Part shown: piece after piece, positions 1 through 64,000 of the stretch | How the letters are laid out: each line of letters starts with the position of its first letter | How positions within the stretch are numbered: the stretch's first letter is position 1 | Position numbers and translations under genes: made by a program | Origin: Callorhinchus milii | Taxonomy: Eukaryota | DNA length: 64,000 nt | Reading direction: 5' to 3' | NCBI RefSeq assembly: GCF_018977255.1 | Contig: NW_024704743.1 | Location: 20,028,001-20,092,000 of the forward strand | The notes under the pieces: model-generated | Databases searched by the model: none | Told to the model about the DNA's origin: nothing | The model's input: only the letters and a program-made list of their open reading frames with translations

Positions 1-756
1 TCCGTACACGTGATGTAAACCATACATTAACAAAAGTTCTGTATTTCAAGAGCCTTGAGGTACAACAGATGTGTGCAATAAAACAATACCAAAAAAGAAC
101 TTGTACAAAAACCTGATATATTTGCAATTTGAAATACATACGTTATGTGTTACCCACTGAGGGTTTTTTTTGGGAGGGGGGTCGTGGGTTGGGCTAATAT
201 TTAACCTACTCCCTTTTGAAATTTCTGTGCGAAGAATCAGTAAAAAAAATCTAATTCAGAAAAGGTTTGTGTCTGTAAAAATGTAATGAGGTGTCAAGGG
301 AGTTGCCATATCCCAGATTCTACGCAGCTAGACTTGGAACAGTACATTGAATGAAGCTCACCGACAATCTTTTGCCCTTCCCCCACTGAGAACAAAATTG
401 TCGTTATGAGGAATCATCAGCATACCTTTTTATACAACATCACTTCAAAACTAGAGTTGCATTTATCTAGGGACATTTGCAGAAAATAGTATCATTTAAC
501 GAATCATTTTCTGTCAAAACCTTTCAAATGTGACACTACTATCAATCCCATATATATGATGGTGCAAGCTGAATAATCAGATATGTAGCAACCTTCACAG
601 GACACTCAAAGGCATCATATCCAAACTTTGAATGTAATTTTCTTCATAAAGTCTGAAAATTCACTCAGTAACTAAATGCAACAATCAAAGTTTTGAATAA
701 ACTATGCACATTATACAGCATAAATAACTAACTCATTATAATTTTTACATTTTTGT

Positions 757-1070
757 GGAGTCCTGTAGCTCAGTGGTTAGAGCACTCGCCTCGCAAGCAA
801 GAGACCTGGGTTCAATACCCGGCAGGGCAAAACCTTGGGCAAGTTTCTTTATTCTACACGCCTGATAATAATCCCTCAAGAAAAAGAAAAATAATAATAA
901 TAAATTGATCACTCAATCCACGACTGTTTGTGGGACACTGCTGTACGCAATTGGCTGCCGCATTTCGCCCACAAAGTATACAGTCAATTCACTTTACAGT
1001 ATATTCTGAGAAGCGCATTGAGATGTCTCGAAGACGTGAAATATATCAAATGCAAGGATTATTATTATTA
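757..1070 (+). mobile_element. tRNA-derived SINE, family A (tRNA-Ala-like head, internally deleted, Deu-type 3' part, L2-type tail)
   Basis: A box TAGCTCAGTGG, B box GGTTCAATACC, anticodon-like loop CTCGCAA; tail aaatgcaaggattattatta. Confidence 0.85.
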
Positions 1071-2294
1071 CATCTTGTATCTTACAAGTGAAAGCTAATG
1101 TTCAATTTCTAATTCAAAGTAAATTATCCCCAAAGGGACAAACAAATGTCAAAAAAAAACATTTAAAAGAAAAAGAAATTATTATTGATCACCTTTAACA
1201 TTAATCCATATGTTTCTTGCCACAAATGTTGGCAGCCAGTATCTGGTAAAACCCATTGGGATTCAAAATGGTATTCCTTTCTTGACCCACTTTAAGATAG
1301 CATATTCTAAATTTCAGTCACAAGTCAACCTACCAGCAATCAACCATGAGTCTTTTGATTTCTGGAATAAAACCTTAACTTGTGATCTTCTGCATGAGGC
1401 AATATTCTAACATTAGCATTGTTCTGAATCATTAGTCTGCATGAATGAAAAATACCAGTTGGTATTGTTACAGTAATCATCTGGAATTGTCAGCAAAATA
1501 TTATCCTATTATCATGGAGGCCAGAAGCACCTAATATAATTGTGGCAATAAATCAACGAAAATTCCTGAACTAACTTATTGTATTGCTAATTCTGCAGAT
1601 AAACACCTGCTATAACTAGATTTGGAACATATTGTACAATATTGGTGACATGTAAACGCTAATCATGCATAAATATATACTCTTCTGAGCTGTTTTGTTC
1701 TTGATTTGTGTTAATGATGTAATATGGTTAACAAAAACAAATTGAAAAAAGTAACTTTACATCTGAAAAGTAAAAGCTGACCAATTATTTTAATACATAT
1801 TAAATCAAAATCTTTATTCAGCAAGCAGTGCCTGCCATACGTGCAAAAGATGCTTTCTGAAGTTATGTATATTTGGTGTTCAAGCGTGAACACTTGACAA
1901 GAGTTCAAAATGGTTGTGCATCGGATGTCAAGACAAAGACACATGGGAGATTCTCCATGCAGAGGTCCATTCTATTGTGGAATGAAGCATGCAAAATTTA
2001 AGCACCTCTATATTAGGATTTAACACCTTCCTTCCCTGACCTTACCTGCATCCAGCTATAAAATGCATCTTTGGAGGTCTGTGACTGAGTCTCTAGCTTT
2101 CATATAGGTCAGGGAATGTATGAAACAAGGAAATTGTCAGCAGAGAAAAAAAGGGACTGGGGGCGTACATACATTGTGCATTGCAGAACATTTTAGGCCA
2201 TTCTCTTGGATTATTTTAAAATTTATATCACATAAAGAGGCCCAGCAGCTAAGCTGATGCAGTTGTTTCGTCTTCCACTGGAGCTAGATACACA

Positions 2295-2680
2295 AATCAC
2301 AATTCCCTGCTCTTTCCCATTACCCTGTTATGTTGTTTTATCTTTGAAAACCTAACCGATTTCCTTTTTAAATCTTACGGCCTTGGTGTCAATAACCACT
2401 CGGAATAAAGTGTTTCGCGCTCCAATCACCCTTTGAACGAAAATGTCTAACCTCCGTTTAATTTAAACGACAATCCTGAATTTATGCCTCCTTATTTCCA
2501 ATTCACCAATCAGTAGGAACAACCTCAGACCCTTTTATAACTTTGAAGGCATCCACTAAATCCCCTCCTGACCTTGTCAGCCCCGATTTTGCAAATGTTT
2601 CATTGTAGCTATAACTCTTCACACCATCATCAGTGTGAACCTACAATGGTACCCTCTGGTGACCTTTATGTCCTCATTAA
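2295..2680 (-). mobile_element. Old CR1 LINE fragment
   Basis: Degenerate CR1 ORF2 3' region in reverse orientation; similar decayed pieces at about 17640-17865 and 28890-29300. Confidence 0.5.
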
Positions 2681-3224
2681 TTACTAATCAACTAAAAGGA
2701 TAATGCATTTCAACTCACTCAACGTAACAGAAACTCTTGTTTCTGCATACTATATAACTGTATTCTTGAGACTGTGAATCAATCTCTTGATGGAACTGTA
2801 CATCTATATTCTGAAAATACTCCTCCAAAATGCTAAAAAAAAATATTAATAAGAATCCTAAAAGTGTTGGATATTAAATACCGCACCATACACCCCAGAC
2901 TCAAGAGACCCCAAATTAATTCTGTAACATAAGCTCTGCACATTGCATTTCTGACTCAATGGAAGTTTAGAAATTTACACATTTGTACGTTTCTCCATCC
3001 TTCAGCACAAGTCATAAGCGACATAATAACTGTAAATGTGCTCCTAAAAATACTGTTGCATCAGACTTGATATCATGAAAACTGCCACACCTGTAGAACC
3101 GCAAATGAGGAGCTCATGTTTATTTAACTTTAGGTATACAAAGAGATGCTGCAACAACACTGCGGAATTATTCCAGGCATCAATAATTCCAACATAAATG
3201 TCAATTATTTTTAAACCAACGTGC

Positions 3225-3480
3225 CAGCTGCCTCTTCAGATGAATATTAAACGTTCCATGGCACTATTCGAAAAGAGAAGGGAGTTTCTCCTGGTGTCCT
3301 GGCCAACAATCCCTCCAAGAGAAGTAGTCATTCACTCCATGGCTGTTTGTGACACATTGCTGTGCACAAAATTGGTTGCTACTTTGGCCCACAAACACAC
3401 ATGTACTCCACTTTACAATATATCCTGTGAAGTGCTTTGGGACATTCTGCTGATGTGAAAGGCACTATACCCAAATGCAC
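3225..3480 (+). mobile_element. Deu-domain SINE, 3' half
   Basis: ccatggcactattcgaaaagagaagggagtttctcctggtgtcctggccaac core. Confidence 0.8.
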
Positions 3481-4129
3481 ATTTTTTTAAAATTCTGTTG
3501 CCCTCCTCCCTTCTCAGTTTACAAAATAATGCGTCTTTAATAGCCAGTTTTGTCCAAGGATGTTCAATTTGCCCTGAGAAAACACTGGAATTTTTCCAAT
3601 AATTTTAAACGCAACCTTTTTTTAAAAAAACTTCATGGTTTGAAATTCCAATGCCCCTTGAACATCTCAAATTTATATTGGTGAATCAGTTAAGGAAGAA
3701 ACAGTTCAGATGCTAACAAAGTATTAGGTCAATTAACTGAAAAGGAGTTTGGTTTGAGGAATATCCAGCAGTTTGGGAACTTTCCAAATATTAACAAGTA
3801 CACCAGACATTGTTAACTAAAACATATACTCTGCCTCAAACAGAAACACTGATGACTGGATTAACAACAAAAAATGGTGCATCTGCTGCAACATTAAAAA
3901 TAAGTTTAAAACTCCAATACCATTTGTACTCCACAGTGACACTCTCAGTCAGTCAAGGAACTGCAATGTGATTTCAGAAGCTCCCAATGCTGCAGTTCAT
4001 TAAGTGACCAAGCAATTCTGATAAAGAACAAGTATTGCTGTTGAGAAGCAGCAAAGAGCTGGAAGGATGGAAAAATAGAGCAGATGAGAAATGGGGGAGG
4101 GTGGAGTTAGCAAAATTAATACCAATGAA

Positions 4130-4505
4130 TAATAATCCTTGCATTTGATTTGCGCATTTCACATCGGGAGGAAAGTCAACACATTTCACAGAATCTAGTG
4201 TAAAAGTGAACCCATTGTATTTTTGTAGGTGAACACAGCAGGCAAATTGCGCACAGCTAACATCCATGAAGAAACAGAAATATTTTGTCCCAGAAACATT
4301 TGTGAAGTGAATAACTAATTTTAATTTGAGGATTGTTGGTCAGGGCACCAGGAAAATTTATCTTCTCTTTTCGAATAGTGCCATGGGATCTTTAACATCC
4401 ACCTGTACAGGCAGACGGGACCTCCGTTTAAGGTCTCATTCAAAGGACGGCACGTCCAACATTGCAGCACACCCCAATCACTGTATTGGCGGGTCAACCT
4501 AGAGT
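4130..4505 (-). mobile_element. Deu-domain SINE, family B
   Basis: gaatagtgccatgggatctttaacatccacctg core. Confidence 0.8.
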
Positions 4506-5609
4506 CAGCCAAAGTGACTTCAGAGATTGATGTTACAAAAATTACCAAAACATAGGAGAAGAATTTTTTTATAGATTGTTTAAAAGGCTAGATTTTGCAA
4601 AAAAATGTTAAATATATAAAATTATTCTCAATGCTCCCTGGCTCCCTCAGTTGATAATCCTCTCTTTTCCCAAGAGGATGCCAATTTGCTCCTGGGATTA
4701 ATTGATCTTGGAAATTCTTATCATTTTAAAACTGATTTTTTTGTGTACATTTGTTCATTCGCCTTTGGTTACAGTCATATCAATGTTATACTATTGGAGA
4801 GACTGAGAAATTACATTACCGCTAACATTTTCACCTCGAATACCATTTTATGGGTATCAACCATCCTCCATAACCCTTCCCAAAATCAGTGTTCAAGTAT
4901 TAACCATTGTGTTATTATTACATGTCATTCAATTATGAGGGGCATCCCAGTAAGAGCCCAATCCTATTCTCATGATACTCATGCACTTTCCAAAAGGGGT
5001 CTCTGGACAGCAATCAGGAATGAAAATCTAGCTCATTTTTCCCCTCGCTAGATGAGAGGCATTAAAATCGACTCTGACGACCCCACAAAACAACTCTGTG
5101 TGGCTCCGTTGTCAGTGCATTTATCAATTGAGAGATTAGCAAACTAATTTGGTATTCCCCCGGCAAACGTGGAGGGTCTGTTCAGTTTGCAATGAGATTT
5201 GGCTGCGTCTGTAACGAACATCATGAAATTGCATGTAAACTTTTTGTCGTGTTTATCCGACAGTTTCTTTTCACAGAACTCAAATGTTGACTAAAAGGAA
5301 GGCTGGAGTCCTTTCTTCAAAGTATATTTTAAGTGCTCATTCTTATTTTTATTCAAATTATAAATAACACTTTTGTTGGAGTTTGAGCACCCAGTATCAA
5401 GTACTCACAGTCCATATTCAGTGTGGTTAGACACCGACTGGCTCCAACTAGTGTACATTTTTCTGAGTCTTCACAAGCCATTCTTATTGGCCACTTTTTT
5501 GTGTCAATTAGTTTTGTAATTTTGAGTGGTGCAATTAAACCTACTGTAAACTAAATGTAGACCACATTTCATGGAAACATGAAAGAAATGCAGAAAAATT
5601 ATAAACTTT

Positions 5610-6022
5610 CATCCCAGAAGATTGTGGGTTCAAGCCCCATATCAGAACATTGAGACTGACTGGAATGTCCTCCCAACGTGAAAGGCACTTTACAAATGTA
5701 ATTTTGTTGTTGTTGCTAACTCACTAATACAGTGCAAGGGGAGCATACTTCGAGGCCTCCTCGCCCTGTACAGGTGGGTGATAAAGATCCCATGGCACTA
5801 TTCAAAAAGAGAAGTGGGTATCTCCTTGCGTCCTGGCCAACAATCCCCCAGATAAAATCAAATCATTAACTTCACAGCTGTTTGTGGGACACTGCCTTGA
5901 GCAAATTGGCTAGCTACAAAATATACAATCACTAAACTCTACAGTGAAACCTGTGAAGCACTTCAGTTGAAACATTTTCACGACCTGCTAAGGCATTATA
6001 TCAAATGCACAGATTATTATTA
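5610..6022 (+). mobile_element. Deu-domain SINE with a short inserted L2 tail
   Basis: Head gtgggttcaagcccca, L2 tail at about 5665-5715, core aaagatcccatggcactattc. Confidence 0.75.
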
Positions 6023-7002
6023 TTAATATCATCCTATCAATTTGGGCTGAATCCTAACCTAGAAAGCTTAGAGGTGAAAGCACAGCTGATCCACTCAGCC
6101 ACAGTTTAATTTTTTTCACAAAAGAAATCAGAAAGGTTATTCAGTGAAAGCTGAGAATGATCTGTGACTTAATGGGACAAAGCGAGAGAACAGAAAGCAA
6201 GCATACAATCAAATCAACAGATTTAACATAGTCACAGAAAAAGGCACATTTGTAACAACTTCGAATGATACCAAATTAGATCAAATTTCAAGAGACTCAC
6301 TTTCATTGCCAAGCTGCTCAGTTATAGAAGAGTCTCTTTTATCACACATTACTGGGAACAAGAAAGACTTGAGTACTTCTTTTGCTCTGGCGAGTTAATT
6401 CTGGAATTTAATTTTACTGTGGTGCTAGTTGTAACAATTACTTCCATAGTCTTACTGCTAACCAATCCTCATCAATCAACACAGGAAAAAAAACAAGAAA
6501 TATTCTGAATTGAAATTGACACATTCCTTTCTATTCCCATGTGCCCATGTGTCAGACAAAATAATTAGAATTACAGATAGGATAATAGGAAAGTACAGAA
6601 CTGGAAAACATTGTTTAGTCAGTGTTTTGATGAGTACTGTTAACTATGAAACTTCAATTTATTATACTTATTATTGATAATCACTTGTAATCTACTCTAG
6701 CTTTGTTTTTTTAAAAATGCTTCTCAAATTTATAATAAAAATGCTCGTAATTGAAAAATTAAAAAAAACTGTACCTTACAGACATCACCAGCTACACAGG
6801 CATGTAGCTCCTATGTAAACGATGAAAAACAAATTCTGAGTGGAGTACAACCTCAGTTTACTGGGCAATGTTAACTCAATTTGTTTCCCAAGTGTCGCCA
6901 CTTGAAATTAATGACAGGACAGTGTTATTTGTAAGAGAGCACAATGCCAAGATTGCTTTTCTGTTGTACATCGTGGGTCGTACACCAACCAGGTTTACTT
7001 AC

Positions 7003-7097
7003 GCATTGCAATAGGGTTTCTTTTCGTATCCCTTATATGTCTTCATATTTAAGGTCATTCTGCAGATCTCGCAGTGGAAACATGATTTGTGCCAGTA
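7003..7097 (-). CDS. NEBL/LASP1: Coding exon 2 of the same gene, second half of the LIM domain: [31 protein letters not shown](A)
   Basis: Found by manual reverse complement. Acceptor TTTTGTTTTTATAG|TACTGG, 95 nt, donor AATGC|GTAAGT (phase 2). In frame with exon 1 and supplies further LIM Cys/His ligands. Intron 1 = 7098-9265. Exon 3 was not found in 1-7002, so the gene continues beyond the window start. Confidence 0.95.
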
Positions 7098-7651
7098 CTA
7101 TAAAAACAAAATTGCAGGACCATTCTTTATCAACCGATTTGCCCTGTTACCAAGACAATATTACTACAAGATAACTCGGATAAAAAAAACATTTTAATCG
7201 TCTTAACCACAGGCTCGCTGAAAACAGCCTCAAACACACATACTCTATCTCACAGGTGTTTGTTGCAAATCTAAATCGTTTTCCTTATCAACATATCAGT
7301 GTGTGTAAAAAAAATTCTGCGTCAATAACTTATGGGTCGTGGACATAAATGCAACTGGCAAAGGAAGGTTTCTTTTAAGGCATAGGTTTGAAAAAGAAAC
7401 ACATAGCCAGTGAATGCAAAAAAAAAAAGAAGCAAGTAGAAATATTGTAGAGCAGGGTCTAGAACCACTTTTAAAAGGCAGGCAGACAGGCAGACAGTGA
7501 GTGCACTGTTTGCTTTCCCAGAGGTTGGCAGACTCAGGTGTAGCCACAGTCACTGTCACTGACAGATCTGTCAGCAGGAAAGGCGTTCGGTCAAAGGCTT
7601 TGCATCATTTGGCAATGCGTCATATGCTGAACAAATACAAAACCCTTTCCT

Positions 7652-8205
7652 TCCCAGCCTCAGCCTCTCATCCCAGCCTCAGCCTCGCATCCCAGCCTCA
7701 GCCTCTCATCCCAGCCTCAGCCTCGCATCCCAGCCTCAGCCTCTCATCCCAGCCTCAGCCTCTCATCCCAGCCTCAGCCTCTCATCCCAGCCTCAGCCTC
7801 TCATCCCAGCCTCAGCCTCGCATCCCAGCCTCTCATCCCAGCCTCAGCCTCTCATCCCAGCCTCAGCCTCTCATCCCAGCCTCAGCCTCTCATCCCAGCC
7901 TCAGCCTCTCATCCCAGCCTCAGTCTCTCATCCCAGCCTCAGCCTCTCATCCCAGCCTCAGCCTCTCATCCCAGCCTCAGCCTCTCATCCCAGCCTCAGC
8001 CTCTCATCCCAGCCTCAGCCTCTCATCCCAGCCTCAGCCTCTCATCCCAGCCTCAGCCTCTCATCCCAGCCTCAGCCTCTCATCCCAGCCTCAGCCTCTC
8101 ATCCCAGCCTCAGCCTCTCATCCCAGCCTCAGCCTCGCATCCCAGCCTCAGCCTCTCATCCCAGCCTCAGCCTCTCATCCCAGCCTCCGCCTCGCATCCC
8201 AGCCT
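7652..8205. repeat. 19-bp minisatellite (TCCCAGCCTCAGCCTCTCA)n, about 29 units, in intron 1
   Basis: Directly visible. The ORF-track peptide repeats every 19 aa (3 x 19 nt). Confidence 0.95.
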
Positions 8206-8302
8206 CCGCCTCCTCGGTGTCTGCATGAACACTTTGGCTGAGCCGCGAACCGAAAGGTTGCATTTCCCAGCACGGTTTCACCCCTCACTGCCCCCCACCC
8301 CC

Positions 8303-9000
8303 TCACACACACACAGCCACACACACACACACACAGTCTCACACACACAGCCACACACACACACAGTCACACACACACACGCCCAGTCACACACACACAC
8401 AGCCACACACACACACAGCCACACACACACACAGTCACACACACACACCCAGTCACATACACACACAGCCACACACACACACACACACAGTCACACACAC
8501 ACACCCAGTCACATACACACACAGCCACACACACACACAGCCACACACACACAGTCACACACACACAGTCACACACACACACACACAGTCACACACACAG
8601 TCACACACACACGCCCAGTCACACAAAAAAAACAGTCACACACACACAGTCACACACACACAGTCACACACACACACAGTCACACACACACACACACAGC
8701 CACACACACACACACACAGTCACACACACACACGCCCACACACACACACACAGTCACACACACACACAGCCACACACACACACAGTCACACACACACAGT
8801 CACACACACACAGTCACACACACACACGCCCAGTCACACACACACACAGCCACACACACACACAGTCACACACACACAGTCACACACACACAGTCACACA
8901 CACACTCAGACACACACACACACAGCCACACACACGCAGTCACACACACAGCCACACACACGCAGTCACACACACAGCCACACACACGCAGTCACTCACT
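8303..9000. repeat. Compound (CA)n microsatellite with CAGT/CAGC interruptions, intron 1
   Basis: Directly visible. Confidence 0.95.
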
Positions 9001-9119
9001 CGCTCTCATCTTAACACTTTCTGCTCTCGGGGACGGGCGATGAGCTTCAACGCGTAAAACCGCAGTGACCGCGATGCGCCGCCGCCGACCGCCGCCTCCC
9101 GCACACTCCGGCAATGGGA

Positions 9120-9240
9120 GAAGCTGCAGCTGGAGCTGCTGCTGGAGGTGTGGGCACAGCTGCTGGTGCTGCTGGAGGTGGAGGTGGTGCAGCTGCTGGA
9201 GGTGGAGGTGGTGGATTAGGGTCAGGTTTAGGTGCAGGTT
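9120..9240. repeat. GCT/GGA/GGT trinucleotide and hexamer low-complexity tract at the start of intron 1
   Basis: gctgctggaggtggaggtggt units. Confidence 0.8.
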
Positions 9241-9265
9241 CGAGGGTAGAAGAAAAACCGATTAC

Positions 9266-9334
9266 CTTGTCCAAGCAGTTGACTTTCTCGGTGGGATAGA
9301 CGATTTTCCCGCAGCGCGCACACAGCGGATTCAT
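9266..9334 (-). CDS. NEBL/LASP1: Coding exon 1 of a LASP-family LIM protein gene (LIM-nebulette/LASP2 or LASP1): [23 protein letters not shown]
   Basis: ATG at 9334-9332 in context GAGAAAATG. The 69-nt phase-0 exon ends GACAAG|GTAATC (GT donor). Peptide and exon length match the conserved LASP1/LASP2 N-terminus. The paralogue cannot be resolved from peptide alone; the short intron 1 and gene-free upstream region lean towards NEBL (inference). Confidence 0.95.
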
Positions 9335-9415
9335 TTTCTCGCAGCGGGGCGGCGGGTCCCGAGCTGCCGGGCAACGATCCGGGAGGGCTACTGCCGTGCA
9401 GCGCGGGGGCTGCGG

Positions 9416-10002
9416 GGTGTCTGTGTGGTGTGGTGCGTGTGTGGGGCTGTGTGTCTGTGTGGTGTGTGTGTGTGTGTGGCTGTCTGTGTCTGTGAGTCTG
9501 TGTCTGTGTAGCTGTCTGTGTCTGTGTGGTGTGTGTGTCTGTGGGGCTGTGTGTGGGGCTGTGTCTGTATGTGGGGCTGTGTGTGTGGCTGTGGCTGTGT
9601 GTGTCTGTGGCTGTCTGTCTGTGTGGTGTGTGTGTGTGTGTGGCTGTCTGTGTCTGTGTAGCTGTCTGTCTGTGTGGTGTGTGTGTCTGTGGGGCTGTGT
9701 CTGTATGTGGGTCTGTGTGTGTGGCTGTGTCTGTGTGTGTGTCTGTGTGGTGTGTATGTCTGTGTCTGTGTGTGGGGCTGTGTGTCTGTGGGGCTGTGTG
9801 TGTCTGTGTGGTGTGTGTGTCTGTGTGGTGTGTATGTCTGTGTCTGTGTGGGGGGCTGTGTCTATGGCTGTGTCTGTGGGGCTGTGTATGTCTGTGTGTG
9901 TCTGTGGGGCTGTGTGGTGTGTGTGTCTGTGTGTGTCTATGGCTGTGTCTGTGTGTGGGGCTGTGTGTGTCTGTGTGGTGTGTGTGTGTGTCTGTGGCTG
10001 TG
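9416..10002. repeat. Compound (TG)n-rich tract (TGTGTC/GGGGCTGTG units) between the candidate promoter and the ATG
   Basis: Directly visible. Confidence 0.95.
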
Positions 10003-10004
10003 CT

Positions 10005-10190
10005 GAGTGCACGCGCGGGCTCCGGAGATTCTCGCCCCCCCCCCACTCCTCGCGGGAGCGCGTGCACGAGGACAGGGAGGGAGGGGGTTGGTGCACGCGC
10101 GCCGCGCCCGCCTCCTGATTCGCTCCGCCTCCCCGCATCCCCCCCCGTGCGCGCGCCCGCGGTCCAACCAATCCTCCCACACACTCCCAT
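10005..10190 (-). promoter_or_regulatory. Candidate CpG-rich promoter of the LASP-family gene
   Basis: CpG-dense patch in an otherwise CpG-poor window, upstream of exon 1. Contains GC-box-like CCGCCT/GCCCGCC, CCAAT at 10168-10172 and three GTGCACGCGC copies. The TSS cannot be located from sequence. Confidence 0.65.
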
Positions 10191-10194
10191 TGCA

Positions 10195-11293
10195 AACACT
10201 CACTCTCTCACACTCACTCTCACTAACTCACATTCTCACTAACTCACACATTCACTCTCTCACTAACTCACACTCTCACTAACTCACACTCTCACTAACT
10301 CACACTCTAACTCACACTCTCACTAACTCACACTAACTCACACTCTCACTAACTCACACTAACTCACACTCTCACTAACTCACACTAACTCACACTCTCA
10401 CTAACTCACACTCTCACTAACTCACACTAACTCACACTCTCACTAACTCACACTAACTCACACTCTCACTAACTCACACTAACTCACACTCTAACTCACA
10501 CTCTCACTAACTCACACTAACTCACACTCTCACTAACTCACACTCTCACTAACTCACACTAACTCACACTCTAACTCACACTCTCACTAACTCACACTAA
10601 CTCACACTCTCACTAACTCACACTAACTCACACTCTCACTAACTCACACTCTCACTAACTCACACTAACTCACACTCTCACTAACTCACACTCTCACTAA
10701 CTCACACTCACACTAACTCACACTCTCACTAACTCACACTCTCACTAACTCGCACTCTCACTAACTCACACTAACTCACACTAACTCACACTCTCACTAA
10801 CTCACACTAACTCACACTCACTAACTCACACTCTCACTAACTCACACTAACTCACACTCTCACTAACTCACACATTCACTCTCTCACTAACTCACACTCA
10901 CTAACTCACACTCACTCTCACACTCACTAACTCACACTCACTAACTCACACATTCACTCTCACACTCACTCTCACACTCACTCACTCTCACACACTCTCA
11001 CTCACTCACTCACTCACACTCACTCAGTCATCCACACACTCTCACTCACACACTCTCACACACTCACTCACTCACTCTCATTCACACACTCACTCACTCA
11101 GTCACTCACACACTCACACTCTCACAATCTCTCACACACACTCAATCACTCACACTCACTCAAACTCACTCTCACTCACACACACTCTCATTCACTCTCA
11201 CTCACACACACTCACTCTCTCACATTCTCACTCACACACTCTCTCACACTCACACTCATTCTCACTCATTCACTCACACTCTCACACTCTCTC
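10195..11293. repeat. (CTCACTAACTCACACT)-type minisatellite grading into (CACT/CTCA) low-complexity repeat
   Basis: Directly visible; mixed 10- and 16-bp units. Confidence 0.95.
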
Positions 11294-11295
11294 AA

Positions 11296-13790
11296 CTGTG
11301 AGGAGATGCTGGACTTCCTCGAGACCAAAATCGAGGGGAACTGCTCACCAACCTCTGCCCTCCTCAGCGCTAAACCCTCCACATCTCCCCCTCACACTCC
11401 GGCCCCTATCATTCTCTCCCTCCACACCTTCGAACTTGTCTCCCCTTCCTCTCTCACCACCAATATAACCCACATGAAACTCACCACCAGCTCCCTCGAC
11501 CCCCTCCCTATCCCTCTCCTTACCTTCCAGCTCCACCTCCTTGGCCCTCTACTCACAGACCTTATTAACCTCTCCCTGCCCACTTTACCTCCACAAACAG
11601 TTTCTCCTCCAGCCCACCCACCATCTAGTGCAGTGTTCCTCAGGATTCTGTCCTTGTTCTTCTCCTCTTCAACTTGTATATGCTCCCTTTTGGTGATATT
11701 ATCTGCAGACATGGGGTCAACTTCCACATGTACGCAGATGACACCCAACTCTATCTCTTCTCCACCCTCGACTCCAGGACAACTGCTCTGCTGACAGAAT
11801 GTCTGTCAGCCATCAAGTCCTGGATGAGAGCTAACTTTCTACAGTTGAATGTCAACAAGACCGAGGCTCTCCAGATTGGCTCCCATCAGCACCTCCTCAC
11901 CTCAGGCACTGACAGCATCTCCATCCATGTTTGCACACTCCATCTTACTAAGCCAGTCCAGAACCTGGGCATCTTGTTTGACCCTCAACTGTCCTTTCTC
12001 CCTCACACTTCCTCTGCCTTACCCCACCTCTGGAACAGCACCCGGCTCTGCCACAGCCTCACCCCTCAGGCCGTCGAAATCCTTATTCATACATTCATCA
12101 CATCTAGGCTTGAATACGCCAACTCCCTGCTTGTCAGCCTTCCCAAATCTTCCCTCCACAAACTGCAGATCATCCAGAACTCTGCAGCTCATGTCCTCTT
12201 CCGTACCAGGTTCAATGACCCTATCACCCCCACCCTCGCCTGGCTCCACTGGCTTCCCATTCCTCAGAGTTGAAAAACCTCGTCCTCACATTCAAGGCCC
12301 TCCACTGCCTTGCCCCTCCCGAGCTCTGTGACCTTCTAACCCCTTATCGAGTTGTCCGCTTCCTCGGCTCAGCATGCTCCGGCCTGCCCCACGTCCCCCG
12401 CATCACCTGAGTTAGGGGTTGGAGTGGGTTGGGGGAAAAAACAGGGAAAGAGGAAGATCTTGAGATGGTCCTTGAAGGAGGTGAGAGAAGGGCCAGGTGA
12501 AGGGCTGGAGTTTCAGAGAATGGGAGCTGAAATGTTTTAATGGTAGAGACGGTTGGAAGCGTGGTATAAATGTATCACCTGAAAGAAGGCACTTCTGACA
12601 ATGCGGCACTCTCCCTTCACTGCGTTGGAGTGTCAGTCTGCCCTAGACTATGAGCTGGACGTCCTGACCTGGGGCTTCAACCCACATCCTTCTGATCCAG
12701 AGACAAGAGTGTTACAAACTGAGCCGGGCTGACAACTGTTCAAAAATTATTGTAGTTACAGTATTTATTACAAATCAAGTATGGAGACATGAGTAACTTC
12801 TTTAATGGTGCAGGCATAAGCGACTTGTTTAATGTACACAGGCGCCAAACAAATTATGTATAATTAAGATGTAAATTATAATGGAGCTTTTGCTTATACG
12901 CCTGCAATTTGTATTAATAACTTCCATTTGCGAATGCCTTGTGTAACTGAAGAGACTTTGGTCAAACGTATATTTTACTTTAAAGCTAAAAGATCTGTTC
13001 TCTTGTTCAAACACATTTGGTTTTCAGTGTTTTGCAGATCTATGAATGTATCCGTTTAAATTCAAAGGCACTTGAGCATTATGGCACCAATGCAACATCA
13101 TGATTTTCTGGAGTTTAGACAATAAGTTATAATAGGGTTTTTTATATTTTTTATATATATCTACATGAGGAAGGAATTCTTCCAACCAATCTGTTTGTAG
13201 CAACTCCCACCGACTGCATCCAAACACATAAAGTGTCCAAGTGTCTGATTATTCATTATTGCAGTTTAAGGAGGCCGGTTGACATATGTCAATGTTCTTG
13301 TTCGGCACCAAACACAAAAATAGGTAGGTTAAGCACTTTGCCAAGTTTTTCCTTTCTTACATTTTCTATGCACAGAAAAATAGCCTCCCATCAAATATAT
13401 GTTGTGTTCAGTCCATCTTGGTATTCACAGTAAATTGCAGGACCTCATCTGAAAATCATTCCTTTTACTCTTGTTGTTGTGCCATTTTCGTCCAGGAATC
13501 TGCACTCCACAGCTGTATTCTTGGAATTGTTTGGAATTCATTGGAGTCAAATTCGCTGCTTCTGGAACGATCGGACCTTCAGCTCCTCTGCCCCCACCCT
13601 TTGGAACCCCATCCCACATTCCCTTCACCTTGCTCCCTCCCTTGCCTCCTTCAAGGCACGCCTGAAGACTCTTCCTTTCAACCATGCCTTCAGCCACCCT
13701 CCTACCCTCCCTGCACTCCACCCTATCTAATCCCAACACAATCCTCAACCCCCCACCGTCCATCCCGCTCAGATCCAAATGTAATTTTGT
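11296..13790 (+). mobile_element. Degraded L2-clade LINE (RT and 3' end), split by the inverted copy at 12404-13567
   Basis: [31 protein letters not shown] and LHWLPI motifs. The L2 3' sequence resumes at 13568 (cggaccttcagc). Confidence 0.9.
12404..13567 (-). repeat. Left arm of a 1.16-kb inverted duplication (copy of 14970-16136)
   Basis: Reverse complement of 14970-16136 with only scattered differences. Paired ORFs give identical peptides on opposite strands (12829-13014 and 15527-15712). Confidence 0.97.
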
Positions 13791-14509
13791 ATTATATTGT
13801 ACATTCAGGGTATGCTTTTCTGATCAGTGCTCAATTCACTTTCATCCTGTTGCACCTTTTTCCACATAACTTTGCGCAGCAGGTTAAAATGTGATTTCTT
13901 TTAGCCAGTGAACTAAAATGCAAATCCAATCAAGTGAAAGAAAGACCTAGCATTTTTATAGCTTGATTTCATTCCTGAAACAATTCAAAAGTGTTTCTTA
14001 AGTAACTGTAGTGTTGCTGTAGACTGTTCTCCCACAAAATACAATCAATACAAATCACAGTAAATCCTGTGAGGCCCATTCAGATGTCTTCCCAACGTGA
14101 AGGGGCTAAATCAAATGCAAGGATTATTTATTATTTTATTATAAGCGTAGTGACTGTTCGTGTAATGTAGACAAATGTAGCAGCTTTCTGCACATTCAAA
14201 ATCCTCAGAAATAATCATGGGGTGAATTAATGACCAATTAATCTAGACCAGAGAAGTAGTGGGATATTTTCTTCTCTTTTCAAAAAGTGTCATGGGATCT
14301 TTAAATTCACTTGAACAGACAGATAGGACCTTAGGTTCGTGGCTCATCTGAAAGATGCACCTCCAACATTTTATTTCTTCCCATATACTGTTTCCTGCAG
14401 TCCCCAGTATTATATATTACCTAATACGATGAAGTAATATTAGTAACACTCTACCACAAGCAAAGCATGACATCTAGGACAACGATTTTTTCTTTTTTCT
14501 TTTTCAACT

Positions 14510-14720
14510 TCCTGTAGTGTATTGGTTAGAGCACTCGCATCGCAAGCAAGAAGACCCGGGTTCGATTAAAAAAACAATTTGTTCATGACTGTTTGTGGGA
14601 CGTCACTGTGCACAATTGGCTGTCATGTTTCATGCTCAAAATATATAGTCAATTCACTTCACAATACATTCCCAACAACATGATAACACGCTTTATAAAA
14701 TGCAAAGATTATTATTATTT
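14510..14720 (+). mobile_element. tRNA-derived SINE, family A, internally deleted
   Basis: ggttagagcactcgc...gggttcgatt head joined to the Deu-type tail. Confidence 0.7.
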
Positions 14721-14969
14721 TGCAATGTGGGAGAGAAGAAGCCACCATGCAGCTTCCCCATAGCCAGGGAAAGGGGAGGACGATTTAGATCCCTCCTATC
14801 ATAATAAACAAGAGATAGGATGCCTTTCAAATGTTAATGCAATGCTAACAAAATTGCAAATGTGCCTATCCTTGCTGAATGGTAATTGTGAGATGAGCAA
14901 TGTTAATGATTAATGTTTAATGGAACCACAGCTGCAAGCCAACACATCTGTAATAATAAGAATTTCATT

Positions 14970-16136
14970 TTCCAGAAGCAGCGAATTTGACTCCAATGAA
15001 TTCCAAACAATTCCAAGAATACAGCTGTGGAGTGCAGATTCCTGGACGAAAATGGCACAACAACAAAAGTAAAAAGAATGATTTTCAGATGAGGTCCTGC
15101 AATTTACTGTGAATACCAAGATGGACTGAATGCAACATATATTTGATGGGAGGCTATTTTTCTGTGCAAAGAAAATGTAAGAAAGGAAAAACTTGGCGAA
15201 GTGCTTAACCTACCTATTTTTGTGTTTGGTGCCGAACAAGAACATTGACATATGTCAACCGGCCTCCTTAAACTGCAATAATGAATAATCAGACACTTGG
15301 ACACTTTATGTGTTTGGATGCAGTCGGTGGGAGTTGCTACAAACAGATTAGTTGGTTGGAAGAATTCCTTCCTCATGTAGATATATATAAAAAATATAAA
15401 AAACCCTATTATAACTTATTGTCTAAACTCCAGAAAATCATGATGTTGCATTGGTGCCATAATGCTCAAGTGCCTTTGAATTTAAACGGATACATTCATA
15501 GATCTGCAAAACACTGAAAACCAAATGTGTTTGAACAAGAGAACAGATCTTTTAGCTTTAAAGTAAAATATACGTTTGACCAAAGTCTCTTCAGTTACAC
15601 AAGGCATTCGCAAATGGAAGTTATTAATACAAATTGCAGGCGTATAAGCAAAAGCTCCATTATAATTTACATCTTAATTATACATAATTTGTTTGGCGCC
15701 TGTGTACATTAAACAAGTCGCTTATGCCTGCACCATTAAAGAAGTTACTCATGTCTCCATATTTGATTTGTAATAAATACTGTAACTACAATAATTTTTG
15801 AACAGTTGTCAGCCCGGCTCAGTTTGTAACACTCTTGTCTCTGGATCAGAAGGATGTGGGTTGAAGCCCCAGGTCAGGACGTCCAGCTCATAGTCTAGGG
15901 CAGACTGACACTCCAACGCAGTGAAGGGAGAGTGCCGCATTGTCAGAAGTGCCTTCTTTCAGGTGATACATTTATACCACGCTTCCAACCGTCTCCACCA
16001 TTAAAACATTTCAGCTCCCATTCTCTGAAACTCCAGCCCTTCACCTGGCCCTTCTCTCACCTCCTTCAAGGACCATCTCAAGATCTTCCTCTTTCCCTGT
16101 TTTTTCCCCCACCCCCTCCAACCCCTAACTCAGGTG
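14970..16136 (+). repeat. Right arm (likely source copy) of the inverted duplication
   Basis: As above. The SINE/L2 sequence at its right end continues uninterrupted past 16136. Confidence 0.97.
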
Positions 16137-16440
16137 CAAATTGTCGACTGTCCTTAGGCCAGCCTCCTGATATCCCAAGAACCATCGGGGGTTTATAAAT
16201 GCAGTTTGCTGTTGTTGTCTGTTCAGATAGAAGTTAATGATCCCATAGCACTATTCAAAAGGAAAAGGGAGTTTCTTCTGGTGTCCTGGCCAATAAACAT
16301 CTAAATATAATTGATCATTTACTTCATAGCTGGTGGCTGCTACATTTGCCTACAAATACATGGTCACTGCACTTTATAGAAACTTTGTGAACCACTTGGA
16401 GATGTTTCCAAAGTGACAGGTGCTACACCAAATTATTATT
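15808..16440 (+). mobile_element. Deu-domain SINE interrupted by an L2 3' fragment (about 15975-16217)
   Basis: Head tgtcagcccggctcag; core resumes near 16218. Confidence 0.75.
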
Positions 16441-16734
16441 ACAAGGAATGTTATTGTGCAGCAGCATCCATTTCTTCAGGAAATTTAGATTAGTTAATTT
16501 CATTGATAATTTATAGTTCCTGTATTTTCTGTAAACGCTTAAGCGTCTCTTATTGACATTTGTCTAGTTTGTTTTAATTGGACAATTAATGCTATGGGTA
16601 CATTTGTCATAGGCAGAATTTTTAAAAAATTCTCACAGGAGAAAGAGATGCACTCTTTGCGTGACTACTTTTTCTTTAATTTATACATCTTTAATTTTTG
16701 GCATAACCTAAGGCAGCGTGGTCCAATAGGGGGA

Positions 16735-17040
16735 GATTGAGAGAGGGTGATTGACAGAGAGGGAGAGAGAGTGATTGAGAGAGAGAATGTGAGAAAGAGG
16801 TGGAGAGAAAGAAACAGAGAGAGCGAGTGGGAGAGAGTGGAGCGAGAGAGTGATTGAGAGTTTGAGAGGGAAGAGAGAGTGTGAGAGAGTGTGTGTGTGT
16901 GAGAGAGGGAGAGAGAGTGTATGCGAGAGAGAGCACAAGAGAGAGAAAGGAGAATGACTGTGAGAGAGAGAGAATATGAGGGAGAGGAGGAGAGAGAGAA
17001 ACAAAAAGAGTGAGAGAGCAGAGTGAGAGAGAGAAGGGAG
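16735..17040. repeat. (GA)n-rich polypurine microsatellite
   Basis: Directly visible. Confidence 0.9.
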
Positions 17041-17874
17041 GGCAGCGTTCCATGGTTCACTGTCAGGACAGAAGACTGGAATCTCCTTCGGCCCCAGTGA
17101 AAAACCTCTCTGTGTTCTGCTATGTCCCCTGCCCCCTCCTGACCCAGCCGTTCTCTTATTTTTCCTCCCAACCCATCTGCCCCACCATCGCCATTTTGCC
17201 CCCACTTTCTGGAGTTCCATTCCTGGACTCCCTCCCTCTCACCCCTCTTTCAAGGCACATCAAGACCTAACTCTTTGACCACGCTTTCAGTCATCTTTTC
17301 CCCTCCCCATCCCACCTCTCTTGGCTAGCGCCCCCAGCTCAGGTGCCCGGCCGACAGTGTCGAGCACTTTATGATGTCCTTTCAACATGAAAAACGTGGA
17401 AGGGAAACCCAAAATACTGCTCATGGGGCCCGTGGACCTTTCTCTAATAGGAATTCTGGCCTGTGGCAGCCTGAAGATTAGACCACCCTGACCTAAGGGA
17501 TTTCACATTCCTACACATTGCTACTCAATGACTGGAAAGAAATGAGAAAAAGACATGGAGAGAAATGAATATGTAAATGAACATGAGACTGAGGAGATAT
17601 GCAAAGAGACAAAAATAAATGTATCCAGGGGCCAAGGCAACCTTGAGATCTGGTTTCAGTAGTAGATCAATTCTTAACACTGCAGCAGAAATGCTATGGG
17701 AGCAAATCCTTAATGACAAAAATAATTAAAGGGGAGGTCAGAAAAAAAATCCTTACACAGAGAATGGTTAGAATGTTTTAGTTTTAAAGAGAATTAGATT
17801 GATGTTTAAAAAAAACAGGAATATTAAAGGGTATGGGAAGCAATCGGGTATATGGGATTTGATTCCTACTGACT

Positions 17875-18091
17875 TTAAAGTTCCACCCTTCTGTAGGTTT
17901 ACTTGATTAACATAGTGTTTCGGAGCGTCCAGAATTTTGGCAAATTATTAATTGTGAAGCAGGTTTTCTTTCATTTATTTTAAGTATAGAAAACCAGTTT
18001 TAAATTAAGACTGAATTCAACAATTTGCAAATTCTGGATGCTCTGAAATGCAACATTAATTGAGGGAATCGAAGCACAGCTGGAATTTTAA
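17875..18091. mobile_element. MITE-like imperfect palindrome
   Basis: Ends ttaaagttcca and tggaattttaa. Inner arms 17918-17937 and 18029-18048 differ only at two CpG positions. Confidence 0.6.
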
Positions 18092-18979
18092 CCCCAAATG
18101 TTTTTTATAACACCAAACAAATCGCCCACCCAATTCAGAATTCTGCACATGTGTTCAGTTGCATATGAGCAGACATTGGATATCAGGTGTTTTCTTTTAA
18201 CAGCATAAACCAATGTGAAGATGTCCAGGGTGTAAATCAGGCTTCCTGATGAAAATTATACCACTCCTAGCAGTAACAGGGCATATAGGTTGCATGTGCT
18301 TTACTCCAGTACATCAAGGATACCACTGGTTTAAATCATTTTGTATGTCAAAGATAGCTTGGCCCATATTTGCTATAAGCCTATTAGAGTATAATGCAAA
18401 ATAAGTAATGTATTATCCAAAAAATAATCTCCATAGATGAAAAAAGTAACACAGTATTGAAATGTCTGTTGTACTTTGCCCTTATAGCTTGCATTCGCAA
18501 GAGATGCAATACCATTTCTGTTCTGTGTCTATTTCTTGGCATTACATAACACAAACACTGCATAATTATTTTTCTGAAAGGATTATGTCTTTGATTTATA
18601 ACAAAATTACAACAGCCTGGTCAATTGTAGTCGAAAACTCATTATTTTTATTGGACGCACATTTAATTAAAAACACAATTGCACATACCATTATTGGAAA
18701 GATTTTTTTCTAGAAAATATGATGGTTTAAACGTCTCAAATTATTACCAAAAACTGCTTCTACGCTTTTTGTATACTACTTTAAAAAGTTTAAAATATAT
18801 ATATCATCTGCTTTTGATCTTGTATCTAACTGAATAATAAAATACACGGTCAATTCACTTTACAGCATATTCTATGAAGCGCTTAGAAACGTCTCAACAA
18901 CATGATAAGGCGCTATATCAAATGTGAGGAATATTATATATATATATAATTATATAGATATATATAATATATATAAAGC

Positions 18980-19390
18980 TGTCAGGCTCTCTCAGTTGGT
19001 AGCAGTGTATAGGTTCAGACCCGTTGTCTTGACTTTGAACTCACGTCCAGGCTGACATTTCAATACAGTGCAGGAGGAATACTGCAGAGTCGGAGGTGCC
19101 ACTGTTCGAATGAGATGTTAAACTGAGGTTCTGCCTGTTCAGGTGGACTTTAAAGATTCCATTGCATGATACAAAGTAAAAGAAAAGAGAGTTACTCCCT
19201 GTCCAAGCCAACAATCCTTCGGATAAAATTCACTTCATGGCTGTTTGCGACATGTTGTTCTATGCAAATTGGTTACCATATTCACCGGCAAAGTACACAG
19301 TCACTACATTTTACAGTAAATGTGGTGAAGCGCTTTGAGACATCCTCCTGACATGAAGAGCACTATGTCAAATGAAAGCATTATTATTAT
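18980..19390 (+). mobile_element. Deu-domain SINE (SacSINE1/AmnSINE1-like), family B
   Basis: Deu-like core (aactgagg...cctgttcaggtggactttaaagattcca...ggctgtttgcgac...caaattgg) and L2-type tail. Confidence 0.8.
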
Positions 19391-19829
19391 TAATATTTGC
19401 ATTAAAACTCAATAACCTAAAGAAAGAGTTTATATCACAATTTTTAATCCTTAAGGACAATTACTATAGCTTTCTTGAGGTTTGAATTATTCAACGGGAA
19501 AAAATATTGGTGAAAAATACGATCTTTCATAACAGATTTATTGCAATATAATATCAACTCTGTTATGAAATATTTTTCTTAATATTCATTAGAGCATATT
19601 TGCCTGATTACAATATTCCCTATGGAATTACTAATGCAATTTTATGATCAGAATATGGAATATTTTGTTACCTTATACTGTGGATGAGCCAAACAAAATG
19701 TGTGTGGATACACAACTGAAAAATCCATTTTGTTTAATGTAATTCTTATTGATTCAGAGGGCACAAATTTCATAATATGTTCCAACAAAACGATTGCAGA
19801 GGTAGTAACACCAGCACGGGAAAGTAGAA

Positions 19830-20110
19830 CAGAATTGCTGCAGGCAATGTTATGTCCTGGTTTCACTCTTACATATCTCAGAGCCTCCACTTTGCCTCAT
19901 CAAATGGCTTCTCCTTATGCCCCCACACAGTCAAATGCGGCTCAGTTCAACATTTCAATACTTCAGGGCTCTATCCTAGGTTATCTCCTTTTCATCATCT
20001 GTATACTTCCTCAGTGGCATTATCCATATGCGTGGTGTCCACATCCACATGTATGGGAGTGGCACCAGTTTGTTTCTCTGCCTCTACGCTTGATTCCAGG
20101 ACTGTCTGAC
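19830..20110 (+). mobile_element. Highly degraded L2 RT fragment
   Basis: SWFHSYISQSLHFASSNGFS and QGSILG motifs. Confidence 0.6.
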
Positions 20111-21211
20111 CAATTGTCTATCAGTCATCTTATCCACTCTGTCTTTAATAACCTTTGATAACCCCCCCCACCCCTTGCTCAGATCCCCTCCTCAACTCTT
20201 TCACATCAGGAGGCATTCCTGGCATGAGAGATAATAATAATAATAATAATCCTTGCATTTGATATAGCGCTTTTCACGTCTTCTCGATGTCTCAAAGAGC
20301 TTCACAGAATATGCTGTAAAGTGAATTGACCATATATTTGTGGGCGAAATGATGCTAAAAAATGTAAATATATTTATATTGGGGTGGACACTGTGATGTG
20401 TATATGTGTTCATTCTCAACAGTGATAATGAGCTGGTACTGAGGAGGCAACATTGAAACCATGCCACTACTTTGAGGAGGGAAAGGAACAAATTGAGGGT
20501 GACAATTATGATGATTGGGTTCAAATCTGTAGTCATAGACCATGGAATCATTATGTAAATTATATTAGTACTTTGTATGTGAGCTTATTAATATGACAAT
20601 GGTATTCATTTTAAAAAGAAATAGAATATAATAGAGAACATTACATTCATTCTGGTAGTGGAAAGAATTCTGCAATAGATTCCACACAAGAAGATATGGA
20701 TAATTATGTACTGTGGCCCTCTAGCAGAATGTAACATTATTGACGATATTTACATTAATAAATGTTGAAGAATAAATCTTTATTTTACAGTTACTGTCTA
20801 GTTACACTTTCCATAGGTCAATAATAATTTTAACACTTATTATTATCCTGGAAACGTAAATGTTGGGAAACACATAAGTAAATAAAAAATAAATAATTGC
20901 TGCTACAGTATAATGTGTTGAAATTACAGTTACAATTTTAAATATAGGAATCGGTCTTTTTAAGCATATCTATTTCCTATTGAACTAAAACCAGGAACAT
21001 ATTTGATTTTACAAAAACGACTCTGCTATATTTTAGTAGTAGTAGAACTAAATAGAAAGAAAAACTGTTTAGCTTTCCTGATGACCCTGCAAGTAATATT
21101 CAGTAAGCAGTGGAACCAGATTGAATCTCTGGTCTGTGTCCAGGAAACTAATGCGCAAATAGGCCGGAGCAAAGTTTCTCTAGGTTGCCGTTGTGTGTTT
21201 TTGCTCTCAAT

Positions 21212-21575
21212 GGAGTCCTGCAGCACAGTGGTTAGAGCACTGACCTCAAAAGCGAGAGATCTGGGTTCAATTCCTGGCAGGGCGAAACGTTGGGCAAGCT
21301 TCCTTACTCCACAGGCCTCTGTTGACCGAGCAGTAAGTAGGAACCCAGTTGTTAGTTGATTGGTGGATCGCTTTTCCAGTGGTAATAATCTCTTCAAAAA
21401 AAATTGGTCTCTCAATCCACGACTGGTTGTGGGACACTGCTGTGCGTAATTAGCTGCCATGTTCACCCACAAAATATACAGTTAATTCACTCTACAGTAC
21501 ATTCTATTAAGTGCTTTGAGACATCGCGAAGATGTGTTAAAATGCTTTATCAAATGCAAGGATAATTATGATTAT
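21212..21575 (+). mobile_element. tRNA-derived SINE, family A, full length
   Basis: Same head, internal gggcaag...gcctctgtt...agcagtaagtaggaacccag, same tail. Confidence 0.85.
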
Positions 21576-21949
21576 TTGCACCACTTGAATGCAAGTAATA
21601 TTGGGATTGAGCCAGCACAGACATGATGGGCCGAATGGCCTTTTTCTGTGACGTAAATTTCTACGGTTCTCTGTATTTTTTATTCAGGAATGCCATTAAG
21701 AAATACAATAAATTAGACCTCAGGTTTAAAATGCATTGTGATGTTATAACTACATATCAAATATAATTATTGTTTGTTATCTGTAGTCCTCTCTAATCAC
21801 AAGACTCCTAAACTGTACACTCCAACTTGTGCTTTGAGTACATTTTAGAGGTTTTAGAGTTTTGATTTTTAAAAGAAATTCACCGTGTTTAATGTTTATA
21901 ACAAGTGTACAATTTCTGAATTCTCGTATTGCAAACAAAAAAAAGGCGA

Positions 21950-22420
21950 TGTGCTCTCTTTGACCCTATCACTCCCACCCTCGCCCGACTCCACTGGTTC
22001 CCCATCCCTCAGAGGATTGAAGTCAAGATCCTCATCCTCACTTTTAAGGCCATCCATGGCCTTGCCCCCTCCTACTTCTCTGACCTGCTCTCTCCCTACC
22101 AACCTGCCCGCTCCCACCATTCAGCGGGCTCCGGCCAGCTCCACATCTCCCGTCCGACCCGCACTACCATCGGTGGCCGGGCTTTTAGCCTCTCTGCCTC
22201 CACCCTCTTGAACTCCATTCCACAGTCCCTTTACCTCGCTTCCTCCCTTGCCCTCTTCAAGGCCAGTCTCAAGACCCTCCTCTTTAATCATGTCTTCGGT
22301 CGCCCTCCCACCTCTTTGCCTTCCCTCCCCCATGCTCAGGTCCTGACCCCTGACTGCCCAGGGCCTTGGGACATCCTCCCGAAGTGAAAGGGGCTCTATA
22401 AATGTAATTTTGTTGTTGTT
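21950..22420 (+). mobile_element. L2 LINE 3' fragment
   Basis: [24 protein letters not shown]...TIGGRAFS; L2 tail. Confidence 0.9.
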
Positions 22421-22809
22421 GTCTGCGTTCACTCTCTAATGGTTCACTTAACTGGAACCTTGGTTATTATCTCGAAATGCATTATTGATTTAGTCAATTC
22501 AATATGTGAGCTTGTAATTACTATAAAGACAGTTTCACTAAAGTGGGGATGTACCGTTAATGTGATAAGTAACATTACTGCGTAAAGGTCATTCTAGTTT
22601 TATTGCTCTGTTGAAGTTTATTTGCATCTCATTGTACATGATAACTTATAATCTGTTCTCTGAGTATTTTATTGACCTCAGTGTGTGCCATACATGTTTA
22701 AAAACAACACATCATTGTAGAATTTTTTTTGATAATGTTATTTCCTGACACACAAAATTAATGTGACTAAAATTTGACAAATTGTTCCTAATTCCATTAT
22801 TCTGACAGG

Positions 22810-23210
22810 TCAGTCTGGCTGAGTCGCAAGAATGTGGGTTCAAGCCCCACATCAGGACTTTGAACTCATCGTCAGCCAACACTCCAATGCAGTGCTGGGA
22901 GAAGTTGCTGCTTTGTCCGAGGAACCATCCTTCGGATGAGATGCTAAACTGAGGACCGGCTGCCTGTTCAAGTGGACATTAAAGATACCATGGCACTATT
23001 CAAATAGAGAAGGGAGTTTCTCTTGGTGTCCTGGCCAGCAATCCCCAGATAAATTTGGTCGCTCGCTTCATGCCTCTTTGTGTGACATTGTTGTGTGCAA
23101 ATTAGCTCTCACGTTTGCCTACAAATACACTCCACTTTAGAATAAATTTTGTGAAGCGCTTTGAGATGCTTTGACGACCTGACAAGACTCTATATGAAAT
23201 GCTTGTGTTA
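22810..23210 (+). mobile_element. Deu-domain SINE, family B, full length
   Basis: gtgggttcaagccccac B box; taaagataccatggcactattc...ggtgtcctggcca core. Confidence 0.85.
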
Positions 23211-23691
23211 TTGTGTTTAAAATGGTCTGAAAATGAATTGTTTTTCGGATCTAAGTTGTTAAACTGATCGATTTTACTTTCCATTTGAAGCCAAATATCA
23301 TTAAACTTTTGGCCTAGTAATTACATCCTCGATAGAATATATATTTACCACATCCAAATACAGTATTCTATACCCTTTGATGATAAATCTGAAACAAAGT
23401 AGGCAAAATTCTGAGAGAAATCTTTTTCATGTACAGTACACTTCTTCCATGCCTATCATTTTGTGGTTAATGGTTTGATACTATGTACTTTGTGTTCCCT
23501 GCTCAATAAGTGTATCATTCTCTTTCTCTTTCATCTTAGATATTTTCTAATAATCATTATCAACATAATAACAAATGATAGTTGCACTTGATATAGTGTT
23601 TCATCACATTGCTAAAATATCTCAGAGCAATTCACAGGGTTTACTATAAAGTGTATGACTGTGTATTTATTGTCAACTACAATAACTTGAA

Positions 23692-23907
23692 GCAAAACAC
23701 AAAATACTGCAGATGCTGGAAATCTGAAACAAAGACAGAAGTGGCTGGGAACACTCAGCAGGTCAGGCAGCATCCATGGAGAAAGGAAAGTGAGTCAACG
23801 TTTCGGGTCCACGACCCTTCGTCAGAACTGAAGAAGGGTCGTGGGCCCGAAACGTTGACTCATTTTCCTTTCTCCATAGATGCTGCCTGACCTGCTGAGT
23901 GTTCCCC
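23692..23907. mobile_element. Palindromic Penelope-like (pLTR-derived) non-autonomous element with 13-bp TSD and hammerhead-ribozyme cores
   Basis: ACAATAACTTGAA at 23679-23691 and 23908-23920; hairpin 23747-23906; CTGANGA...GAAA cores on both strands. Confidence 0.8.
23793..23829 (-). ncRNA. Putative minimal type I hammerhead ribozyme
   Basis: Minus strand reads AGUU CUGACGA A GGGUC GUG GACCC GAAA CG UU GACU. It has the core CUGANGA/GAAA, a 5-bp stem II, palindromic AACGUU for stem III, a GUU triplet and stem I AGUU/GACU. Confidence 0.6.
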
Positions 23908-25058
23908 ACAATAACTTGAATTTATATAACACCCTTCAGAAAGGGTACCATCTGGGACCGCAATGTCGAATGAGGCAGCTGATTTTCTCACAGCAATGTC
24001 CTTCAAACAGCTTTTAAACGAATGACGAATTTTATCTAGGGAACAGTTGACCAGAACACCGGGAGAGAGATTTCTTCTTTGTCTCTGTGAATAGTGTTCT
24101 TTCAGGTGTCACCTTTGTGGCAGAACGTTGAAGCCCCCACAATTGGGACTTTGTACAGTACAATGTCAGGGCTGTGCTTCATTGTTGGAAGTCCTTTGTT
24201 AAACCCAGGCCCAGTCTGCTTGTTTAGGTGGACTTTAAAGATGCCATACCACAACTTGAAAAGAGAAAGGACTTTCTCATTCACTTCATTGGATGCTGTG
24301 TTCGCTTACAAAATACACAATTACTGCAGTTCACAGTAAATATCCTGTGAAAGGCTTTGAGATGGCTCAACAATGTGATAGGGCACTCTATCAAAGGTGA
24401 GGATAATAATTATTATAATGCCATGGATTTTCCTTCAACCAATTTGCGCACAGTGATATCCCACAAATAGCTATGGAAGGAATAAACATTTTTATTTGGG
24501 CTGTTGGCAAGGAATCCAGGACAAATTCATTTTGAATAGTGCTGTGGGATCTTTAGTGTTTGCTTATTGAATAGCAGCCTTTATATTTAGAAGTTTTCCT
24601 CATCAATTTGAAAAAGTTTCTTGATTCAGTTGGAATTATTTCTCCAATCTCAGGTTGTGAAACCAACCCTCCATAATGGATCATGTGGATTGTGACGTTC
24701 CACTTTTAGAGCACACTGTCCCACATAAACACACCTGCAGTGATACACTTACTCACAGACATGAACACATGCATAATACATACAATCAAGTCTCAAATTG
24801 GACCTCTGAGCTCACAGTCTAGGCTGTGGCCTCTCTGTGGTAACTGTGTGCTCGCTCTATGGCAAACACTGGTGTCATGTTTCAGAACTGAGTTATGATT
24901 CAAAAATTACTCTGAAACCTAAGAAACAAGGAAGTTAAAAACCTTATTATTTTCAGTTATTTGCCACTAAAATTATTTAATCAATGCACAAGTGATATTA
25001 CCGCCGACCATTTGCTTTGCGGCTGAAACATCAGCAATTGTGCCATTACTTCCATAAT

Positions 25059-25091
25059 GATGCCATCTGGTGGACAAACTGAAGTACTGTA
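25059..25091 (-). promoter_or_regulatory. Candidate CTCF site with upstream module
   Basis: Minus strand TACAGTACTTCAGTTTGTCCACCAGATGGCATC: core CCACCAGATGGCA plus a TGCAGT-like upstream motif at the expected spacing. Confidence 0.55.
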
Positions 25092-25214
25092 TTGCTCAAT
25101 GTTACATTGATGGAACATGAGGTTTCATATTCATATAATACAAAGGATATACGACGTAAGGAGAATAAATAGAATAAATGCTTAATTAGTGATTTAGAGT
25201 AGTGCTAGTTATCC

Positions 25215-27075
25215 AAATTTAAGGGAGTCCGCTCCGCGGTCACGCCCCCTCCAACTTCCGCCCACCCCCTCCCTCCCACACTCCGACTCCTACCCATCCT
25301 CCCCTGCACACCTTCGTACCCGTTTCTCCACCCTCTGTCACCAAACTCATCCTGTCCCTGAAACCCACCACCTGCTCCCTTGACCCCATCCCCACTCCAC
25401 TCCTTATCCCTCAGCTCCACCTCCTTGCACCACATATCACTGACATCATCAACCTGTCCCTCTCCTCTGGCTCTGTTCCCATTCCCCTAAAAACTGCCAT
25501 CATCACTCCCACTTTGAAAAAACCCTCCCTTGATGTGTCACAGCTATCAAGCTACCGGGCCCATCTCCAACCTCCCCTTCCTGTCCAAGGTCCTTGAAAG
25601 ATTTGTCGCCTCCCAGCTGCGCTCTTTCCTCTCCACCCATGCATTATTCGAACCCCTTCAGTCGGGTTTCCGTGCTGCCCATAGCACAGAAACCACCCTG
25701 GTCAAGGTCACCAATGACATCTTGACCATCTGCGACCAGGGCTCCCTCTGCCTCCTCGTCCTCCTCGACCTATCAGCAGCATTTGATACGGTCGACCACG
25801 CTATCCTTCTCCACCGCTTGTCCTCCCACCTCAACCTTCAAGGCCCTGTCCTTGAGTGGTTTAGGTCGTACCTCTCCCACCGTCTTCATTTTGTTTCCAC
25901 AAACGGCTTTTCCTCCACCCCCGCACTGTCTCGTGCGGTGTCCCTCAGGGCTCTGTCCTCGGTCCCCTCCTCTTCACCCTCTATATGCTCCCCCTCGGTG
26001 ACATCATCCGCAGACATGGGGTTAACTTCCACATGTATGCGGATGACACCCAACTCTACCTTTCCTCCTCTACCTTCAACTCCACGACCACCGATGTCCT
26101 GACAGCTGCCTGTCCGACATCGAGTCCTGGACGAGAGACAACTTTCTTCAGCTCAACGTGCGTAAAACTGAGGCCCTCCTGATTGGCTCACGTCAGCGCC
26201 TCCGCACCTCAGGCGCTGACAGCATCAGCATCCAAGGCTGCACTCTCCACCTCTCAAAGCCAGTCAGGAACCTCAGTGTTCTGTTCGACCCTGAGCTGTC
26301 CTTTCTTCCTCATATCCGCTCCACACCACAACTGGCACCGCCTTCCATCACCTCCGAAACATCGCCAGACTACGGCACTACCTCACCCCTCACGCTGCTG
26401 AAACTCTGGTCCACGCCTTTATCACCTCAAGGCTGGACTATGGGAACTCTCTCCTCGTCGGCCTTCCCGGCACCTCCCTCCACAAGCTGCAGGTCATTCA
26501 GAACTCTGCAGCTCGTGTACTGTCCCGCACCAGGTTTCGTGACCACATCATTCCCACCCTCGCTCTCCTCCACTGGCTCCCCATCCCCCAGAGGATCGAA
26601 TTCAAGATCCTCATCCTCACCTACAAGGCCATTCACGGCCTCACTCCCTCCTACCTCTCTGACCTACTATCCCCCTACCTACCTGCCCGTACCCTCCGTT
26701 CCTCTGGCTCCGGTTTGCTCCATATCCCCCGCCCCAACCGCCCTACCATCGGTGGCCGGGCTTTCAGCCTCTCAGCCCCGAGGCTCTGGATCTCTATCCC
26801 CAGTGCCTTCGCCGCTTCCTCCCTTTCCTCCTTCAAGGCCGGTCTCAAGACCTTTCTCTTTGACCGAGCCTTCAGCTCCCCTCTCAACTCTCTACCCCCT
26901 CCTCGCCCCTTCCCTTCCCTCCCCTCACCCTGACCATTGCCCCCCTCCTCGCTCCCTCCCTTCCCTCCCCTCACCCTGACCATTTCCCCTTGCTCGGGTC
27001 CTGACCCAACTGTCCAGCGCTTCGGGACGTACTCCCGACGTGAAAGGCGCTCTATAAATGGAATCTTGTTGTTGA
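25215..27075 (+). mobile_element. 5'-truncated L2-clade LINE, ORF2 RT region with frameshifts
   Basis: [47 protein letters not shown]; 3' tail gtgaaaggcgctctataaatggaatcttgttgttg. Confidence 0.95.
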
Positions 27076-27364
27076 CGTTGTTATATTTTAATTAATCTAG
27101 CATCACTTGAATTTGAAATAATACGGTACCAACCGTACGTAAGTGCTAACAATAAAAATGTTCTATAATTTACCAATATTAAATTGTAAATCAGCATAAC
27201 AAACTCCATCAGTTTAAATAAACTAATAATAATCCTTCCATTTGATATAGCACCTTATTACTTTGTTGAAATGTCTCAAAGCACTTCACAGTGCATACTG
27301 CAATGTGAATTGACTGTATATTTTGTTATATTTAGTTTCACATTCTAACCGCATTGTCTTTCTT

Positions 27365-27785
27365 GTCCACATCTCACCAGTTCTGGCCAGGCTCCAAAAC
27401 GGATCGACTTCAAGATCCTCACTCTCCTGTTCAAACCCATTCGCTCCCTGGCACCTCCCTACCTCCTCACTCCGCAATCCACCACCCGGCACCTCCGCTC
27501 AACTGGCACCGGCCTCGTGTTCATCCCTCGCACTCTCCGCCCCACCATCGGAGGTCGTGCTTTCAGCCACTACGCCCCAAAACTCTGGATCACTCTCCCT
27601 CAATCCCTCCAGCTTGCCCCCTCTCTCCCCTCTTCAAGTCCCACCTGAAGACTTTCCTGTTCAACCGTGCTTATGGCCACCTCCCCTCGTCCCCCTGGCT
27701 CGGGGTCAGACTCCGCCACTGTTCAGTGCTCTGAGACACTAACCTGCGAAGAGGGCGCTATATAAGTGCATGTTGTTGTTGTTGT
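27365..27785 (+). mobile_element. L2 LINE 3' fragment, second subfamily
   Basis: ccatcggaggtcgtgctttcagccactacgcccc; tail gggcgctatataagtgcatgttgttgttg; similar to 59945-60320. Confidence 0.85.
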
Positions 27786-29859
27786 TTCTGCGTGCTTGAT
27801 GCAGAAAATATAAAAAGGGTAAACAACAAGAACTGAGAGTACATGAGATTTCAAAAACTAGAAAATGTTTCATTTTTGTGCGTTATCATAATAAGCGCTC
27901 AAGAAAAGGCCAAGATTAACACTCCTTTAATGCAACAATAAAATTTCCATTCCCATAAACATCCAAATGATAAATTATGAGTCCATTGCCCAGTGACATT
28001 TTAAAATCTCCTGAATCCAAGTGTTTAATGATTGCATTTTGCTTCCAGTTAGTAGTAGATTTAAAATGTAATTAGATCATATAAATCGGTACTATTTGCA
28101 ACATGATGCATTATTCAATGTTCCATTTAAGTATCATCAGCTGAAAACATTCTTTGGTCTTGTGTGGTAGACATTGTTACCAATTTGGCCTTTGCACCAG
28201 GACCCGAGATCTGAAATTCCACCTAGTTTTAGCCTAAGGCAATTATTTTGGCTGCAAGCAGAATACCAAGGAAGCACAACGCAAAGAGAATCAGCACAAG
28301 AATTAGAATCGTGGGAAATTGTGAACTTCAGCCTTAATTTGGAAGCTGTTTCTGTTTAAGAACTGAAACAATTGACTTTAAAGACTTAATACTGTACTGA
28401 ATTTAAGATTTTCCATACTTCTGCGCTATTGTCTAATAATTTAAGACAAAATAACTTTAGCTGGAGCTTTCCAGTACCTATAATTGGAAATTCTGTCAAA
28501 TAATTTACTTTTGTTGTGAGAGGTTAGAACAGACGAGTGTGCTACATTGAGGCTATTATCTTGAAAGGAAGACTGTCATGTCATCGACGTATAAAAAAAA
28601 GTCTGGTTTTGGCTGAAGTTGCAAAGTTTTATTCAACATGAGAGCCAAATAAGCAGCAAATTCACAGCATGCCAAACTGAATCCAACTAGGGTTCAGAGT
28701 TTCACAGCAGTGCTGCATAATTATGTGTGATTGTTTTTACAGTACCCACTGGGGAAAAGCAGCAGAAGCCTGTTTTTATTATGGCAAATAAATAAGAAAG
28801 TAAACAAAGTTGAGAATGAGAAAAGGTCATTTCGCCAATTGAAGCCCATTGCTTTTGGATATAACTTTCAGATCATGTCATCTAATTACTTTTTCAATAA
28901 CCCCAATGCTGTTGCATCGATTTCATTGCTCGGTTTAAGATGATTTTTAAATTGTTATCACTCTTTGAGTAAAGTGTTTTTTTTCTGACATCTGTTCTAA
29001 ATTTACTTTTCACTAATTTCCATTTATGTCCTCTGGTCCCACTTTTGTGACTGACTTTGATGTAATGGTCTAGGTTTTCCTTATCTATATAATTTTATGT
29101 ACTCAGAAGTCCCTTCTTAACCATCACTTTCCTTCATCATAAAGCTTACATTTCTTCAATCTTTCTTCGTCTCTCATCCCCTTTACACTTGGGATTAGTT
29201 TGCTGCTCTTTTCTATAACTTCTCTAATTAAAGTCTAGCTTTTTTATGGTGTGGTAACCCAGATTGAACAGAATTATAATGTTCATTTTGTACTCCGGAA
29301 GCAAGGTAACATCGCTTCCCCTTGTAGAATGCAAAATTGCAGTTATATTGCCTGCTTGAAATCATTGCTGCCTGAGGCTGAAGAGAGCTCTGGGTTTGCA
29401 CAATTAAACCTCAGTGTGACCAAAGAAACAAACTCTCCAATAACATTAAGAACCTGGGCCCAAATTTCTACCTACCCTGTCAAGCAAAACCATTTTCTTA
29501 ACATTTAAGGTCATCATTCAGAACTCTTGACAATTCAAATTCAATCTTAATTTCAAATCCGCTTTTGCACAGCAATGTTTAAGAACTGCAGAAACTGTCG
29601 TAAGGTCTCAAGGCTAACAATACATGGAATTTGGGTCTTTGGAGAGCCTGAGAAGTTTAAAAATATAAGTTTAAATGTTTGTTTGGATTTGACACCAATA
29701 TTCATTCAATTATACTGTAGTTCTTTACATCAATTCTGATGCAAAGATCACAGCAGTGTTGGTGGTTTCTCCGGGACGCTGCCCCATATGAAGGATACTA
29801 AATAAATGCAAGTTGTTGGTAGTTTCAGGAACATGGCTCAAAATGGATTGATGAGAATT

Positions 29860-30057
29860 ACAACAAGTTTCATTTATAAAGCACCCTTCACATGGGGCAG
29901 CGTCCTGGAGTATTTGATAGTGGCAGAGTCTGATCCAGAGCCAAGGGGAGAGGGAGTGGGAAGGTGACCGTAAGCACAACCAAATAGAAAGGTCTTTAGG
30001 CAGAAATTGAAAGAGGGGAGGGAGGGGGCAAGGTGGAGGGATTGAGATAGAGAGTTC
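29860..30057 (-). mobile_element. L2 3'-end fragment on the minus strand
   Basis: Translates [16 protein letters not shown]...LKTFLF; L2 tail reverse complement near 29865-29890. Confidence 0.8.
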
Positions 30058-30575
30058 CTCAGAGCTCTGTCCTTGGTCCCCTCCTTTTCAATATTTATAT
30101 GCTTCCTCTTGGTGGCATCATCCGCAGACATGGGGTCAACTTCCACATGTATGCGGATGACACCCAATTCTACTTCTCTGCCTCCATCCTTGACTCCAGG
30201 ACTACTGCTGTCCTGACTCAATGTCAGTCAGACATCAAGTCCTGGATGAGAGCTAACTTTCTACAGTTGAACATCAACAAGTCCACGTTTTTCCTGATTG
30301 GCTCCCGTCAGTGCCTCCGCACCTCAACCACTGACAGCGTCAACATCCACGGATGCACACTCCACCTTGCTAAGCCAGTCCAGAACCTTGGGGTCTTGTT
30401 TGACCCTCAACTGTCCTTTCTACCCCACATCCATGCCATGGCCCGCTATGCCTTCCCCCCCCTTCAATATCGCCCAGCTCTGCCACTGTCTCACACCACA
30501 GGCCGCCGAGACCCTCGTACATGCATTCATAACATCGAGGCTCAACTATCCAAACTCCCTGCTGGTCGGCCTGAT
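30054..30575 (+). mobile_element. L2 RT fragment
   Basis: [30 protein letters not shown]. Confidence 0.9.
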
Positions 30576-30959
30576 TGTTTCACCACATATCTGAACATTG
30601 AAAGTAATGTTATATTATTATTGCAAGATTTCTATCTAATATCCCTGCTCTAATTTCATTCAATTGATCATGTTCAACACCTCTGCTTTTTTAAAACTTT
30701 GAAAGAGCTAACACTGATCAATATATTTCCCGCATGTCCATCCTTTTGATTAACTGGCCTAAAATCCTTTCTGCGTCCTCTTCTGTTCCCCCTTCATTGT
30801 GTTGTCGCTTTACATTTGATCAATTTACAGCTGGTTTTACTATCCAGATCATTTATTTAGTTTAGAAACAATGGGTAAATATTGTGCTGTTACCACTTTT
30901 ATGCTAATTAACATTGATAATTCATTTAGCAATTATTACCACCAACTCATTCAGCTCCC

Positions 30960-31500
30960 TTCCAAACAATCCTTTTCTCCCAAACTCCCCAGCTCCTCCA
31001 TACGCAAGCTACAGAATATCCAGAGGTCTGGTGCCTGTGTCTTCTTCCCGCACCAGGCGGGAAAAAGCTCATTACCCCATCCTTGTTTAGCTCCACCAAC
31101 TCTCTGTCCCCCAGCGGATCAAATTCAAGATTTTCATCCTCAATTTTAAATCCCTCTAGACCCGGTCCACCCTATCTCTGTGACTTCCTGTGACCCCACT
31201 GCCCTAACCATTCCTCGGCCGAGCAAGCACTGCCCTGCTTCATGTCCTCCACCCCTTCTGCCCCACAATTAGAGTGGGTGTGGGGGACATATTCAGCTAT
31301 TCTGTCGCTGTCCTCGGGAACTCCATCCCAGAATCTCCATGCCTTACCCCCTCCTTCCCCACCCTTAAACCCCACCTTAAAACCTATCTTTCCGACAGTG
31401 GCCACCTTTTTCCCCCTACCACAGCTCCCTCCCCCCTCCTCAGTTGTCCGAAGCATTTCGAAACATCTTCTGATGTGAAAGGCACAATATAAATGTAAAT
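30960..31500 (+). mobile_element. Old L2 3' fragment
   Basis: SSIRKLQNIQ motif and gtgaaaggcacaatataaatgtaa tail. Confidence 0.7.
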
Positions 31501-33694
31501 TGATCAATTTACAATTGGATTGCCCACTACCTGTGTTAACTAACATAACATTGTTAAATTGATTATTGATATTAATTAGCACATCACAGCACACAAAATG
31601 CTACAAGCAAGAACCTCGAACCAACATCTTCAGATTTTCAAGCCTCCTCCAGTGGGAACCACCGCCTGCTTTCCTCCGCTCATCCCAACAGCATAAGTTT
31701 TAGTCAGGAGAAGAAACGGGGATGGAATGCTTCTCCGCACAAACACAGAGCTGAAGGCAGACCCATGCCCACATCACAAATTACACTGATCGGCCCCAGC
31801 AGGAGGAACATCTGGTAAAAGTGATTTGGTGATCAGGGGTCAGCATCACCAGTAGAATTCCCAGAGAACCAAGTTTGAATAAACTAATCCTGCCATAAAT
31901 GTAAAATAAATCACCTATTCTTCCTGGGTTGTACTTTCAGGCTCCTTTGGACATAAAAGAATGCAGTGACGATCTCTCCTCAGGACACCACAAGATCCAA
32001 ATACTGTATCTCAACAACAAAGGGACAATTAAAATGTCTATTTGAGGCTCTTTCTAAATGCCTTTATTCCTGTTGGGCTTTTTGAAATCAGCTGATGGAA
32101 ATCAATTTACAGTTGATGAAGAAATTAAGTATTCGCATTTGTGTTATACATCGTCTGATTCAAGTCGCAATGAACAAATTAGCTGCCAGGTTTGGTTTCT
32201 GGCAGATAACATTTGGCAGGTTTACTGGCTACTTATGTGTAGTAGGTGACAGGAAATCCCAGACGTAAACATTATTTTTAGATTTCTGTATAAAGTCGCC
32301 CAAAGCATTAACTGCAACTTCCCAAGTACTAAACATCTTATTGAAAAGAAATGTTCACAATACAGTAGTTTTCTATATACGACATGTTGATTTTACATCT
32401 CAAAGTTCACCATGTATTCATCAATGTAATAATAACAGTAATAATAGTTGGAAACATAGGATTTTTAATGAAAATAAACAGTAAACATAAACTGCTCCTC
32501 GTTTGTTCCAGGATATACAGTAGTGAGTTACACAAACCTCACTTCATTTTGATTCCTATTAATCTAAGTACAGTGCTTTACTTAACCTATTTTTTGGCAT
32601 GAGAAATTGTAGTAGCATGTGTGGGTGTTAACACAATCTTAGCCCAGAATGTGATGCTCCCTGTCTGTAGTGTATTGATATAGTGGCCAAGATCAAGGTC
32701 AGGTTTCTAAAGTGTTTTCTGATTCAAAAATGTCCTTGAGGTGCCAGACATGAATCAGTCTGTTTTCTGTTATCTTAAATGAAATGAGTTTTATTTCCAG
32801 CAATAGTATAATTAAGCCTGTCATAGGCTAAAGCAGATTGATAGAATATTTTTAATACTTCTGCTGCAGATTAGTTGTTGCATTTCCCTACTCTTCAAAT
32901 TAATTAATTGTGTGAAGCACTTTGAGATGTATAGATGTAAAAATCACTATAACAAATAGAAGTATTATTCTCATCGATCTATACTAAGAAACAGGTACAG
33001 CAACAATTTGCATTTATATAGTGCCTTTCGCTTGGGGACACCTCTTCAAATAGTTCAAAAAACTGATATAACAGTGAGAATCTTATACATTATTTGTTAC
33101 CTTCAACAACGTTTGTGTTCTGCAAAATGTTTCTTTTTCCAATGACTGAATATTGTAACTTTGCTAGGCAGGTTACAGAATAAACCTATATCTTGTCCCT
33201 GGATTTAGTTCACTTCCTGAAATGCGTCAAAGCACATCACAGCAAGTTTTTTGTAGAAGTTCAATCACAAAATAAATGGTTAAAATATAAGCACACAGTG
33301 ACTTTATTGAGTGGTACAGACATTCTGACGTTGATTCTAGTGAACCAGAAAGCTTTATAATTGTCACGTATACTCCTGGTAACACTTTATGCGAAAGATG
33401 AATAATGTACCAGTATTGGAATGGAATGTCTGAATTTTGCTGCAACATCAGAACAAGAATTGGTCTGTTTCTCATATGAGGAAAGCTGAGGAATAACCCC
33501 TCTGGCCCTGACATCTGGCTGAAAAAAATATATACTTTTTTAAACTTTAAAAAATTTAAATTCAAATTTAATTAATTTTAAATTCAAATCTGAGAGGAAA
33601 ATGAATTTAATTCTTTTCAGATTCAATGTCAAACTTGAATTTGCAGAACATTTTTAAAAATATTTAATCAAGTGCAATATAATAAATATAATAC

Positions 33695-34130
33695 TTGCTT
33701 TTGGTATAGTACTTTCACATTGGAAGGACGTCTGAAAACACTTCATGAGAGTTTTACTGTAAAGTGCAATGACCATGTACAGTATCTGTGGACAAATGTG
33801 GTCACCAATTTACACACAGCAATGTCCCATAAACAGCCATGAAGTGAATATTCAATATTACTAGGAGGTTCATTGGGGAGGACACCTTTTTTCAATTACT
33901 GCCATGGGATCTTTAACGTCCTCCTGATCAGGCAGACGGGATCTTTCTTTAACATCTCATCTGAAAGGCAGTAACTCTGACAATGCAATGCACTTTCAGC
34001 ACTGCATTGAAATGTGAGCCTAGACATCGTGAGTTGTCATATATGAGCCTCATAATCTAACGTGAGGCTTGAACCCACAATCTCTGGCTCAGTAGAAAAC
34101 GTGCAACCAGCTGAACCAAGCTGACACCCA
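33695..34130 (-). mobile_element. Deu-domain SINE, family B
   Basis: tgccatgggatctttaacgtcc core in reverse orientation; head at about 34060-34128. Confidence 0.8.
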
Positions 34131-37100
34131 CATAGATTGCACAGCAAGGAAACAGGCCATTCGGGCCCCACTGGTACATGTCTCAACCTATTAATGTACT
34201 TTGTTCTCTGCTGCAAACACAGATAATTTGGAAAGTTGGTAAGTTAATATAGATAAGGTAAATTAAGGCTGTTCTTGCAGAGCATCAGTTGAAACGGTCA
34301 GAAAAGAAAGTTTTTTTAAAAAAACAACTATTGGGAATATCTAAAGACAAAGGGATTAGAAACAGACAATATGAATGAAACCATCAGAGAATGCAAAGAA
34401 ATGGACAGGTGAGTAAAAATACATATTAAGTATTGTTACTAAGACTGGAAGATAAACGTCCAATGTAAATATTGGAAGTAGATACAATACAAAAACAATA
34501 ATCCTATCTCTCTAGGAATTCAATGTTACATTGTATTCACAAAATAACCTCCAGTACTGAACATGAAATTGGAAACCTTTGCGAAACTGGATGAAACATT
34601 GCTTCTGACGGTGTATATTTTCCATTGCCAAGTGATACTACATGTTAGATCCATAGGGATAAATGCTTTATTCATGAGAAAGAAACCAAAGCACCCGTAT
34701 TCTTTAATTAATATTGTTACTCTGCAATTCCTAATTTTAAAAAAATAAATTCACAACCACTGCACCATTCCAGCTCTTCATACATGTCACTCTTTTTTAT
34801 GAACCGTTTAATTAGCCACACCACTAAATATCAACCATCCGTCATGCAGTACAATTGGTCCAAGCAACATCCATCTTTATTTTGAATAACTTCAAATACT
34901 TTTTAGACAGCTAGACTTCACGGACCCTCAGGCACCTTCATTATGCTCAGTATTTTGAAATTACACCTTATCTATGGAAACATGGCTTCATGAACAGTTA
35001 TTATATACAAGTTATGAATTCCAATGTGTAATATCCTTCATGATTGCACTTTTACTTTTTCCCTTTCACATTTTTTCTCTCCTCTCCCTCCCAAAGGCAT
35101 TTGACTTCCTTACGTTTTCCTTCTATGACTCCACAGGCACCAGGCACTCTCTTATAACTTGCTCAGGTAATTATTAATCACATGCATTAGTACTCAATGT
35201 CAGCAGAGTACTGTATTTGATTCTGGGGCTACCATATCCTAAACCAATCCTGTCCTCACCAAGCTTCTACACAATCACCTTTTCCAGCAGGAGTCTCTGG
35301 ATGGTACTCAAGAGAGGAAATCTTGTTTTAATTTACCCAATTGCAGCAGTTCAACTGCTCCCATCAGCTAATGCAAACTGGGATTCAAACCCACAACTTT
35401 TGTAGTCTGTATGGTCCAATGCCTTATCCAATGGTGTCTTTACCTATTGTGCGATCAGGGATGCTCTGAATTACTTTTGAATGTTATGTAATTTAAAGCT
35501 AGCAAGAGGTTGTTCTATGGAAAACATCCATTTTGTGTCCAAATGTTACAGTACCATTTGAAGTTATCGCCCATTCCGAAGAGAGCAGAGCTTCAACAGA
35601 TAGCAATCAATATAAATAATAACAGAAAATACTGAATAGCAAGTTAATCATTGTCTGAAAGAGAGGAGGGGAAAGCAGGTTACTACAGAGGGGAAATCTG
35701 CTTCGAGGAAAACCAAGTCAGCTGCTTTTTGAAATAAGGACTCAATCCAGTCTTGTTCCTCCCCAAGGAATTTTTCTTCCTTTCTAATAAACAGCAGGTG
35801 ACTGTAATTCTTCACATTGATTGCTAATTACATAACTAAAACCATGTGTAAACATTTGCCCATGATTAACCCAACCTGCAAATTAGACCTCAATGTTCCA
35901 ACCTGTTCCACCACAATAAGTAATCCCTTTAACCTGGTTTAAACCTGAACAGTTTCACAGATTGATTCCGATGAACCCCTTCAACCCATTTAATCTCAAT
36001 CGTTCCAGGATACTCACTCCTCCATCAGGCCAAAGAGAGGACAGTTTCTCCATGTGTCTTGGTCAACAGTACCCAAACAAAATTGGCCATTCATCTTCAT
36101 GTTTGCTTGTGGGATGTTGCTGTATGCAAATTGGTTGCTGCGTTCACCTCCAACATGTACAGTCACTGCACTTTACAGTATATCATGTGAAGTACTTTGA
36201 GATATCCTCCTGACCTGAAAGGCTCAATATCAAATGTAAGTTTTTTTATATATGTATAGTACAAACTTGTGTAAAATTTTCTTTTTGGTCATTTTAAGCA
36301 ATGGTGTATCTCTAGGATAACAGAAAGGCTGTAATAGCTGTGTTATTAACCTTAGTGCATGATAAACTGTACATAAAATTGAAGGGCACTGATGTATACT
36401 CACCATTTAATTGACAAAGAAATCTTGCCTATTAATGTCATTTCTTATTCATAACTATATTGTATACTAGGGTCTAAATTGTGATATTTCTTAACAGGAA
36501 TCCTTAATAGTTTCCTCCTGTAAGCAGAAGGACTCCGAAATTAGTTTGTATTGCAATATAATTGTTTTGGAATGATGTGATCTACTTCTGGTTGTGGAAA
36601 GTGCTTCCATTTTCTTGACTGAGTTGTTAATAACAAATCTCATCAAGAAACAAGCCAATTTAGAACTCGTTGATTATACCCAAATAGTAAATATTATTTC
36701 TTATGTTTTAACAATACAAATATTTTTCCTGAAATATACTAGGTAGGAAGTTTTGCCCTTGGAGGATACAACTGATTCCATCGGTTATAATAACCCTTTC
36801 ATTAGTTATAATAAGTGACCTATGACAGATACTGAATCACTTAACTCTGCACTCAACAACATAATTACCGTAAAAGGTTACAATACTGCAGTTTTGTGAT
36901 TGTAAGGATTCAGGTCAACAGTTCACTGAGTTTATGGAGCTACATTCACTCTCAGCACATTTGTTACCAATTTGGTTTTAACTAAGTCCTAAACAAAATG
37001 CTGTAGTAATATAACATGCTTTCATTAAAATATTTTTAAACCTCAACACTACCCAAAATTGATGCATTTTATAGAATTCCAAAGTCCAATTCTTTTCCAG

Positions 37101-37729
37101 CAAATAATAAAATTAAGTTTGGGCCGAAATTTGAAGTCTTTTTTAAAAAAAATCCACGTTTCTGCAAATTCTTCTGAATTGAGTAAAAGTTATGTATAAT
37201 TTACAAAAGTTTTTTTTCTTCCTTTTTTCAGCATCTGCATTCTTGCAGGCTTACCCACCAAGCCATATTGCTGCAAATGACTGTTACAGGTATTCATGTT
37301 TTCCTAGAGAACTGATCAGCAAATTGCTGATGCTGCAACTTAGATTTAGAATGTGTGATGTTTGAAATATTGTATATTAAATGGCAACCTGGGGCAAATC
37401 GCTGGCAGTTTTATAGGTAATATTTTTGCCTTCTTTGGTTTATTTAAACAAATAACATTTTCAAAAAGTCTAAAATTCCTTGCAAAAGGATTGTGATGTT
37501 TCTGGCAGGTGTGAGGCCGAAATCTGAGCCCTAAAGTTGTCTTTGCTTGTTTTCTTTGTCCTTTTCAAACTCATCAACCCAACTCAAAATAGCATAAATG
37601 TGTCAAATGATCTCTGAAAAAGATCTTCCAGAGTTTGAGTCTTGTTTTAAGTCTACTCAGCTAGACAATGATACCGGAAATCCACAGTCTGTTCAAAGAA
37701 AGTCATTTCAGCATATCGAGGCTCGGTCC

Positions 37730-38500
37730 TATTCAACGTATGGACCAGATTAACTTCAAATTTACTGATAAATGTCTGCATAAAATGTGAAATAGTAGCT
37801 GGTCAGGAAGCTTGGTGTACAGCAATAGGAGGGAACATTCAAAACCTTGAACAATTATGCAAATTATGTACATCATTAAAAACAGGCCCTTGAGGTTAGT
37901 GAATCAGAAAGGTTGCATTGAAAATCTGGGAGAAACTTTCTGCAGAACATTTAAGGTTATATAAGTAGTTTTGTACAATTCCAGCCATCATCTTTAAGTT
38001 GTACTTTTTTAATGGTTTGAATGTTGTTTTGATCAAGAACTCCATTACTCTTTGGCATGTGGACTGAAAATAGAATATCAACTGTAACAGGTGGCTTCGT
38101 AAAATAATTTAACCTTCTTCCTGTATTGCCAGGTTAAAGGTGATTGAAACAAAAATCTTGAATGGGGTTTTGTAGCTGAAGGCTCGTTGGTTATTTCATA
38201 GATTTTGAAATCTGCCAACATTACATGAAGGCACATTCTCTGAGGCAGTGTCAGCCATCGGAACACAATTCCACAGCAATTCGGTGAGATGCAGTAAAGC
38301 AGTGGTGTGTACTTCACTATAAAAATGTTAATGCCACCTAATCCGATTGGCAATATTCTGGCCCACATAAATTTACCATATTATTATTATTATTATCAAG
38401 CAACTAAAGCAGGAGCCAACATGAAAGTGGCCCAATGATGAGTCCTGGTAGATGTCTTGGCAACCTTATTATTGTAGAAATAGCATGCAATAGAACTCCT
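37730..38500 (-). mobile_element. Probable ancient Gypsy/Ty3 pol (RNase H end and integrase) remnant
   Basis: Ordered degenerate motifs on the minus strand: TSTRTHHWATF, EVHTTALLH...W...MAD...VPSCNVG, SVHMPKSNGVLDQNNIQTIKK, SGPY. Confidence 0.45.
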
Positions 38501-38559
38501 TGTTTCAGTCCCTCTGCCTCACCACCTCTTTATCATTAAATCCCACCTTAAGACCTTCT

Positions 38560-39691
38560 CTACAAATGGCTTCTCCTCCACCCCCCGCACTGTCTCATGT
38601 GGTGTCCCTCAGGGCTCTGTCCTCGGTCCCCTCCTCTTCACCCTTTCTATGCTCCCCCTGTGGTGACATCATCCGCAGACATGGGGTTAACTTCCACATG
38701 TATGCGGATGACACCCAACTCTACCTTTCCTACTCTACTCTCAACTCCACGACCACCGATGTCCTGACAGCTGCCTGTCCGACATCGAGTCCTGGACGAG
38801 AGACAACCTTCTTCAGCTCAACGTGCGTAAAACTGAGGCCCTCCTGATTGGCTCACGTCAGCGCCTCCGCACCTCAGGCGCTGACAGCATCAGCATCCAA
38901 GGCTGCACTCTCCACCTCTCAAAGCCAGTCAGGAACCTCGGGTTTTGTTCGACCCTGAGCTGTCCTTTCTCCCTCACATCCGCACCACAACTGGCACCGC
39001 CTTCCATCACCTCCGGAACATCGCCAGACTACGGCACTACCTCACCCCTCACGCTGCTGAAACCCTGGTCCACGCCTTTGTCACCTCAAGGCTGGACTAT
39101 GGGAACTCTCTCCTCGCCGGCCTTCCCGGCACCTCCCTCCACAAGCTGCAGGTCATTCAGAACTCTGCAGCTCGTGTACTGTCCCGCACCAGGCTTCGCA
39201 ACCACATCACTCCCACCCTCGCTCGCCTCCACTGGCTCCCCATCCCCCAGAGGATTGATTTCAAGATCCTCATCCTCACTTATAAGGCCATCCACGGCCT
39301 TGCTCCCTCCTACCTCTCTGACCTACTATCCCCCTACCTACCTGCCCATACCCTCCGTTCCTCCGGCTCCGGTCTGCTCCACATCCCCCGCCCCAACCGC
39401 CCTACCATCGGTGGCCGGGCCTTCAGCCTCTCAGCCCCAGGCTCTGGAACTCCATCCCCCAGTGCCTTCGCCGCTTCCTCCCTTTCCTCCTTCAAGGCCG
39501 GTCTCAAAACCTTTCTCTTTGACCGTGCCTTCAGCTCCCCTCTCGACTCTCTACCCCCTCCTCGCTCCCTCCCTTCCCTCCCCTCACCCTGACCATTTCC
39601 CCCCTGCTCGGGTCCTGACCCAACTGTGCAGCGCCTTGGGACGTCCTCCTGACGTGAAAGGCGCTTTATAAATGGAATCTTGTTGTTGTTG
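38560..39691 (+). mobile_element. 5'-truncated L2-clade LINE, closely similar to 25900-27075
   Basis: [40 protein letters not shown]; same 3' tail with (TTG)n. Confidence 0.95.
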
Positions 39692-40349
39692 TACCTCTTC
39701 AACCACATTTATGATCACCTCCCCCGCCCCCCCCTCCTTGTTTGGCATCCAACCCCATCTCTGTGCAGTGCTCCAAATATAATCATGTATAAATGCAAGT
39801 TGTTGTTGCCAGCAAATAAAGCTGGGAATTGTGGAACTTATTGATGGAAATGGAGGAACGACAGAGTTATAATACTTATTTTTCATTGACAGTCCAGCAG
39901 ACAATAGTGGAAGGATCATAGCAAGTGGGGAATATCGATTTGGGGATGGCAGATAGATTCTAATGCAACAGAAATGTGCTTGCATTGGTGCAGTGCAGCA
40001 CTAGTTAACATGGAGTGAAACTTTAACGTACGGCAATTGTATTTCAGGAATGGAACGCTAGAACCTGTATAAACTGTTGGGTGAAAATTACAAAACATGA
40101 TGTATTCATTTACACCAGTGTTAATTATCAAGTTGTTTTTTTAAAAAAATAGCTAAAGCTGTGAGTCAATACTAAAAATATTGACTTGTGTGTATGTGTG
40201 ATTTTTTTTTACCCACCCCTTACCCTCCCCCCAAACTCTGTTATAATGTTGGTCCCAAAACCTCCCCCCCCCCCACTATTGTGGAGCACTGTATTGGAAA
40301 TGGAGAAGTGACAGAGGTATAAAAGCTTGTTTTCCATTGGCTTGTTAAT

Positions 40350-40680
40350 CCTGTTCCATGCTGAGTTAGCTGACCTCATCCTTGACATTAGTGAGGCATG
40401 ACGATTGATCTCAGTGTGCTTGGGTCATGAAGCAGAATATTTGACACAGCACCAACTATTGCTCATTACTTAGTGACCCCTGCAGGAAAGAATGTGTGTT
40501 AGTGTGAGGACATTGAGTGAAGACTGGATTTTTCCCACCGTTGTATAAACTGCCAACACTCATTGTGATTCACATGTGAAGAAGGGTCACTCAAATAAAT
40601 CACTTAAATAAGAAATCTACCAGCGCCCACAGAGCCATACCCTCGGACAGATCACCGCCTTTAGTAGGAGAAAGAAAGCA
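40350..40680 (+). mobile_element. Old unclassified SINE-like repeat (family C); related pieces at about 41190-41270, 42100-42330 (-), 48630-48760 and 55330-55440
   Basis: Shared blocks gctgagttagctga(c/t)ctc, gtgacccctg and cacatg(t/c)(g/a)aagaagggtcact. Confidence 0.55.
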
Positions 40681-43661
40681 AAAGGAAATTGCAGTAATTA
40701 ATTTGCAAAATAATTGTAAATGTGTGCACAGCAACCTGTAGCTGCCATCTACAAGCAAAATCATTTCATTTTCTTTCATGTGTATTTTATCACTAGCAAT
40801 TAAGACCAGAATTTGAAATTAGAAGCAGTGTATTGAACTCAAACAAAACAACAAACCAATTTAAACTGGATCATCTGCATTAAACAAAGATGGAGCATAA
40901 TCTATTACATACAGTATATTCTGTGAAGCGCTTTGAGACATCTCTAAGACGTGTTGAGGTGCTAAATCAAATGCAAGGATTATTATTATTTATAGTGCTA
41001 TTCTGCATCTAAATAATATTACATAATTTGTGAATATGCATCTTTATTTAGCCTTTGTTTCCAAAGCTCGGTTCAGGTTGGTATACAAATTAGTGAATTA
41101 ATTTTCTTGAAGCAGAATCAATTCATTAAAGCTTTAACCAAATTATATGAAGCACTAGTTACCAGTGGGCTTCAAGTGTTTTTTGAATAGGTTCACATGC
41201 AAAGAAGGGTCACTTAAATAAGATACCACCATCCACAGAGACATAGCCTCATGGAGACTATCAGTACCCTTATCCTGAAGGTACTGGTAGCTTTCTGTTA
41301 CCTTATTAACAAAAGTCTATTCAATCGGAACAGAGCACTGAAAACAAAGTTGACAGTTTTCCGGGTCTAAATAAAAAAAAACGCACGTTTCAAGTGCAAG
41401 CCTGTTGTGAAGGCCTTTTCCACAAGCGGATGAGAATCTCCTTCTGATCTGATTCACGGTTAATGTTCCTCTCCCCTCCTCCACCTGAAACACAGAGGGG
41501 CGCTCAAGCAAAATGGCTGTCATACTTACATTTGTTTGAATGTTCCACCAATAATGACACCAATCCTCCTTAGGCTTGGGGAAATTTTGACTCGGAAATT
41601 TGCCACTATTTGCATTAGCTTAATTATAGTTATTCTTTGGATTTATTTATTAGGTTTTGCATTTTTAAATAGTTTTCTTTAGTCGGACAAAGAAGAATGA
41701 CCCCTTCCTCAATAGTGCCTCCGGCACATTACTTATGGTAAAGGTGAACTGAGCTTGTAAATCTCTTGGAGATAGTGTAGTCAGCTAAGTAATCATTCCT
41801 GTCATCAAGTGCAAGAGGGAAAACCTTTCTCTCTACAGGGAGTCCGTTAAGATAATTGTTCCAGTTATCAGAAGCTGAAGGAATAATATTGTTCACTCCA
41901 GGCAGTCTTCACATCAAACTGATACCTTGTTTATTGATAGAAGTTTGGATTCCCAGCTCTCATTCCACTTGATAGCATTATTTGTCTTTGCCCCAATAGT
42001 CAGGAGGCACTCTCGAGCAGCCAATACCCAATATAGCCATTTTGAAAGTCAGTGTACCTACTTGTGTGTCTCAATATACTTTTCTCAACATACTTGCGTA
42101 ATTACCATTTCAAACAAAAGTAGCTTTTCTTATGTCCCCACCTCTTTCCTCCAATTTCCTTCCCTCATTCATTCTTTCGGAAGAATTCACAGGTGCAGAG
42201 TGCCCTTTGGTATAACTCACCTAAGTGACCATTCTTCATGTGTGAGGTTAGGCAGCAACTGTCAGCCAATTGTTCAACTGTGTAGAACATCACAGCCGAG
42301 TCCAATCCTGACCTTGCCTGACTCCCACACACACGTAGTTTCAAGCTAGGTTTCTGCAGAACGACCAAGAGCAGCAACAGCTCCATTTGATTTTTTTTCC
42401 TCTCCCCCCCACTTAAATAAGGGAAGCTGAAACCAGGAACCAGACGATTTACGTAGTAAAGACTGAAGAAACCGGGGATTTTTTGCCTACAATAGAGAAG
42501 GTTGAGAGAAAACCTGATGGAAGTTTTTTTTAAATTGGCAAGAGTTTTGCTAAATAATTTCCACTGGTCAGTGAGTTGGAAACTCGAGCTAAAGTAATCA
42601 CCAAAAGGCAAAGAGAGCGTGGGTTGTTAGGACATGGAAAACTCTATCTGGAAAAACGAGTGAGCACAATCTACGTTATCTTGAGAGAGGGATTAAGATA
42701 GCTATTTGAAAAGGAAAAATGTAGAAAAATATGGGGAAAAGACAAGGGAATATGACTAAACAGATGGCTCTTTCAGAGAGCCAGGAACAAGAGATTAATA
42801 ATGCAAGGATTATTATTATATAACAAGAGATTAGGACTAAACAGATAACTTAATCAGAGTAGGAATAACAGACAAATGCAGAAACCCATTACTATGCTTA
42901 GAGTATCCAAACCAGAGTGAGAGTTCCACATATGTATGTCACTAACATTTGAAAATTTCCCTGCATCTGAAAGGAAATGTGCACTCTCTCCCTATACGGA
43001 TGAATCCTACTGACTTAATGTTGGAGGTATTGTAGGCTGGCAAGAGCCTAGTGTGGGGACCTCAGAATGTGTGGTTGGGTTACAGCAGGAGTCTAACCAG
43101 CTAAAACCACGTAGATTACCATTGAAAGTACTGTCTGGCAAGCTGCCTGCTGCTTGTGCAGCTGGGATCACACAACCCATTAGGTTGCAGGGGTAAAAGG
43201 AGCCAAGAGGGAAGAATCCCTGCTCCCAGTGACTGGTCTGCCATTCCAAGCCCTTCCAATGGGTCAGGCTGTCATTAGCAGTGCCCTGGAATTCTGTGGA
43301 GCCGGAGATTCAGGAGCCGGATGACCGAGACCACCACCGAGAATAGACTCATTTACGATATTCCATTGCCAAGCATGTCACTTTGGAGCCAGTGAAAGCC
43401 TGCACAGAAACAACAGGCCGAACGTCCTCCTCCTGTGCCATACGTTTCTGTGGCTTTAAACCAATTATAATACCACTACTGCTGCCCCAAATTAGTCAGC
43501 CAACACAGAGCACAGACAGGGGATGGTACCTGTGGCCATCCAGCGCTGTACGCTTCATTTCATTCTATCGGAGGAGCTATCGCTAGGCTGTTGGACTGTG
43601 GGTGGAAATCATATCCAGTCTAGGGCCTGGCACAACTTGGCACCTGCACATCTGCATTTTT

Positions 43662-43676
43662 CCAGCAGGTGGCAGT
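43662..43676 (+). promoter_or_regulatory. Candidate CTCF site
   Basis: CCAGCAGGTGGCAGT matches the CCASYAGRKGGCRS consensus. Confidence 0.5.
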
Positions 43677-44919
43677 GGCTAGAAAGCAGGAACCGTGGCT
43701 GATTTGACCCCAGATACTGAGTCCAATTTACGCCCCGCTTACATCTCCTGAGCGAACTCAGCACCCGCCAAAGGTGGAAGCTGGGACTTTCTGATTCTCG
43801 ATGGTACCGAACGCTGCAGAGCAGTTTTCTCACTAAGTCACCAGTGGAAATGGAAAAAATAGCATCCGACAGTTTCTAAAGAAATTTTGTAAAACTGAAG
43901 TCTTAAAGGATTATAAATGTGTTTGTTGCAGAAATGAATCAGGGTTTTTCTGCAAACAGTGTGATTCTGGGGATAGAAATCAAAAGAAAATACGGGTGCA
44001 AACTCTAAATATAAAAAATTTAATATGCGACTAAAAAGAGGGGGAGGATCATTGTTGTCAGGATGGTTGATCAGAGGCATTGGCTCTTGTTAATTAACAG
44101 CTGCACTGTCAAAACTATTATCAACATGAAACCAAGCCCTGAGGAATGTGTCTTTAGGCCAGTAAGAGATCAGACTGTGCAATTTAGGAACTTCTTCGCT
44201 TCCAAATTTATGCCAAAGTGCTGTCAGTATTGGATTAATGCCTGCACAAAGCGAACAGTTTTTTTTAAATAAAAGGTTTGACCACGTCAAGATAACATTG
44301 TGAATTCTGGGCTGGGGGTGGTCAAACATCTTCAGAATCCCCAAGGTTGCTTCAGTGCTTCAAATACTGGTTATGATAAGATTACATCTAACAAACAGCT
44401 CTGCTTGGCAACATTTTATGGGTAAGTAGTAATCCATCCAGGAAGTTAGGACTTGAAGTTCTGGGGAAGATTAATTTTCACTGCATCGTTTTCTAAATGT
44501 TTTCAAAAATTAAAATCAAAAGAGAGAGCACAGGTAGAAAGAGGAATACTTTCTGAATCTGTGGGAGGATGTGTCGAAGCCATGACTAATTGCTGTGATA
44601 CTACATCATCAAAGTATTCAGTTACATGATAACTGTACTTGCGGTTCATTTCCTTCAACTTCATGATGCAGGATAGAAAAGTGTCAATGGAGCCCTGTCT
44701 TATATCAATGAGGGGGCCCACGGGCTGTTTTAACATGAACGTTTTATCAGCAAGAGCGGAGGATCGGGGCCAATACAGGGTTTTCATGTCAGTGGCTAAA
44801 CAGAAATTAATAAGGGCTTCATAAAAAGCAGAGAACCAATGACTTGACCAATCATGGATGAACCCACATGTTATCTGCTGTACACTGTGCTGTTTTCCTT
44901 ATTCAGTTCCAGTTAATAA

Positions 44920-45531
44920 TAATTTGATATAGAGCCTTATCACATCTTCTAGATGTCTCAAAGTGCTTCACAGGATGTATTAGAAAGGGAAAGGCAAAAT
45001 ACTGTAGATGTTGGGAATCTGAAATAAAACCAAGTCGCTGACAGCATCTATGGAGAGAGGAAAGTAAGCTAACGCTTCAGGTCGAACTCTAAACAGTTCT
45101 GACAAAAGGTCATTGACCTGAACCCTTAACTCACTTTCTTCTCTCCATAATGCTGACAGTGACTTCTGTTTTTATTTCAGATTTCCAGCATCTGCAGTAT
45201 TTTGTTCCCAGTGTGTTATAGCGTTTACTGTATATATATAAAAGTATATGTATATATTATAAAGTATAGCGTATTCCCAGTGACTTCTGCTTTTATACTA
45301 TAAAGTGAATTGAATGTATATTTTGTGGGCAAAACGAAATGCATGGATTGAATGACCACTTTTATTTAAGGGATTATTACCCCAAAAAAACAAGCTGCCA
45401 ATTGACTAACAACTGGGTTCCTACTTACTGCTAGTAAACAGAGGTGTGTGGAGTAAGGAAACTTGCCCAACTTTTTATCCTATCTCTCGCTTGCGAGGCG
45501 AGTACTCTAACCACTAAGCAATAGGACTCCA
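44920..45531 (-). mobile_element. tRNA-derived SINE, family A, interrupted by a palindromic element
   Basis: Head at about 45480-45530, tail at about 44920-44980. Confidence 0.75.
44996..45204. mobile_element. Older, decayed copy of the palindromic Penelope-like element
   Basis: Terminal arms caaaatactgtagatg...aatctgaaataaaa and ttttatttcagatttccagcatctgcagtattttg; centre cagttctgacaaaaggtcattgacctgaa. Confidence 0.75.
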
Positions 45532-46352
45532 CTTCAGTTATCTATTCACTGAATTCAGAATCTACTTACTGAAATATCAGGTTTGATTGAGCCATATTTG
45601 AGTCTCCCAACTGGGTAGGGCTATAAGAAGATTCCAGAAGCTTCAAATAAAGCAATTTGATTATTAATCTGAAAAACTGGGTCTCAGTGTTTCCTGAATG
45701 AACTGGTTGGATACCTTGAACCAGATTCTCTGTACCAACTCGAAGGCAGGTAAACCTAAGTAAATTTGAATCATAATGCTTCCTACACTAAGTGCAGCAG
45801 TAATTGTGGTAGTAATGGACACTAACAATATAGTTAATGAAGATTGACTATAGGCACCGAAAGAATTGACAGAACTGTCCTGGAAGTGGCGAATGGATGG
45901 CTGACTCTGTGGAACTCACGGTATGTGAACTTAGATAAGATTGCGATTGCTGTTCTGTGACCACTGTTTGGAATAATGAAATGGAATTTAAAGAATAGAA
46001 TAGAATAATTGATATCCTTGTCAGCAGATGCTACGCCATCAAATTAATTACCAAGAAGAAAACTAAAACAGACAACTAACCAACTAATAATTGTCAGGGC
46101 AAACCCCTGGATAGCGAACATTCACAGAGTCATGTTCATGACCTCTGTAATCGTTGCAGGAAAAGCAGAGCTTAATTAACAAAATGTTATTTCGCTCTCT
46201 CTCTCTCTGCATGCGTGTGTGTGTGAAAATAAGATGATGGATTTATTGTATCAAGATGAAACAACTCAAAACATTTTGCATGAGTTTTATGAAGATGCAA
46301 GTGCAAAAGCAAAGGGATAATTTCTGGGCTAAGCGCCCCCATCTTGCCGACA

Positions 46353-46720
46353 CAATAATAATCCTTGCATTTGATATTGCGCCTTATCACGTTGTTGAGA
46401 TATTTCCAAGCGCTTCACAGAATATACTGTAAAGTGAATTGACTGTACTTGTGGGTGAAACATGGCAGCCAACTGCACACAGCAATGTCCCACAAACAGT
46501 CATGGAATGAATGACAAAGTTATAACAAAAAGTTTGAGGGATTATTACCCCCGGTTAACAATCTGACAATCGACTAACAACTGGGTTCCTACTTACTGCT
46601 GGTAAACAGAGGTGTGCGGAGTAAGGAAACTTGCCTTAGATTTTGCTCTGCCCAGTAATCGAACCAGGGTCCTCTCGCTTTTAAGGCAAATGCTCTAACC
46701 AATACACTACAGGATTCCAC
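46353..46720 (-). mobile_element. tRNA-derived SINE, family A, full length
   Basis: Reverse complement matches 21212-21575. Confidence 0.85.
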
Positions 46721-47183
46721 AATACATAGTCATTACACGCTACAGTAAATCCTGTGAAGCGCTTTGAGACATCCAACATGAAAGGTGCCATATCAAAAAC
46801 AATAATTATTATCCTCTTTTTAAGTATGAATTGCCCAAGATATCTTCCACCAATTAACAAGTAGCCTCACTTCAGCAATGTATTTTTAGGTAATATTTTG
46901 AGTCATAACAATTTGCTGGAAATCAAGTCTAAACATTGACTTGCTTTTAAAATATAATACTTTTCCAGCAGGCTTCATACAAGAGAGTTCCCAATTGCTC
47001 TTCCTATATAATAATTGTATGGGACGATTTGATACAATTTAGTTTAGACCAATATGGTTTGATCGAAGTTCTATGCTGGAATAGGTCATCTCAGTTTTGA
47101 TGGCTGTGGGCATTACCTCAGTATCTCCAGGCTGTAGAGGGTGAAAATGAGGCGGGTTTCCTTTCATGTTCATTCTGTCATTC

Positions 47184-47530
47184 ATAATAATCCTTGCATT
47201 TGATATAGCACCTTATCACATTATCGCAACATCTCAAAGCACTTCACAGGATTTTGCTGTGAAAATTTGTGACTATTTGTAAGTGAGTGTGGTAGCCAAT
47301 TTTCACAATGCAATGTCTCACAAACATCTATGAAGTGAGTGATCAATTTTATCTGCCGGATTAATGGCCAGGGCACTGGGGAAACTCTTCGTTTTTCAAA
47401 TAGTGCCATGGAATCTTTAACGTCCACCTGGACAGGCAGATGGGACCTCAGTTCAACGTTTCATTCGAAGGACGGCACCTCCAACAACGCAGCACACCCC
47501 TAGCACTGCACTGGAATGTCACCTTAGATC
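47184..47530 (-). mobile_element. Deu-domain SINE, family B
   Basis: aatagtgccatggaatctttaacgtccacctg core; tail at 47184-47250. Confidence 0.8.
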
Positions 47531-50500
47531 GTTGCAATGGAGTGTCAACCGAGACTGTGAGTTCGAAATCAATGTGGGTCTTGTACTCACAACCTGAGGT
47601 AAGAGGGCTACCAACTAGGCAAGTAGTGGGCAGGTCACACTCGCTGATTGTTAGAAAGTAAGCAAGAGTGGTATTTACCTTTCCCATGATTCAGCCATTC
47701 AATTGTGTGTGTGCGTGCGCGCACAACAATCTTATCAAGTTGGAAATGGAAATATCCTGTCCTGGCGATTCAGTGGGTAAAGCCACTGAGCCTTCGAGAT
47801 GAGGAGAGGTTTCATGCAGTCTTAGCCTGGTCTTTATATTTAAGTTCACAACGAATTGTGGAAAATATTTAAATTCAATCTTAGTTTGGAAGCCGCTTCC
47901 TTTTAACAATTGTAGAAAAGCAGCTTCCAAATTAAGATTCCTTTTAAAAATCTTTCAAAATTTTGCGCAATCTTTAATTCTAATTTAATTCTAGGCTAAA
48001 ACTAGATTCAATTTCAGGCCCCGGGAGGTTCCAGGTAGGTTTAATCCCTGATCTCAGACAGGTTGGCAAGTAAGGGTGCTGTTGTTCACATTCGTGCCCC
48101 CAGGCTGGAATGAAGAGAGCAAATCCTTTTATGAAGTCCACATATCTAGATATCGTAGGCTTCAAATTCCTCAATTTTTTAATTGTGCATAATTGTTTTA
48201 TTTAAAAATCTTAAATTCAGTCTCAATTTGGAAACCGTCATTTTGGAAGCAGTTCTTATGATGAATTACAGAAAACTGGCTTTCCAAAGAACTGCAAAAA
48301 AAACAGCTTCCAAATCGAGGCAGAATTTACAAATTTTCCAAAATGCTGCACAATCTTAAATTTTAAGGTGCTTCATCTCACCCACCATGTGAAATTTAGT
48401 GCACACAAACACTCACATACACACTCAAATCCTTTCGCATGCACACTGACCCTCACACACAAACACACTCACGCAAGCGCATGCTGTATGAGTGTGTATG
48501 TATGAGTGCGCATAACACATTTGCTTCTCAGTCAAAAGAAAGATTTGCACGGTCAAGTCCCGTGCAAATACACTCACATGCTCATGCCCTCGTGCTCTCA
48601 CATACACACACTCGCACGCAAGCTTGCAGACTGACACTCGCAGTCTAGGCTCATGCATGAAGGATAGACACTTAGTTTAGGCAATAAATGCCTTGCTGGT
48701 GCTCTCGGAATCCCACTCCCGCATGAGTCAGCACTTTCAGAAAAGGTGGAGAGAATTATTTTTAATAAATGGAAATTGATTTTTCTAACTGCATGTTAAG
48801 TACTACATGCATAATATTAAAAGACTGATGCAGAGAAACATTAGCTAATGATTTACTGTGAGGGTCTGCACATTGTCTCCCAGCCATTGATTTATTTAAC
48901 GCAGTTCTGCTTTTGGAGGATCACCTTTTCAAAACGGGTCAGAAATGGAAATTAATAGCCTGTTTCAAGCAGCATTGAATGGAGGTTTTCTATACTTTAA
49001 AAGACTTCACCGCCACTGTGTAATCCTGACATTCTGCAAAAGTATATATCATGATAAAAGCATCAATGTATGGTGATGTATTGACAATTTCTCCACCCTT
49101 TGCCTGAGGGTTTGTGAAAAATATTGTGAATGCTTTGACATACATCTGTGTTTCTACAGTATACCCATTATTCTTAGATACATCGATGTCTGAAAACGTC
49201 ATGGAAATTGCTTCAAAGTAAGGTGGCTACTAGAAACGTAATAACATTCATCAGACTATTCCAGCGGTAAGATAAGAGTAGTTTCTACTATTTCACTGAC
49301 CAGTTGCTCACTCTATGGCTGTTTATGGGACTTTGCTGTGCATAACTGGCTGCTGCGTTTCGCCCACAAAATACAATCAATCCACTTTACGGTATATCCT
49401 GTGAAGCTCTTTGAGACGTCTGAACAACGCGATAATAAGGCACTGTAGTAGTAATAATAATAATCCTTTTGTTTGATGTATCGCCTTTATCACATCTTAG
49501 AGACGTCTCAAAGTGTTGAATTGACTGTATATTTTGTGAGCAAAACTGTTTCACTATATCAAATGGAAGGATTATTATTAATTGCGACCAGGGTGCTGAC
49601 CACATTTTCCACTTTACTTTCTAATGTTTGAAAAACACTTGGGCAGCTGAGCGCACCACCATCCAATTCCTAACAATTGAAAAGAACCGACTATCTCATC
49701 AGTTCTTTTCAATCATTAAAAAAAATCTCACCATCAATCAGAGACTGGTAATCTGTGTTTTAAACCAGTTGTTTGAATGAACTAGTTGTCCCCTGATCAA
49801 CAATGTTGTGAGCAGGCAACAAAACTGCAGCTTCCTGCATGCGTCACTGTTGAAGATGTAATTGGCACTGTGCCAGTCTGTGCTGTGTAAGTAACTGGAA
49901 CATTTATTCATTATCAAACGGCAGTACATGACAATCCTCCTGCATGATTATTATGCTAAATGACTAGTTAAATGAATGATCTACTTACTTGTTCTGGGAA
50001 ACACGATCAGTTAAATATTTCATATTTTGTTTGCATTTTGGATAAAGGATATTTTAATAGTATCAAACAGTCACAGAAACGGTTGTGTAAAATGAGAGGG
50101 AAAGAATTAAAGTACTTAGCACAAAGAACTCTTTAGCTCTTTCACGCCAAAGAATGTTAGAAATTTGCGTATTCAATGAAAGTTCAACAGTCAGCAAAAG
50201 TAGCACAGAGAAACATTGTTTAAGCAAAGAGGATAATTTCTCCTTTAGTTGACATTTTTATGACATTTTTTCCACAGACTTTTGGGTTCGTATGGGTCAT
50301 TTAATCAGGTGGGAAATGGGACGAAGGAAAGTTGTTGTATTTCCAGCAGAACACATTCATGGCATCATCGTGCATTGTTGTGCTTGGAGTAATTGTTTAG
50401 GACTGAATGTCAGCTGGGAGAATTACAACATATCCTTCCCCAAATTGGCACCAACTGTTGAATTCCCTAGTGACGAGAACTGTTGAACTCCACGCAAGCA

Positions 50501-51687
50501 AAAACAAGATGCAGTAAAATATTTGACCCTCCTAGTACAGTCTGCTTCTGAAACAATCTAAAATCTGGCTGCTGCACTGCAGTGTAAGATCCAAAGTATA
50601 AACCTGACCACTCGAAACTGGAAGAAACCTAGTCCAGGGAATTGGTTTGATTCTGATTTTGTGGTGATCCAGGTGTAATGTGCTGGAATTGTAACCTGGT
50701 CTCAGATTCAGGACTAGGTGCCTTAAAGCCTTTCCCTTAAAACGTCATAACATTCTTTGACTTGACATTGCTCCCTTTAAATGCAGCACTTTGTTGGTGT
50801 TAAAACCACTTGCTGAGCACACTTGCTCTTTGACCTGACAACACAGTGGTACACGCAAACCAATTTATTCTGTCTTTTCGATTTATTTATATATACTCTA
50901 TTTCAATTTATTGTCAGTATTAGATTTTCACATTTTGAATAAATTGAATGTTTAATTTTATCGGTTATTTTTCTTTTTGAAGCACTTGTTTAGTATTTTA
51001 CATTTAAAAGCATTTTGTTGGCTTTGGTTGTGCCTGCTTCTACATACAGCTTCAACCAGGTCCATAGTTTTTGCCTGCAGGTTATAGTATTTTGCTCAAT
51101 GTGGTTCGTAAATATATCACTAGAAATTCTAAAACTGCTCACCTGTTGGATTCATCAAACAAGAGAAATACATGAATTGTAGTTTATGGAAACCTGTGGG
51201 AGGAAGCCTAAACAATGATATACATAAAGGAAATATTAGTTGTATGGTGATCAGCTTAGCAATGAAACTGACATAACTGACTGTCTAAGAATAATGCTTG
51301 CATTTGATATTAACACCTTATTGCATTGTTGAGATGTCTTAAAGCACTTCATAGGATATACTTTAAAGTGGATTGAGTGTGTATTTTGTGGACGAAACGT
51401 TAATACTGAATAAAATTAAACAATGTTGAACTGTTATGTGCACAACAAGATGTAATGCAGAGCAAAATATGTATTTAGATTCCAAAGATGCTGAGGTAGA
51501 TGCAACACATCATTGCACTATGATAGAACTAGCCAATTTGCCTACAAATATACAATCACTAAACACAATCACTGTGAAGTGCCTTGAGATGTTTCGCCGT
51601 GATAAGGCGCTATATCAAAAGGAAGGATTATTATCAACATGCAGCCGCATTATAATGTGGTTTTGGAGTCTGTAAAATCAATTCCCA

Positions 51688-52145
51688 TGTCAGCCAGCCT
51701 AGCTCATTTGGTGGGTCATTTGATAGCTCATTTGGTGGGTCTCACTTCTGAGTCAGAAGGTTGTAGGTTCAAGCACTCGTCAGGACTTTGAACTCACAGC
51801 TTAGGCTGCCACTTAAATGCAATGTTTGGGGGAGCACTGCATTGTTCACAGTGTCATCCTATGGACGAGACATTAAACCAAGGACCTATCTGTCTGTTCA
51901 GATGAACATTAAAGATCCCATGGCACAATGAAAATTATTACAGGTGATTCTGAAATCCTTTTCATTGCTTAGCTGAGGGTATGCATTTAAGCACGATTAG
52001 TTCATGTGCTGATGACCCATCCAGTGCACCATTTTGTGCAGGTTCACCTATTAAACACACAGTCACTTTATATCAAATCCTGTGAAGCGCTTTAAGATAT
52101 CCACACAGCATGAAAGGCAAAACATAGAATACAAGGATTATTATT
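51688..52145 (+). mobile_element. Deu-domain SINE, family B
   Basis: Head and aaagatcccatggcac core; short tandem duplication (tagctcatttggtgggtc x2) in the head. Confidence 0.75.
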
Positions 52146-54324
52146 ATATTTATATTGTTAGGCTCTTTTAATTAAAGTTTTGTTGTTACTGAATTTTAAT
52201 GCTTTTTTATAATGAGAGGAATTCTAGCTACAATCCCTGGAAGGCAATGAGTGTGTCAACTAACAAAGTTGTTTCAGAATCCAAAGAAAAAGCAGTGGAC
52301 AACAACAACAAAATTACATTTGTATAGTGCATATACAAACACTAGGAAGCAGTTCAAATAGCGCACAATGGGTATGGAATCACTTCTACTTTGCAAACAT
52401 ATTGCACATATGATATTTCAATCCAGTTTTGAGCTTCACTGTTGAATTCATTATAGTAATTGTAAAAAGAAACACAAATTCTGGAAAACAAATGACAGCA
52501 GGTAAATCAGCAACTGAATGAGAAACATTGGTTAACATTCTGGGTGTAACCCTTCAAACCAGCTGCAAAACAATGCTGTCCAATGCAATAATAAAAAGGG
52601 AAAAATAAATATCAAACATTTTTAGTGCATATTGTTGACTTTGTGCAATTGGCTGCTGCGTTTTGCCCACAAAATATACAGTCAATTCACTTTACAGTGT
52701 ATCCTGTGATGTCTCAATGATATGATAAGGCGCTATATCAAATGTAAGGAGTATTATAATAAGCAATACTATTACAATTACAATTTGCATTTATGCAGTG
52801 CCGTTTATGTCAGGAGGATGTCTAAATGCTTCATGAAAGATAACAATCCCATTAACTATAATGGTATGAATTGCAGAAAATTATCTAGACACACAGAAAT
52901 ATTAGGTCAGTTAATGTTTTCAGCTGTCGCTAAAACAAGATCAAGTGGGAAGCCATCATTCTTCACGCCACACATATTAAATTGTTTTGACAATTTATTC
53001 CCCTTTTCTCTCCGGTACCTCAGTGAAGTGGCCATTCTTCAAACCTACACCTAGACAGATTTTTTTTAGGTCAGCTGGGTGCCTGACACATGCGGAAACA
53101 CTTCACCATGCTTAAGAGTATCCAAACCAAACTGAAAAGTTCCATGCTTCCCACCCACACATGGAAATTCCAGAGATGTTTATTGGAATGCAATGTGCAC
53201 TCTCTCCTTAGAGGGACACATACTGCTTACCTAATTCCGGAGGGTGTTAGGCACAATTTAGCAAGAGCTCAGGCTTAGCGGCCCCCGAGTGTACATCGGG
53301 GTATTATTGGTGTCTTGGTTTCACCACAGGCTTTTAAACCATTCTCCATCTGACCTCTATTTCATTTAAGCCCGACACTTTTCAGTTTCACACATAGCCA
53401 CTAGTAATACATTAAAGAGCCTATAACCAGTTTGTACACTCATACCACATTTGCTGTGTTGATTATCGACTATGTATGTATTTTACTTATTTATTTTATT
53501 TAACCCTGTATTTTTTGCAGGATTTTATTAAAGAATAGACGTTGATCCCTCTCGTTGTTGATTAGCAAAGTATTCTATTGTTTGCCAGAGGCAGTCATTT
53601 TCCTCACCTTCCTTGGGTTGGTTTGTAACACCATTAAAATGTTAAAAAGTACGTGGAACATGTTGTGCAAAGTAATTTGATCCAAAAAGCTTTTGTGGAT
53701 TTAAGGCACCATGTGTCCCAGTAATTTGACAGCATGAGTTTACGCACAAACTCATGGCAATTTTGAATCCCAGGAAGTCTTTCATTTAATTCACGGTTGT
53801 ATCCTATGTAATCTAAAAATCATGAATACAAGGGTAGATGTTAAAGACTTTTTTTTAAAAAAAACTCCAGTGCCACATAATGTTCTTGTTTAATTTTCTC
53901 ACTAGATTAAATAAACTGATTAAAAGTATCAAATTCCTCCCCCAAAAAAACTTTGGTTATGCAAAAAGACCATAAATCTCATGAATGAACTGCAATTCAC
54001 ATTTGTTTCCAGGTGGATAGCTTATATTTATGTAACTTGTTAGAAACCCCTTGCTTTGCCTACTTTGACTTCCACTGTCTCCCGTTAACTACAAAGGGAA
54101 AACCTACCAAGTATTTATTGCAAACTGAAAATGATAGTTCTGCCTCTAATATTATCCTTGTCAACTTCCACAGCTTGAGCACTTGCTACACTGTGGGTAT
54201 TTTAAACATGCTGAATAGAACAGTAAATTGATTTTCCCTTAGTGAAAGCAGCACAATAAGGTTGCTATGTGTGGTGTAAGGACACTACCATTGCTGCTCC
54301 AGGCACACAGTCTGAGCCAACGAT

Positions 54325-54640
54325 TCCTGTAGCGTTGGCATTAGGACGCTCACCTCACTGGGTTTGATTCCCGGACAGGCCAAAACTTTAGGTAAGTTTC
54401 CTTACTCCACACACCTCTGTTTACCTAGCAGTAAGTGGAACCCAGTTGTTGGTCAATTGTCAGATAACTTTCCAGTGGTAATAATCCCTCCCAAAAAAAC
54501 ACTCAATCCACATCTCATTGTGGGACACTGCTGTGCGCAATTGGCTGCCAAGTTTCACCCACAAATACAGTCGATCCACTTTCCAATATATTCTGTGAAG
54601 CACTTTATCGTCTCAACGATTTCAAATGCAAGAATTATTA
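54325..54640 (+). mobile_element. tRNA-derived SINE, family A
   Basis: aagtttccttactccacacacctctgtttacctagcagtaag internal block. Confidence 0.8.
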
Positions 54641-55629
54641 TTTTTCCCAGACCAAATTCCTGATCTGTCCATGGTATGCCAAAGTGGATATCATTTTTGG
54701 CTCAACCAGATCAAAGCAGAAACCCATCAACATGCTTAACAGTATTAAACCAGAATGAGTTTGTCAATACACATGGAAATGTCCTTGTGTCTGGAATGGA
54801 GTACTTACTTTCTCCCTGAAGGGATGCACCCTGCTTATCTAATTCCAGAATGTATTAGGCCCAGGTTGGTGAGACAGAAGGCTACAAGACCCCAGTGTGT
54901 GTGTGTTGGAGTACCGCTGGAGTTTGATTAGGTAAAACCACACAGCTTGCCTTTGAGAGCACTGAGGTCAGGCAAGCTTCCCATTGCTTACCCGGCTAGA
55001 ATCACCCTACCTGTTCGGCTTTGGTTTTCAAGATAAATAGCAGCCAATTTTGAAAAATCTCCGCCCCTCGAAATCCAGGCTGCTTTGTCATCAGCAATGC
55101 CTTGATGTATTGCAAACCCACCTGGCTCAGGAAATGGACAACTGAGACTGCCAAAGAGGGATGACTTGAGTGACTCAAGGCAATTTTCCCTCCTAAAAGG
55201 AAAGAAGTGAATAATTGAAGGCAATTCACCCTATATTAATCTTGCACTTGCCCTTAAACTCAGCTAAAGAGATGCACTGGCAGAGGTACATGATGCTGAA
55301 AAGTTTAACATGTAATTAGCAGAAAGAATGTAGTTTATGCTGAGTCATCTGATCTCCATGTTAGGTTAATACCTCAGTGTCCCAATGCTAGACATGGAAA
55401 AATTAACCAGGGCTCCTACTCTATTGATCCCTGTGGAGAATGCATATAACAATCTTACCATTCAATATTTCACGTTGGGAGGTCATCTCAAAGTGCTTTA
55501 AAGGATTTACTGTAAAGTGTAGTGACTGCATTGTTTAAAAGAATACAGAAGCCAATTTGCACAGCAATGTCCCATAAACAGCTATGAAGTGAAAGTGCCA
55601 ATTTTATATTGGGAATTGTTGGCTATAGC

Positions 55630-57430
55630 AACATCATCATCATTACATTTATAGAGTACCTTTCACGTCACAAGGCGCTGGACAGTCAGGGATCAGGACC
55701 CAAGCACAGGGGTGGGGTGGGAAGGCAGAGAGGTGGGAGGGTGACTGAAGGCGCAATTGAAGAGGAGGGTCTTGAGACCAGCCTTGAAGGAGGCAAGGGA
55801 GGAAGCAAGGCAAAGGGACCGTGGGTGAAATTCCAGAGTGTGGGGGCAGAGAGGCTGAAAGCTCGGCCACCGATTGTAGGGTGGTTCAGGCGGGAGACAT
55901 GGAACAGGCCGGGCAGGTTTGTAGGGAGTCAGCAGGTCAGAGAGGTAGGAGGGGACAAGGCCATGGGTGGCCTTGAAAGTGAGATTGAGGATCTTGAATT
56001 CAATCCTCTGGGGGATGGGGAGCCAGTGGAGTCGGGCAAGGGTGGGAGTAATGGGGTCACCAAGCCTGGTGTGTGAGAGTACACAAGCTGCAGAGTTTTG
56101 GATGATCTGTAACTTGTGAAGGGAAGAGTTGGGAAGGCCGATGAGGAGGGAGTTTCCATAATCGAGCCTTGATGTGACGAATCTGAGGGTAAGGGTTTCG
56201 GCTGCCTGAGGGGTGAGGCAGTGGCGGAGTCTGGCAATGTTGCGGAGGTGGTGGTAGGCAGTGCCGGTCGTGGCGCGAATGTGGGGGAGAAAGGACAGTT
56301 CAGGGTCGAACAAGATACCCAGGTTCCTGACTGGCTTAGTGAGGTTGAGTGTGCAGCCGTGGATGCTGATGCTGCCAGCGCCCGAGGTGCGGAGGTGCTG
56401 GTGCAAGCTAAACAGGAGGGCCTCGGTCTTGCTGACGTTGAGTTGGAGAAAGGTGTCCCTCGTCCAGGACTTAATGTTGGACAGACAGTCAGTCTGGACG
56501 CCAGTAGTCCTGGAGGCAGAAAGATAGAGTTGGGTGTCATCAGCATAAATGTGGAAATTTACCCCATGTCTGTGGATGATGTCACCAAGGGGGAGCATGT
56601 AGAGGGTGCCAAGGAATGGACCGAGGACAGAGCCCTGAGGAACGCCACATAAGACGGTGCGGGGGCTGGAGGAGAAGCCATTTGCAGAGACGAAGTGGAG
56701 GCGGTGTGAAAGGTAGGACCTGAAACAGTCAAGGACAGAATCCTGAAGGTTGAGGTGGGAGGAGAGGCGGTGGAGGAGGATTGAGTGGTCCACGGTATCA
56801 AAAGCGAAGGAGAGGACGAGGAGGCAGAGGGAGCCCTGGTCACACATGGTCAGGATGTCATTTGTGACCTTGACCAGAGCAGTTTCTGAAACCCAATTGG
56901 AGGGGCTCATGGAAGGAGTGGGAGGAGAAGAAAGAGCGAAGCTGGGAGGCAATGGCTCTCTCAAGGACCTTAGACAGAAAAGGGAGGTGAGAGATGGGCT
57001 GGTAGCTGGGATGAGTCAAGGGAAAGTTTCTTCAAGGTGGGGGTGATAGGGGCTGTTTTGAGGGGGGTAGGAACAATGCCAGATGACAGGGAGAGGTTAA
57101 TGATGTCGGCGAGTAGTGGGGCAAGGAGGTGGAGCTGGGATCTAAGGAGAAGGGTGGGAATGGGGTTCAGGGAACAGGTGGTGATCTTCATGGAGGATAT
57201 GGTGGTGATGACAGAGGAGGGGTGACAGGTTCAAAGGTGAGGAAGGAGGGATGGGTATTGGTTGGAGTGTGGGGGTTGAGGGAGTAGGGAAGGTGTGGAA
57301 GTTGGGAGGGCAGTGGCAACCGAGCGGATTCCCTCGATTTTGGACTCGAAGAAGTCCAGCATTTCTTCGCAGTGGGAGTCAGAGGAAAGAATCTGCAAGG
57401 CATGGCAGGGAGGGTGGAGGAGCCAGTTGG
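55630..57430 (-). mobile_element. L2-clade LINE fragment with a 423-aa ORF2 RT remnant
   Basis: ORF 55693-56964: [40 protein letters not shown]. Confidence 0.95.
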
Positions 57431-58469
57431 TGGTGGGACAATATGTGTGGATATCAATTGATTATAGCCTCAAGCTCTGCTGTACTGTCAAAATGCTTGC
57501 AGTATCCATTGACTAGATTTATGCACGACATTTCACACTAGAAACACCAGATAAAAATCAGGAGCAGAAAATCTGCCTGATGTTTTTTTTCTTTCCCTAA
57601 TCAAAAATGTTTAGGTCAATGTTTAGGGTTCTTGTGGGATGGGTGTCCTGGAAGGATGAGATCAGATGGATCAAAGAGCCACCTTCATGCAAACTGATCT
57701 TGTGACTAGCAGAGAGCTATATTGAGCCATTGAGGAAGCTATGAGCCTCAGCACCTCTTATCTGCCCACCAAAACAACAACAAGATTACATTTGTGTAGT
57801 GCCTTTCACGTCGGGAGGATGTCCCAAGGCGCTGAACTGGACAGCAAGCCATGTTTACGTTGGGAGTCTGTGAGAGCACTGCATTTTGAAGGAACCATCA
57901 ATACCTTCTAATGTGGACGGAGGATTCATTCCAAACAGGAAGAAAGAACAAAATGTCATATTGGATGAGCTGCTGAACACTCTGAACACTCTGAACTATT
58001 TCTCAGGATGAAAATAATTGATTATAATAAGTATGTTTCCTTGACGCAACATCTATGTTGAGATATCTCAGACCAAAGTGCATTGACCCAATCTGTTTCT
58101 TTGTTGTCTGCTTTTTTTCTCTTTCCGTGCTTGTTATACCACTGCCTAAATAGTGGTGGTCAGCTCTGCTCAAGACATGGTTGACAGGATAACAGAATTG
58201 CACAATTGAGCAGACAGGTTTTATGCTATATTGATGGATGAAAAGTGATTAACTTTGTTAAGAGAGATTGACTGTGATATTTCCCTCACATCTATAAGAG
58301 TTGCAAACTTTCATTGGCTCCATGAGCTTGCTACACTGGGCAAATCATTAATGGTGATTGTTTAAAAGAAAGTAGATCTGTGAAAGTCCTTAAGACAGCT
58401 CAGAAGCCAGCCGGGTTAGAGTGAGATTTATATGCTTTAACAATTTGTGGTTATTGTTACTGGTTTTGG

Positions 58470-59075
58470 ACCTCCAGAACTCCCTGCCTCAATTGCTGTA
58501 CCCTCTTTATCTATTATTAAAATCCCTCCTTAAGATGTACATCTTTGACCGCACCTCTGATCATTCCCCTTTCTCCACCCCATCTCCTTGCTCAGGGTCA
58601 ACCACCCCTACCCTCATCATGCAGCGCTCCAAGACTCCACCCTGCGTGAAGGGTGCTCACCTTCAAAGCCGTCCATGGCCTCGCTCCCCCCTACCTCTGC
58701 GACCTCCTAAACCCTTACCATCCTGCTTGCTCCCTCCGCTCAGTGGGCTCCGGCCTGCTTCACAATCCCCACCTCACCTGCCCTGACATTGGCGGGTGGG
58801 CCTTCAGCCACTCTGGCTCCACCCTCTGAAACTCCATCACGGAGTCCCTCCACCTCACCCACTCCATTGCCTCCTTCAAAACCCATCTCAAGACCCTTCT
58901 CGTCAACTGTGTTTTCGATCACCCTGTTTCCTCCCCTCCCCCCCACTCTCCCCAATCCCGAACCCGCAGCTTGGATCCGAAACACTGACTGTCCAGCGCC
59001 TTGGGACGTCCTCCCAACATGAAAGGCACCATACAAATGTAATTTTGATGATGTTGTTGCTATATAAATGCAAGT
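58470..59075 (+). mobile_element. Two adjacent L2 3' fragments
   Basis: ttcaaagccgtccatggcctcgctcccc ... cgccttgggacgtcctcccaacatgaaaggcacc tail. Confidence 0.8.
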
Positions 59076-59494
59076 TGCTGTTTTTTAAGAGGTAGAATGT
59101 TGATTGTGGGGGAAGGAACTGCGCCCAGGAAGAAATAAAAGTGGGAAACAAAAGTTGGCTCAGCCTCAACATGGAAAGTAATACTCCTTAAGCCATATCC
59201 AAAAGAAAGTCCAGTTAGTATTTAATATTTTATCCAGCAGGGTAATGTGAGTCTTATTATTGTCACAGTCAACCTTCTGCCCCTCTCCTCCCATCCCCCA
59301 TCTCCTGTATACTAACTGGCCCTGAACCAAATCTGCACCTCTAATGATGAAAAATTGAAGGGCGAGACAGCTTTGGAAAATTTATTTTCCATGATTCTTT
59401 ATTTATACTCTCTTATTTCTCTTTGCTTCTATTTTATTCAAGCTTGGGGCTGGGTCGGTATTCCACAAGCCAACATAAAATAAAATACATTAGA

Positions 59495-59835
59495 ATACAT
59501 TAGAATATGTAGCACAGAAACAGGCCATTCGTCCCAACTGGTCTATGCCAGTGTTTATGCTCCACATGAGCCTCTGCCTGTCCTTCCTCAATTAAGAACA
59601 TAAGAATTAGGAGCAGGAGTAGGCCATTCGGCCCCTCGAGCCTGCCCCGCCATTTGATAAGATCATTGCTGATCTTCAGACCTAACTCTAATTACCTGCC
59701 CTATCCCCATATCCCCTAATCCCTCTGTTTTTTAAAAATCTATCAGTCTCAACCTTAAAGATGTTCAAGGACTGAGCATCTACAGCCTTCTGGGATAGTG
59801 AATTCTATAAATTCACTACCCTCTGAGTGTAGAAC
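59495..59835 (-). mobile_element. Two adjacent CR1 LINE 3' ends
   Basis: aagaacataagaattaggagcaggagtaggccattcggcccctcgagcc and cacagaaacaggccattcgtccca resemble typical fish/shark CR1 3' termini in reverse orientation. Confidence 0.7.
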
Positions 59836-59944
59836 CTTCAAGCATTCAAGCATAACCTTCTAGCCCTTGGAAGTGTATACTGAGCTTGAAGATATTTAAT
59901 ATAATTTTTTATTTAATTAAATATTTAATTTAATTTTTCACTCT

Positions 59945-60320
59945 CATCTCACCAGTTCTGGCCAGGCTCCACTGGCTCCCATCACCAAACGGATCGACTA
60001 CAATTGGGACACTGAGGTATTAACCTCACACTCGTGTTCAAATGCCTTCACTCCCTGGCACCTTCATACCTTTCTGACCTCCTCACTCCCCAATCCACCA
60101 CCCGGTGCCTCCGCTCGACTGGCACCGGCCTCCTGCTCGTCCCTCACACCCTCCACTCCACCATTGGAGGTCGCGCTTTCAGCCACTACGCCCCAATACT
60201 CTTAAACACTCGCCCTCAATCCCTCTGCCTTGCCCCCTCTCTCCCCTTTTTCAAGTCCACCTGAAAACCTTCCTTTTCAACCTTGCTTACGGTCACCTCC
60301 CCACCCCTTTGGCTCAGAGT
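59945..60320 (+). mobile_element. L2 3' fragment, second subfamily
   Basis: FKCLHSLAPSYLSDLL...TIGGRAFSHYAP. Confidence 0.85.
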
Positions 60321-60703
60321 CAGTGAAAGTATCACTGATTTGTAAATGATGCTTACCTTTGGGGGAAAAAATCATATACAGTATCTAAAAGCTATGTCAC
60401 TCATGCCTGCCTCTTGTATCTTTTCTTTGTGGTCTTTTTTATTTTATTGTTTTGTGTTAAGGTTCTGGTTTCTTTAATAAAAAGGAAAATTGGTGTGTAA
60501 AAAAAAAAGAAAACTCAGGCCTCTACATGGCATTCTTAACAAATACAGTGTTCTGCAAAGCCTATAGACACCCAATAATTAAATACTGTGTTGTACTATT
60601 GCATTACCTGATCTTGAAACTTATCTACTTGATGAATAATTAAGATTATTCAGAGTTTTACAAAATTCTTAATTTGCAAGCTAGTTTTCTATAGGGATCT
60701 ATT

Positions 60704-61040
60704 GGAGTCCTGTAGCAGGTTCGACTCAAGTCAGAGGACCCAGGTTCGATTCCCCGGCAGGGTGAAACTAAGGCAAATTTCCTTATTCCACACGCCTCTG
60801 TTTACCTAGCAGTAAGTAGGAACCTGGTTGTTCGTCGATTGTCGGATCGTTTTCCGGAGGTAAAATTCCCTCCAAAAATAAATAATAATAATAATTTGGT
60901 CACTCAATGCTCAACTGTTTGTGGGACACTGCTGTGCGTAATTGGCTGCCACGTTTCGCCCACAAAACGCACGGTCAATTCACTTTACAGTATATTTTGT
61001 GAAGTGCTTTGAGACTGATAAAATGCAAGGATTATTATCA
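60704..61040 (+). mobile_element. tRNA-derived SINE, family A
   Basis: ggagtcctgtagc head, B box GGTTCGATTCC, same internal block and tail. Confidence 0.85.
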
Positions 61041-62257
61041 GTATTATTAAAAGGACCTGTGGAAAATAGGCACTTCCGTGAACGGAACTATACAAATGTA
61101 ATTTTGTTGTTATTCCTTAAATCTGAATTTAGGAATTTTTCAAAACTCCACAGAATCTTACATTTTAAGGTGATGGTCCTAAGGCTCAGACCTCGAGAAC
61201 TTTCAGGCCTCGAGTCTCTATTCAACAGCTACCTAAATGTTTTTTTCCCCAACAAGTAATTTTTTGGCATGCCTCATAATGTTTTGCGAACTCTGTGTAC
61301 TGGAAATATAGAAAACAATGGCTTTACGCTACTTCTTACATGGTCAAGGTTTCAAAGCTTCATTTCATTCAACAGAAGTTCCTAACAATCCAAGCAGTGC
61401 AAGTGTTATGTCCTTCATATCCTTTGTTTAGTCCCCCTGTTGCACAAATTCCTCACCCCAAATGTAATCATCTGTAGTTGTGCTTTAGTTGTCATAATAA
61501 TGGTGTGCAGCAACAATCTATTATTGCCCAGATTGCCCTCCAATTTATTTTTTTGTTAAAATTGGTTACAATGTCAATGCACGTATGAACAAATGCTTAG
61601 GATGCTGAGTGTGTTGTTTCGTGCAGACATTCCTGATCTTCTGAAAGTATTACATTTTCTGTTTAAAGATAATGACATTTCTGCAGAGTGGCTCATTTGA
61701 AGGTATGCTGTCCTGCAGCAAAATGGCGGGGGTTGGTTGAGACCCTCACACTGAGAGGGCACGTTCAATAGGTTGTGTGAGATGATGGGCCAATGTGCAC
61801 AGAAATCACACCCTGCAGGGGATTTGCATTTCATTGAACATTTTCTTTCTATCTGATCTAGAAAACTGATAGCTGGCTGTACAAATGGAAAACTACATTA
61901 GGCTCATGGTGCTATTATGCGGGCCACAATTACGATCACAGTGACAATTGGCAGTGCTGTAATCTACAGTTACTGTAGTCTAAAAGGAGGCCAAACCTGT
62001 TATCAACACCATGGAAGGAGAGCTATTGTGTTCCTGTCTTTTCATAGTGTTTCCTAAGAAACTTCCACACTATGATTTCCAGTACAAATACTGAAGAATG
62101 GCAAACGGTACTTGCTAACAATTTCCGATAAGGACAATGCTGTATTGTTATTGGAATACATCATCTTGAACACAAGTGTTCCTCATTCACTCTTTCTACA
62201 ACAAATGATTTTGAAAAACATGATGCATCTACAAAGCAACAACTTTTAAATATATGT

Positions 62258-62940
62258 AATAATCCTTGTATTTGCCTTCTCAGCATCTCAAAGCAATTCA
62301 CAGAATTTACTGTGAAGTGCAATGACTATTTGTAAGTAAACACAACTGCCAATTTGCCCACAGCAATATCTCCCAAACAGCTATGAGATGAATGTCCAGT
62401 TTTATCAGGGGGATTGTGGACCGACACCAGGAAAAATTTCCTTCTCTTTTCAAATAGTCATGGGATCATTGACATCCACCTGAACAGATAGACAGGTTTA
62501 ATGACTCATCTGAAGGACAGCACCTTTGACAATGCAGCACTCCCATAGCATTGCACTGAAGTGATACAATACGATACAAAGTTACATTTGTGAAGCGCCT
62601 TTCACCTCGGGAGGACATCCCAAAGCACTGAACAGTCAGGGATTAGGACCTGAGCAGGTGGTCGAGGGGGGCGGTTGGGATCAGGGAGGGTGGAGGGCAG
62701 AGAGGATAGGAGGGTGGCTGAAGGCACGGTCGCAGAGGAGGGCCTTGATGCGTGGCTTGAAGGAGACGAGGGAGGGAGCGAGGTGGAGGGAAGACGGGAT
62801 GGAGTTCCAGATGGTGGGGGCAGAGAGGCTGAAGGCCCAACCACCGATGGTGATATGAGTTCCAAGTCCCATTGTGAGGCTTCAACCCACAACCTTCTGA
62901 CTCAGAGTCAAGAGTGCTACCAACTGGACCGGGCTGACAA
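62258..62940 (-). mobile_element. Deu-domain SINE split by an L2 fragment
   Basis: Core at about 62440-62560, head at about 62855-62940. Confidence 0.75.
62578..62853 (-). mobile_element. L2 3' fragment inserted into a Deu-type SINE
   Basis: TIGGWAFSLSAPTIWNSIP; SINE parts lie on both sides. Confidence 0.85.
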
Positions 62941-64000
62941 AGCTAAATATATTGAGACTAGCAGTACATGTTCAGCTACCCTTGCAACCAAAGGATCCAA
63001 TATGGAATGTAGATTGACACACAGACAGACATTTCATCTTTCTCTATTCTCATCTGGGAGGACTCAGTGGGAGGACTCGGTGCTTTAAAAATTAAATTTT
63101 GTTGTTGTTGTTGCCGCACTTTAGCTTCGTCTGTTCTTTATTTTGTTCCCGCCGCTTGGCTCTGTGCCACAGTTAGCCGACGCAGCCACCAGACGTAACT
63201 GCAGTGTGTGCGTACATACGTAGGTGCTCTGTGACGCACGATGCCACAGCCCCACTTTGACTCGAGAGCCACCAAGTGTAACTGCAGCAAAAAAACACAA
63301 ACCTGAAAATAGCTTATGAACGATAGGAGATACCTGACAACAAATATGCCCATGTCACTCCCAGTAGCAAGAACTTTCCGATGAGATATACATCACCTAT
63401 CTACTTCAATCGGTTAATGAGATCCGTCTTGAAGTACCGACAGACATTGTTGTTTTATTAGTATAAGATAGATAGAAGAAGATAGATGATGAGTTATTTG
63501 GCTTTGCAAGAATAGTTTTTCTGCAACAAACAATGGGATAATAAGCAGACAATTATAGCTTTCCCCTAGAGGCACATTGAAAACTCACATTGTCCACCAA
63601 AGTTACATTTAAGAGAAAGTCTGGTTACGATTTTCAATTTTCAAATGTTATCCCTGTGCAAAGAATGCTTCAAACCCATTAAACTAATCTTGCAAAGCTG
63701 TGATGAAAGCTCCTTCTATTGTATTATAATCTGAAAAGTGTTCATCAATTTATAGAGCCATTTTTCCAAAAGAAACATAAGAATGTGACAAGAGAGGAAG
63801 CTTTTATCTTTCATGGGAATGTGGTTAAAAGTAGAATGATTTTTTNACATTTCTACATTCATAGGAATGCCCCACTGCTTAAAAGAGCATGGCTGTAATT
63901 TCACCCCCACTGCTCATAATTCATATAATAATAATGGTTCTTCCTGTGATATAATGCTTTATCATGTCGTAAAGATGTCTCAAAATGCTTCACGGGATTT

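Follow-up and report, generated by a model that had tools for sequence, protein, structure and literature searches.

A head-to-head pair of end repeats within one target-site duplication

The 216-bp insert at positions 23692 to 23907 of the window (i.e., the whole 64-kb stretch of DNA that was analyzed) is interpreted as a head-to-head pair of end copies from an element with a very high copy number, most likely a Penelope-like retrotransposon. The insert is enclosed by a perfect 13-bp direct repeat, of which the A/T-rich left copy occupies positions 23679 to 23691 and the right copy positions 23908 to 23920; 3000 random site pairs of equal spacing gave a maximum of 10 nt. Together with the change in G+C content from 26% in the nearby flank to 50% inside the insert, this identifies the repeat as a target-site duplication, from which it follows that a single event brought in the insert. 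Two inverted arms of 79 nt each (23747 to 23825 and 23828 to 23906), separated by a 2-nt gap, are 95% complementary, with mismatches at 4 of the 79 positions (right-arm positions 23832, 23845, 23863, and 23878). Alignment of the repeats and arms reproduced exactly the 216-bp insert, perfect 13-bp repeat, ~79-bp arms, and 2-nt loop that had been described in an earlier note on this DNA.

Contigs of four sequencing runs, taken from 24 listed, were aligned to positions 23500 to 24100 at 80% likeness, these being X4 and X15 (organism A), X7 (organism B), and X8 (organism C). X4, X7, and X8 are DNA runs; none of the listed runs is recorded as RNA, and the assignment of X15 to RNA is no more than a guess, with no cover from this run on 23500 to 23562. 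The two junctions of the insert are backed by two separate X4 contigs, of which one spans 23500 to 23713 with no letter difference and 2 gap letters and the other spans 23879 to 24100 with neither letter differences nor gap letters, and no contig covers the whole insert. The site as excised in silico returned no other cross-junction match in the window, save one weak match of 35 nt. A diverged contig of organism C matches 23500 to 23682 and then leaves, and the joints listed (15 of 417) include none that leads to 23921.

The unpaired left stretch (23692 to 23746 [55 nt], minus strand) corresponds to the 3′ end of the family and, based on a step in contig depth and on loose contig ends, represents the 3′ end of the native copy, including a likely “tail” at approximately 23693 to 23730 (38 nt). 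It is succeeded by the native (sense) end-repeat arm (23747 to 23828, minus strand), which, as arm alignment and the flanks behind 23828 and 23830 indicate, is 5′ truncated just upstream of the hammerhead core. The inverted partner arm (23828 to 23906, plus strand) begins at the core and is tail-less, as judged from the arm alignment and from contigs which continue past 23906. At the junction lies a mini-palindrome, TCAG-AA-CTGA (23822 to 23831), whose center, CAG-TT-CTG, is native minus-strand sequence in the longer family copies, which match through position 23830. The native arm and tail (23692 to 23775, minus strand) also harbor a short open frame that begins with an ATG, as well as a pyrimidine tract that terminates in CAG. 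The Penelope open reading frame (ORF) of other elements starts in the equivalent region, and protein searches found no full-length protein matching the frame.

Hammerhead cores and their predicted folding

A minimal type I hammerhead is located at 23793 to 23829 on the minus strand, identified by core scanning, by folding, and by features shared with the min-HHRs described in PMC4209133. It comprises a 4-bp stem I (with one G-U pair), CUGACGA, an extra A, a 5-bp stem II, GAAA, and a palindromic ACGU, and its cut site is predicted to lie after GUU (23797). A second core, recognized by sequence and folding at 23828 to 23860 on the plus strand, is devoid of stem I (AGAA faces GACU). Since the plus arm begins at the core, without the native upstream strand, stem I is confined to the minus core; the set of minimal-hammerhead features (core, stem II, stem I, and palindromic stem III stub) is consequently complete on the minus strand only. 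Both cores read as the earlier note had presented them, with a minimal core on each strand and stem I on the minus strand alone, and its attribution of the motif and of the inverted end-repeat pair to the minimal type I, Penelope kind was likewise sustained, as the features match those reported in PMC4209133 and the published insertion pattern. Stem II of the plus core contains a G-U pair arising from a private change at 23845, where most aligned contigs carry A.

Matches to CUGANGA-stem II-GAAA in the 64 kb are limited to the two insert cores. When the window was shuffled 100 times by dinucleotides, the mean was 0.06 and the maximum 1; the motif with a 4-bp stem I was observed once and in none of the 100 shuffles. 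The invariant core letters of the minus core are all unchanged, and family variation, among the 40 of 95 rows listed, affects N7 (23832) and positions in stem II and its loop but none in the invariant core. The covariance-model search that the earlier note had put forward did not recover the hammerhead, as Rfam returned three tRNA-like matches and no hammerhead over the window, and 7 matches around the insert, every one of which fell below its gathering score. The silence of the Rfam hammerhead models is presumably due to the motif having no stem III loop.

The insert hairpin folds at −159.1 kcal/mol (z = −20), with none of 200 shuffles being as stable, and in the whole-element RNA the probability of every stem I and stem II pair was 0.0. 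Forcing the hammerhead fold upon the whole RNA costs 48.7 kcal/mol for the minus strand and 41.7 kcal/mol for the plus strand (stem II only), rendering a switch between hairpin and ribozyme unlikely; the proposal of the earlier note that the RNA alternates between a double-stranded hairpin and a self-cleaving fold thus runs counter to these predictions. When the native half was folded alone, stem II was predicted with a probability of ~0.95 and stem I with one of 0.53 to 0.77, the hammerhead lying 3.2 kcal/mol from the ensemble. The dimeric hammerhead scored −15.7 kcal/mol, compared to −29.5 for a mispaired dimer and 2 × −11.4 for the monomers, values from which the tertiary energy of the core is left out. 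The sequence order implies that the blocking arm is transcribed before the core on the minus strand and, because the cores lie on opposite strands and each transcript carries one sense core, the two cannot dimerize in cis. The hammerheads are, on these models, predicted to be passenger motifs which are locked inside the hairpin and inactive here, and any transcript across the insert would be expected to fold as a long hairpin rather than as a ribozyme.

In vitro, monomers of min-HHRs have been reported to be inactive and dimers to cut poorly (PMC4209133; PMC6765202, citing Lunse et al. 2017). Of nine Xenopus dimers, one cut. In the anole, the hammerhead required the element's own protein, and in vitro insertion was unaffected by hammerhead mutants (PMC11167929).

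A very large repeat family in three organisms

Contigs related to the insert numbered 13,958 (X4), 31,525 (X7), 31,667 (X8), and 4,959 (X15). The summed depth climbs about 1000-fold at 23689; in X4, it amounts to 5.6 on the unique flank and to more than 120,000 from 23689 on, which is not a copy number. These data show that the insert is one copy of a very large family.

Among the loose-end rows listed (24 of 1769), ends bearing A-rich unrelated flanks lie before 23693, 23694, or 23700 in all four runs, the 3′ end before 23693 being represented by 359, 367, 487, and 124 contigs (X4, X7, X8, and X15, respectively) and that before 23700 by 189, 227, 360, and 52 contigs (same order). A second end, before 23731 and 31 to 38 nt inside, was found in 135 contigs of X4 and 39 of X15 within the same rows. 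The sequence behind 23828 consists of unrelated T-rich flanks in 121 (X4), 230 (X7), and 294 (X8) of the contigs so listed, with an agreement of 0.34 to 0.36; these are single-arm copies which start at one point, a preferred 5′ end before the core. Behind 23830, the same rows present a single shared sequence, in 140, 262, 340, and 60 contigs (X4, X7, X8, and X15, respectively). As this shared sequence represents longer copies, the minus strand is the native sense strand and the mini-palindrome is native. Between 162 and 348 of the listed contigs per DNA run extend into the tail behind 23906, which the right arm of the insert does not.

The depth at 23840 relative to that at its mirror position, 23813, was 1.0% (X4), 2.0% (X7), 1.8% (X8), and 1.4% (X15), which weakly suggests that fold-backs at the center of the insert hairpin are a minority within the family; the ratio is a weak guide because single-arm contigs fit both arms and short-read contigs under-represent hairpins. 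Of the 32 listed pieces, which derive from three organisms, 20 run across the center and extend 31 or more letters to either side of it, and other diverged hairpins with a similar center therefore exist in all three organisms, although the listing comprises the longest pieces out of over 83,000 and so favors two-arm contigs. The joints between arms vary (23803 to 23849, 23816 to 23864, and 23824 to 23867, among the 15 of 417 listed), and were called at 80% likeness, a level at which joints call for caution. Scans of DNA collections with arm motifs of 20 to 21 nt yielded no viral locus and 6 metagenome and 5 genome loci, all 11 of which were dismissed as chance matches, each matching only 20 to 23 nt.

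An older relative is located within the window at 44994 to 45208, as established by motif scan and alignment. It constitutes a complete fold-back in which each arm has a tail and the cores have decayed, its arms share a deletion of ~19 nt relative to the main copy, and it carries the same CAG-NN-CTG center (45094 to 45101) as the main copy; no clear target-site duplication was found for it.

The window consists of animal DNA, presumably of a cartilaginous fish, in which LINE fragments (RVT_1 in 5 of the 84 frames scanned) and tRNA-like repeats abound. Approximately 14 kb from the insert, starting at 9334 on the minus strand, lies what we take to be a LASP1-like first coding exon, which has a splice donor and sits inside long CA/GT microsatellites. 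An inverted duplication (12404 to 13567 and 14970 to 16136) of ~1.17 kb, with 98.8% identity and copies 1.4 kb apart, is either a recent event or an assembly artifact. An imperfect palindrome at 29769 to 29910 (59-nt arms, of which 49 of 59 positions match) is unrelated to the hammerhead family and possibly represents a small miniature inverted-repeat DNA transposon (MITE). A dispersed repeat family, probably of SINEs, shows its tRNA-like heads at 759 to 830, 21214 to 21285, and 45476 to 45527.

Probable assignment to the Penelope-like elements

Since no reverse-transcriptase partner was found, membership among the Penelope-like elements rests on structure. The structural hallmarks of endonuclease-bearing Penelope-like elements have been described previously (PMC8557442, PMC3846280, and PMC8969392), and the insert displays a hammerhead motif in the end repeat (pLTR); an adjacent, inverted, 5′-truncated copy arranged head to head with a junction palindrome; a one-sided tail, present on the left side only, for which the family ends give 31 to 38 nt versus a published 30 to 40 bp; and 5′ truncation with a fixed 3′ end and a target-site duplication at an A/T-rich site. 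This combination corresponds to a published Penelope insertion pattern, in which an adjacent inverted 5′-truncated copy, a one-sided tail, a duplication, and a head-to-head junction palindrome occur together (PMC8557442; PMC3846280). Counting against a complete fit, the unpaired 55 nt exceed the 30- to 40-bp tail, and the right arm fails to reach the 23731 end by 16 nt.

The earlier note had proposed mobilization by a Penelope reverse transcriptase, of which the structural part stands, while the enzyme itself was absent from the ORFs of the window and from the protein matches. No reverse-transcriptase or GIY-YIG ORF is present in the insert, and GIY-YIG was found in none of the 84 window ORFs scanned (of 100 of at least 90 amino acids, the 16 omitted being of low complexity or holding X). 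A protein search with the 40-amino-acid end-repeat frame gave 4 candidates, none at an E value of ≤1, and a second search with the frame gave 3 matches, none of which was a reverse transcriptase. One of these, P0001, is a predicted protein on a 1.5-kb JGI/IMG contig with 65% identity to the end-repeat frame, and is probably a false gene prediction on animal DNA within that collection; it was rejected as a protein link to Penelope, being a 71-amino-acid frame over a similar end repeat without a Pfam family, and the other two matches are unrelated.

Proposed route of insertion and alternative explanations

The route by which the insert arose is inferred by analogy with the Poseidon element of the anole, for which a Penelope-like enzyme cuts both strands of A/T-rich DNA and two internal starts of reverse transcription define the tail (PMC11167929). 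The insert was likely built in one integration event. In such an event, the Penelope endonuclease would have cut the A/T-rich site (26% G+C) with a 13-nt stagger, and the reverse transcriptase would have started at the tail end (23693), copied ~136 nt, and halted at a favored stopping point (23828) immediately ahead of the hammerhead core. The new strand may then have turned at the native CAG-TT-CTG mini-palindrome, after which the inverted arm would have been copied for 79 nt and joined to the other target end; this would be compatible either with the new strand folding back on itself or with two strands being primed separately and then annealing. It may be that the preferred 5′ end corresponds to the start of the RNA template. 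Extending this, we tentatively suggest, as a doubtful but possible scheme, that the Penelope RNA template of this lineage begins just before the core and that an internal start at the tail yields a fixed mini-copy of ~136 nt, which the CAG-TT-CTG palindrome folds back as new DNA. Many thousands of mini-insertions would then record the making of head-to-head repeats from a sense template, and some of the hairpins may themselves be mobile units.

A rather unlikely alternative is that a non-autonomous master, composed of hairpin plus tail, was transcribed and retrotransposed whole by a Penelope enzyme. The recurrence of the CAG-NN-CTG center in the second copy of the window (44994 to 45208), the center-crossing pieces from three organisms, and the clean target-site duplication are all consistent with such a master, and non-autonomous Penelope derivatives are known (MRC1; PMC8557442). 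Against this, single-arm and longer copies share the 5′ point, such that a fixed center needs no master, and the pieces cited in its favor, being the longest out of over 83,000, are biased toward two-arm contigs. Moreover, the arm ends vary (a tail on one side in the insert and on both sides in the relative, with joints at several positions among those listed), the two arms of the relative share one deletion, and a 79-bp hairpin would presumably make a poor template for reverse transcription. The earlier note had taken the duplication as a sign that the unit moved as such; the duplication does support one retro-insertion event, yet it is no proof that a pre-formed hairpin was copied, because duplications likewise border ordinary Penelope insertions that contain an inverted end repeat (PMC3846280).

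Considerably less probable is a functional RNA, be it a riboswitch-like molecule alternating between hairpin and self-cleaving hammerhead or a circular-RNA retrozyme. Although the letters of the minus core are intact and the native half, on its own, forms stems II and I close to its ensemble, the predicted cost of this fold within the whole element is 48.7 kcal/mol (minus strand) or 41.7 kcal/mol (plus strand), the blocking arm precedes the core on the minus strand, and stem III requires a second molecule, in which the dimeric hammerhead scores worse than the mispaired dimer. The head-to-tail repeat is also absent, and the in vitro record of min-HHRs detailed above argues in the same direction. 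A MITE, with the arms as terminal inverted repeats, is scarcely credible. The insert is short and non-coding and has inverted arms and a flanking duplication, as a MITE would, but its arms are not terminal (55 extra nt lie on one side), copies of the family end one-sidedly and are often single-arm, and a hammerhead motif would not be expected by chance. Target duplications of DNA transposons are usually shorter than 13 bp, and the duplication of the insert exceeds that. Assignment to a DNA transposon from its repeat and duplication pattern, an outcome which the earlier note had allowed for, was accordingly not borne out.

Taking the end-copy interpretation as the preferred one, the single copy matters little, a known retroelement class having left behind very many such remnants. 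As material, the family has a wider use; counting its junction palindrome across a genome, along with the fixed 3′ and preferred 5′ ends, would allow a test of how Penelope inverted repeats form, which is still unexplained. Head-to-head junction palindromes are common, and self-priming on an antisense template has been proposed, with the matter left open (PMC3846280); if the template-start reading is true, the mini-insertions bear on that question. If transcribed, such inserts would also be a source of long double-stranded RNA.

Comparison with known systems

Non-LTR retrozymes resemble the insert in being small and non-coding, with a type I hammerhead and kinship to Penelope end repeats, but are head-to-tail repeats which yield circular RNA (Cervera and De la Pena 2020, PMC7229834; Li et al., bioRxiv 10.64898/2026.07.22.740005), whereas the insert is head to head with one sense core per strand. 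As it contains one head-to-head pair only and no head-to-tail repeats each with a hammerhead, a retrozyme as defined was rejected, and the term “retrozyme-like” applied in the earlier note is unsuited to the insert, animal retrozymes being head to tail.

The insert shares with the Poseidon element PAc of Anolis carolinensis (Frangieh et al. 2024, PMC11167929) the two fixed 3′ ends that define the tail, the end-repeat hammerhead, and the A/T-rich targets. PAc, an autonomous element, has been assayed in vitro, whereas the insert is known from its end geometry only and may belong to Poseidon, Neptune, or another clade.

The min-HHRs of metazoan Penelope-like elements (Cervera and De la Pena 2014, PMC4209133) are alike in type I topology, a 4-bp stem I, an additional base ahead of stem II, the G10.1-C11.1 pair, a palindromic 15.2-16.2, and the absence of loop 3. 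Pairs of min-HHRs on opposite strands and 100 to 700 bp apart have already been reported in that paper, whereas the cores of the insert abut (2 nt), with a stem II of 5 bp. The main text of PMC4209133, in the portion examined, makes no mention of cartilaginous fish, and none of the papers listed by our literature search deals specifically with this fold-back family in that group; the repeat libraries Repbase and Dfam lay outside the search and may contain the family.

The insert also closely resembles the complex insertions of endonuclease-bearing Penelope-like elements (Arkhipova et al. 2013, PMC3846280; Craig et al. 2021, PMC8557442), with which it shares head-to-head inverted end repeats, a junction palindrome, a one-sided tail, a duplication, and an A/T-rich target. 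It departs from them in being without any ORF, in the truncation of both copies as far as the hammerhead core, in its 13-bp duplication (8 to 10 bp in the rotifer cases), and in its unpaired part of 55 nt (30 to 40 bp in the complex insertions), with no enzyme partner found for it. Both the insertion pattern and the opposite-strand hammerhead pairs are already in print, and the insert is an ordinary example of them.
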